Assembly: GCF_006345805.1 (NCBI RefSeq)
Contig: NC_043009.1
Span: 17,236,001-17,300,000 of the forward strand
Direction: 5' to 3'
Length of the DNA: 64,000 nucleotides
From: Octopus sinensis
Taxonomy: Eukaryota
The notes beneath the pieces are model-generated. The model did not search any database. It saw only the letters and a list, made by a program, of their open reading frames with translations, and had not been told where the DNA came from. The position numbers were made by a program, and so were the translations under genes. This document shows, one piece after another, positions 1 through 64,000 of this stretch (within the stretch, counting starts at the first letter, position 1; every line of letters starts with the position of its first letter).

Positions 1-901
1 ACACTCACATGTCTATTTCATATACACGTACATACATCTTATTTTTACGGAATGACCGAGTGAAACACAGAATGAGAAAAGAACAGAGAGACAAGAGAGA
101 GAAACAGAGACTGGAAACAAGTTTCTATGGGAGAAGATGACAGGGACAGCGGGTGAGAGACAGAGGCTGATGTTCCATACCCTATGTATGTTCTAGAGTC
201 GAAAGTGAAAGAAAGCCTGCACAAAATTGATGCTGTATGTTCTATTGGTGAAGGTGAAAGAAAGTGGCACAAAGAGAGGGGAAAAGCGGCAGAGAAATAC
301 TGTCATGTCGTACAATTTTAAGGTAATTTTCACTTTCATCCCATGTTTCATGTGTGTGTAGAATTAGGCATTATATTTCTTTCGTTTTCTCATTATAATG
401 TATGGAGACCTGCTGTTAACATATTACAGCTTCACTACAGTTCCTTGTTTTGGAATTAAGAAAGGTATACAAAAATAACTTCCTTTGCCACACACAGAGT
501 TCTGTATGAATTATGTTATTCCTTGCTGTGCCCTAAATTACAGCTGAAATCCTATGGAACTTACCTTTTCCTATTCTACCATTCCTGTTTGTGAGGAGCG
601 TATTTCAAAACCTGATCTTCCATTTAAACTTACAAAGAAGTTATCTCAGAAAACCTGTCCTTTACCTGTTGTTTCTAGCATGTCTCAGATGACATTTGCA
701 TACCACCACCACCACCACTTATTTCTTTCCTCAATTCACTCACATTCCTATGTTTTCCATACAGGAGATTTGCATTTCATCTGAAAGTGAGTAGCCAATG
801 GGTGGCCAAGGTGGGGTAAGGAGTATTTGGTATTTCTTTCAGAAAAATTAAATTTTTGAAAACAAATTAAATTATCCACATTCGTAATCTCTGTATTTTT
901 C

Positions 902-1388
902 CATCATCATCATCATCATCGTCGTCGTTTAGCGTCCGTTTTCCATGCTAGCATGGGTTGGACGGTTCTGCTGGGGTCTGTGAAGCCAGAAGGCTTCATC
1001 AGGCCCAGTCAAATCTGGCAGTGTTTCTACAGCTGGATGCCCTTCCTAACGCCAACCACTCCGTGAGTGTAGTGGGTGCTTTTTACGTGCCACCCGCACA
1101 GGTGCCAGACAGAGCTGGCAAACGGCCACGAACGGATGGTGCTTTTTATGTGCCACCGGCACAAGGGCCAGGCGAGGCTGGCAACGGACATGAAACGGGG
1201 CGGTGCTGGCAACGGTCGCGAAACGGAAGGTTCTCTTACATGCCACCGGCACTGGTAACACATCTGCAATTTCCATTGATCGATTTCCATTCTGATCCTC
1301 ACTTGCCTCAACGGGTCTTCACAAGTAGAGTTTCGACATGCCACCGGTGCTGGTAACACATCTGCAATTTCCATTGATCGATTTCCAA
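902..1388 (-). mobile_element. 5'-truncated 3' end of an RTE-type LINE (or derived SINE) with (CAT)n tail
   Basis: The block ctacagctggatgcccttcctaacgccaacc and the (CAT)n tail match the 3' end of the RTE copy at 11646-13170. Confidence 0.75.
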
Positions 1389-3390
1389 AAACAAAATTCA
1401 GAAAACAGTCAAAAATTAGGAAATTTCAGTGGGAAGAAGTGGGTAATTATAATTTTGAAAACAAGATTTCTGGTCAAAATCATATTAACCCCTTTTTATT
1501 CCATGAAAAGTACATAGTTTGTGATCCTTCTTAAGAACATAATTCACTTCCATGCAAATTGTAGCCACCCACCCACCCACTTCACTTCTAGACAAACAAT
1601 AACTTCCATTACACCAGTAATCAACTCCACTATGTATCAGCTAACAGCATGCATTACGCTTATCAAGACAGAGCATAACCAAATCATTCACAGTTTACCG
1701 TTTTGTCTCAAAATAACGGTATACAAATTGACATATGCATTTTCCCACATCCTTTCATTCATTACTAAAAATCAAATTATACAATGCACAACTTCAAATT
1801 GTTATGCCTTCCATATTATATGTTCCTTAATTGTTTGCTATTTTCACCCATTCCACCAAAACGAAGACATTCTCATTTATCTCTTTAAACAAGGGCCGCA
1901 AAGAAAACTGCCTCTATTCATGCTCAAGAAAACTCACTTCAGCAATGTCCAAATGTGTAATATTTGAAAACGATCACCGATGGCAGAAGTTCTGCTCTAA
2001 ACTACACTTATCGTCTGGGATGAATGCATGATGGCACACTGTGGTGCACTAGAAGCCCAAGACAGGTCACAAAGGGATATTAGAAACAGTACTGCCATTA
2101 CTGTTGTCCTCGCAGGGGGTTTCCGTTTAATATTACCAGTCATACCACAGGGTCCATGAGCTGACAAGATCTATGTGTGTGTGAAGTTTTCACCTCTGTG
2201 AAGGTTTGTTCGTCAGCTTTCGTTAAGCAGCAATATGTGAGCTCACCTCTACAGCGACCCCTTAGCTGAGGAATTCTTTCATCAACTTCTACTGATTGGA
2301 AATGGTGCTTTACCATTGAATAACACCCTGCAACAGCATATACTGCAATGTGGGCACATGGTGTCTACATTGGGGGCAGGGTGGGGTATGTGGGAGTGGG
2401 ATGTGTGGGGGCGGAGTGTGAATGGAGGGGTATCAATGAAGAGAGAAGTTGGATGTCAGAGCAAGAGAGGTGAAGTGGGTAGGAGTGAGGAGAGGAAGTA
2501 GGTGTCAGATGAAGAGAGGTGAGGAGGGGAGGGAAGTTGAGCCCATGTGGTGCAAAGAAGTGAAAAGAGAAGATTAATTCCTGTTCATGGTGATGGCTGG
2601 AGTCAAGATGGCTCCTGTGCAAAGGCAATCCGAACACAGACAGGTGTTTTAATGAATGACCAGTAGAGCGGAAATGGCATGAGATCAGGGTGTCATTGCT
2701 GAGTCTAATGTGCACCGTTTCACAGGCAGGAGTTAGTTGGCAAGTAAGCAAGTGAGATTTCTCTGCAACCATAGGTAATGGAGCCTGGTGCCTTTTGCTT
2801 CTTCTGCACTTGTGCCTGGAGACTTGGTGTCAATGACTTATGCTTGAAGTAAAGATGAAACCATTTTATTATTGTTTGACTGTTTCCACAATAAATATAA
2901 CCAAGCATTATTTGTTGGTAATCATCAAATAAGAGATTTTGTTATGTCTTTGAGAGGTAACTCTGTCTTTCTAGCCATAGAGAAAGCTTACCAACAATAT
3001 TCATGTACAGTGTCTATGACGAGATTTATCTTGCATCACATTTCACAGACGTCAAAGTTAGGCGCTGATCTTGTAGTCTGTGTTGTTAGTAACCAAAATA
3101 AAAGAAAATTCTTGTTTTTACCTGATATTTTCCAATTCTATGTAATACAAAGTTTAAATTGGATTAAAGAGAAAACAAGATTCTCACATCCTTAAAAATA
3201 TGTTTCTAAATATACACTAAGAAACACCAGCAAGACTACCAAAGAAAATATTCTAAATTAGAAAGATTATATAAAGAAATAAAAATATATTTTACTTTCC
3301 CCTATCTTGATTACTGTATTACTTAAGCGGTTTTATAATATTCTTTCTTGACATCTTTTTTGTTCTCAAAGTGTTTCACACACACACACA

Positions 3391-3423
<33 letters not shown>

Positions 3424-3539
3424 CTAAATATATAGATATCTATATATCTATATGTATACATCTATATAACAATCTATCTATCTATATACATATATCTATC
3501 CTGTACTTCATCCTTTTCACTCCATCCAGTAACAAATTT

Positions 3540-4290
3540 CAGACCCATGCTGATATTCACAGCCAACCCAAACATTTTCAGATGATCCATAACCTACGCT
3601 GCCATCACCACTGTCTCATCCACCAAGATGTTTTCTAAGGTGTTGGTGGCCCCTTTCACTCTGTCCTTTTTTTCTAATGCCATCTTGAGAGTTGTTGCCA
3701 TGATTGTCAGCATAGAGTTCTATCAAACCATAGATATTACTCCTGCATTTCACAAGCTGGTATTTCTACTTCTCGGCTACAAAAGGCTGCAGGTAGACTG
3801 ACTTCAACTCAACTATCATAGAAGCCCCGATCATTTGTTTTGATTCTTGCAAGGTCTTTCCATCTGCATCTGTAGTCTCACTACCTTTGTGACATACCAA
3901 ATGGTAAACCATGTCCACTGGCCAGATCTTATTCTTCATTAGCTGAACAACTATCATCAGCAACAACGCTTCATTCTCCACTTCTTCCTCCCACATCATT
4001 AGAATGCCTTCCTTAATCCATCTCTTCACCTCCCTCTCAAATTTGGCTTTTTCCTCCACCCACTTTTCAAAGACATCCTTTGTTGCAGCTCTCCCTATTG
4101 TACAGAAGAAGAAGGAAGGCTCTGGTCTCCATCACAAACCAGCAGAATAAATGAATGGCCAGAAAGAACTTTCACTTGCCTACAGCATCCTACCTGTGAA
4201 CTGGTTCCTTCCTGTGAAAAGGTACACTTGATTGACTTCACCTGACATTATTTTTGCCACACTCACCCCACCCAATCTAGCTCACCATCT
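3540..4290 (-). mobile_element. Decayed Ty3/Gypsy-like LTR retrotransposon reverse transcriptase fragment
   Basis: FEREVKRWIKEGIL...KNKIWPV...IVELKSVYLQ (cf. DLKSAYLQ), then IMATTLKMAL...GATNTLENILVDET...DHLKMFGL; frameshifts, and the YxDD position is degenerate. Confidence 0.75.
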
Positions 4291-4381
4291 CCACCTCTTA
4301 TCTCAGCTCAAAACATCACATTATTTAATACCTATTCTTTCTAAGAACATGGAGAGAAATGAAAGTAGCCAGTTTATTTAA

Positions 4382-4592
4382 CCCTTTCGTTACCGTATTT
4401 ATTTTGAGATGCTCTGTGTTTCTTTCAATATAACAAAGAATTTAATAAAATAACTTAGCCATCATTCAGCTAGTGTTAGGAACATAAATTGTGACTAAGG
4501 TTTGGTGGAAGATTTTAATTCAAAACTTATGAAAACAAGACATTTGTACTACAGAGCCACAGCCGGTTTCAGCCGGGTTGGTAACAAAAGGG
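4382..4592. mobile_element. piggyBac-like MITE
   Basis: TTAA|CCCTTTCGTTACC ... GGTAACAAAAGGG|TTAA. Confidence 0.85.
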
Positions 4593-4867
4593 TTAAGTGA
4601 GACAAACAGGAATAACTCTAAATAAAGAAGCCAGAAATCAATGTAATTATGAAAGGAGTTGAGAGAAGATACAGCTTGAAGACAGTTCCTGGAATTGCAA
4701 ACACATTGAGATGAAGGGAACGAAAAGTAGAATGCATTTTCTTGATGTTCTCAAGAATAAACAGAACAATTCAACTTCTAACATATTTTTATAAAATTGG
4801 TCTTGTACCAAAAAGAAATCACTGTAATTGACAGGAAAAACAAAAGACACAAGAAACGGTTGCCTAC

Positions 4868-4990
4868 CTATGCAATCCAATGAAGTGTCCATCCAGTAAC
4901 CAGGGTTGCAGTCACAATCATAAGAGCCAGGTACATTGTAACAGAGCTGGTCACATCCATTCTTTAATTCTGAGGCACATTCATCAACAT
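4868..4990 (-). CDS. cbEGF exon: DVDECASELKNGCDQLCYNVPGSYDCDCNPGYWMDTSLDCI
   Basis: 123 bp; acceptor cctatattcacag|AT, donor ATAG|gtaggc; lies within ORF 4647-5054. Confidence 0.95.
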
Positions 4991-5844
4991 CTGTGAATAT
5001 AGGAAACAGAAAGAAAGAACATTGATTTTTAAAATATTTACTTAATATATTCACAGAATTAAATGCAATTTAGTTAAACTTTTCAAAATGAGTCACAAGT
5101 TTAAAAAAGAAAAAAAAAACAGAATCGCACATTGTGACATGTCTGTATCATTACTTAAATGTATTTGTTAGTGAAATCTATATTAATTATAAATTAATTA
5201 AAGCTACATTGCTTTTGCTTCATTGTATTACCATAATAAATAATTATATCTATTATTATTGGTACTTTTACTGATATCACATTCCCCTGCTGGACTTCTC
5301 TTAACAAGCTTTTAGTTCTATGTGTAAAATCAGAATATTTTCTATATTGTTACAATGTGAAGGCATTGCAAATGAGAGGTGTAAAGCATCTCGACAAATC
5401 TATAATCACAATGACACAATTTCTATGATACTTCTCTTATCATAATCCCAACAACCTAACACTTAAGCATCATTATATATTCATTGGACTATTAATCTCA
5501 TAATTAAATAGCTATATTGGACATTTCAGCTTAAAGAGGGAAGTGATGGGGCAATCATTAGTTCATTATATATTTAGTTATTATTACTCTGTGTCAAAAT
5601 CTCACAATGGTTGACTGCTTTCTATCTCATGGGCCCAATAAAATAAGTGCCTGTACTTTGTTTGTGTCAGTTCAAAAGATTAAACCACTTTTCAAAGTTG
5701 TGGTCTTGTGACAATGAAAAAATTTACATTCCTTAGTTTCATTCTCACCCTAGTTCCAAAACATTTACGCCTATTTTCTTCCACCTGATTTGTCTTTTTA
5801 TTAAACCATGGAAACTTCTTTTTTTAAATGGAAGCCCAGAGTGG

Positions 5845-6230
5845 TTTGTGGATGTAACATGATTGAAGGATTTAGGTGTTTGCTTCACAATTATGAGGAT
5901 CTAGGTTTTGCCCCACTGACTGGCATCTTGGACAAGTTCCTTTTACCATAGCCTCAGTTTGACCAAATGTTATGAGTGAAACTGGTTTGATGGAAACTGT
6001 ATGGAAGCCAGTTAGATAGATTGCAGAAAGTAGGGTGCTGACACTAATGGCAGTTGTTCAGTTAAGGAAAATATAAGGTCTGGTCTGTATTCAACCAGTA
6101 ATTTAAAGAACCAGGTCTGTCACACCGATTCTGCCTGCAAATTACATTAAAGACACTTGTGTTTTTGGAATACTCAACCATTTACATGGTAATTGATAAT
6201 CCAGTTGAGTGACCAACTGAATACTACTCA
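5845..6230 (+). mobile_element. Degenerate tRNA-derived SINE (family B)
   Basis: Decayed match to the ggcaccttgggcaagtgtcttctactatagcc / gtagacggaaactg block seen in many copies in this window. Confidence 0.55.
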
Positions 6231-6614
6231 AAACTAGAAGGAAACTCTTTTACTGAGGAAGTTTCACAGACTATACTTAACAATGGAATATTACTCTGGC
6301 ACCAACTGAGCTGCTATGACATATTATTTTGGTTTGGCTCAGGTTTGGTCTCATTCCTGATAGAAATTATGTGAATAGCAAGTTACTACCTGTAACCTTA
6401 GGTATCCACGAATTTTCAGCAGTCTTTCAAATGTTCAGAATCCTCATGCAGTCTTTAGAACCCTCCTGCAGTTTTCAGCAGTCTTTCAAGTGCTTAGAAC
6501 CCATAATGCACACATTGTGCATTATGGCAATGTAAATCATCCTTTAAACCTAAAATCTCATTTGCCCTCTAAAACACCTGGCATGCTTTTCCTCAGTCTC
6601 AGTGCCAAGTCATT

Positions 6615-6975
6615 AAGGTGGTGAGCTGGCAGAATCATTAGCACACCTGGCAAAGTGCTTAGCAGCATTTCATCTGTTGCTGTATTCTGAGTTCAAATTC
6701 TGCTGAGGTCAACTTTACCTTTCATCCTTTTAGGGTTGATAAATTAAGTACCAGTAAAGAAATGGGGTCACTGTAATTGACTAGCCTCCTCCCACCAAAT
6801 TTCAGGCCTTGTGCCTATAGTAGAAATGATTATTATTATTATTATTACTATTCAGAAGGAGGTGAGTAGACAGAATGTTTAGCAATATGTTCTGAGTTTA
6901 AATTCCACTGAGGTCGACTTTGCCTTTCATTTTTTCAGGGGTCAATAAAATAATGTAATTGACTACTCCCTTCCT
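6615..6975 (+). mobile_element. Two adjacent tRNA-derived SINEs (family A), second one partial
   Basis: Both contain gagctggcagaa...ttctgagttcaaattc(c)gc(t)gaggtc(g)actttgcctttcatcc, with (ATT)n tails. Confidence 0.8.
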
Positions 6976-7043
6976 CAGATTTCAGAAAAAGAAATAATAA
7001 TAATAATTACAATAATAATAATGACAGCCCTGATGCAATACAT

Positions 7044-7615
7044 GCCCTGATGCAATACCAGACAGTGCCTCTCATGGCTTTTGATCTTAACTGATTGGAA
7101 GTGTTATCATGTACATTGTTTTGTCTTGGTATAAAAGATGGGCTACAGCAAATATTCTGCTCAATACCAAAGATTTGCTTGTCAGTTGTTTGACCTTAAC
7201 CAATTGAGCATGTCCCTTAGTGGCTGACGATATGTGCATCTCTGATCATGAGCAGAAGTAGGGGGGAGCATCATAGCCATGTGTTGAGAGGGATTCTTTG
7301 CGGTTTGAATAATTCACCTCTGGAAACATGGGTGTTTCGTTCAACATCCTTAAACAATCCTTATTCAGGGACCTTTTGAGCGGGATGGGATACTCAACCA
7401 GAAGAAAATTCTAACTGGGCTCCACCTGCAAGGTCATGCGCTGTTTATCTTGATATGAGATCACCATGTCGTGCACATATGGCTGTACTCGGGCACTGAG
7501 TTCAAGATGCATGTGCCTGGTGTACCCTTATCAGACGGGTAGTCATGATGGGTATACTGGGCTTCGTATATTTTACCCCAGTGTCACTTTGATGGCATGC
7601 ACTACTCTCTCACTC

Positions 7616-7618
<3 letters not shown>
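7044..7618 (+). mobile_element. (AAT)n-tailed interspersed repeat, copy 1
   Basis: About 570 bp ending ctctctcactc-(AAT)n; an inverted second copy lies at 7714-8147. Confidence 0.75.
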
Positions 7619-7674
<56 letters not shown>

Positions 7675-7713
7675 TAATAACAACAACAACAATGATGATA
7701 ATAATAATAATCA

Positions 7714-8147
7714 TTGAGTGAGAGAGCAATGTGTGCCATCTAAGTGACATTAAAATACGAATATATGAAGATCAATATACCCATCATGACTACCCATCTG
7801 ATAGGGGTACACCAGGCACATGCTTCACAACCCTATATGCACGACATGGCGATCTCATATCAAGATAAACTGCGCATGAATTTGCAGGTGGGGCCCAGTT
7901 AGAATTTTCTTCAGGTCAAGTAACCCATCCCACTCAAAAGGTTCCTGAATAAGGTTTGTTTAAGGATGATGAATGAAACACCCATGTTTCCAGAGGTCAA
8001 TTATTCAAACTCCAAACAATTCCCCTCAACACATGGCTCTGGTGCTTCCCCACTACTCCTGCTTGTGACCAGAGATGCACATATCATCAGCCACTCAGGG
8101 ACATGCTCAACTAGTTAAGGTCAAGCAACTGACAAGCAAATCTGTGG
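7714..8147 (-). mobile_element. (AAT)n-tailed interspersed repeat, copy 2 (inverted, 5'-truncated)
   Basis: Reverse complement aligns along 7167-7618. Confidence 0.8.
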
Positions 8148-8149
8148 CA

Positions 8150-8193
<44 letters not shown>

Positions 8194-8465
8194 TATTATT
8201 ATCATCATTATTATTATTGATAACATTATTATATAAAACAGTGACAATACATTTGATGATGGAATCATTTTGAACTGATACTAACTCCACGACAGTTACA
8301 GCAGCACTAATACTGCCACCACAACAATACTCCACACCTACAACATCTTGAATCTTCTCCTTCTAGCAGTACCACAATACCAAACAAGCAATTTTAAACA
8401 GTGTGTGTGTGTGTGTGTGTGTGTGCAAGTTTGTGTATGCATGTGTACACATACACACAAAGATA

Positions 8466-8681
8466 TTCTTTTCTACACTAGGCACAAGGTCTGATACTTT
8501 TGGGGAGGGGGACCAGCCAATTAGATCGACCCCAGTATGCGACTGGAACTTAATTTATTGACCTTGAAAGAATGAAAGGCAAAGTTGACCTCGGTGGAAT
8601 TTGAACTCAGACCATAAAGACAGATGAAATACCACTAAGCATTTTGCCTAGCATGCTAAAGTTTCTGCTAGCTCACCACTT
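8466..8681 (-). mobile_element. tRNA-derived SINE (family A)
   Basis: Contains gacctcggtggaatttgaactcag, the reverse complement of the family A core. Confidence 0.8.
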
Positions 8682-8725
8682 TATACACTCAAAGATATTA
8701 AGAAGAATATAAAGGAATATCAGAC

Positions 8726-8851
8726 CAGAACAGTTGAAACCATCAGAAGTGAGTTCAAATCCATGTGTCAAACATTCACAGTAGAATGACCCAATGGTAT
8801 TCACACAGTTTTCTTCACAGGGATTAAAACCTTCCACACATTCATTGATAT
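8726..8851 (-). CDS. cbEGF exon: DINECVEGFNPCEENCVNTIGSFYCECLTHGFELTSDGFNCS
   Basis: 126 bp; acceptor ttttgactgtctgtag|AT, weak donor TCTG|gtctga; full cbEGF consensus. Not in the ORF track. Confidence 0.92.
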
Positions 8852-10546
8852 CTACAGACAGTCAAAAGAAAAACAACAACAATAATAATAAAATAATAAT
8901 ATCAAAAATAAAAAAAATCATGTAATATTATACAAATTGATAGAGTAGAATTTAAAAAATTTCTTCACACAAAGCGATATGAAAAACAAGAATTATAATA
9001 AGTCACAGAAAAAAAATAAAACAATAAAATCTCTATAATAAAACCAAACACAAAAGTAAACTTTCATAATACATTTGTTTTAATAACATTAAGTTAATGG
9101 TCACCTAGCCATAGTAAACAGCAACACGTTCAAAATAACATGCAAAAAAATATTAATCAGAAATAATGTACACAGAAGGAGAAAACTTTGTCCTTATGCT
9201 ACTATATGTTCTCTGTGTTACTCTGTGTTTGTATTCTACTCTCCGTATTTGGCATCTGATGTTCAAATAAATGTATTTCAACTGTGTAGTTGTGTAGCTT
9301 GTATTTGCTCACTGCTATTTTTCTAATAATTCTACATTAGTAATTTCATTTTGAAAATTTATTTAAGTCGTGATCCTGGTATGTGGAACTGCCAGACCCA
9401 GCTATAAGTTGTAATGTTAAAGTACAAAAAAAAGAAATTCTTTAATAATTAGGTGATAAAAAGTGCAAAGAATCTAGTCATGCAGATGATATGATGAAGA
9501 CACAGATGAATCCTTACAATTGAAGCATCAGTATTTTGGTGTAGGAAATCCAGAGTGTGTATGACTATTTAAATGGAATTGAATGTAAAACATAATCTTT
9601 TTTTGAATAACATATTACATATTTTGATATCATTATTTAGTCATTGCTACGTTACTTCGTAGGCTACATCAATGTATTTAGGCAATGTAAATATATTATT
9701 GGATATCAATATTTAATTCATTTCATAGCATAGATCTGTGGAGGAAGGTGAATAAGATGCTGAGAGATTTATGTTTCTCTCAATAACAAGATAAGTGAAG
9801 CAACAAATCACAATTTGGTGATGAGTAGTCTTCACTACTCATCACAAAATGATTATTTATTATTACCATATTTCCTCCTTATCCATGACATTTACCATAA
9901 TATGGTGTGCTGGACTTAGTCTCAGCTTAACTCCAACAACTGGCCGTTGCTACCTTTAGTGGAGTCCACTCTGCTGTGATTATTTAGACTAGATCTTTGA
10001 TCTGAAGACAGCTCAACATGCTGATTGATGTATTACTTCATCTACAGCAACACACAAGTCATTGTTTCTGTATTCTTTCCACCAAACAGTCCCAGAGACC
10101 CTGCCATGACAAAATCTAGCTTTAAAGATATTATGTTGTTAAAGAGAAAACTTATTCTCTTTCTTGAGAGGCAAGTCAGACTATTATAAGTAGCAGCCAT
10201 AATATTTGAAATCAGCACCGCAAGTTGATAAAATATCTGACGGTTATGCAGGGCTCACACTGTTTAAAGATTTAAATAATATCTAGTTATAGTTTTTGTG
10301 AACTGTGCTTTTGCTAGAAACACACATCAGAGTAGTTTGAAATAACATCAGCTGCCAGCTTTCCATTTTGTTAGCCATTTTCTTTTTGACAAGATACAAT
10401 GTAAAATGAAAATTAAATAAAGAAGACACTGATCCAAACAAAATTTTAAAATTGTACACAAGTTACCCACCTGCATACCTGTGTGATTAATCATTTGCAA
10501 AAATTTTAAAGTTATATGGAAGAAAATCACTCAGCAGGCTACATAC

Positions 10547-10672
10547 CTATACATGAGAATCTGTCATAGGAGAGTTTCATACCAGCAGAGCTACATATAC
10601 ATTCATAAGAGCCTTCCAGATTGATGCAGGTTTCTCCACAAGTGCTGTTATCAAGCAAACATTCATCTACAT
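10547..10672 (-). CDS. cbEGF exon: DVDECLLDNSTCGETCINLEGSYECICSSAGMKLSYDRFSCI
   Basis: 126 bp; acceptor gtcttttctag|AT, donor ATAG|gtatgt; lies within ORF 10539-10724. Confidence 0.95.
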
Positions 10673-11194
10673 CTAGAAAAGACAGCAAAGACAATAAACC
10701 ACAATGTACATTGTTTTCAGACATTTAGGAGTTGTTATTGACGGGGTAGCTCTAGTAAGTTCAACTGGGGAAGTCTTATAAAAATTCCTCTTGGAGCAGA
10801 ACTAAAATGGTAGGGAATCCTGAAACAAAGATCAAAACTGAAGCAGAACTGTAGCATGGTCAGTCCAACTGGTTAAATCTTATAGAAAAGAGACTGACTG
10901 GGAATGACCTATAGCAAGGACTGAATAATTTTAGTTGTGTCTTAATCACAGCTATTCATTTATTATTTTACTAGTTTTAGCCTCTAGACTGTGGCTGTAC
11001 TCAAGCACTGATTTCAAGAGTTTTTAGTTGATCATATCAATGCCAATATTTATTTCAGTCTGGTACCTATTTACTAATCTTTGTTTGTTGAACTGTTATG
11101 GTACAGAAAATTAACAACATTTCTTTTAACAATAGCTTTTACCAATGTAAAAATAAACACACACACGCACACACCAACATCATCCTCTTCTTCA

Positions 11195-11450
11195 TTATCA
11201 TAACCATCATCATCGTCATCTTCAATAGCAGCACCATCTTTTAATGTCTGCCTTCCATTCTGACATGGGTTGGACAATTTGAAAAGATCCAATGGGTCAA
11301 AGGACTGCATCATGCTTCAGTATCTGCTTGGTATGGTTTCTACAGCTGGATGCCTTTCCTGACACCAACCAGTTTACATAGTTCACTGGGCGCTTTTATG
11401 TGTCACCAACACTAAAGATTTGCATGATTGTGATCCCCACCAGGTGAGTG
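11195..11450 (-). mobile_element. RTE-type 3'-end fragment
   Basis: (CAT)n tail plus catgggttggac...ctacagctggatgcc block. Confidence 0.6.
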
Positions 11451-11645
11451 GGACAACAGCAAAGAGTGAGGCAGCTTTATGTTAAGTGATGAAAAGTCAC
11501 AGTCCAAAGAGAGAGACACAAGAGGTTTCTTGCTGGAGAAGAGATGCATGGTTACTAACATTATGGAAGAGAAGGTGGGAGTAATTGGTGAAGAACTAGA
11601 ACAAGAAATAAAGATGATAGCGATGAGGTTTCAGGGTGGACAGAA

Positions 11646-13170
11646 TATGCTGATGATTTTGCTCTAATAGCTGAGTCACTATCAGAACTAGAGGAGATGT
11701 TTCAGGTGTGGAAGCAAGGTCTAGAATCGAAGGGTCTTAGAGTCAATCTAGCAAAAACCAAAATCCTAGTAAGTTGGAAGGCAGACAAACCACAAATCCC
11801 TTCAGGTAGATGGCCCTGCTTGATCTGTAGAAAAGGTGTAGGTAGAAACTCCATAAGATGTACCCAGTGTAAACTGTGGACACAAGAGATGCAGCAATAT
11901 CAAAGGAAGACTAACTGGGAAGATAGTTTTTGTGTGTGGCAAATGCTCAGGGGCAATAAACACTGAAAATGTGCAGAAAACAGCTTCTGTTACATTCCAA
12001 GGGGGAAATGTACAAGTAGTTGATAGCTTCTGTTACCTAGGTAACCAAGACAGTAGCGGGGGAGGTTGCTCTGAGAGTGTAGCTGTTAGAATAAGAATAG
12101 CCTGAGCAAAGTTCAGGGAGCTCCTACCTCTGCTGGTGACAAAAGGCCTCTCACTCAGAGTAAAAGATAAACTGTATGAGGCATGTGTGCGAACAGCCAT
12201 GCTACATGGCAGTGAAACATGGACCATGACTGCTGAGGACATGCGTAAGCTTGCAAGGAATGGAGCTAATATGCTCCACTGGATGTGTAATGTCAGTGTA
12301 CATACATGACAGAGTATAAGTGCCCTGAAAGAAAAGTTGGACATAAGAAGCATCAGATGTGGTGTGCAAGAGAGACAACTGCACTGTTGCATATGGATGA
12401 CGACAGCTGTGTGAAAAAGTGTCATACTCTAGCAGTAGAGAGAACCTGTGGAAGAGGTAGACCCAGGAAAACCTGGGATGAGATGTTGAAGCACGACCTT
12501 TGAATATTGAGCTTCAGTGAGGCGATGACAAGTCACCGAGACCTTTGGAGATATGCTATGCTTGAGAAGACCTAGCAAAGCAAGTGAGACCATAACTGTG
12601 GCCTAGCCAGTGCAGCATAACCAGCCCATTTAAGAGTACCCTTCAATTATTGGGCAATAAACTGCACCTGCAAAGACCTGTTGAGGCAAGTGAAGTCGTT
12701 ATCATGGCACCATTCGAGTGTGGTCGATGCCAGTGCCACCTGACTTGTCCAGTGCTGGTGGCATGTAAAAATCCCCATTCGGGTGTGGTCGATGCCTGTG
12801 CCAGCCGACAGGTCCTGTGCTGGCTGACAGGTCCTGTGCCGGTGGTATGTAAAAAGCACCAATCAAGCATGTTCATTGCCAATGCTGCCTTACTAGCTCC
12901 TGTGCCAGTGGCACATAAAAAGCACCATTCAAGCGTGGCCAATGCCAGTACTGCCTGACTGGCCCTCATGCCGGTAACATGTAAAAAGTACCCACTTATC
13001 TCTTGGAGTGGTTGGCATTAGGAAGGGCATCCAGCTGTAGAAACATTGCTAGATTGGATTGGAGTCTGGTGCAGCCTCCTGGCTCACCAGCCCTTGGTCA
13101 ACCCATCCAACCCATGCCAGCACGGAAAGCAGACGTTAAACGAAGATGATGATGATGATGATGATGACGA
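11646..13170 (+). mobile_element. 5'-truncated RTE-clade LINE (RT C-terminal half, modular 3' UTR, (GAT)n tail)
   Basis: YADDFALIAESLSELEEMFQVWKQGLESKGLRVNLAKTK...FCYLG...LHGSETW..., with stops and frameshifts. Confidence 0.9.
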
Positions 13171-14062
13171 TTCTCCCTTTAGTTTTTCAGGTTGCAGGTG
13201 GTGGGTGGTTATTACTCCATTCGCATTTTCTGTTGAGGTTCTGTCTATTTTCTGTTAAATGCGTGACCTCTGTAATCTGTCTGAGTGCCGTGTCTGTTTT
13301 ATGCATCGATAAGATTGTGGATGTCTTTTTCAAAGATATTAATGGAACAGACATAGTAGACAGTAAAGTTTTCTCATGGACACATTTTATTAGGAGTTAA
13401 TTTATTCCTATACTATGCATGAAATATGTGTTTATGTATGTGTGCACAAGTCCACACACACACACATACACACATATGCACATATATATGCACACACAAT
13501 TATAAATGCATGCTTATATAACCTTCACACATACAGAGATAGTTTATGAACATGCAGTAATCACACATAATCACTGGCTATAGTAGAACTGATAGTGATA
13601 GTGAGAACACTTTACAGAGTTCTGTTATGTTCCACCAAGATCTACTTTATCGTTCATCTATCCAATGTTGATAAAATAAGCATCAGTGGATTACTGGATT
13701 CAATATAATCTGCCGAACTCTCCAAAGTGTAGAAGTTGGTTCATATTTTCCAGAATCTGATAAAATCTTTAATAAACATGGGAAGCCACATCTGATCATT
13801 TCAATGGTGACGTAAAGCAGAGTGATATAACAATATTTGTTTGGGACCCACCAAATTTGTAAATAACTTTTGATAAGAATTCTCACATTCAAGATTATAA
13901 CAAGCAGCTTCACTTGTAAAATGTTTCTTACCAGATTCTTCTGCTGTCTACCATAACTTTTAATCAGTATTTTTAAAACCAATATCTTCATGCAGCAAAA
14001 AGTCATAATTATTATCATTTCAGTTTTTAACTCTGCCAAAGACCTGATTTTTAGTAAAGTAG

Positions 14063-14292
14063 CCCTTTTGATACCAACCCAACCCAACCAAAACTGCCCC
14101 TGCTTTTTATGACACAAGCTTTCTATACAAAGTGATCTAAATCAAAATTTCCCATTAAAATTCCATGTTAATTTATGTTGCATTTACCAGCTCGGTAATG
14201 GCCAAGATATCTTAGCAAATTCTTTATTATTCTCAAAATTAATTGAAATAAGGAAGGAGTTGTTCAACAGAAATATGGTAAAAAAAAAAGGG
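14063..14292. mobile_element. piggyBac-like MITE (related subfamily, opposite orientation to 4382)
   Basis: CCCTTTTGATACC ... GGTAAAAAAAAAAGGG|TTAA; internal layout similar to 4382-4592. Confidence 0.7.
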
Positions 14293-14701
14293 TTAAAATA
14301 TCCTATAACACTTAACTGACACAGTCATTTATTACCATTAATAATTATAACAACAAACAATGTTACGTTTTCCTCAACAATGATGCCCACTGTATCCTCA
14401 CAACACACTTGCGTTGCCTCACAGCTGTTGACTCTCTCAGACAATAAGTGAATCCGTGCAGTTGCCAAGTGACATCCAAGAGATTGAAAAAGGCTACACA
14501 GACAGCCTCCACAACTATGAGAAGATGATTTGGGCCAAGATGGAAAAGAAGGGGGGGGATCAGGAAAGAATTGAAAGCTTGTGATGTATAAAGTAGTGAT
14601 GTATAACAACATCCAATAGCATGGACATATGAGCGTGTTTATGGGTGCGTATTTATGCAGATACACACACACATGCTATAATAAATGTCGTTGTTTCAGT
14701 G

Positions 14702-14741
<40 letters not shown>

Positions 14742-14859
14742 ACTAAAGAGATATAGTAGGAAGAAGGGAGGCAGATATTTTGTGCTCATTTTTCCATATT
14801 TGTATAGGTTGGATGAGTTTCAAACACAGTTTACTCTGCCATTACAATCCTCATCACCA

Positions 14860-15290
14860 GCTTGCTAGTCCCTTGTCATTTTTGTGAAGTTCAGCATCCA
14901 GAGATCAGCTTTCATCCCTTCTATCCATGTTTCTCAGCCTTCCATTTCTGCAGGTTCTTTTCATGGGCTGACTTGACAATTTCCCCCCAACTGTCATCCT
15001 GCATCACGTGTCTATACCAGTACAGTGCACCACTCTCAAATACTATTGTTGATACTTCTTATACTCAGTTCTACTCTCTTCAGGTCCATCATGAATTCAT
15101 GTTAACGTTACACATCCAGCAGAGTATACTGTTCTTCTTTCCAGCCACTGTACATCCTTTTTATTCAGTGCCCATGTTTCACCATCATGCAATATCATAT
15201 TTCATATACAGGCATCATACAAATATTTTACTTTCATTATGCTACCAAGTGACAAGTCTTGTGAGAAGGAGAGAAATGGAAGCTAATCAT
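14860..15290 (-). mobile_element. Decayed RTE LINE RT C-terminal fragment
   Basis: LYDAC...LHDGETWAL... remnants with many stops. Confidence 0.6.
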
Positions 15291-16563
15291 AATTACTGCT
15301 ATTGTCATTATATCAGAGTAGCTGAAGACATTGACTAGATTTTCATGTTACTCTAGGAAAGGCTACTGTACCCTACCAGTACTGCATTTGCAAAGAAGCC
15401 TATTATTAGAGACGTCTGTTCACACAAAGGAGCACCAAATAAAGAAGGCATGATGGGTAGGTGATCATTTTAGTGACAGAATGAAGTTTGATGAACATCT
15501 AAAGCCTTCTAATGTATTTTCAGGCTAAGAATAGGGCATTTTATGCCAAAATATCAGATCTATGGACAATTTATTCTGGAAACTGAGTGAAATAAATTGT
15601 AACACATATCCATACTGTATGGCTTTATTAATTCATTTTAACTTGTATAAACAGTACTTCTGAAATATACTCAAAATATTTTAACCACAGACATAAATGC
15701 CTACACTCATAAGTAAAAAAAAGGTGAAAGTAAACGTATGTGTGTGTGTGTGACACACACACACACACACACACTCCACACATTTGTTTTATACATAGAT
15801 ATACATATAAAAAACTACAATATATACGCACAAACACACATGATTGACTGTCAGGCAACAGACAAATTGACTAAGAAGAAAAGGGAAAATGTAGTAAATT
15901 AGTTATGGTGAAGCATCTTTTGTTGTTCCAACTTAGGAGGGTGGGGGTTTGCTGTGCTGGGCCACAGCCCCCATCACCACAACCATCTTGGAGAGGGGAA
16001 GATGGAAACAATATTAGTGTGAGTGGAGAGAAGGGACATGATAAGAAAATAACCATAAAGTCTGGAATTTGACAACCAGAGAGAAAGAAAGGAGGAGTTA
16101 GATGCAGAGTATTGGTGGGACGGGGAGGAGGGGTGTTGTGGAAGAAGTGATGGGGAGGAGGGTGGAACATGGTAAATTGAATTATAGATAAATAAGTGAC
16201 AAGATGATAAAAGAAACAGCAGGTAAGGTAGACAAAGTGACAAGCTGGAGTGGTTGATAAATAATAAATAAATCAATAGACTGACAGAGAGGAAGGAGTG
16301 AGTTGCTAAACAGACAGTGGGAGGAGGGTTCTAGCAGATGGGGGGGTGAGGTGGAGGAAGAAGGGGAAAGTGAAGAAGTGTTTAAGGTAAGTAGCTGGCG
16401 GTGGCGGGGTGGGGGTGACTAGAGAGGAAACAACTCCAGAAATAACAGTAATAATGAGAATAACAACAATAATAAATACATAACCAGAACTCCTCCCACT
16501 CACTTCTCTGAGACAACAATGACAGTAATAGTAAGACCATAATGATGGTGATGACGATTATAT

Positions 16564-16594
<31 letters not shown>

Positions 16595-18582
16595 ATTAGT
16601 TATAATGACAAAAATCACAACACATCAACAATAATGAAAATAATTCTAATAACATTTTCATTGTTAGACCCATATTATATAGCGGGGTGTGTGTGTGAGA
16701 GTATAGGGGGTGGTAAATCTGATTAAATTAACCACAATTTATTACTGGTATTTATTTTAATGAGCTCAGAGATAAAAAATAAAGTACTGCAGCAAGATGT
16801 AACCCAGTTGTTTGTATCTTAATGGTGTAGAGTTTAGTTTGATGCTGGAGTGTCACTGACAAATTTGAATTCTTTTATTTTTTTATTGCCATAAGGGTGG
16901 TGGAGATGTGGTGGGGGCAGTCAATAAATTAATTTGAAAAAAGTAAAAGAAACATAGAAAGCATCAGTAAATAGAAAGGTGTAAAGGAGATGTTCCATTA
17001 GGAGGAGAGCTACTTTGGGCCAAGGAAACCCACAGATTCAGAACTACTATGATTATAAAGAGTGAGTACCCTTTCCTAGATGTGTTCTTTTGTGTGTCTT
17101 ACAAGTACATGCTGAAAGTAGAGACATTATACAGAGTATTCTTACTGTTCTTACCCACCTTTCAGTAAATTCTCTCACCTGCTTCTCCACGAAGAACTTG
17201 AAATTTGGCTTAAGAGTAAAGTGTCTGTTCTCAGTCCTTTCAATTTTGTCCACTAACGGTCTCTACCACCATAACCACAGAGGAAACCGTTTTGCCTTTC
17301 TGCCCAAAGGAAAGTGGTTGGGTGGTTCTCACTGCGGATTCAGCTGATAACTGGATCCATCTTGTGTATGACAACAGCTGTTTGACATATTTTCCCAGCC
17401 AGTAATGCTTCTTATATACTGAACAAATATGATGTGCAGAACAGTTTTGTTACTCTGCATACATCATGGACATGACCTTCTGAAAGCCCTTCCATTCTCA
17501 TAAGAGTTTCTTCCAAACCAGCCATGTCTTTCAATAGCAGTCAAGCAGGGGATTTCTGGAAATTTTCCATAATATAAAGCTGAAAGTCCCCTAGATCAAG
17601 CTGTTTACTTGATCTTTGTTGACACCAAAAGTCTCCTCAAGAACTTTGCTGCAGTTGCCTGAAACTAGTCCATTTTAGAATACAATAATTGATGCACCAC
17701 TAACTACACTGCTTGACTGAAAAGGAACTATGAGTACCTGCTAATCTGCGAGATGCTAGAAATCCAATCTTATTTTTGCTTGACTCAGGATAGCGATTCC
17801 ACTAATGAGATGTGTTGAGAGAATGCATGCCTAACAAACAGCTTCAGCACCTGCTACAGCTGCAGTAATTGTTTGAACATCATCAGCCACAGCAATTAAG
17901 TTCTCCATTTATTGGCAGCAAATAAACCAACCAACCAGAGAAATATATCTTTTCCGCAAGAAACAACAAAGCACACGCTCCAGACTAGTCAAATGAAAAT
18001 CGGACAAAAAGTGGTGGAAGTGATATACACATTTACCATCACTGCACTCTCTTTCAGAGGCATCTTCCTCTTACTCTATTTCATGATGTAACTGCCCACC
18101 TAGTTTGTAACTTCATCCCAGGGCCTATCTTGCAGCAGGTCTGGCCAGTCTGGACTCCAGACAACTTCACAAGACCATCAATTCAGCAATACATGAGCTT
18201 GCCTCTCAAGACCCAAGCTGCAAGCCCTGTAACTTGTTCTGGTTAATGTGTGCTTCAGTTATCCCCTTATATTCCTAGGTTTATACAAAGAATAATGATT
18301 CACTTATATCTGTGGCTAAATTTTCCCAAGAAAAAGATTTGGAATATGATTCACTAAAATTTAAACTAAAGACAGCAACCAAAAACTAGATATACTTGTA
18401 GCTCCGTGACGATCAAATGTAAAACACAATCTTGCACGGCCAATCGTTCTGTAAACTGATTGCCACACATATAAATAAAAAAAGAAATTTTTTTAAAACT
18501 AATCCTGGCCTGAATGAACCAATCCAAATGGAATAAAGGAATGGAAGAAGAGCCAATCAGGAACAGATCGTCACCAACAAAT

Positions 18583-19242
18583 GTTCTTTTCTACTCTATC
18601 ACAAGGCCTGAAATCTTTTGGGAGGAGGCCAGTTGATTAGATCAACCCCATTATGCAACTGGTAATTAACTTATCGACCCTGAAAGTATGAAAGGCAAAA
18701 TCGGCCTCAGCAGAATTTGAACTCAGAACATATAGACAGACAAAATACCGCTAAACATTTCGCCTGGTGTGCTAACATTTCTGCCAGATCACTGCCATCA
18801 TCACCAACAAATATTCTTTTCTACTCTAGGCACAGGGCCCAAAATTTGGGGGGGGGGCAGTCAATTAGATCAACCCCTGTTTGCAACTGGTACTTAATTT
18901 ATCAACCTCGAAAAAATGAAAGACAAAGTCGACCTCGGCGGAATTTGAACTCAGAACATAACGGCAGATGAAATACCGCTAAGCATTTCGCCCAGCGTGC
19001 TAATGTTTCTTATTCCTTTATTGCCCACAAAGGGCTAAACATAGAGGGGACAAACAAGGACAGACAAAGGGATTAAGTTGATTATATCGACCCCAGTGCG
19101 CAACTGGTACTTAATTTATCGACCCCGAAAGGATGAAAGGCAAAGTTGACCTCGGCGGAATTTGAACTCAGAACATAACAGCAGACGAAATACTGCTAAG
19201 CATTTTGCCTGGCGTGCTAACATTTCTTCCAGCTCGCTGCCT
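18583..19242 (-). mobile_element. Three stacked family A SINEs (18583-18797, 18813-19010, 19011-19242)
   Basis: Three copies of gaatttgaactcagaacata; delimited by three copies of TCGTCACCAACAAAT. Confidence 0.85.
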
Positions 19243-20471
19243 TCGTCACCAACAAATATTGAAAGAAATATCCTTAATTTCTATAACAGAAATGACAAAG
19301 GTCACCTGTGTAGTTTGTTTTCTGAAGCAACATACCAGAATGTGTCAGAGTGGTCTACACTAGTGCCCATGAATTATGTTTGGATAAATAGCAACATAGA
19401 AAACATGATTTTCATATGCCTAGCAACTCTATTACAGCTATTTTCCTGTGAACCTATTCTAATCTTTGGAAATAATAATGTGAAAATTCTATGGAATGTA
19501 ACAGAATTCTAGCAGACAATACATAATAAACTTGACATTATTTCCATGAAACAAATGACAATAATCGACTTCGGAGTGAGTTGAAAGCTGAGGAATTACA
19601 CCAACTTAGTAGTTGAATCAGAGATATTACGGCAGCTAAAGTATGTCTTTGGAATGATACATAACCACTTCCATGAAGACATTGACTGATGGCCTATAAG
19701 GATAGACACAGGAACATTCCAGAAAACAGCAATACTAATATATGTAAATAGTATATGCAGTATAATATGTAAATATAGAACATTCTCACACAGCAATTGT
19801 TCAACTTCCACGTTTCTACGCATGTTTTTCCAAGATGTAGCTAATTCTTTTTGATGTAAGAAAGAAAACTGTTGATGTATTTCTCAAACCATGAATATTA
19901 AAGACAATAATAATAATAATAATATTTTGTGAGAATGAAAGACTAATCTTTAAAAGTTAATTCAATAGACCATAAATATATTAATGGCACTTATTCTATT
20001 CAACCTGGCAAGATTTGAACACAGATGATAAATGTTGTAAGGCATGGGTTCTAAAACATTTTCTGTTCATGCCAAATCACCACTGTTATGATACACACAC
20101 ACACATGCACACATGCGCACACACGCACACGTGCACATACACACACATACACACACACATACACACAAACACACAAACAAACACACACACTCACATACAC
20201 ATACACACACGTTAAATCAAATCAAAATATGAAGAGTGAAGAAAAAAATATAGTGAATAAAATACACAGTGTGCAACTGATAGCAATACCTATCCATATT
20301 CTGTGTGTGTGTGTGAAAGAGAGGGAGAGAGAAAGAGAGAGTGATATCTCTATACATATATGTGTGTGTCTGTGTCTGTGTGTGTATATATATATGTAAG
20401 AATATGAGAAACTGTGTGTTCATAGACAGGGAAAACAAATACTTATATATGATGATGATGATGATGATGAT

Positions 20472-20516
<45 letters not shown>

Positions 20517-21327
20517 ATATATATATATTTCTCACACACACCCATACATATATACATTGCAAAACTTTAAAAGAAAAAGTAAAATAGAGAAAATTGGAAA
20601 TGAAATATCAGACCCTAAGGGAGGATCACCATGAAAACCCATACCATTCGCCATTATCTCCCAATGAAACAGCTTTATTTCTTTGTCCTGGTGGCAGACA
20701 AACTTGAAGACCAAGTAAATTGGAAACAGTATGAATGTACAAAAAAATATATGGCAGCAAAAGAAAGAGGCACAGGATTTTGTGTAAACAACTACCACTA
20801 CCTTCATCACTATCCTTCTAGGTAGCAGCTTATAAGTTATATATGCAGATATACTGCACTTCTAGCTCTCTGTTTGATTATGATTTAGGTAAAGCTTCAT
20901 GACTAACCTGCTAGTGAAGAAAATAACCTTTGACCATTTCATGAAGCTTGTGTTGTCAGAGCTAATGTGTATGCTTTTAGAGACGAAGGAACAAATACCA
21001 TTCAGTGAGCCGAAATGGCAGAAATGTGATGTGGCAGCAAAGTCATCCTTTGTTCTTCTACAGACCAGGATGTGATTATACAGCACTAATATATGCAGCT
21101 TTGTTGTGGAACTTTGCTCGACTGTTCAAGACAAGCAGTTTTGGAAAGGAGATGGTAGGACCTTAGTGCCTGCTTTGACAATCTGTTGCAACTCAGCAAA
21201 GAACAGCAAGTTCTCAAAGATAAATAAATAAATAAAAACCAATAACAGCAGCTGAGATACCATTGGTGGTAAGTGACTGTATGAAAGGTAAATGACTTGG
21301 TCTGAGTGGACTGCTACATGCACTTGA

Positions 21328-21554
21328 CCCTTTCGTTACCGTATTTATTTTGAGATGTTCTGTGTTTCTTTCATTAATTTTAAATTTAGTAAAATTTAGT
21401 AAAATGACTTAGTTATCATTAAGATAGTGCTACAAACATAAATTGCAACTAAAGTCTGGTGGAATATTGGAATATTTTAATTCCAAACTTATGTAAACAA
21501 GCCATTTGTACTACAGAGCCAGAGTTAGTTTCAGCTGGGTTGGTATCGAAAGGG
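21328..21554. mobile_element. piggyBac-like MITE (same family as 4382-4592)
   Basis: TTGA|CCCTTTCGTTACC ... GGTATCGAAAGGG|TTAA; internal sequence matches 4382-4592. Confidence 0.85.
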
Positions 21555-22431
21555 TTAATGTATACATGCCAGACTAGGAGAATCCCTAGTTTTGTAAGCC
21601 AGTAGGCAGTAATGCTGCTGAGGAAAGGCCTGGACAAAAAGAGGACAAGGACATTATCAATAGTTTCTGTTCCATAACTCTACTGACTGAATACAGAGTC
21701 TGAGATGTTGTTCAAGGAATACTTGTTGTCTGAAGTGTTGTAAGGAAATTGCACACATGTTTTCTCAGGCATATCTGTGTTGATGACATCCATTTCATAT
21801 AACACAATGTAGCTTATTACCCTCATAAGGCTCTGATTAATTTGGATCAATAGAAAGCTTTTTTATAAGCCTGACCATCATAATTTGATAGCTGTGCTGG
21901 AAGCAGCTGGTTTCAGTCTCATTTTCAAAGATTGTATCCCTTCTGCTCAGGGATAAGACTAAATCTTGAATCATATGCTTGGTCTGTCTGGGGTGTCATC
22001 TCTCAATCCTTCAGCATGTAGTAACTCTCAAGACACTGTTGCAGACACTGCAGAAATTAGGTAAGCAAAAGCTATCCCTGAAAAATGAAGTGAGCAAAGA
22101 TGGCAGAAACATTGTACATTGCTTCCATATACACTTTATATACTTAATGCACAATTTAATAGACTTAATACGCAGCACTCATAAAATAAATATTTACTCT
22201 TCTTTTCCCTTAAACAAAAACAAATATCCTGTACATATGATACAACCTTTAGTTAAATTGCATATATCTGCCATGTAAATAAGTGTGAATATTTCACAGA
22301 ATTGCACATATGTGCATGCGTTAAGTGATAGGGGATATAAAAAACTTAGTTCAGTTTTTAAAAAATACAGTTTCCACTATCCAATGACCACCACCACCAT
22401 CATCATCTCTCTCTGCCTCTTCTCTCTCCCC

Positions 22432-22436
22432 ATCTC

Positions 22437-22528
<92 letters not shown>
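22432..22528. repeat. (CT)n microsatellite
   Basis: Nearly pure CT run of about 95 bp. Confidence 0.95.
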
Positions 22529-22531
<3 letters not shown>

Positions 22532-22589
22532 GAGTAGATTTCGGTATGGAAAATATAACCATTATCGGTTGGAACCTTTTCAAAAAGTT

Positions 22590-22780
22590 CTATATATCAT
22601 CATCATCATCGTTTAACGTCCGTTTTCCGCACTAGCACGGGTTGGACGGTTCGACCGGGGTCTGGGAAGCCAGGGGCTGCACCAGGCTCCAGTCTGATCT
22701 GACAGAGTTTCTACAGCTGGATGCCCTTCCTAACGCCAACCACTCCGCAAGTGTAGTGGTTGCTTTTTACGTGCCACCTG

Positions 22781-22785
<5 letters not shown>
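22590..22785 (-). mobile_element. RTE-type 3'-end fragment with (CAT)n tail
   Basis: Matches 902-1100. Confidence 0.75.
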
Positions 22786-22814
<29 letters not shown>

Positions 22815-23087
22815 AATAAAAATGGCAAATTGTTGATTTTGAAATTAATAATTATTTACCCTTATATTATTAATAATGGAATTTTTCACTCCCTTATGAC
22901 AATCCATAGTTCTATTCCTGAGGAACTATTTTTCTGATGCACATGGTAAAATTTTGGAGGGAAAATACGAATTCATTCATCTATATGGATTTGGTCTGTG
23001 TTGACTATCTCCTGCTATCTCCGAAGGCATAAGGTCGGGAAGCAAGAAGTATGTAAATTATCATTTGCAAATCTATCTAATGAAATG

Positions 23088-23145
23088 TTGCACTGAAGAC
23101 AGGAATGAATTGGTTTATAATTCTGACCCAGAAACATGTCCGTAA
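23088..23145 (+). ncRNA. Degenerate minimal type I hammerhead ribozyme motif
   Basis: ttgca-CTGAAGA-(stem II region)-GAAAC-at-GTC-cgtaa; palindromic ACATGT stem III; first stem I pair mismatched. Confidence 0.45.
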
Positions 23146-24049
23146 CTAACCGAAGACTTTGTTTTCGTTATTTTTCCTTCTGTTTTACATATGTGAGTTA
23201 CATGTATATGTTATATGTGGAGTTATATTTGTAGAAAATAGAAATAAGTGGTCTTTGACTGCTATTTCTAATTTTTCGGTATGTGGCTAAGCAGCCTGTT
23301 GCTTGTCCTTTTTATTTATATATATATATATGTAAAACAGTACTGGGAGAATAAGAAACAGAATGAAGCGAAAGAATCGAACCCGACGCGAGGGCGCTGT
23401 CAAACAATAGTGTAATATATATATATACATACACACTTGTATGCATGCATGTATGTATATTTCAATTGTATATGCATAGCCATGTAAATAAATTCTGTAA
23501 TTCTGATACTTGGATTCTGGCAGTTTTCCCCTTTTCATATTAGAGTCACTTACATTTCTCACTGGGTATTTGTAAGGGAATTTTCAATTATGCCATTCAG
23601 TACAGCACCATTTAACTTAAGTCTATTATGCTTGACTGACTCACTGCCTGACTGACTGACTGAATGAATGAATGAATGAATGAACAGATGGATAGGTGGA
23701 TGAATGGGTAGTTGAGTGGATGGACAGGTGGGATTGGAAGGATGAATGAATAGATGAATGGATACATGTGGATGATGAAGCCTTAGTTATCTGAGCATAT
23801 GAAAAAATGTCTAGAAGGGCTATTTTCATTCAAAAGCTATTAGTATGGTTCACCCAAAAACTGAAAAATCTGAAATTATAAAAGAAAGGACGTTATACAG
23901 AATAACAAAAACATATCAATGGTGTTGCCATAGTGTGCAAACCAGCTGGGAAAAATTTTATTAAAATCGGTTCACAGAAAACCAAGAAATCCAAAATTTC
24001 ACTCCTAAGCTATTAGCATCCAAGGTGTATATATATATATATTTATTTA

Positions 24050-24240
24050 TATTTATATTAAGGGCATTACTATACGTAAATGCCTCATGCTAGGAGGGAC
24101 TCTTACAGTCAAAACTACCATAATTAATAAATAAATAAATAAATAAATAACCATATTTATTATGGTAGTTTTGACTGTAAGAGTCCCTCCTAGAGTGAGG
24201 CATTTATGTATAGTAATGCCCTTAATATAAATAAATATAT
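24050..24240. repeat. Inverted repeat, ~75-bp arms around a 34-nt (TAAA)n-containing loop
   Basis: agggcattactatac...aaaactaccataat pairs with attatggtagtttt...gtatagtaatgccct, with 3 mismatches in 64 bp. Confidence 0.9.
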
Positions 24241-24353
24241 TTAAGAGGAATAATTGATGGATTTTTCCTTTATGAGGTTTTTCATGCTAACTACTTGATA
24301 AATTCTTATAAAGATTTTATCCTATTTTTCAATTGTATATATATATATATATG

Positions 24354-25567
24354 TGGTAGTTCAGGCTTCCACCACCAGGAACCACTTGGTGCAATCCTCA
24401 GGCATCTGCCATCTGGCATCATCAACTTACATCATACGATTATGTGGTGCATCTTTGTTTGTTGATTTTTGTGATGACTGAAACGAAGGAACAGTGTGCT
24501 TCTGTGAAACTGTTTTCAGCTGGGAAAAAACAGCAGCCAAAACAGTTGTCATGCTTCAAACAGCTTACAAGGATGCTGCTATGAGCAAAACACAAGTTTA
24601 CGAGTGGCTTCCATGCTTTGCGGATGATCACTTGCTCTTTAAAGAGGAACCTCATTCAGGGTGGTTACTGACCTCCTAAATGAATGAAGACACCACAAAA
24701 ATTCATGAACTGATCCTGGAGGACTGTCACCAAACAATTGACAAACTTGTTGATATAACTGACGTGTCCTGGGCTCTGGCAAACGAATTTTGAGCAAGGA
24801 ATTCTGAATGAAAATAGTTGTAGCAAAACTTGTTCCTCGCTTGCTCATGAAAAATCGAAAGCAGTCACAAGTGAATGCATATTGTGAGGTGAAAGAACAG
24901 CTGGAAGTTGATCTAGACATTACCTTTGAAGATCCTCAATGGTGATTAAAGCTGGTGCTACTACTATGACTTGGAAACGAAGAAGCATTCAATGTCATCC
25001 CTCCCCCAAAAAGTGCGTCGGGTGAAATCCAGTGTCAAGATAATGCTAAGTTGTTTCATCGATGCAAAAGGAATTGTCCACACAGAATCTGTTCCTCCTG
25101 GACAAACTGTTAACCAGACAATTTACTCGGCAGTTCTGAAGCATTTGCAAGACAGGTGAGATAAAAACACCCTAACCTGGGGTTAATTGAGGAGTGGTGG
25201 TTTCATCCCAACAATGCACCAGCATAGACCGCCTTGAGTGTGAGACAGTTTTTGTCAAAAATGGCCTGACCTCACTTACTCCCCATCCCTATTCACCTGA
25301 TCTTGCTCCCTGGTATTGAATGAAAAAAGTCTTTAAAGGAAAACGTTTTGCAGATGTGGAAGAGATGAAGGGAAAAAAATGATGGACGATGGAGGTGTTA
25401 AAAGGCATCACTTTGCAAGAGCTGCAGGACTGCATCGAAACAGTGGAAAACACATTTGAACCAATGCATTGCTTCAAATGGAGAATACTTTGAAGGTGAT
25501 AAAAGTGTAAACATCTAAAACTAAGTGAATAAAATAATATTGCAAAATTCTTTTGGGTACCCCCTCG
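24354..25567 (+). mobile_element. Decayed mariner (DD34D) transposon
   Basis: KTAAKTVVMLQTAYKDAAMSKTQVYEW (HTH), GIVHTESVPPGQTVNQ, PYSPDLAP; right end ...gggtacccccctcg|TA; left TIR not visible. Confidence 0.88.
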
Positions 25568-25606
25568 TATATATATACACACGCATATATATATATATGT
25601 ATATGA

Positions 25607-25722
25607 CATGGTTCCAGGTTCAGTCCCTCTGCGTGGCACCTTGGGCAAGTGTCTTCTACTATAGCTTCGGACCAACCAAAGCCTTGTGAGTGGATTTGGT
25701 AGATGGAAACTGAAGAAGCTCA
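25607..25722 (+). mobile_element. 5' fragment of family B SINE
   Basis: catggttccaggttcagtccctctgcgtggcaccttgggcaagtg. Confidence 0.8.
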
Positions 25723-25728
25723 TCATAT

Positions 25729-25776
<48 letters not shown>

Positions 25777-25924
25777 CATGTGTGTGTGTATGTATACATT
25801 TGTGTGTGTGTGTGTTACATATATATATATACATATATGTGTCATATATATATATATATATATATATTTATGTGTGTGCGACGTGTGTGTGTGTGTGTGT
25901 GTTTGTGTATGTATGTATATATAT

Positions 25925-25970
<46 letters not shown>

Positions 25971-25992
25971 TATATCTATATATATATATCTT

Positions 25993-26024
<32 letters not shown>

Positions 26025-26138
26025 TACCCTATATTGATTAATTATATATACAAATATATATATATATTTATATATATGTTTCGTTTTGGGATTTGGTTTG
26101 CTAGATTTTTTATGTGAGTTTGTGTTTTGAAGCCTATT

Positions 26139-28325
26139 CTGTTGTGTCTGGGGAGAGTCATTCTCTATTAGTACCTTGTAATTTAACACACACACCGGTA
26201 AAATTTTCATTTATTTCTATTTTAGTTTTCTAAAATTTTTGTTGCATCTTGCAAACTTTTCAATAGTTTTGACTCTGTCCGTTATTCACACTGCATTCTT
26301 TTTTGTTTGTTTGTGCGCATATGTGTGGGTTACTGTATATGTGTGCATACACATGTATGTATGTATGTATGTATGTATGTATGTATGTATGTATGTATGT
26401 ATGTATGTATGTATGTATGTATGAATGTATGTATGTATGTATGTATGTATGTATGAATGTATGTATGTATGTATGTATGTATGTATGTATGTATGTATGT
26501 ATGTATGTTTGTATGTATGTATGTATGTATGTATGAATGTATGTATGTATGTATGTATGTATGTATGAATGTATGTATGTATGTATGTATGTATGTATGT
26601 ATGTATGTTTGTATGTATGTATGTATGTATGTATGAATGTATGTATGTATGTATGTATGTATGTATGAATGTATGTATGTATGTATGTATGTATGTATGT
26701 ATGTATGTATGTGTATGTATGTATGTATGAATGTATGTATGTATGTATGTATGTATGTATGAATGTATGTATGTATGTATGTATGTATGTATGTATGTAT
26801 GTATGTTTGTATGTATGTATGTATGTATGTATGAATGTATGTATGTATGTATGTATGTATGTATGTTGTATGTATGTATGTATGTATGTATGTATGTATG
26901 TATGTTTGTATGTGTGTATGTATGTTTGTATGTGTGTGTATGAATGTATGTATGTATGTATGTATGTATGTATGTATGTATGTATGTATGTTTGTATGTA
27001 TGTATGTATGTATGTATGTATGTTTGTATGTATGTATGTATGTATGTATGTATGTATGTATGTATGTATGAATGTATGTATGTATGTATGTATGTATGTA
27101 TGTATGTATGTATGTATGTATGTATGTTTGTATGTATGTATGTATGTATGTATGTATGTATGTATGTATGTATGTATGTATGTATGTTTGTATGTGTGTA
27201 TGTATGTTTGTATGTGTGTGTATGAATGTATGTGTGTGTATGTGCATATGTATATATGTATGTATGTGTGTGCGTTTGTATGTATGAATTCTGCATATTC
27301 ATGTGTTTGCGTGTCCATGTTTGTATGTTCTTATGTGTGAGTGCGTGTGTGTGTATGTTTAGTCGTACTGACTATATGAACATTTGAGACAATATGACAA
27401 CAAAAAATAGTCCTCCATACTTTACCAACATGCCAAGAACTAACATGGAGGCAACCTGGGTCAACCTGACATCCGCATCTTATCCATGCACCCAAAGGAC
27501 CCAACACTCAGACAAATACAGGAGTACGTCCTCATAGATGAAACTTCCCCAATGCTAAATAGGAAATATACATAGTAGATATCATATCCCCATACCCACA
27601 GTTTACACAGGTAGAATAGAATAACTAGTGGGCTGTTATGTAGATAGATGTGTGTATGTGTGTGTGTGTGGGGGTGTATGTATATATATATATGTATATG
27701 CGCATGTGTCTAAGCATATGGATATGAAAGTAAACAGATCAACATACAGATGGATAGGTACATAGGTTATAAGAACAGACAAGCACACATACACACACAT
27801 ACACAAATGAAGACTGTAACACAGGACCATATATACACACACACTTTACTTCATGCATGGACACATATGGAGACACATGTCCACACATATGGAGATACAC
27901 AGCCATACATACAAACACAGTACATAGTTACAAAACACACACACACACACACACACACACTCAGACATGCACACACAAGGAGCCTGAGGTACCCACACAC
28001 ATATGCAAATACACATACACGCACATACATAAAAACACACAAACACAGACACGCAAACCCATACATATGCAGAATACATACATACAAATGCACACACATA
28101 CATACATATATACATAAGCACACACACATACATGCTTACTCACACATGCATATATACATACATACATGTATGCAAGTGTATGCACACACACACATACACA
28201 CACACTAAGCCACATATATGCGCATAAACAAATAAAAAGAAACGCAGTGAGAATAACGGACAGAGTCAAAACTATTGGAAAGATTGCAAGATGCAACAAA
28301 AACTTTCGAAAAATAAAAAGAAATA
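26139..28325. mobile_element. Fold-back-like element: microsatellite-rich arm, core, inverted arm
   Basis: 26139-27360 is matched in inverted orientation by 27700-28325; a second partial copy lies at 38411-39300. Confidence 0.65.
26353..27240. repeat. (TATG)n microsatellite expansion, ~890 bp
   Basis: Tetranucleotide array with TTTG/AATG interruptions; source of the spurious YIHT/MYVC ORFs. Confidence 0.97.
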
Positions 28326-28624
28326 AGTTGAAATACCTATAGGTGCATGTACGTGGGTGTGCAGGCGTGCATGTGTATGTATGGACATGTGCGCTTACGC
28401 GAATACTACGAACATTTTTACTCCCTTAGTTAGCGGTCATTCTAATAGCTCTTTTGTCTTAATAACGGTCAATCACACAGTAATTTCCCTTTGTTTTTCA
28501 TAGCATTTTTTCCAATAGCTCGATAACTGAAGAGATGCTGGCATGGGTTTCAGCTCCAACATCCGAAACTCAGATTTTATCATAGCTACTGAATAATTGT
28601 CACATATTATATTAACATATAATA

Positions 28625-29340
28625 TGTAGTGTGTGATCATCACCTTGACCATGACAGAGAAAGTTGTCATGGCAATACCTGCTTAGAAGCCTACACAAGG
28701 TTGCAGAAAGTGTATGGAGAGGAGTATATGAGCTGCACACAAGTGTATGAATGGTTCAGATGTTTCCAAGATGGCCAAAAAATGTCGATATTGACGAACA
28801 TTCTGGAAGACATGCAACCAGCAGAAGTGAGAAAAATATCATAGATGTGTGGATAGCTGTGAGGGGAAATCATCAAATCACCATCCGTGAGTTATCAGAG
28901 GATGTGAAGATTAGTTATGGTTCAGTTCAGTCCATTATCACTGAAGATTTGGGTATGAGACGCATGTCTACCAAATTTGTGCCAAATCTGCTTTCGGCTG
29001 ATCAAAAAGACACTCGGGATTCAGTTGCTCAAGATCTCCTTGATTGAGTCGAGAACAATGAAAACTTTTTGAAAACTTTGTGTAGACATCTGAGCAGGTA
29101 TCTCCAGCATTTGGCAAAATTTGAAACAGATTCTCTGTTCAACTTTCTCTGTCATGGTCAATGCAATGATCACACGCTACACACCTTCCTTCCAAGCACT
29201 GCTGTAATCAGTGGATATGAGCTAGAGCATTAAAACTTAGGGTACATGTATAAAAGAGTTCAAGGTTAATCTATGCCAAGCAGCTTCACTCTGCATGCTT
29301 TAGCTTTGTTACTTTTGCAACAGTCCGGATACTTATTGAT
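28625..29340 (+). mobile_element. Mariner derivative: N-terminal transposase fragment plus inverted copy of the 5' region
   Basis: CTQVYEWFRCFQDG...ITIRELSEDVKISYGSVQSIITEDLGMRRMSTKFVPNLL; 22-bp perfect inverted repeat at 28645-28666 and 29140-29161. Confidence 0.8.
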
Positions 29341-29819
29341 CAGACCACATATGTATAGATATATATAAGGTTAGCTGAGTTAGAGGTTGAAATAAGTGTC
29401 TAAGGGATAAAAGTATCCATTATATCACCGGTATATTTAAACACGGGCAAACATATTATGCTCATAAATATAGGTAAAGACAAGGTTAAACAGGAGTTTA
29501 TCAGGAATCAAAATTATTTGAATCATGGAACTTCATCAGAGTGGAAAATAAAAAAAAAAATGTTTTCTCCTTTCCTTGTCCCTTCTTTTTTGTCACTTCT
29601 CTTTATTTCGTTATTTTCCTCTCTGATGAAGCTCCATGATTTAAATCAGTTTTATTACAAACTATGATAAATATTTTTTAGCATAATGATGGTGATAGCA
29701 AACAACATTGGCAGCAGAAACAACTGTTAGATGGGATGCAGTCTTTTCATAAATAATTAATAAATATTAATTAATGCAAATCAATATTATCTCCATTTTC
29801 TGCTTTCTTTATATATATA

Positions 29820-30575
29820 CATGAAATACCTAGTCAAAAATAAACCTCTGTACCTGGCTTTTGTTGACATGGAGAAAGCCTTTGACAGGGTCCCCCGATC
29901 CCTTATCTTGTGGTCAATGAGGAAACTAGGGATAGATGAATGTGTGAGTCATGTATAGGGACGCTGTCAGTAAGGTGAGGGCTGGCAACAAGTACAATGA
30001 AGAATTCCGAGTAGAGGTAGGGGTCCACCAAGGTTCAGTCCTCAGCCCCTCCTATTTATCATAGTCCTCCAGGCAATAATGGAGGAATTCAAGTTCAGGT
30101 GTGGAAACAAGGATTAGAATCGAAGGGCCTTAAAGTCAACCTAACTAAAACCAAAGTCTTAATAAGTAGGAAGGAAGGCAAACCACAAACCCCTTCAGAT
30201 AAATGGCCCTGCTCGATCTGTAGAAAAGTCGTAGGTAGAAACTCTATAAGATGTACCCAGTGTAAGCTATGGACACATAAGAGGTGCAGCAATATCAAAG
30301 GAAGGCTAACTAGGAAGAACTTGAACCAAATTCGATGACTGGCACCCATGCCAGTGGAGCGCTAACAGCTCCATCCAAGCGGGATCACTGCCAGAGCTGC
30401 TGTCTGGCTTCCGTGCTGGTGGCATGTAAAGAGCACCATTTGAGTGTGATCATTCTCAGCATCACCTCACTGGCAATTGTACTGGTGGTACGTGAACAAA
30501 ACATTCGAGCTAGGTCATTGCCGGTGCTGCTGGACTGACTCCTGCGCAGGTGGCACGTAAAAAAAGACAAAGACA
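29820..30575 (+). mobile_element. Internally deleted RTE LINE fragment
   Basis: LAFVDMEKAFDRVP...GVHQGSVLSP...EEFK fused to FQVWKQGLESKGL; YADD segment absent; followed by 3' UTR modules. Confidence 0.88.
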
Positions 30576-31260
30576 GGTGCAGGAACAACACATCAAACAT
30601 ACATACTTACTCATACACACCATTCTCACATACACACGCACACATGTTTGTGCACTTCCTCTTGTAGGAATCACCATGAATTATCTCTCCTTCATTCAAC
30701 CTCTCTTTATTATTGACTCCTTTTCATTCAACCTGTTTTTCCAATCATTCACCATGCTGGACCCCTGAACTCAACACCTTTCTTTTTATTTTCTCTCTAT
30801 TTATTTCCTCTTATTCCTTTCTGTTGAAGAGTGTAAGTTTGAAACATAAAGGACTTTTCCATTTTTCCTGAGTGTCAAACTAATACACTTGCTTGTTGTT
30901 CCTACACCTGTCTTCCTTTGTTTTTCTATAAAGTTGAACTATACATTATGTGCTCATATGGTTACCCCAGTTTGATCCTGAATGAACTTCCCACTCTCTT
31001 GGACTTGCATATCTTAACCACTTGCAGACCTTTCAGAACCACTCCTCATTCATGTACTAGCACTCCACCCAGATTACCACTGGACCTTCATATTCTTTTG
31101 GACTCTACCTTCATGGATCTTACTGGGTTTTATCTTTGATGTATATCGTATTTATGATCAATTGAGATTTCTCTAAAACACTTCTTCATCACAACCCCAC
31201 CCTACAACCTGATAACCACTCCACTCAAACTCATATTTTCATTCGTCACCCTTTTCAAGC

Positions 31261-31540
31261 CTAGCCAGGCTCATGGGCCCGGTTTCCCGGTTCTGTGTTC
31301 CCCCAGCTGGACGGAACACCAGTCCATTGCAGCGTTACTCAAGAAACAGGAAGAGAGAGTGAGAGAAAGTTGTGGTGAAAGAGTATAACAGGGGTTGCCA
31401 CCACATCCTGTTGGAGCCTCGTGGAGCTTTTTTAGGTGTTTTCACTCAATAAACACACACAATGCCAGGTCTGGGAAACGAAACCACGATCCTTCGACCA
31501 TGAGTCCACTGCCCTAACCACTGGGCCATTGTGCCTCCAC
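31261..31540 (-). mobile_element. tRNA-derived SINE (family C)
   Basis: Minus-strand head ggaggcacaatggcccagtggttagggcagtggactc...ggtttcg with A- and B-box-like motifs. Confidence 0.7.
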
Positions 31541-31695
31541 CTCAAACTCATATACCCAAGGAAAATGTTATCCCAATGGAGACTATATAAAGCCAATGCA
31601 TCACAGTCTGATAATGTATCGCAGTCCAACATTGGCTTAGATGGCTGAAACTTCGAAGTCACTGTCAACAATATTCGTGTTGAAGAATAATAAAT

Positions 31696-31735
<40 letters not shown>

Positions 31736-32181
31736 TCATATATTTAGTGTCTGCCTGTCTAGATATGAGCAGCCATATATGTGCCTTGATACAGTAATGG
31801 CCAAGCTTTGTGGAGTATACCAGTAGTGCACATGGTTGCATGTGTTTGCCACTGTATATTGAAAGATGTTTATGTACATACATCTATATCATCACTGGGC
31901 TATGTCTTTATATGTGGACTTGAATATATCACATTATTGTGATTAATATGTTTGCATACAATAAGTGCAGATGTATAGAGGCAGACATAAAATAAACCTG
32001 TCTTGTGGCTATAATAGTTTAGGAATAATATAGCTGAATGGTTTTGTGTATGTGGGTATAAGTGTGTAATATGAGTGAATGTAAACATATTTGAAATGTA
32101 TATGCATATATATGTTACCAGTAATATTGTAATAGTTATGTATATATGCAAGTTCTACATGTGTCCATGTATAAACATATA

Positions 32182-32230
<49 letters not shown>

Positions 32231-32894
32231 CATATAAACTTAATATATGTGTATACACAAGCATTCTGATGGATATGTGTCTTGATGGTTAGATGTATGT
32301 AAAGACAACATTTATAGGATGCTTATTTATGTACACATTATAAGGAGACTTTACAGTTAAATTCCTAATGTATTTACACACATACTTGAATATAGATATA
32401 AGTACACACATGCTTAATGGGCAATGTAAAAAAAAAAATCAATTGAGAACCAAAAATATAAACTGTTGTATATAACTGAGATTAGAAATTAATTATATGC
32501 ACAGGCATAAATGGATGGTTAAGGAGCCTGGCTGGTAGCTGCAGAGTTTTGAGTTTGATCCCACAGCCTGGCAACTTGCCTCAGATTCACTGACACCTGG
32601 TGACTGAAAAACACACATATACACACGCACACATACGTGTGCATGCATGCGTGTGTGTTTGTGTGATCATCATCATTGTCATCGTCATCATTATCATTTA
32701 CCGTCTGTTTTCCATGTTGGCATGGATTGCACAGTTTAACAGGATTTGCTGAGACATAAGGCTGCATTGGGTGCCATGTCAACTTTGGCAAGTCTTCTGC
32801 TGCTGGGTGCCCTTCATAACGCCAACCACTTTGAATTGTGAACAGGGTTTTTCTTCCTGTAATTGGCAATATATATATATATATATATATATAT

Positions 32895-33945
32895 TAAACA
32901 GCCATGAGTTAGATAAACTTAGGAAGAATCTGATTGCTTTCTACCAAAGAATGGGCTTATGGATTATGATAGAAAGTAATCTTAAAATCATAGATTTTTT
33001 AGATATCAACTGAGATTTACAATGAGATAAATTTAAACCCAATCATAAGCCCAATGAAAAACTGTGTTATATTAGCAAAGAATCTAATCATCCACCTGTA
33101 ATTCTTAAGAACCTAGTTAGTAATGTAGAAGGCATATATCATCAATTTCTTCAGATGAGACAGCATCTCAAAATACTGTGCCATATTACAATAATGCATT
33201 AAGGAAAAGTGGATTCTCAGAGAAGATCCAGTTTAGTCAAGTTAATTCTAGCAATAATAGGCCATGAAGAACTAGAACTAGGAACGTTTTGTGGTTTAAC
33301 CCCACATTCAATATGGCTGTAAAAAATAATATAGGTAGGGAATTCTTAAAATTAGTTTCTAAGCATTTTCAATCTAGCCATAAGTTCTATAGAATATTTA
33401 ATAGGAGAATGCTAAAGGTCAGCTATTCTTGTTGCAAAAACTTCACCTCTTTTATTAGCCAGCATAACACAAAAATTACTACAGACAACTACAGTGCTGA
33501 ATCTAATCTGAGGAATTGCAACTGCAAAGATGAGACTTGCTGTCAGTTGGAAGGTAAATGTCTTGAAAAAGGTATTATAGAGCCAAAGTGCAAGTAGATT
33601 GCTTGCAAGAATATAAGACATATACAGGGGCTTCAGAGAATTCATTCAAGACTCAACTCTATTCCCACAGAATTTTTTCTGATACCCCAAGAACAGGATA
33701 GCGACTAGTCTTGCAAAGCATGTCCAGGATTTGAAAGAGAATGACACCTGTCCTTTCAATGTAACCAGGAAAATTCTAGAAAAAGCATCAGCATAGAGAC
33801 ATGGAGCTTATAAAAGACCTATAAAACATAATCTTTGCCTCTCAGAGAAGTTCTTCATCTTGTTCCAGGATAAAAACGCTTTGAACCAGAGATGCAAACT
33901 CTTAAATTCCTGCATGCATGCCACAGAATTTAAAATGGGTAAAAA
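32895..33945 (+). mobile_element. 5'-truncated, decayed Penelope-like element (RT thumb, linker, GIY-YIG), Naiad-like
   Basis: IIDFLDI...SNHP...WFNPTFN...NIGREFLKL...KHF...IFNRR..KVSYSC...HN...CNCKDETCCQLEGKCL, then Y.A.V...Y.G...FK and LCLSEK. Confidence 0.85.
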
Positions 33946-34323
33946 GTTTTGACCTTTGAAATATATTTTTTGACGGTTGCATTCGAATTTGACTTTACAC
34001 AATATAGTTATTGTGCATCGCAACGCTAATACATATTTTTAAGAAAGCCTTCAACTGTTTTATAAATTTAATTTTTAGCTTAAGCTTCGCCAAGGTTTGT
34101 TTTTATTTTTACTCATGTATTTAATTATGTTACATCAAATTAATGTACAATTTCTTTATTCTAAATTTTAATATTATACACACAGAAGAGTTTTTAAAAA
34201 ATTGTTTGCGTATATACGTTACAATGTAGATAAGTCTCTGTATATTTATGTGTATGTATGTATATGCATGTATGTGTGTGTACATATACATATGCGTGTG
34301 TGTATATGTATATGTATATATGT

Positions 34324-34364
<41 letters not shown>

Positions 34365-34439
34365 AACATATAAATGTGTATGTATACATATATTTGCATA
34401 CATATATTTGTATTTTTGTATATTTGTTTGTGTATGCAT

Positions 34440-34662
34440 ATTACTCTTTTACACTTTTACTTCTTTCAGTCATTTGACTGCGGCCATGCTGGAGTACTGC
34501 CTTTTAGTCAAGCACATCAACCCATGACTTATTCTTTGTCAGCTTAGTACTTATTCTATCGGTCTCTTTTGCTGAACCGCTATGTCACAGGTACGTAAAC
34601 ACACCACCATCGGTTGTCTAGCGATGTTGGGGAGACAAACACAGACACACAAACACACATAC

Positions 34663-34711
<49 letters not shown>

Positions 34712-34870
34712 ATTCAGTTTCCGTCTACCAAATCCACTCACAAGCTTTGGTTGGTTTGGTTGGCACCAGGCTATAGTAGAAGACACGTGCCCAAGGTGCC
34801 ACGCAGTGGGAATGAACCCGGAACCATGTGGTTGGTAAGCAAGCTACATACCACACAGCCACTCCTGTGC
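34440..34870 (-). mobile_element. Family B SINE with internal (TA)n
   Basis: cagtcatttgactgcggccatgctggag ... accacacagcc. Confidence 0.85.
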
Positions 34871-35460
34871 CTATGTTTGTAAATTTGCATGTATATTTAT
34901 ACTTATGTAGATATATATGTAATTTTGTGTGAGCTTTTATGTGTTTGTTTCAGAAGCCATATGAAGTATCCAAATGTTGAGTATCGAGATTTAATGACAT
35001 GATAAACACACAGAGAGACAAACATCCTGTGTTTTATATATATATAGTTATACATATGTATATTGTGTGGTAAGTAGCTTGTTTACCAGCCACATGGTTC
35101 CGATTTCAGTCCCACTGCGTGGCACCTTGGGCACGTGTCTTCTACTATAGCCTCGGGCCAACCAAAGCCATGTGAGTGGTTTGGTAGACGGAAACTGAAA
35201 GAAGCCTGTCATATATATGTATATATATCTATGCGTGTGTGTGTTTGTGTGTCTGTGTTTGTCCCCCTAGCATTGCTTGACAACCGATGCTGATGTGTTT
35301 ATGTCCCTGTTAGTTAGCGGTTCGGCAAAAGAGACCGATAGAATAAGTACTGGGCTTAAAAAGAATAAGTCCCTGGGTCGAGTTGCTCGATTAAAGGCGG
35401 TGCTCCAGCATGGCCGCAGTCAAATGACTGAAACAAGTAAAAGAGTAAAGAGTAAAAGAG

Positions 35461-35492
<32 letters not shown>

Positions 35493-36238
35493 TATTCAGT
35501 TTCCGTCTACCAAATCCACTCACAAGACTTCGGTCGGCCCGAGGCTACAGTAGAAGACACTTGCCCAAGGTGCCACGCAGTGGGAATGAACCCGGAACCA
35601 TGTGGTTGGTAAGCAAGCTACATACCACACAGCCACTCCTGTGCCTATGTTTGTAAATTTGCATGTATATTTATACTTATGTAGATATATATGTAATTTT
35701 ATGTGTGAGCTTTTATGTGTTTGTTTCAGAAGCCATATGAAGTATCCAAATGTTGAGTATCGAGATTTAATGACATGATAAACACACAGAGAGATAAACA
35801 TCCTGTGTTTTATATATATATAGTTATACACATGTATATTGTGTGGTAAGTAGCTTGTTTACCAGCCACATGGTTCCGATTTCAGTCCCACTGCGTGGCA
35901 CCTTGGGCACGTGTCTTCTACTATAGCCTCGGGCCGACCAAAGCCATGTGAGTGGTTTGGTAGACGGAAACTGAAAGAAGCCTGTCATATATATGTATAT
36001 ATATCTATGCGTGTGTGTGTTTGTGTGTCTGTGTTTGTCCCCCTAGCATTGCTTGACAACCGATGCTGGTGTGTTTATGTCCCCGTTACTTAGCGGTTCG
36101 GCAAAAGAGACCGATAGAATAAGTACTGGGCTTACAAAAGAATAAGTCCCGGGGTCGAGTTGCTCGATTAAAGGCGGTGCTCCAGCATGGCCGCAGTCAA
36201 ATGACTGAAACAAGTAAAAGAATAAAGAGTAAAAGAGT
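34713..36238. repeat. Tandem duplication, ~780-bp unit (SINE head, unique spacer, SINE)
   Basis: ttcagtttccgtctacc at 34713 and 35495; the unique ~190-bp spacer is repeated almost identically. Confidence 0.9.
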
Positions 36239-36359
36239 ATATATATATGTATGTATACATAAATAGAAATATTAAAATTTCTAAGTTTCTCTAAAGGAGA
36301 CTACAGTAGTGGTACTAAATATTAATAGTTATCGCCAAGCTAATATGGCAGTCCAGAAA

Positions 36360-37247
36360 TAGAGGATGAATGCTGCTGTTGATTAGCTCCAAGAGGCCAT
36401 CATCTCTAGCCAGCTATGTGACACATGAACCTGTGTCCATTATAACCTTCGAACAGGGGAGGTCAGCTGCTTCCCCTTGCTGGTCAGGCATCTACAGACT
36501 AGTTTCAGGGTATTTGCCCTTTATCAATGCAGAGCAGCCGAACCCAGCAGGCGTTGCTGGTGGTTACAAAGGTACAGCAGCTTGGAAAACTCACTCTGAT
36601 CATTCTGATATGAAAAGAACTCCTGAAGTTGTTGGTGAGATTCAGGTCATGATTGACAACGATCCTTCCAAGTCAATCAGGTCCATTGCCAGAGACATGG
36701 GTGTGTCTGAATTTCTTATCTGACAGGTAGTGCATAAAGCATTCAGTATTCCTCATATGAGATGAGAAAGGGCCAGATTTTATCTAAAGCCATCAAGGAC
36801 AAGACAAAAGACCATGCTATGGAGCTTTTGAACAAACTCGAGCATCCCCTCCAGCCAAACTTGCTTTGGTTTTTTTCAGATGCGAAAAAGTTTCTGCCAG
36901 GATCAGATGGTGAATACACAGAAAAACTGTTGGCCCCCAGATAATATATTGAGAGTGATAAAACTCAAACATCCAGTCAGCATCATGGTGTTTGGAGTGA
37001 TTACTAATAATGGTGACATTATGCCTCCATTCATCTTCCCACACAGCCTCAGACTCAACACAGAGGCCTACATCAAGTGTCTGGAAGAGATAGTGTGCTG
37101 CCCTGGTGGCTGCTGGAAGAGCCTATGTCTGGCAACAGGACTATGCACCATGCCACAAAAGTAGGAGAACAGAGTCATGGCTGTCAGACAATTTCTGCAA
37201 CCACATCACCCCTAACATCTGGCCACCTAATTCCACAGACTGCAGCC
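36360..37247 (+). mobile_element. Decayed maT-type (DD37D-like) Tc1/mariner transposase fragment
   Basis: IDNDPSKSIRSIARDMGVSEFLI...WFFSD.K...IMVFGVIT...WQQDYAPCHKS...WLSDNF...IWPPNS. Confidence 0.8.
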
Positions 37248-37270
37248 AGTGTGTGTGTATATATATATAT

Positions 37271-38167
37271 AAACCTCCTCATCGAAACAAAACTCCGGAA
37301 GTAAACCAAAACTTTCAGATAGGGACTGTTGGAATCTTACACAAATTGTTAGAAAGGATCACAAAAGTACAGCTCCCAAAATTACTGCCGAGCTTAATGA
37401 CCACTTCAAGAACCCAGTGTCCACAAAAACGGTTCAGTGGGAGCTGCACAAAGCCGGATTTCACAGGAAGGCTGCAATCAGAAAACCACCACTTTCAAAA
37501 TCAAACATTGCAAAGTGTTTAGAGTGGAGTAAAAACCTACAGAATTGGTCCCTAGAGCAGTGGAGAATGTTATTTATTCAGACAAGTCATTCTTTACCTA
37601 ATTTCTGACCACCGGTCAAGTATACAACCAAAAGTATACAGTGTGGAGACAGCCAAAAGAAGCATTTAACCCAGACTGCCTTCTTTCAACTGTTAAACAT
37701 GGAGGAGGATCTGTGATGATCAGGGAGGCTGTATCTTGGAAATCTGCCAGTTGAATGGTTTCCCTTCTTAGCAGAATTAATGGTGAAGACTATTTAAGCA
37801 TTTTATCTGATCAAATTCATTCTATGATTGCACAACTGTTTACAGAGGGAAACACAATCTTTCAGGCGATAATGCACCAATTCACACAGTTAAATTTGTT
37901 ACTGAATGGCACGAGGCACATTCTAGTGAAATTGAACATCTTATCAGGCCACCACAGTCCCCAAATCTCGATATTATTAAACATTTATGGTGCATTTTAG
38001 AAAAACAAGTAAGGAGCCAATATCCTCCACCATCATCACTACAAGAACTGGAGACTGTTTTAACTGAAGAATGGACAAAGATTCACTTGGAAAAAATTCA
38101 AACTTTGTATGAGTCCATACTTCATAGAATTCAAACTGTAATTACTGCCAAGGGCAGTCCTACCCTG
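37271..38167 (+). mobile_element. Decayed Tc1-like (DD34E) transposase
   Basis: KITAELNDHF...KKP.LS..NIAKCLEW...TVKHGGGSVMI...FQ.DNAPIH...PPQSP.L..I..LW; 5'-truncated at a TA microsatellite. Confidence 0.88.
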
Positions 38168-38410
38168 TATATATATATATATATATATTTAAAAGTAGAA
38201 AGATTAGCCAAAACTTTTTGACTGCTATTTCTAAATTCGGTGTGTGGTGAGGCAAATCGTTGCTGAACCCTAATTAATTAGTATTACTTAAACCTTCCTT
38301 GAATGGGACTTTTACATGCCGAACTCTACTTGGTGAAATTGATAGTTATTTCTAAATTAATTAATTTCACCCTTTATTATTATTGATATATATATATATA
38401 TATATATATA

Positions 38411-39300
38411 CTGTTGTGTCTGGGGAGAGTCATTTTCTTTTTGTGCCTTATAATTTAACACATTCACTGGTAAAAATTTCCACTTATTTCTTATTTTTAT
38501 TTTCCTAAAATTTTCGTTGCGTCTTGCAAACCTTTTCAGTAGTCTTGAATCTGTCTGTTATTTACACTGCGTTCCTTTTTGTTTGTTTGTGCACATGTGT
38601 GGGGGTCATTGTGTGTGTGTGTGCCTATGCATGCGTGCATGTACGTATGTATGTGTGTGTGTATGTATATATGTATGTATGTATTATGTATGCTTGTGTG
38701 TGTATGTATATATGTTTGTGTATGCATATGTATATATGTATGTATGTGTGTGCATCTGTATGTATGTATTCTGCATATTCCTGTGCTTGCATGTCCATGT
38801 CTGTGTATTTTCTATGTATGTGTGTGAGTGTGTGTTTGTATATGTATGCACCTCTGTCTCCTTGTGTGTGCATGTCTGTGTGTGTGTGTGTTATGCAACT
38901 ATGTACCATGTTTGTATGTACAGATGTGCATCTCTATATGTGTGTACACATGTCTCTATATGTGTCCTTGTGTGGAGTAAAGTGTGTGTGTGTATATATG
39001 CTCATGTGTTTCAGTCTTCATTTGCGTATGTGTGCTTCTCTGTTCATATAACCTATGTACCTATCCGTCTGTATGTTGATCTGTTTACTTTCATATCCAT
39101 ATGCTTACACACATGTGCACACACACACTCACACTCATACAAAAAACCCAACACACAGACAAATATGGGAGTATGTCCTTATAAATGAAACTTCCCCAAT
39201 ACTAAATAGGAAATATATATTGTAGATACCATACCACCATACCCACAGTTTACACAGGTAGAGTAGAATAGTTAGTGGGCTGTTATGTAGATAGATGTAT
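38411..39300. mobile_element. Second, partial copy (arm plus core) of the fold-back-like element
   Basis: Starts ctgttgtgtctggggagagtca as at 26139; core aaacttccccaat...cccacagtttacacaggtag as at 27500-27655. Confidence 0.75.
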
Positions 39301-39703
39301 GAATGTGTGTGCGTGTGGGGGGGTGAGTGTGTGTGTATGCACATGTTAAAATGTGGTTTGCACATGTTATGCAGGAAATGTATGTCAAATGACTATAAAC
39401 CACTTGGAATTTGCACTTCATTTGTACAAAGTTAAATACGAGGAAACTGGATAATAAAGATTTCTTTAGAGTCATTTGACATCTATTTCTGGCATATAGG
39501 TGCTGTTCCTTCAGTTCCTCTTATTTATAATTATAACTATATAAGTATATATTTATATATTGATTTTACCTCTATGGTTTTTATTATATGCTGGCCACTG
39601 ATAAAATCATTAATTTTTAATGATTTTATCCTTAATTATGTATGTCATCATCATCATCATCATTGTTTAACGTCTGTTTGCCATGCTAGCATGGGATGAT
39701 ATA

Positions 39704-39778
<75 letters not shown>

Positions 39779-39784
39779 GCACAC

Positions 39785-39817
<33 letters not shown>

Positions 39818-39821
39818 ATAT

Positions 39822-39865
<44 letters not shown>

Positions 39866-39869
<4 letters not shown>

Positions 39870-40074
39870 GTATCTCTTTTACTCTTTTACTTGTTTCAGT
39901 CATTTGACTGCGGACATGCTGGAGCATCGCCTTTGGTCGAACAATTCGACCCCAGGACTTATTCTTTGTAAACCTAGTACTTATTCTATGGGTCTCTTTT
40001 TGCCAAACTGCTAAGTTACGGGGACGTAAACACACCGGCATCGGTTGTCAAGCTATGTTGGGAAGACAAACACA

Positions 40075-40114
<40 letters not shown>

Positions 40115-40283
40115 TATATACGACGGGCTCCTTTCAGTTTCCGTCTACCAAATCCACTCACAAGGTTTTGGTCGGCCTGAGGCTATAGTAGAAGACACTT
40201 GCCCAAGGTGCCACGCAGTGGGACTGATCCTGGAACCATGTGGTTCATAAGCAAGCTACTTACCACACAGGCACTCCTACGCC
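39866..40283 (-). mobile_element. Family B SINE, near full length
   Basis: ctcttttacttgtttcagtcatttgactgc ... taccacacaggcac. Confidence 0.88.
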
Positions 40284-40341
40284 TATGTATATATATATAT
40301 GTGTGTGTGTGCGTGTGTGTACATATATATATGTATATATA

Positions 40342-40374
<33 letters not shown>

Positions 40375-40705
40375 ATATATATATATTCATATACATGTAT
40401 ATATATATGTATATATATACATATATATGTGTGTGTGTATATATATGTGTACATATAAATGTATATATAAATGTATATATATATATGTATATATACACAT
40501 GTGTATGTATATATATAAACATGTATACATATATATGTGTGTATATATATATATGTGTGTGTGTACATATGTGTATATATAGAGAGATATATTTGTATAT
40601 ATATGTATATATGTCTATATATATATGTATATATGTATATATATCTATATATACATGTTTATATATGTATATAAACATGTATATATATATGTATATAAAT
40701 TTATA

Positions 40706-40741
<36 letters not shown>

Positions 40742-40753
40742 CACATATATATA

Positions 40754-41307
40754 CAGGGTGGACCAAAATGATCTGACACATTCGGAGGCTTAATAAAAGC
40801 ATAAAATAAGAATAATGGAAAGAAAAAAATTATTTTCTGAATGTACATATAATTCCATTTTATTTCATTAAGTTTTAAAAATGAAATCAGCTAAATGCTT
40901 CCCATCCTTGTCGACACACTGTTGGAGACGTTCATGAAAGTTATCGATAACTCTATGGATCATTTCTTCTGGAATGGTTGCTATTTCTGCACAAATTGCA
41001 CGTTTTAATTCATCAATAGATCGAGGGCGATGACTGAATACTTTTGATTTTGAATATCCCCACAAAAAGAAATCACTTTTCACCATTCCAGAAGAAATGA
41101 TCCATAGAGTTATCGATAACTTTCATGAACGTCTCCAACAGTGTGTCGACAAGGATGGGAAGCATTTAGCTGATTTAATTTTTAAAACTTAATGAAATAA
41201 AATGGAATTATATGTACATTCAGAAAATAAAATTTTTCTTTTCATTATTCCTTATTTTGTACTTTTATTAAGCCTCCAAAAGTGTCAGATCATTTTGGTC
41301 CACCCTG
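40754..41307. mobile_element. Tc1-derived tail-to-tail fold-back MITE, 554 bp, ~225-bp arms
   Basis: TA|CAGGGTGGACCAAAATGATC ... GATCATTTTGGTCCACCCTG|TA; encodes a transposase C-terminus DFFLWGYSKSKVF...KHLADFIFKT*. Confidence 0.92.
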
Positions 41308-41311
41308 TATA

Positions 41312-41342
<31 letters not shown>

Positions 41343-41361
41343 CTATATATATATATATATA

Positions 41362-41406
<45 letters not shown>

Positions 41407-41770
41407 TATATATGTATCTATATATATGTATATATGTCTGAGTGTACATAAATTTCTTTTAGGTATCATATACATTTGAATAATCTACATTGTGTATAAT
41501 CGAGAGTAAAATGAAACAGGGGACTTACTTTTAAAAGTTTTTTCAATTATAACGTAAGTTTATAACTTTTACACGTGTTTTATTGGGGAATACTGGTACA
41601 TCATTTGGTAATTTTTATGCGGACAATTGCATTACTTTGAAATGCCATATATGTGTGTGTGTGTGTACATTATATATATGCATGTACTTGTACAAATATG
41701 TATATGTAAATATAAATAATTATGGGTGTGTGTGTATATATATATATATATATGTATATGTATGTATGTG

Positions 41771-41802
<32 letters not shown>

Positions 41803-42262
41803 TATATGTATGTATGCGTGTGTGTTTATTCAGATAGTTAGATATATGGCTTTGTATGTAGTATATGTATGTGTGTATGTGTGTGTTTGTGTGTGTGTGT
41901 ATATATATATATTTCTGTAGAAGACCGTAGGCTCGAAACGTAAAAGAATTTTTCTATTCCTGAGCGTTATACTAATACATCTGTTTGTTTTGTACACCAC
42001 CTGTCTTTGTCTTTTGTTTTTTTTCGTAAACTCTCCCTATATATATATATATTATATATATTATATATTATATATATATATATTATATATAATAATAAAT
42101 ATTAGGGAATGAATCCAAAATTACAGGGAAAAATCAGATTTAGGGTTAAATCCAATTTTATAGTAAAATATTATATAATATAATTCGAGACAAAACCACT
42201 ATTTTAAAACCAAACAAGGAAAGACTTAATACATAAAATTTTAATATAAATTAAATAAACCG

Positions 42263-42305
42263 CCACTACAAATGTTTCATGTCTGCTCCGACAATCTTCA
42301 GGTGG
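42263..42305 (-). ncRNA. Minimal type I hammerhead ribozyme motif (mirror copy)
   Basis: Exact reverse complement of 42361-42403; on the sense strand of the host pre-mRNA. Confidence 0.65.
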
Positions 42306-42360
42306 ATTTTCGATCTTCTAATCAGTATCAAAATTTGATACTGATTAGAAGATCGAAAAT

Positions 42361-42403
42361 CCACCTGAAGATTGTCGGAGCAGACATGAAACATTTGTAG
42401 TGG
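42361..42403 (+). ncRNA. Minimal type I hammerhead ribozyme motif
   Basis: CCAC-CTGAAGA-t-TGTC-ggagca-GACA-t-GAAA-C-attt-GTA-GTGG; predicted cleavage after 42399. Confidence 0.65.
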
Positions 42404-42508
42404 CAGTTTATTTATATTAAAATTTTATGTATTGATTAAGTCTTTCCTTGTTTGGTTTTAAAATAGTGGTTTTGTCTCGAATTATATTATATATATATAT
42501 TATTATAT

Positions 42509-42608
<100 letters not shown>

Positions 42609-42839
42609 CATATAATAAGCATGTGTGTATGTTTGTTGATGTAAAAACTAGTGTTTCAACAAATACAAATAACTATCAAACAGAAATAAATGTTGGTGTC
42701 TGTGTGATTGGCTAAAACTGTGAAGGCATTGCTCCAGCATGGTCTAATAACTTATCATCATTGTCATTGTTGTTACTATCATCACTGATTTACCCACATT
42801 TTGTTTGTATTATCCAATTATCAGCACAAATTTATTTGA

Positions 42840-43060
42840 CCCTTTATCATTTCAACCAGTCATATGTGTCCAAAATATTCTGACCCTTTTATGTTCAAAC
42901 TGGCCAGATCCAACATCTCACACCTACCCAACAATGTCATTGTAAAAATAAACAGCCATATCATTGAAATCTTAAAGCCACAAGATAATGCAGGATTAGT
43001 TCAACACAAGGCATATAAATAAGCATTACATTTGACAGAATAATTTGAATGCTAAAAGGG
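42840..43060. mobile_element. piggyBac-like MITE (different family)
   Basis: TTGA|CCCTTTATCATT ... AATGCTAAAAGGG|CTAA; degenerate TTAA flanks. Confidence 0.6.
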
Positions 43061-43759
43061 CTAAAGTTCCCTGTTCCTTCATTCTTATATTAGTTCACAG
43101 TTTCTGGAACATCAATCACAAAAAAAAAAAAACTGGTTTACCACTGACCCAGACTAACTAATAATTGCTGAATTCACAAAATTGTCTCCTTGTAAATATA
43201 CACAAAGATATCGTATATTTCACAAAAGTTGCTACAGGCTCCTCAGAAAGGTACTACATTAGCTTCACCTCCAGACAAGTTCAAATATTGTTTGGGCAGC
43301 TTCTTCGCACATCCAAAAACACCAATAAAAGATCATAAGCTAAGCTATCTAATTACATGTGGATCCTCAAAAATCTATCTACACTTTAACATTTGAAATG
43401 CCACAGAACACATACATACATACATACATACATACATACATACATACATACATACATACATAAATACATATATACATACATACATATATACGTACAATTA
43501 TACATACATACATACAGACATATATACGTACAATTATACATACATACATACATATATATATATATATACACATACATATATATATATATATATACACATA
43601 CATACATACATACATACATACAAACATACATATATACATACATACATGTATACATACATACATACATACATATATACATACATACATACACACATACATA
43701 CATACATACATACATACATACATACATACATACATACATACATACATGCATGCATGCTG

Positions 43760-43915
43760 GGTGGTTGGTTTTAGGAAGGGCATCCAAACGTAAAATCCCT
43801 GCCAAAACAGACAGAAGTCCGGTGCCGGCTCCTGCCTGGCCAGCTCCTGTCCAGCTGTCCAACCCATGCCAGCATGGAAGGCAGACATTAAACGATGTTG
43901 ATGATGATAATGATG
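43760..43915 (+). mobile_element. RTE-type 3'-end fragment
   Basis: aggaagggcatcc...ctgtccaacccatgccagcatggaag followed by (GAT)n. Confidence 0.65.
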
Positions 43916-43949
43916 GTATTTGCACACTGTAATATATATGAGTCCAAGC

Positions 43950-44105
43950 GTGACTGTGTGGTTGAGAAGTTTGCTTTCCGACCATGTGGTTTTGAGTTCA
44001 ATTCCACAGCATAGTACCTTAGAGAAGAGTTTTCTACTCTCGCACCGGGATGGCCAAAGGCTTGTAAGTGGATTTACTAGATGGAAACTGAAAGAAACTC
44101 ATTAT
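43950..44105 (+). mobile_element. Family B SINE 5' fragment
   Basis: gactgtgtggttgagaagtttgc...gatggaaactgaaagaa. Confidence 0.65.
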
Positions 44106-44577
44106 ATACGTATGTGTACCTAAGTATGTGTGTGTGTGTGTGCATGTGATCATGTCTCCTTAACACTGTGTGCTAATTGTAAACAAACATCATTGTCATA
44201 TAAGCAGTGTCGTTTGCTGGCAGTCTTCAGTGAAAATGTATTTGACAATTGTGTTGTACAAGTTGGAAGAATTGGAGGAAACACGACTTTACTCAGAGAC
44301 AGGTGAGAGTTGGTCTGAGGAGAATATCTGACCTTAGAAAATGTACCTCAACAAATTTTGTTCAATCTGAGGCAGTCGTGGAAACGTGGGTGTTGAAACA
44401 TTATTGCAATTATGATGACTTCACACACACGCACACACACACGCACACACACACACACACACACACATACATATTATGTATGTTCCATTTTTCCTGAGCA
44501 TCCAGCTAATACACCTGCTTGCAATTCTTTCACTTGTCTGTTCTTTTGTATATTTTTTTAACTGTGTATGCATATAT

Positions 44578-44626
<49 letters not shown>

Positions 44627-44639
44627 AAAGATTTATATC

Positions 44640-44915
44640 TCTCTTACTCTTTTACTCGTTTCAGTCATTTTGACTGTGACCATGCTGGAGCACCACCTTT
44701 TAGTTGAAGAAATTGACCCCTAGACTTATTCTTTGTAAACCCGGTACTTATCCTATCAGTTTCTTTGCTGAACCACTAAGTTAAAAGGGACATAAACACA
44801 CCAGCATCGGTTGTCAAGCGATGGTAGGGTGAACAAACACAGACACAAACACACACAGACACACACACACATACACACACACGCACACACACACATATCT
44901 ATCTATCTATATATA

Positions 44916-44984
<69 letters not shown>

Positions 44985-45187
44985 ATATATACAAAGGACT
45001 TCTTTCAGTTTCTCTCTACCAAACCTCTCACAAGGCTTTGGTCAGCCCGAAGCTATAGTAAAAAACACTTGCCCAAGGTGCCATGCAGCAGGACTGAACC
45101 CGGAACCATGTGGTTGGGAAACAAGCTTCTTACCATACGGCCATGTCCTGTGCCTGTATATGTGTATATACATAGATATATGTATGC

Positions 45188-45224
<37 letters not shown>

Positions 45225-45469
45225 CTTTTATTTTTACTTCAGTCATCCTACTGGCCATACTGGGGCACCACTTTGAAGAATTTCAGTCAAATGACCCTAG
45301 TACTTATTTTTTAAAAGCCTGGTACTTCTTCTATTTGTTTCTTTTTTATTGAACCACTATGTTACAGGGACATAAACAAACTAACACTGGTAACCACGTG
45401 GTGGTAGGGGACAAAACACACACACATTTATCTATCTATCTATCTACACACACACACGCACACACGCAC

Positions 45470-45532
<63 letters not shown>

Positions 45533-45672
45533 CATACACACACACTATTGGCTTCTTTCAATTTCTGTCTCCCAAATCCACTCACAAGGCTTTGATCAGC
45601 CCAAGGTGCCAGGTAGTGGGAATGAACTCAAATCCATGGGGTTGGGAAACAACTTCTTACTACATAGTCATG
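44640..45672 (-). mobile_element. Two tandem family B SINEs (44640-45150, 45225-45672)
   Basis: Two blocks of cagtca...gcacc...gaacc(g/a)cta...aaatccactcacaaggcttt...cccaaggtgcc. Confidence 0.8.
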
Positions 45673-45806
45673 CCTACACAGACATGCACATACCAATACC
45701 AGACATGCCAATACAGAAAACTCCCAGCCCTTGAGTCACCTTGTATTTTCTGCTGATCATATATACATATGCATCTATTCGTATGTGTGTGTGTGTGTGT
45801 GTTTGT

Positions 45807-45838
<32 letters not shown>

Positions 45839-45972
45839 CTGTGTGTTTGTGCACATATACTTTTAACTATATTTTTCAGATTTAAGTATAAAAAGAAATG
45901 TTCATATATGTTTTCAGGTTCTTTTTTATGTAAAATTGTTTTTATTTGTAGTCTCTCTCTCTCACTCTCTCA

Positions 45973-46006
<34 letters not shown>

Positions 46007-47618
46007 ACACCTACACACAGCATACACTATGTACCATTTTCTATATGATTAAAATAATATAACCCTACATCACCTTGTACCCTAAACTACACCCTGTCTG
46101 AAGAGGAACGCAGTAAATCTCAATTTTATAATTTTCATTTATTTAATTGATTAACGAAGCTCGCATGAATATCATGTCAAATATAATACTGTATCTAATG
46201 AGCAGGCCTTGGACATGTTTCATAATGGCTAGCATACCATTTTAACGAGGGGAGTCTAGCTGATCGTATAGGTCTGTCTGTGCATCGGCAAGCAAAATGG
46301 AAGTATATACTGCAGTTGTTGGCAGTGTTGATAAGAATCTACTGCACCAAAACAAGTGTCTAGTATTGATCTCAATGTTGGATGAGTATAATGTGTTTGT
46401 GTATGTGTGTTTGTGTTCATGTGTAATGTGTTTGAGTATGCCTTGCATGTGTGTGCGTGTGTGTGTGAAGTAGTCAGTTTTCAGCTGAGTTGTTACAATG
46501 GCACTGAAATTTTATGGTCTGTCTAGACCTAGGCTTCTCCTTCTGCTACTTTATTTTCCTTTCAGTCTCCTCCCCCTCCTCTTCCTCTTCCCTCCTATCT
46601 TCTGTTTCTTTTTGTTGATGTGATGAGAAACCACTTGCTTAAGATGTGTGGTGTGCAGGAAGTGGTGTGGTGAGGGTGGTGGCGGTTGAAGTAAGATGGT
46701 GTGAATGATGTTCTCCTGATGGCAGCGGCAATGGTATGGAAAGAAAGCTGAAGAGGGGGAAAAACTGATAGGAAGGGAAGAAGGAAGAAAGTGGGGGAGG
46801 AAAGGTAGATTAAGGAAAAGAGTGAATGGAAAGAAAGGTAGAGAAAAGGAAGAAGAAATCAAAGAAAATTAGCAATAAAGAAATATGGAATGAAGAAAAG
46901 AGGAAAACAGAAAAAAATATTCTTCAGTTTTCCATTAGTTTCTCATTGCCACCAGCAGCAATACCAGCAGCAGCAGTTGACCCTGTCAATGAAATTTACA
47001 AGGAATCTCTGTCAAAAATAATATTTAGGGGTTTTGATGAATTTTGGATGGTTTTTATATATTTTGGGGGAGAATAGACTAGAAAATAGATTTGATGAAA
47101 GAAGAGAAGCAGAGAACAAAATGTGATACACTTGTAAATAATAATTTATATACACAGATGTCCAGTGTTCAAATACTAATTAATGTAATTATTATTAACA
47201 ATTATTAATTTAACAAACACAAGATATATTTAGTTTTTTAAACTAATATAATGACTATAATTAGAACAGAGTTTCCCAATTATTTTGATACTGTGGAAAA
47301 GTTTCAGATAGACAAAACGCCCAAGAAAATTAATTTATCAAGGTCTGAATAGTTCATTGAAATCACACAATTTCAGAAATGCTCAAAGCTGTTGTTTTTA
47401 TTACCCTTAAGAATGAATGTTTCATTGTCAGTGTTGAAACCCACAATGTCATCTGCCAAAACAGAAGTATGGAGATCAGTATGAACCAGTAATATACTGC
47501 AATCAAATGAATCAACTGTATTCCATGTTTATTTTACATTAACAGAACAAAAAATGGTGATGAGGTATGACTTTATGAAAGAAACTTTATAGACGGGATA
47601 ATAAAAAATATTAATTAC

Positions 47619-47738
47619 CTGTACAGTTCTTCATGTCTGGTGCCAATTCGAAACCAACTGCACAAGCACAGTAGGCGCTGCCATTGGTGTTCACACAGTC
47701 ATATTCACAACCAAAGCCATCAGCACACTCATCGATGT
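47619..47738 (-). CDS. cbEGF exon: [40 protein letters not shown]
   Basis: 120 bp; acceptor cctgttttgtag|AC, donor ACAG|gtaatt; six cysteines. Not in the ORF track. Confidence 0.95.
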
Positions 47739-49439
47739 CTACAAAACAGGAGTACATAGGTTCAATGCATGACAGATGAAGTATATTGATGGAAAGTCCT
47801 TGAGGTGAGGCTTCTTATTTTAATGAAACTGGATACAGCTCTCATCTTCCTCTTCTGTTTGTAGCTGCTTGCTAAGATGATCATATGCAGTTATCCTTGC
47901 CAGAAAGTAAGGTGAACCACTTGCAGGTATGTTAAATAGAGTAAATTTGCAAGGTCTCATCATTAGAAAGAAGCCTTGCAGAGGAACCTATAATTTACTA
48001 AAGATCAGAGGCAGATTTATGGTTAGAGTAAGAGACAAGAAGACTAGAAAGATTTACTGTACAACAATGGTTTCTTGGTGTCAGTATAACCATTTCTGTT
48101 GTCAGTATAACCATTTCACCAAAGAATTAGTTTCTCTCACTTACCTTTGTTACCAAAGAATTCCTAAAAATATTTTATGAAAATTTGATATTTGAAATTC
48201 ATATTTTACCATTACTTTTCACACACCTGTCGTTCAGATAAAAACATTTTAAAAATATACTTACTTATTATATGGAAGATAAACCTGGATTTATACTAAG
48301 TTTCCTGTTGATGGAATATTTTTCATTCACTTTATTTTTTATAGGAAAAAAAGAACATTTAGGTTACTTCAGTTAAATTGATTCTGGTTTAGTCACAACC
48401 CATTCAAATGAGACATACACATGTGCATATACATGCATGTTTCCTACATGTGTCACATGTGTTACACATGTGCTAAGATATTCATGTGCTGTTCAAACAT
48501 TGATGTAATGCTCAAGAATTAGGTTTATTGTAGGGAACCAAGCAAAATTTAAAACTGTTTATAGATATTAGTGGCAAATACCTTTAAAGAATATTATTAC
48601 TCAAAGCAGTCGATCTGAAATTCAAAAACTACTGGTCAGCAGTGTGTCTATGTGACCGTTTGTATTCTTTCATAAAAAGGATCTTTCTAGACAACAACAC
48701 CTCATAAACCTTGGATTGCAAACTCATTGATACAAAGAAATTATTTTCTTTTCTGTTAATCCAATTTTCATATCATGTGGAACCAGAGAGTTATGAACTT
48801 TTAACACAAAGTTAATGTCCAGAAATATAAAGAGTGTAAGAAGTGGAAACAATTTGCTGACTTTGCTATTGAGAGCTTTTCACAAATATAAAACTTAAAT
48901 ACATTAGATATTACTCCTGCATTCAATGAAGTAGATACACTAGACTCATCTCCATTTTGGATACATAAGCCCTTTAGTATATCTCAAAGGGATTATAAAT
49001 ACAAAATGTCCTTAAAAGGTGAAAGAAATGATAGGGATGCTTCTTTATCTGGTAGTTGCCAACAAATCCTAATTATTTCTTGTGGACAGACATTTGTCCA
49101 AAATTAAAGTCAGATATTCATTTTCTTTCAATCTGATTCCTATTTCAGTTTCATTCTGGATCCAATTCCAGTCTGTTATTTCAACAGCTGATCTAGCAGC
49201 TCAAACTAAAGACTGTGTCTACAATAGCTTGAGTTATCATAGTTAAGACATACTTGAAAGATTATATGGCCCTTATGGATATGGTCTGATTCTTTGAAGA
49301 ATTTCATGGAAATACAACCAATATCATAATTACAATTATTATTATTCTATGAGATTTTTATGTTTGTGTAGGTTTGCTGGGTTTTATTCAACACAGTGTT
49401 TCACCACATGTTGCAGTCCTTTGTCATTTCCCTTGTGAA

Positions 49440-50170
49440 GTTCACTCTGTTAAAATCAGCCTTCCCCACTTCTTCCCATACCTTTTTTGGTCTTCCTCTT
49501 ACTCAGATTTCTTTCACTTTGAACACTTTATTCAAATATCATCCACCATATATATCACATGTCCATTACTAGCACAGTCTTTTCTTTTGCATGCTACAGC
49601 CAATTCCTTTTATACTCAGTTTCTCTCTCAGCTCATTTCTACTCAATCATTCATAGACACAAACATATATCCAATGGAGAATGCTCATCTCTTTTCTTTC
49701 CAGTTATTACATCCCTCTGCATCCAATACTCATGTTTTGGCTACCATACACTATTATACTTTGTACATAAGTATCATACAGTCTGTTTTTTTCTTGAAGA
49801 GAAAATCCTCTCTGCTTGCAGAGGTAACTGCTCCCTGAACTTTTTCTACTCCTATTGATATTAGCTACTTCGCTTTCAGAACACTGTTAATTTGGTCACC
49901 TGGGTAATGGATCCTCACACTTACTTTTAGGGAGCTTTCTAAACATTTGAAAGAATAATTTTATGGGTACTCTAATTACTAATCACCCCAATTACGAAAT
50001 GCTTCAGCATGTATACTGCATACAATGTCTTTCTTCAATGTCAATCTGTCTGTCATCCCAGTATTCACCTTGCACGCAGTTTATATTTGGTACATTGTAT
50101 GACATTCCTACCAACTCTTTTTCTGTATATTAAGCATGGCCACTAAACTTTTGTTTCCATTTCTACTTTT
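49440..50170 (-). mobile_element. Decayed RTE LINE fragment
   Basis: YGSKT.VLDAE... and GRPK remnants on the minus strand; many stops. Confidence 0.6.
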
Positions 50171-50314
50171 GTCCATGTTACTTTAAAAAATTTTTCAATT
50201 AAAGGTTTTGTTTTCACATTTGGAATTTCTTCTTTAATTCTTCAACAGATTCAACTATGAGAACTATGTGTCTGGCTCTTCATCAGTTATGATAACAAGT
50301 GTTCCAGGTTATTC

Positions 50315-50577
50315 AATCAATGGAACACCCAGCTCATGGAATTAACATGCAAATGGCTGAGCACTCTACAGACATGCATACTCTTAATGTAGTTCTCTGG
50401 GAGATTCAGTATGACACACTGAATGTAATAAGGCTGGCCCTTTGAATTACACATACAACTCATAAGTGGACTGGAGCGACAAGAAATAAAATGTCTTGCT
50501 CAAGGACACAACAGGTATTGAACTCATGACCTTATAGTCATGAGTGAAATACCCTAACCCTTAAGCCACATACCTTC
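50315..50577 (-). mobile_element. Degenerate tRNA-derived SINE
   Basis: aatgtcttgctcaaggacacaac and gaactcatgacctt...ctaacc head remnants. Confidence 0.55.
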
Positions 50578-51001
50578 TGTACTATGAAAACTAGGTCATT
50601 AAGATATATGTTTCCATTGACAACTGGTCTTAAATTCTGCCAAATGGTCTAAAGAACTATAAAAAAATAGGAGTAAGTGAGAACCGAATCCTGATGGACA
50701 GCTAAAATCCTCACTGAACCTACATTGCTGACAGATATTCAGAACATGACTTACATGGTCCTCATGAGAAATTCATCTACCCCTAATTTTCTTAACCAAA
50801 CTACCAAATGTGGAACCTTGTTAATGGTTTTCTCTGGGTCAATGAATGCTGAATAAAGTGGTTTACTCTTTGTTAAAAAATCCATGAGCTGTCACAGTAG
50901 GAAAAGGACATAAAAAATATTCCATCCTGACACAAACCAGAACTGCATCTCATCTGAATTTATTCTTAATAATTTGTACTAAAATTTCTTTTATTTGCAT
51001 A

Positions 51002-52299
51002 TGAGAGTGGGCTGAAAAGTTCATAGGCTGATTATGAAGGAATAGGGCTAAAGCTGGGAAATCTTGCATGCATTAATGTCAACACTTTTCATTAATAACT
51101 GCATTGTTTTTTTTTCCAAGTAAGCTGACATTTGACTGTTCAAAGACGACTTAAAAAATAACTAGTAACTATTTTTCTTGAAAATGAACAAAACTTGGCA
51201 TTATGGCATTATCAAGTATTTGCAGAAAAGGGGTTTAGCCCCCAATGATATTCATACTGACCAGATTGCTACATTAGGGGATGACATTTCAGCTTTATCA
51301 ACAGTGCAAAAGTGGGCAGCTGAATTTAGGAGAGAAGGGAGAGTCTTGAAGATGACCCAAGATCTGGACATCTTGCATTTGCCACTACTGAGGAAAACAT
51401 TGATTGTGTTCACCACATTGTGATGGATAACAAGTGATTAACTATAAATCAAATAGTCAGTGCTATTAGTATATGCCATGAAAAAGTTGAGAATATTCTG
51501 CTCAATGAACTTGGTATGATGAACGTTTCTGCTTAGCAGCTGCCATATCTTCTGATACCTGATCAAAAGTGCACCAAGTTGATCACATCACAGAAAAATC
51601 TAGCAATGTTTGAGACAGATCCTGCTGGTTTGATTAAACATTTCTTAACTCAGGATGAGTATTGGGTTCATCATTTTAAGCCATAGGCAAAGAGACAATC
51701 CATTGCAGTTGAAACACCTCCTCCTCAGCGCTCAAAAGAAGGCCAAAGTCATTTCCTCTACAGGAAAGGTGATGGTCTCAGTTTTTTTGGATGCAAAAAG
51801 TATTGTATTTATTGAATATCCTTAAAAGGGCCACACCATCAATGGAGAGTACTATGTCAACTTGCTGAGGCAGTTACAAAAGGCTCTCAAGACCAAATCC
51901 CCAGGAAAACTGATGGAAAGGGGTCTTGTTTCATCAGGATAATGCTCCAGCACTCAAGCACTTGCTTTCAATGGCTGCTGTGCATGGCTGTGTCTTTGAA
52001 CTGATTAATCATCCTTCTTATTCTCCTAATTTGGCCCCATCTTACAATCACCTGTTCCCCAACATCAAAAAGCAATTAGCAAGGAACCAGTATCACAGTG
52101 ATGATGATGATGTCATATCTACCGTTGATTTTCTTGACCAACAGGATGAAAGCTTCTTCACCAATGGTATCCAAGCATTGCAACACTGATGGAACAAATG
52201 TGTGGACCACAAGGGGTACTATGTTGAAAAACAAACCCCATTTGGTCACACTCCATGAGAGTATCTTGGTCAGCCTATGAATTTTTCAGCCAATCCTTG
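51002..52299 (+). mobile_element. Full-length (~1.3 kb) inactivated mariner transposon
   Basis: TIRs ggctgaaaagttcataggctga / tcagcctatgaatttttcagcc; MNKTWHYGIIKYLQKRG...HQDNAPA...HPSYSPNLAPS; frameshifts and stops. Confidence 0.92.
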
Positions 52300-53499
52300 A
52301 AAGTTCGACAATTCTTTTTAACCTTTATAGTTGCTTCTTTTTCGAGCATCTCTTTTACTTGTGTGATAACTGATGACAATACTGCCATGCCACTTGGTTG
52401 ATTATACAAGAGATTACTGAATAAGCAGTCCTATTTTGTTGTCTATTATCATTATCTCAGCAGCTTATTCCTGCTAGTTTGGTTACTTTCTTAGCCTTCA
52501 TATCCTTAACTGCTATTTTTATTAAGTGGTCAATTCCAGTGGATGGTCCCTCTGCTGGGCCCACTTGGTGTAGTCCCTTTCTTTCCCAGCCATTCTACTC
52601 AATCAGCAACTTCTCATAGCAGCATTTCCATAACTTTCTCTTCACATCAGTGAGGCTGAGTACACCACCACCATTACACACATACTTTCCACTATTATGA
52701 GCTGATTCAAACTGATTCACTGCTTTGCAATCCAGAACACCTCAAGCTCTGATTCTCACTTCACAGAATTTTAGCAAGCATTTTATTTTCAGCTTCTCTC
52801 CTAGTTAAGTAGAGTTGATGTCTAAGTCTCTCTGCCAGCCTTTCTTCCGATTCTTTCTGGCTCTGTGTATATGCTTTTATGCTTCTGTTTATCTATTTAC
52901 TTTTATTTGGAAAAGATTTGTTCTGTTCCAATAATAGCTGTTATGATAAACTTCACAGTCCTTTTATACATAAGTCACTGTTAGACAGTGTCTTTCTTAT
53001 TGCCTATTTTAGCTTACATGACAACTAATCAGTTTAGACCTGATGACTGATTGTAAAACATTACAACATCTCATTTTAGACATTATTAATGACTAATAAA
53101 ACATCACAACAAATCTGATTAGATTAACTCTCCAAGAGATATGATACCAGTTCCATAATGCTACAAAACAGTAGTGTAGTCCTATGGAACTACCCTCACT
53201 CTATAGAACTTCTACATCAAACATATGTCCTCTGTTTGCTTTACATATCCATTCATCTTGACACAATTAATTCATGGAAACATCAGCTGACGCTGTCACT
53301 ATCCACTGCCTCTATTCACTTTTCTCAGTTAATTTTCCTTCAAACTGTCACTCAGGCTTGCAGTGCACATCAAATGAATCATGCTACGTCCAGCAAATAT
53401 AATAATACAGCAAAACAAATTTATGTCTTTGAATGTGAAAGCGAAAGTGGGTAAAAACATGCACTTGTCTTTAGTGAATTGTTTATTGCACAAAACACA

Positions 53500-53657
53500 G
53501 CAGAGTTAGTGAAAACAGTGCAGGTACATCTGCTAATTAGTGGAAACAATGCATATACATCCACTAATTAGTAACAATAGTGCATATACATTCACTAATT
53601 AATGAAAACAGTGTATCCATCCACTAATCAGTAAAAACTGTGTACACATCTATTAAT
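53500..53657. repeat. Degenerate ~31-bp minisatellite, about 5 units
   Basis: Repeats of approximately gtgcatatacatccactaattagtaaaaaca. Confidence 0.8.
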
Positions 53658-53713
53658 AATTTCCCACATATTACCAGATTCCTGTGTTTCATTCCCTTGT
53701 TTTTTAAACGTAC

Positions 53714-53830
53714 CATCACCTTTACGACCACTTAGATGAGGAGTGTCTAAAAGGAAGTTGGATGATGACGATACAGGTTTTGGCAGTCTCCTTCTCCAAC
53801 CTATTGGCATATTGCGCCAGTTTTGAACAA
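53714..53830 (-). CDS. Candidate non-EGF cassette/linker exon: VVQNWRNMPIGWRRRLPKPVSSSSNFLLDTPHLSGRKGD
   Basis: 117 bp, phase 1-1, open in the frame of the flanking EGF exons; long U-rich AG-free tract ending tctgaag|; donor GATG|gtacgt. Confidence 0.55.
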
Positions 53831-54477
53831 CTTCAGACAAAACAATGAACGAAGAGAAAAATAAAACAATGAAACAATAAAAAGAAAAAACTCAAAACAA
53901 TAATAAAAAAAAATTTTGAAATCAAAAATAAACTTCAAATAAATTAAACTTGTCATTTGCATGTTTAGAAATGTTTTCGTTTTGTAGTGAAAAAGGCTTA
54001 TGACACAATTTAAGGTAACAGAAAGTTCAGTTATGACAGAATAGCTACATCAACCCCAGTTGGGGTCTTTAACAGCTATTATGTAGCTGAAATCTAAAAT
54101 TTTTTTTTTTTATCTCTAATGGAATATTAAATACAGAGACAGTATGAAACTGAGCATAAAAATCTCACTAAACCTAGTTTAGTTCCAGAAAGCAAAGTCT
54201 GATGTGTATGATCTGATACAGTGACACATAACAAACTTTGTGCTACCTATGTTGTTCTGTATTCTGAAATTAAAGCTTCAATTCAACTCATTATTAATAT
54301 CTTTCTTTATTTTATAATTTAAATATTTTAGTTTTGGAATTGTACAGTAATTTCAGATTACTTAAATGTGTTAATTAAGAAGAAAAAAATCATGTAAAAT
54401 GTAGTATTTCCTCTCATCAATGAAATCATAGGCTAAAAAACAAAACAATAAAAAACATGAAGAAGACAAAAATTTAC

Positions 54478-54606
54478 CTAGACAAGTTTTGTTATCTTCA
54501 TTAGACAGTATAAAGCCTGGTCTGTGACATTCACAATAGTATGAACCATCTACATTCTCACAGATCTGTTGACAATCACCATTTCTTGAAGCACATTCAT
54601 CAATGT
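54478..54606 (-). CDS. cbEGF exon: [43 protein letters not shown]
   Basis: 129 bp; acceptor ttccctttgtgcag|AC, donor CTAG|gtaaat; six cysteines; C-x-N-x4-Y-x-C-x-C consensus. Not in the ORF track. Confidence 0.95.
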
Positions 54607-57600
54607 CTGCACAAAGGGAAAAGAATAATTCAGAAAAAAATGTTAGTTTAATATTGACAGAATTGTGTAATAAAATGATGTGGTTGGAGAAGAAATGAGA
54701 GAAAGAGGAAATGTGATGTGAACACGTAAGACAACATGAGATGAAGTTTGTGATTGATGCTGCTTATGTCATGAAAAGTATGTCTTGGTGTATAGAGCAG
54801 TGTAATGTTGATTTCTTGAAGAGATACATTATATCTTTGCACAAACAATGACAGAACAAGAGCAATTGATCTTGGGCCAAATAGAACTATGAAGGGTCTT
54901 GGAATTTACAGTGTCTTGTAAACATACAGCTGCCTATTTCTCTGTTATGTCCATACAGAGCTAATCAAGAGTATGCAACACTATTATCTTCTAAATCCAT
55001 CTTATCAATAATAACACCAATAATTATAATAAGTTGCTTGGACTAGTGTCACTACCAATACTTTGTTTTAAGTTGATAAGTATAATTCCATGTTCAGAGT
55101 GGAAGACAACAAGTTAAAGTATAATGGTGTTTCCCCGTTGTTTTACTATACGATAAATTAAGGTATATCAAAAATTTGCATTTTCTAATGTCACCTTCTT
55201 ATCTATGAATGTCTTTCTAGTGTAGTATCATCAGTTTGTCACATTCTACTCAAACTATAACAAACTTATTCTTTACGAATACTCCAGCGATGGTGGTGGT
55301 GGTGGTGGTGGTGCAGGCTGTCACACTGCACCCTATATACGTTATCATGCACTACATACAGGAATGTGTGGTATTCACCATCAACTAGGCAGAGACATGG
55401 TGTAGCAGGCAAAATAGATTTGTGGGTCAGCTTGGTCATTTAGCTGGCTGCCTACATGCTGTAGGACTGAACTAAGCTGGGGCTATGGAATAACAACAAC
55501 TCCAACTGTACTCTACCCACTCAAACCTTTCAGTTGCATCCTTACATTGTCACCCACTCAGTGTTTCTTGCTTTCAAGCACAATGACAAATCTTATGAGG
55601 AAAGTACATCCTGGGGATCTGCTTGCTGTTCAATGGAACAACTTTCCTTTTGGCTGTGTCTTTTCAAACTCACTAAAGCGTATAGAACCCTAAATAATTT
55701 TACTTAATTAATACAATATCTGAGTGGTAGAGCTCTTCTTGTCAATTAATACACTTACCTCCTTTCCTTCTCTCCCAGACATATCTGAATAGAAATATTT
55801 TAAAATCACATGCCACCCTTTAGCTGAAATCTCAAGATGTATGTCAGCTCATACGTAACATTTTTACCCTCCACCCCACTTTTTTTGATCTACTGTGTGA
55901 CTAAAACACCTTTCAAAATGTACTGACACTAAAACCCAGACACACACACATACACACACCCCTATATAAAATACATTAGAAAGACATGTTTCCAAATCTT
56001 TACAGAGTAAAAAAAAAAGCAAGAAATATCTAAAAATTAGGAATGATGAATGAGTTGAAAAAATTCAATACGAAATGTATGAATGATGTAAATTATATAT
56101 GTGTGAGGTGTGGGTGTATGCTTGCAATACACTCTGAATTGGCAAAAGATGTTGAAGATGTGTACAAGTTCACACACACACACACACACACACACATATG
56201 TGCATGAGTGTGTTCATGTATGTGTGTGAGTGCACTTGTGCGTGTGTGTGTGTGTGTGTGCGTGTGTGTACATGTGTGTGTGCATGTGTGTGCGTGCGTG
56301 TATGTGTGTGTGTGTATGTGTGTTGATGTATGTGCTTGAATTAATTGTCTTATACATATAAAGCATATATGCTGATATAAATTTTCAAATTCTTTTATAA
56401 ATTCAAAATGTATTGCACTCAGATTATATGCATCTACATATTTTAGATGTGAGTATATATCTATAACTGTCTGCCTGCCTGATTGTATGTATGTATATAT
56501 GTCAGTCAGTCTGTGTGTGTGTATGTATGCTGGTATGTATGTAAGCATGTATTTATGTGTCTTTGTACCTATGTATGTATACAGGTATGAATGCGAAGCA
56601 GCTTTTTGTTTAGATATATCAAACTGAAAAATGTCTTTATGCAGTTCTTTACATATTTTTATTTTAATTTTTCCTAATTTCCAATGAATTTTTCTCTTCT
56701 TAATGGAGATTTTATGTGAATTTTTCAAGGGCTAATTTATTTATGATTGAAGGTCATGTGATCCTATCATGTGAACCTATCATGTGATCCTGTCATTAAG
56801 GTCTATAGTATAACTGCTGACTACGATATTCTGCTTTTAATGTAACCATGAGTCTTGTAATATATGCACAAGGAAATCTCTATTTAGACTGACACAACAC
56901 ATTCCTGTAGGTTAATTAACCACCTGAAACAAGGAGGCATGGCAATATATTGCTTTATAAAAGCCATAATATATAATATTGGTTAGTAATTTGGAACTAT
57001 TGATAGTTTTTTTCTCCTTAGGTAAAAATATGTCCATCAAAACATCAATTGTGATTACCATTTATCTGAATATGTTATCAGAGATTTTCCCCATATCACC
57101 AGATTTTTAAAACTAAATGACACTTACTAAAACATACTTTCAACAAAAGTTTTTTTAAAATTTAGTTTTCATGCATAATTTGTTTTTTATGTATATTTCA
57201 TTGATCCCAACAAACATTGAAACACAATGACCATCTGTGTGCATTGATGCTGCAACTATTTTCATGCATATTTACAGGGCTTGTTACATTTCAAACACCA
57301 CATACAGTAAGAACACAAACTAATTAATACTCCACTGGCTTTCATATATTTCATTAGCATAATATCTCAGCAATAACATTGACCTTATTTATCTTATGTA
57401 TCACTACTGGTAAAAAAAAAAAAAAGAAAAAAAAAGGAAAAAAAACAAAGAGAACACTGTTGCTCTCTGCATTTTTTATGGTGAAAGTAGCAAGGAAGTG
57501 TTTGTAATTTGATACAGAATAAATATCTCAAGGGACAGTGCTTGTAAAGTAGCAGTTTTCTGTTTTATTTGACAATATTTACAACTTTTCCTGATATGAA

Positions 57601-58507
57601 ATATTACTCAGAGAGAAAGAGGGAGAGAGAAAGAAAGAGAGAGAAGACACATGCACACACACACACACAAACACACACATACACTGCAAGATTCCCTGCA
57701 GTTTCTGTTTATTAATTCAGTTTCTGTTTATTAAATTTCAATCACAAGGTATTGATGAACTTGAAGTTATTGTAGAAGACACTTGCATAATATTCAATGC
57801 AGAGGAACTGAATCTGATTCTAACTTTTTAACCCCCAAAACCATTCCTCTACACTTGCACTTAAATTCCCCATTATTTACTAGAATACAATGAAAATCAT
57901 CTATCATGTCATTAACAACCCATTTGTAATATGGATCTTTAAGGTCTCCTAAGATTCAACTAAAAAAATCTAATGGTTATGGGTGGGGGCGGGTGGGGGG
58001 GTCTTCATCTTGGCATCTTTTATTGGTTCTTTAATTTGCAATCCTACAAAAGTTTCAGTTTAAAATTTTGTTTCAAATGAAAAAAACTGAAAATTTATGC
58101 AAAGCTGCTTGTACAAATCTATATTTTTATTAAAAAATTTACAAAATACCAGTAAAAGAGCATTGTTTTAGATTTGTTACAAAGTTACAACATAACTTTT
58201 AAAATCCTTCTTAAGAGGTTAGCTATGGGCATATAAAATCCCAAATGTTAGTCATCATAATTCTAATGTCCCCTTTTCCATGCTTGCATGAATTGTAATT
58301 TGTCAAGGCAAATTTTCTATGGACAGATGCCTAACTGTCAATTGTTTCCAGGTAAGGTAATATTTCCCCACGGACAGACATACTTTCAAAGAAGATTGGA
58401 AATGAAGGACACCACTAGCATGTGATGTCAAGACAATGACACACAAACACATACATACGTACACACACATGTACATATATGTATACATATATATATACAA
58501 TGTGCTT

Positions 58508-58850
58508 CTTTCAGCTTTTATCAGCCAAATTCACTCACACAACTTTGGCCAACCAGAGACTACAGTAGATTACAAAGAATCATGCAGTGGGACTGAACCT
58601 AAAGCCATATAGTTGAGAACCAAAATTCTTAATCACACAGCCATGCCTGTACTTAAATGCATACAGTGGTTTCATATTTTGGCACAAGGCCAGCAATTCT
58701 AGGGGCAAGGTATGTTGATTACATCAACCTCAGGGCTCAACTGATACTTATTTTATCGACTCCAAAAGGATAAAAGGCAAAATCGTCCTCAGCAGAATTT
58801 GAACTCAGCATTTTGCCTGGTTTGCTAATGATTCTGCCAACTTGCCACCT
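58508..58850 (-). mobile_element. Degenerate family B (58508-58648) and family A (58680-58850) SINEs
   Basis: gcagtgggactgaacc...cacacagccatgcc and ggcacaaggcc...gcagaatttgaactcag. Confidence 0.7.
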
Positions 58851-60043
58851 TAAAAAGTGGCCAGCAAGCCCCCTACAAGGAATCAATGCGCTTAAATACA
58901 TATATTACAATATATGGAACTTTTGAATAACTACCTTGAAAATCAACAATGGGTGGTATTACTTTGAAATTAGTGCAAACTAACCAATTGGGTTTGTAAA
59001 TGTTATTTTAAACAGAAGTTCTGCGTTATTAGTTGTTTTAAAAATTTCTAAAAAATGAAAGCACAGTCAGTCAGTCCCTGATATCTTAATATTGTTGTGC
59101 TTCTCAAGCCAATCAACCTCTAATCATTTGCTTTGGATGGGACACACTTTGTTAAATTAGGTCTTTCCTAGTTTTGCTGCAAAAAAGATGCAGTAAAAAA
59201 TATTAGTTTTGTCACTCTGTTCTGAGTTTAAAATCTGCAAATTTACTTAAGTTGGTATTACTTGCTCATTTGCAAGGTTGATTAAAGAAAGTGCTTGTTA
59301 TATACTCCTCAACTACAACTTATGATCATGTGCCAGTCTAAGAAATCAATATTTTGTGGTAAATAATTAAATGTTCCTTCCTAAAGAATTTTATAAACTT
59401 TTTCTCTATAATGCTATCATACAAATGTTTCTTTTACAAACAGATTTTTCCCTTTAAATTTGATAATACGTGTTTTAGAAATATTATGCAAAAATATTAG
59501 ATACGTAAAGAGGGTATTTATAATGTTATTTATCCAGCAATTAGACATATTATTGTAGTTTAAATTATAAAAATTACGGACAAAAGTTAGAACTATTATA
59601 AATTACAGTACAGAGCCTTTATATGTCATACCAGACCTTTAAGCATGAATATTATTTTTGAAGTCAACATGTTTGAAAATTTAAATAGCAACTTATAATT
59701 AGCATTAAATGATACTTATTTAGATATTTATTAACATTAATGAAATTTCTTATCAGGAAAGACAGGGGAAAGCACTCCATAGAGTTAGACTTTCTGTAGA
59801 CTACTGAAGTAAAGCCCACTTAGCTCTGTATCTCTTAGTCTTGTATATTTGATTGTCTGGAACTTTTTGTTGTAAAAAAAAAATTTTTTATAAGAAATCA
59901 GTGGTTGCTGAATTCATTCTGCCATTATTTTCACCTGAGTGATAAAGGATAAGGCCACTGCCTAAGCGTTTTGCACCTGCCTCAACTTACACACACACAC
60001 AGGTGTGTGTGTGTTGTAGGGGTGTATTTCTATATGTACACAC

Positions 60044-60079
<36 letters not shown>

Positions 60080-61599
60080 GTATATTTCCTCAGATAAGAG
60101 GAAAAAAATCTATCAGAAAAGAACTCTATCTCTCTTAAAAAAATTTTGATAAGCATAACAAATGCGCAACCGGTAAAAAGAACTTTCACCTAATTAAATT
60201 ACTTAAATTACTTAAATTATTTTGTCAGCATTTTCTTCATTTCCTTTTTTATATATCACAACTCATGTTCCACATCTCCTTTTTTAAATATATATATATA
60301 TATATATATATAGTCCAAATAGAAGTTGAAAAGGTCTAAAAGACTTTTACAGGAAAGACCAGAAAGATGTCTAAAATCTGTTCTGATTTGAAGAACACTT
60401 GTCACTCATAACAGGCACTATGGTACAGTTTATATAAGATTCTTCACAGAAATTGAAGTAAAAAAAAGCTCCATTGCCTCCTTAAGAAATGAGAAATTAA
60501 TCCTTATATCTTGGCCAACAAATAGCAAAGGTGAGCATGGTAGATGTGCTGCCAGAAATAAGCATTAGTTGATGCCAGCTATGTTGTACAGAGAAGCGGA
60601 AACCCAAATATCAGACATGCACAAGTTGTGTAAGGAGAACTGGTCAGCAACAGGAATGGAGTTTTTGATCCAAACAGATCAGGGGAGACTCAAAGCAATC
60701 CCTGATCTGTTTTACTTACCAGCAAGAATCCCTTGGGCATGCGATGGTAGAGAACTGAAGACCAAGATGTCTCATGTATGGTGCTCCCAGTCCACAGCAG
60801 AGGGAAAATGAAAGAAGCCCGCCCACTGCTGTCAATGTCACAACCAAGTAAAAAGGAACAACAACAGCATGCCATAAGAACAGAACAACAACAACAACTC
60901 CAAAAGTAAGGTTGTAGCAGCAGCAGCAGCAGCAGCTGTGAAAGCAGGAGCAGTAGCAACATCAGCAGCAGCAGCATGAACAAAAACAGCAACAGAACCT
61001 TCTCCTCATGGCAACAATAACAACAGGAACATCTTTACTGGCAGCAATGGAATCTTCTAACTGTAGCTCCAGCACATCACATGACATAACTCTACCACCT
61101 CAAATCACCCTGACATGTCTTGTGATAAGAGTGACAAAGATGAAAAAGTGGGAAACTGTCTCTGTGAGAAGAGAGACAAAAGGACAAAACAAATCTGACC
61201 TCACATAAAATTGAGAGATATGAAAATAGGAAAAAATTTCACAACATCAGCATCACTGACAACACTAACCTTGCAAACACTACAACAAACACAAACACAA
61301 TCCAATCTACTCTTAAGTCAACAATAAGAACAACATTCACAAAGTGAACATAAAACGTCATAAACTGCACAGCCATAAACACAAACAACAATGAATGAAC
61401 TCGGCATAAACAGCAATGCACAAACATTGCACATGATGGCTACATGTTACCTATAAACTCACATGGAAATCCTAAAAACAACATCAAACTTGTAAACTCT
61501 AAGAATTCCTAAAAACAACATAAAACTTCTAACAGACAATAAACAAAAATTGTACGAAATAAAACTGGTAGAAATACTCATAATAAGTTAGAAGTGCAG

Positions 61600-62320
61600 A
61601 TCACCTGTTCTTCCACAGGAATAAGGTAAGTAGTTCTTACCTCTTATCCAACTTTATCGAACATAACCATACTCAGAAGAGGCAGTCTGAATGCAAAAAA
61701 ACCCTCAGGTTACACTGGAAGCAATGCCACCTTCTGCCAACAACCTGAGGTTACTAGACATAAACATCCTGAAAGCAGAGGTTAAGTCAATGTTGCTGGA
61801 TGTGAATACCAGTGATGATCATATCTTCCCACTACTAACCATCTACTAGCTGCATTTCTTTAGGCCTCAAGAATCTTTCTTGGAAACGTCCTACTCCTTG
61901 ATTAGTTGGGGACTGCAACAGTATCTTGGAGGCACTGGAACAATGTGGAACTAGCTAATGGAAGATAGAGTGCAAAAGCTTCACATGCCTTCTCAGATGT
62001 TTCCAATTGTCTGACAGGAAATGACTGGATTTCTCAAATGTGCCAATGTGGACATAGGACAAATTGCATCAGGTCATCCAGATCATACCTGAATAGAGTA
62101 TTCTGTAGGCCAAAGAAAAGGATAGTATTGTTTTCTTTAATTCAGTCAACCTTGATAGGTTTCATAAACAGGAACCTGATTACTGGAATTTAAATGTGCC
62201 TTTCCCAAGGCTTACTGAGACCAGATTAGCAAATTAGTTAAGTGGGTGTTGCCAGAAACAGTTGTCAACAACTGAGCAACTGAAGTAGAACTGATAAAGT
62301 TTAGTAAAGGAGTAGCAATA
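61600..62320 (-). mobile_element. Possible decayed tyrosine-recombinase (DIRS-like) fragment
   Basis: Loose motifs LCP, SRW and HP/SAF in the order expected for the family; many stops. Confidence 0.3.
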
Positions 62321-62366
62321 TTAGATTAGAAAGAGGCTTAGTTAGAATATTAAAAGGTCTGTTTAA

Positions 62367-63582
62367 GGGTGATTCAGCTATTGTTATTAGCACATCTCAC
62401 AATTACCTGATACCTTCCTCATATCTTTGTCATTCAGACATGTTTCTCAATATTTTTGCCCACAAAAACACATTTCATGGAATGATGATGTACCCAAGAT
62501 TGATTCATTGCTGGGATTTAAGCAAAATATTTTGACTGTCCCTATTTTAAACTTTGATTTTAAAAAAAAATTTTGAAAAAGATTGGAAATTTTAGAATTT
62601 AGGTGATGGGAGGGGGGAAATCTAAAAAATATTTTTTCCATTATCATATGAATTCCCATGTGAAGAACAAAATTCATGAACATTTTCTGAAAATTCTAAA
62701 AAATAAAAAAGTTATGTGGAGTTATATGGGTTGCTTAAAGCAGAATTCTACCTTTATTACCACCTCTTCCCTCATGTTATTGAAAAGTTGTATTCTTTGT
62801 AATTAAGTAGAAGTAATTTGGTCTTTAGCATGTTGACCTTTATGTTGCTTGAAATGCTATTTCTCTGGACTGCCATATTAGTTTGAAATTTGTGTTTAGT
62901 CAAAAATGACCAATATGATCCTACTTGTTTTGGGTCCTTTTCTCAGCTACCACACCACAACTTACAGTTCTTGGAATTCTTTCATTCTGCTGCGAAGAAC
63001 ACATAAAAAATGTCTAACATAGAGACATCAAGTTTGTAGGGTAGACCATCCAAACTAGGTGATTTGCCCACTGTGCAGGTAGCCATCAATTCCTGTGTTC
63101 TAGTGGGTGTGGTTTATTATTATTTTTTTCTTTTGCAACACTCAACATCAGTTGTTAAGGATCATGACAGGTTGTTGAGATTCACATTGAAGTTTATCCT
63201 GTGACCCAGCCTATCTCGCATCTTAAGCATGTGAGCAAAATACCACTGAAAAGCCCTTCCCCATTTGTTTGACACTGAGTAGTGCATTCATCATAATCTA
63301 TCAAAGACCGAATTGTGGCTTTGTTTCTACTTCTGTTCCTCTGCTACTCAAATTTGTCAAACAGCTTTCATTCCTTTCATGCCTTAGAGCAGACACCTTA
63401 ACTCTGATAACACAGCTTTCTTGCTTCATAATAAAGAATTGGTCAAGGGCTAATATTGCTGAAAGCACATCAGTTTTGTGGGGAAAAATATTGAAAAACA
63501 TCAATATATATCTGAATGACAAAGATATGAGGAAGATATCAGTTAGTTGTGAGATGTGCTAATAATAATAGCTGAATCATCC
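62367..63582. mobile_element. Kolobok-like non-autonomous element, or a pair of inverted MITE ends
   Basis: TTAA|GGGTGATTCAGC ... GCTGAATCATCC|TTAA, with ~105-bp inverted arms. Confidence 0.5.
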
Positions 63583-64000
63583 TTAAATCACACACTCAAC
63601 AAAATTATTATTATTTTTTTATTATTTGCATAATCATAGAACACAAATTTGCAAAAAAATTCTAAAACTTCCAAGAAATAGAAAGTTATGAGGGTTTATA
63701 TTGAGTGCTTAAACCAGAATTCTGCTGCAAAATGGTTTTGTGTTTACTAGAATGCTGACCAGTAACGAGGATGTCAGATGAAGATGATACATAGAAATAA
63801 TTGTCTGTAAGAGCAACATAAAATGCTGTCAGTGGATCCCTCAAATAACTCTGTAGATGCAGCTTATGTCACCATGGTTCATGTTCCTCTTTGGGAGGAG
63901 TCTTGTGAGGATTTAAAAAGGGATTGGGAAGGTGCTGTGTTTTATGAAATTAAGATGGTTTTTAAACTTGTTAAACTTGTCCAATATCATAGCACCATAG

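What the first reader, a model, noticed from the sequence alone, without database searches (positions are those of the whole stretch)
53714..53830. Candidate in-frame non-EGF cassette exon inside a cbEGF array
Seen: a 117-bp segment 647 bp downstream of the first EGF exon. It has a ~55-nt AG-free U-rich acceptor tract and donor ATG|GTACGT, the same 1-1 phase as all EGF exons, no stops, and several retained CpGs in a CpG-poor background. It encodes a Cys-free basic, Ser/Pro-rich 39-aa linker (WRRRLPKP...SGRKGD). Established: tandem cbEGF modules form rigid Ca-stabilised rods, and symmetric exons can be included or skipped without frameshift. Inference: inclusion would put a flexible hinge with dibasic (possibly proteolytic) sites and a KGD tripeptide into the rod, giving a splice-switchable hinged or cleavable isoform.
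Basis: partly seen in the sequence, partly recalled or inferred. Interest (0 to 1): 0.7.

Follow-up and report, generated by a model that had tools for sequence, protein, structure and literature searches.

The report
Real linker exon between two EGF modules
The 117-base segment is very probably a genuine coding exon that puts a 39-residue cysteine-free spacer between two calcium-binding EGF modules. A protein on record from a close relative contains it, joined at exactly the predicted splice sites, but nothing here shows it is switched in and out, so it is an ordinary feature.

Summary
On the minus strand, 53830..53714 is a 117-nt, stop-free, phase 1-1 segment. It has a 58-nt AG-free U-rich acceptor tract and the donor ATG|GTACGT, and it encodes VVQNWRNMPIGWRRRLPKPVSSSSNFLLDTPHLSGRKGD.

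These signals alone are not above chance. A crude splice and open-frame scan finds about 5-7 equally good pseudo-exons per strand of the window.

The deciding evidence is one public protein, P0001 (UniParc UPI0006954532, 142 aa, 96% identical overall). It reads EGF exon A, then this 39-aa segment (36/39 identical, all three changes conservative), then EGF exon B, then an 18-aa tail and a stop. All three junctions fall on GT-AG sites in the window. The linker alone matches P0001 at E = 2e-17 against 1.84 billion proteins and has no other convincing relative.

So the exon call is supported. The cassette idea (skipping) and the hinge, cleavage and KGD ideas are untested:
- No skipped product was found.
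- No furin-type R-X-K/R-R site is present.

The recorded product ends 18 aa after EGF B, so the exon lies between the last two EGFs of that isoform, not deep inside a long rod.

Verdict: an ordinary, lineage-restricted inter-EGF linker exon of low interest.

The parts
54478..54606 (-). cbEGF exon A (129 nt, phase 1-1), [43 protein letters not shown]. Acceptor gtgcAG|AC, donor CTAG|GTAAAT.
   Evidence: Pfam EGF_CA matches at E 8.9e-14 over two stretches. tblastn of P0001 residues 1-45 is 93% identical. An ACTAAC branch-point-like motif lies 36-41 nt upstream.
53833..53890 (-). 58-nt AG-free, U-rich tract ahead of the acceptor AG (53832-53831). It is largely made of a 24-nt tandem repeat (53839-53913, 3.2 copies).
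53714..53830 (-). The candidate: a 117-nt phase 1-1 exon encoding the 39-aa Cys-free basic Ser/Pro-rich linker VVQNWRNMPIGWRRRLPKPVSSSSNFLLDTPHLSGRKGD. The purine-rich run GGAGAAGGAGA (53797-53787) encodes RRR.
   Evidence: P0001 residues 46-84 are 36/39 identical. The linker alone against 1.84e9 proteins finds P0001 at 76.7 bits, E 2e-17. No Pfam family matches. No repeat copy exists elsewhere in the window.
47619..47738 (-). cbEGF exon B (120 nt, phase 1-1), [40 protein letters not shown]. Acceptor ttgtAG|AC, donor ACAG|GTAATT.
   Evidence: P0001 residues 85-125 differ from it by one substitution, D to E. Pfam EGF_CA matches.
46924..46982 (-). Tail exon (G)STAAAGIAAGGNEKLMEN followed by the stop TGA (46926-46924). 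It closes the reading frame of the P0001-type product 18 aa after EGF B.
   Evidence: P0001 residues 124-142 match it with one in-frame Ala deletion.

Best explanation
The segment is a genuine protein-coding exon of a secreted protein built from cbEGF repeats. The host is an invertebrate, possibly a cephalopod, but that was not verified. The gene's 5' part lies outside the window.

The exon is spliced between two cbEGF exons at ordinary GT-AG sites. It adds a 39-residue, cysteine-free, net-basic, Ser/Pro-rich stretch that belongs to no known domain family.

Without the exon, the two modules would meet in the canonical one-residue junction C-L-D-I-D-E-C that packs cbEGF pairs into a rigid unit. 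With it they are separated, so the last EGF of this product is most likely tethered rather than rod-like. That step is inferred.

Shown:
- The sequence features.
- A database protein from a close relative that contains the exon at exactly these junctions and terminates in a short tail exon.

Inferred:
- That this record reflects a real mRNA.
- That the linker is unstructured.
- That it uncouples the two modules.

Whether the exon is constitutive or sometimes skipped is open.
For: 1. P0001 (UniParc UPI0006954532) aligns to four separate minus-strand pieces of the window, in order: 54613-54479, 53831-53715, 47739-47614 and 46986-46927. Splicing the window at the GT-AG sites reproduces it at 96% identity and ends at the same stop.
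2. The linker alone retrieves P0001 at E 2e-17 from 1.84 billion proteins.
3. All three linker substitutions are conservative (L>I, T>S, S>T). Only 27-30% of possible single-base non-synonymous changes in this exon score above 0 in BLOSUM62, so three out of three has p of about 0.02. There is no frameshift or stop.
4. P0001 begins 2 residues (CT) before exon A, with no Met. That is an arbitrary start, typical of a record built on a partial transcript and not expected from an ab initio exon (inference).
5. CpG observed/expected is 0.54 in the exon, like exon B (0.47), against 0.10-0.19 in the flanking introns. No 117-nt stretch of the local introns reaches 3 CpGs.
6. The flanking exons are bona fide cbEGF.
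Against: - Only one independent sequence supports the exon. Its DNA, organism and origin (transcript or gene model) could not be retrieved.
- The two species are close, 96% identical at the protein level, so a neutral pseudo-exon could also survive intact.
- The linker carries 3/39 changes against 3/84 in the two EGFs, which means looser constraint at best.
- Splice signals and open frame are not better than chance alternatives, and the acceptor is weak (A at -3).
- The AlphaFold model was too poor overall (mean pLDDT 36; even the EGFs are below 50) to say anything about disorder.
Confidence: 0.72

Rival explanations
1. The exon is a regulated cassette, and both forms are made. Inclusion turns a rigid cbEGF pair into a hinged, protease-cleavable or integrin-binding (KGD) isoform.
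For: - Phase 1-1 symmetry. Skipping would recreate a perfect cbEGF-cbEGF junction...KTCL|DIDEC.
- The acceptor is weak, with A at -3 and a 58-nt AG-exclusion zone, so the branch point must be distant. Both are features enriched in alternative exons (the enrichment is from general knowledge).
- A purine-rich GGAGAAGGAGA run inside the exon could act as a splicing enhancer (inference).
- The exon has no relatives beyond one close species. Young exons are often alternative (general knowledge).
- There is precedent: an LTBP splice variant that lacks the proteinase-sensitive hinge (Michel et al. 1998, cited in PMC5039643).
Against: - No skipped product was found. would have listed short proteins joining A to B, and only P0001 came back.
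- There is no canonical furin motif.
- KGD is no better conserved than the rest of the peptide.
- In the recorded product the exon sits before the last EGF, 60 residues from the C-terminus, so there is no long rod to hinge.
Confidence: 0.15
2. This is not a real exon. It is an intronic open segment with passable splice sites that a gene predictor placed in the relative's model, and it looks conserved only because the two genomes are very close.
For: - About 5-7 equally good phase 1-1 pseudo-exons occur per strand of this window.
- There is another exon-like 48-nt segment (47452-47405) that P0001 does not use.
- P0001 is a singleton with no contig on record.
- Neither the 1.84-billion-protein library nor the 89-aa junction query found any other protein with the linker. 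The 20-copy query also returned nothing, but it failed its own positive control.
Against: - P0001's start 2 residues upstream of exon A, and its short stop-bearing tail exon, look transcript-derived.
- The three substitutions are all conservative (p about 0.02).
- CpG retention is locally unique.
- The linker is about as well conserved as the EGF exons, not clearly worse.
Confidence: 0.13

Closest known systems
Hinge and linker regions of LTBP-1, including the splice variant that lacks the proteinase-sensitive hinge
   Same: It is a non-domain, basic or Pro-containing stretch that interrupts an array of cbEGF modules. NMR shows the LTBP1 C-terminal interdomain regions behave as flexible linkers (PMC3906135). 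A splice variant missing the protease-sensitive hinge is on record (reference b22 in PMC5039643).
   Different: - No sequence similarity.
- No TB (8-Cys) domains are visible here.
- Neither alternative splicing nor protease sensitivity is shown for this exon.
- This linker is only 39 aa.
The 'unique region' of vertebrate fibrillins (Pro-rich in fibrillin-1, Gly-rich in fibrillin-2)
   Same: It is a Cys-free, low-complexity stretch within a cbEGF-rich protein. It has been proposed as a hinge, and it is restricted to one lineage (PMC3306419).
   Different: - The fibrillin region follows a TB domain, and the same paper reports it absent from mollusc fibrillins.
- The composition differs: this one is basic and Ser-rich, not dominated by Pro or Gly.
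- There is no evidence that this gene is a fibrillin.
Fibulin, EFEMP and SCUBE-type cbEGF proteins (best non-self database matches)
   Same: They have tandem cbEGF modules with the D-x-D/N-E-C start and are 34-45% identical over the EGF parts.
   Different: - The similarity is confined to generic EGF modules.
- None of them has the linker.
- The fibulin C-terminal domain (PF22914) is not seen. The recorded product ends in an 18-aa tail instead.
Octovafibrin (the Octopus bimaculoides egg-tether protein)
   Same: It is a cephalopod protein made of tandem EGF modules (PMC10336842).
   Different: - Octovafibrin has 29 EGFs that PROSITE does not class as calcium-binding, capped by C-type lectin domains.
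- Here the EGFs are calcium-binding type and the C-terminus is a short tail. It is not the same protein.

Membership tests
Calcium-binding EGF module (Pfam EGF_CA, PF07645), for the two flanking exons | Profile match above the curated cut-off, six Cys, and a D-x-D/N-E-C start | tested here: met
   EGF_CA scores 51.9 bits against a cut-off of 27, over two stretches. FXa_inhibition and cEGF also pass. DIDEC starts both exons.
EGF or any other known domain, for the 39-aa segment itself | A match to any Pfam family | tested here: not met
   0 families at E up to 10, and the peptide has no Cys.
Protein-coding exon | Present in a spliced product at GT-AG boundaries | tested here: met
   P0001 contains it between exons A and B at the predicted junctions. 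Caveat: the origin of the record, transcript or gene model, is unknown.
Cassette (alternatively spliced) exon | Symmetric phase, so that skipping keeps the frame | tested here: met
   Phase 1-1. The skipped product reads ...KTCLDIDEC... through to the same stop.
Cassette (alternatively spliced) exon | Both included and skipped mRNAs exist | not testable with these tools
   - Only the included form was found.
- No RNA-seq data are on hand.
- Proteins much longer than the query did not appear in any search list, so long skipped models cannot be excluded.
Proprotein-convertase (furin-type) cleavage site | R-X-K/R-R immediately before the scissile bond | tested here: not met
   The sequence reads I-G-W-R-R-R-L-P and S-G-R-K-G-D. 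No Arg sits at P4 in either case, so these are plain dibasic pairs.
KGD integrin-recognition motif of the disintegrin type | KGD displayed on a disulfide-constrained loop | tested here: not met
   KGD is present and conserved in P0001, but it lies in a Cys-free stretch one residue before EGF B. Binding itself cannot be tested here.
LTBP/fibrillin family | TB (8-Cys) domains alongside cbEGF | tested here: inconclusive
   tblastn and Pfam detect no TB domain in the exons visible in the window. However, the 5' part of the gene lies outside the window.
LysM-like repeat (a lead from P0121) | A significant profile or pairwise match | tested here: not met
   Pfam finds nothing for the linker and no LysM in P0121. 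The pairwise hits are about 30 bits per stretch, which is far from significant at database scale. The phmmer E of 1e-6 sums four near-identical repeats.

The most novel reading that the evidence does not exclude
The exon is a young, lineage-restricted cassette. Its regulated inclusion would convert a rigid terminal cbEGF pair into a tethered one and expose dibasic and KGD sites, giving a splice-controlled cleavable or adhesive isoform of an invertebrate matrix protein. Inclusion might be driven by the purine-rich element inside the exon and the tandem ACUAAU-bearing intronic repeat just downstream.
Probability: 0.1. Interest if true: 0.45.

Novelty: new member of a known kind. Interest (0 to 1): 0.2.

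Why it matters
If the exon is real, it adds one more case of a non-domain spacer encoded by its own symmetric exon inside an EGF-repeat gene. This one is apparently confined to a narrow lineage. It is useful for correct annotation of this gene, and it is a small example of how exon insertion can break a canonical cbEGF-cbEGF interface. It does not open a long-standing question. Splice-variable, protease-sensitive hinges in EGF-array proteins are already known from LTBPs, and Cys-free hinge regions from fibrillins.

Tried and rejected
1. Metagenome and metatranscriptome contig scan for the DNA behind P0001, wanted for dN/dS. It returned only three unrelated EGF loci. The exact look-up of P0001 found nothing on record.

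2. A 780-aa query made of 20 copies of the linker, meant to reach long annotated proteins. No hit came back, but the positive control P0001 was not recovered either. In one search every listed hit was no longer than 1.75 times the query. So I treat as uninformative rather than as a negative result.

3. An 89-aa junction query to catch short transcript fragments with or without the exon. It returned only P0001.

4. A structure prediction of A-linker-B-tail from a 2-row alignment. Mean pLDDT was 36, so it is unusable for or against disorder.

5. The idea that the exon is an exonised repeat. No other copy exists in the window. The only self-hit is a T-rich tract upstream of EGF exon D, which is low-complexity similarity.

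6. LysM-like origin of the N-terminal half. Not supported.

7. Identity with octovafibrin. Rejected on domain type and termini.

8. Plus-strand features under the exon and Rfam families. None found.

9. Literature search for the peptide strings. No hits.

10. Species identification.

Full report
**Observation**

The gene runs on the minus strand. The candidate occupies 53830..53714 (117 nt).
- Its acceptor is ttttgtctgaAG|TTGTTC and its donor is GGTGATG|GTACGT.
- It lies 647 nt downstream of cbEGF exon A (54606..54478) and 5975 nt upstream of cbEGF exon B (47738..47619).
- In phase 1 it reads VVQNWRNMPIGWRRRLPKPVSSSSNFLLDTPHLSGRKGD without a stop. The other two frames have stops.
- The tract upstream of the acceptor is AG-free for 58 nt, 69% T. 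It is largely a 24-nt tandem repeat.
- The peptide has no Cys, 7 K/R against 2 D/E, 5 Ser and 4 Pro.
- The exon holds three CpGs, observed/expected 0.54. The flanking introns give 0.10-0.19.

**Is it more than chance?**

On these signals alone, no. I scored splice sites with a crude consensus matrix whose frequencies I took from memory, so the scores are rough.
- The acceptor scores about 0 because of A at -3 and T at +1. The EGF exons score 2.6-8.5.
- The donor scores 3.2, within the EGF range of about -1.0 to 3.8.
- Five other non-EGF, open, phase 1-1 AG...GT segments of at least 90 nt do as well or better on the minus strand. Seven do so on the control plus strand.
- A further exon-like 48-nt segment with good sites lies at 47452-47405.
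- The CpG signal is locally unique: 0 of 6910 windows of 117 nt in the three local introns reach 3 CpGs. It is common in the window at large, at 13% of such windows.

**The decisive evidence**

A protein search returned one near relative, P0001 (142 aa; UniParc UPI0006954532; a singleton cluster with no contig on record). By tblastn it maps to four ordered minus-strand pieces of the window:
- Exon A, 93% identical.
- The candidate, 36 of 39 identical.
- Exon B, 95% identical.
- A fourth piece at 46986-46927.

Splicing the window at the GT-AG sites gives a 141-aa product that is 96% identical to P0001. It ends at the same place, at a TGA stop at 46926-46924.

The linker alone, searched against 1.84 billion representative proteins, finds P0001 at 76.7 bits (E 2e-17). 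It finds nothing else credible. The other four hits are repeat proteins whose scores add up several near-identical weak matches.

**How strong is that evidence?**

P0001's DNA and source could not be retrieved, so I cannot prove that it comes from a transcript.

Three points favour a real mRNA and coding constraint:
- It starts arbitrarily, two residues (CT) before exon A and without a Met. It also uses a short stop-bearing tail exon. That looks like a partial-transcript-based record (inference).
- The three linker differences (L>I, T>S, S>T) are all conservative. Given that only 27-30% of possible non-synonymous single-base changes in this exon are conservative, three of three has p of about 0.02.
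- There is no indel or stop in the linker. The CpGs are kept as in exon B.

Two points weigh against over-reading it:
- The two species are close, 96% identical at the protein level.
- The linker has 3/39 changes against 3/84 in the EGFs, and it rests on a single sequence.

I put the probability that this is a genuine exon at roughly 0.85.

**What it does**

- The flanking exons are calcium-binding EGF modules (Pfam EGF_CA, 51.9 bits). The linker belongs to no family.
- If the exon is skipped, A and B meet as C-L-D-I-D-E-C. That is the canonical one-residue junction through which tandem cbEGFs pack into a stiff unit (established knowledge of fibrillin and Notch cbEGF pairs).
- If it is included, 39 Cys-free residues separate them. 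EGF B is then most likely tethered and its N-terminal Ca2+ site loses the packing partner (inference).
- The structure prediction was too poor to test disorder, with a mean pLDDT of 36.

- The recorded product stops 18 aa after EGF B, in the tail exon 46982-46924. In that isoform the exon sits between the last two EGFs, not within a long rod.
- The other three EGF exons start at 10672, 8851 and 4990. They lie about 36 kb further on and may belong to a different isoform or a neighbouring paralogue.
- The 'proteolytic' sites are plain dibasic pairs with no R-X-K/R-R motif.
- KGD is conserved, but so is nearly everything else.
- No skipped form was found. The databases here hold essentially nothing else from this gene, so that absence says little.
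- Several features are compatible with regulated splicing but do not show it: the weak acceptor, the long AG-exclusion zone, the symmetric phase, the purine-rich GGAGAAGGAGA inside the exon, and a 31-nt tandem repeat with ACUAAU motifs 72-208 nt downstream.

**Comparison with known systems**

- The closest analogues are the hinge and linker regions of LTBP-1. NMR shows flexible linkers between its C-terminal modules (PMC3906135), and a splice variant lacking the proteinase-sensitive hinge has been described (cited in PMC5039643).
- The Pro- or Gly-rich 'unique region' of vertebrate fibrillins is another analogue. The same paper reports it absent from mollusc fibrillins (PMC3306419).
- There is no sequence relationship to either, and no TB domains are visible here.
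- It is not octovafibrin, whose EGFs are non-calcium-binding and which ends in C-type lectin domains (PMC10336842).

**Verdict**

This is a real, lineage-restricted linker exon in a cbEGF gene. The exon call is supported, while the cassette and hinge function is untested. It is a new member of a known kind and of low interest.

Noticed in passing
window 46924-46982 (minus strand): A short exon encodes (G)STAAAGIAAGGNEKLMEN followed by a TGA stop. It is used by P0001 directly after EGF exon B. It may be an alternative last exon, and it raises the question of whether EGF exons C-E (10672, 8851, 4990) belong to the same transcript or to a neighbouring gene.
   Followed up: partly
window 47405-47452 (minus strand): A 48-nt open, phase 1-1, exon-like segment (DDIVGFNTDNETFILK) lies in the intron between exon B and the tail exon. 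It has a good acceptor (ttctgttttggcAG) and donor (AAGG|GTAATA). P0001 does not contain it, so it is either a second candidate micro-cassette or a chance pseudo-exon.
   Followed up: partly
window 53506-53642: A 31-nt tandem repeat of 4.5 copies lies in the intron 72-208 nt downstream of the candidate's donor. In pre-mRNA sense the copies carry ACUAAU, ACUAAC or AUUAAU motifs, which resemble STAR-protein sites or branch points. Three ACTAAY matches fall within 70 nt on the minus strand, against about 35 in the whole 64 kb strand.
   Followed up: partly
window 53839-53913: The U-rich acceptor tract of the candidate exon is itself a 24-nt tandem repeat (3.2 copies). The polypyrimidine tract may therefore have arisen by local duplication.
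   Followed up: no
window 53800-53801 (minus strand): An in-frame alternative acceptor, caatAG|G, lies 30 nt inside the exon. Using it would drop VVQNWRNMPI and keep the frame. P0001 uses the upstream site, and the internal site has no pyrimidine tract.
   Followed up: no
window 53787-53797 (minus strand): The tribasic RRR is encoded by AGA AGG AGA within the purine run GGAGAAGGAGA. That run resembles a purine-rich exonic splicing enhancer placed about 35 nt from a weak acceptor.
   Followed up: no
P0121 (database protein), residues 464-486, 530-552, 599-625 and 667-682: A 728-aa repeat protein carries the motif V[QK]DW[HR]N[VL]P[DN]GYRLR[IV]P. This resembles the linker's VQNWRNMPIGWRRRLP. Each match is only about 30 bits and is not significant at database scale, and Pfam finds no domain there.
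   Followed up: partly
window 37811-38218 (+) and 11592-11963 (+): Two transposon relics lie in the large gap between EGF exons B and C: a DDE_3 (Tc1/mariner-type) transposase fragment at E 2.8e-8, and a reverse-transcriptase fragment at E 5.3e-7.
   Followed up: partly
window about 26260-27370, 56100-56600, and scattered at 25.3-25.9k, 40.2k, 43.4-44.1k and 44.8-45.7k: There are long microsatellite-like arrays (TG/TA-rich, with a strong GC skew at 26-28 kb). A recurring short element, which translates as ...NPLT.LW....S.K.LPKVP..G..., sits next to several of them and is probably a SINE-like repeat family.
   Followed up: no
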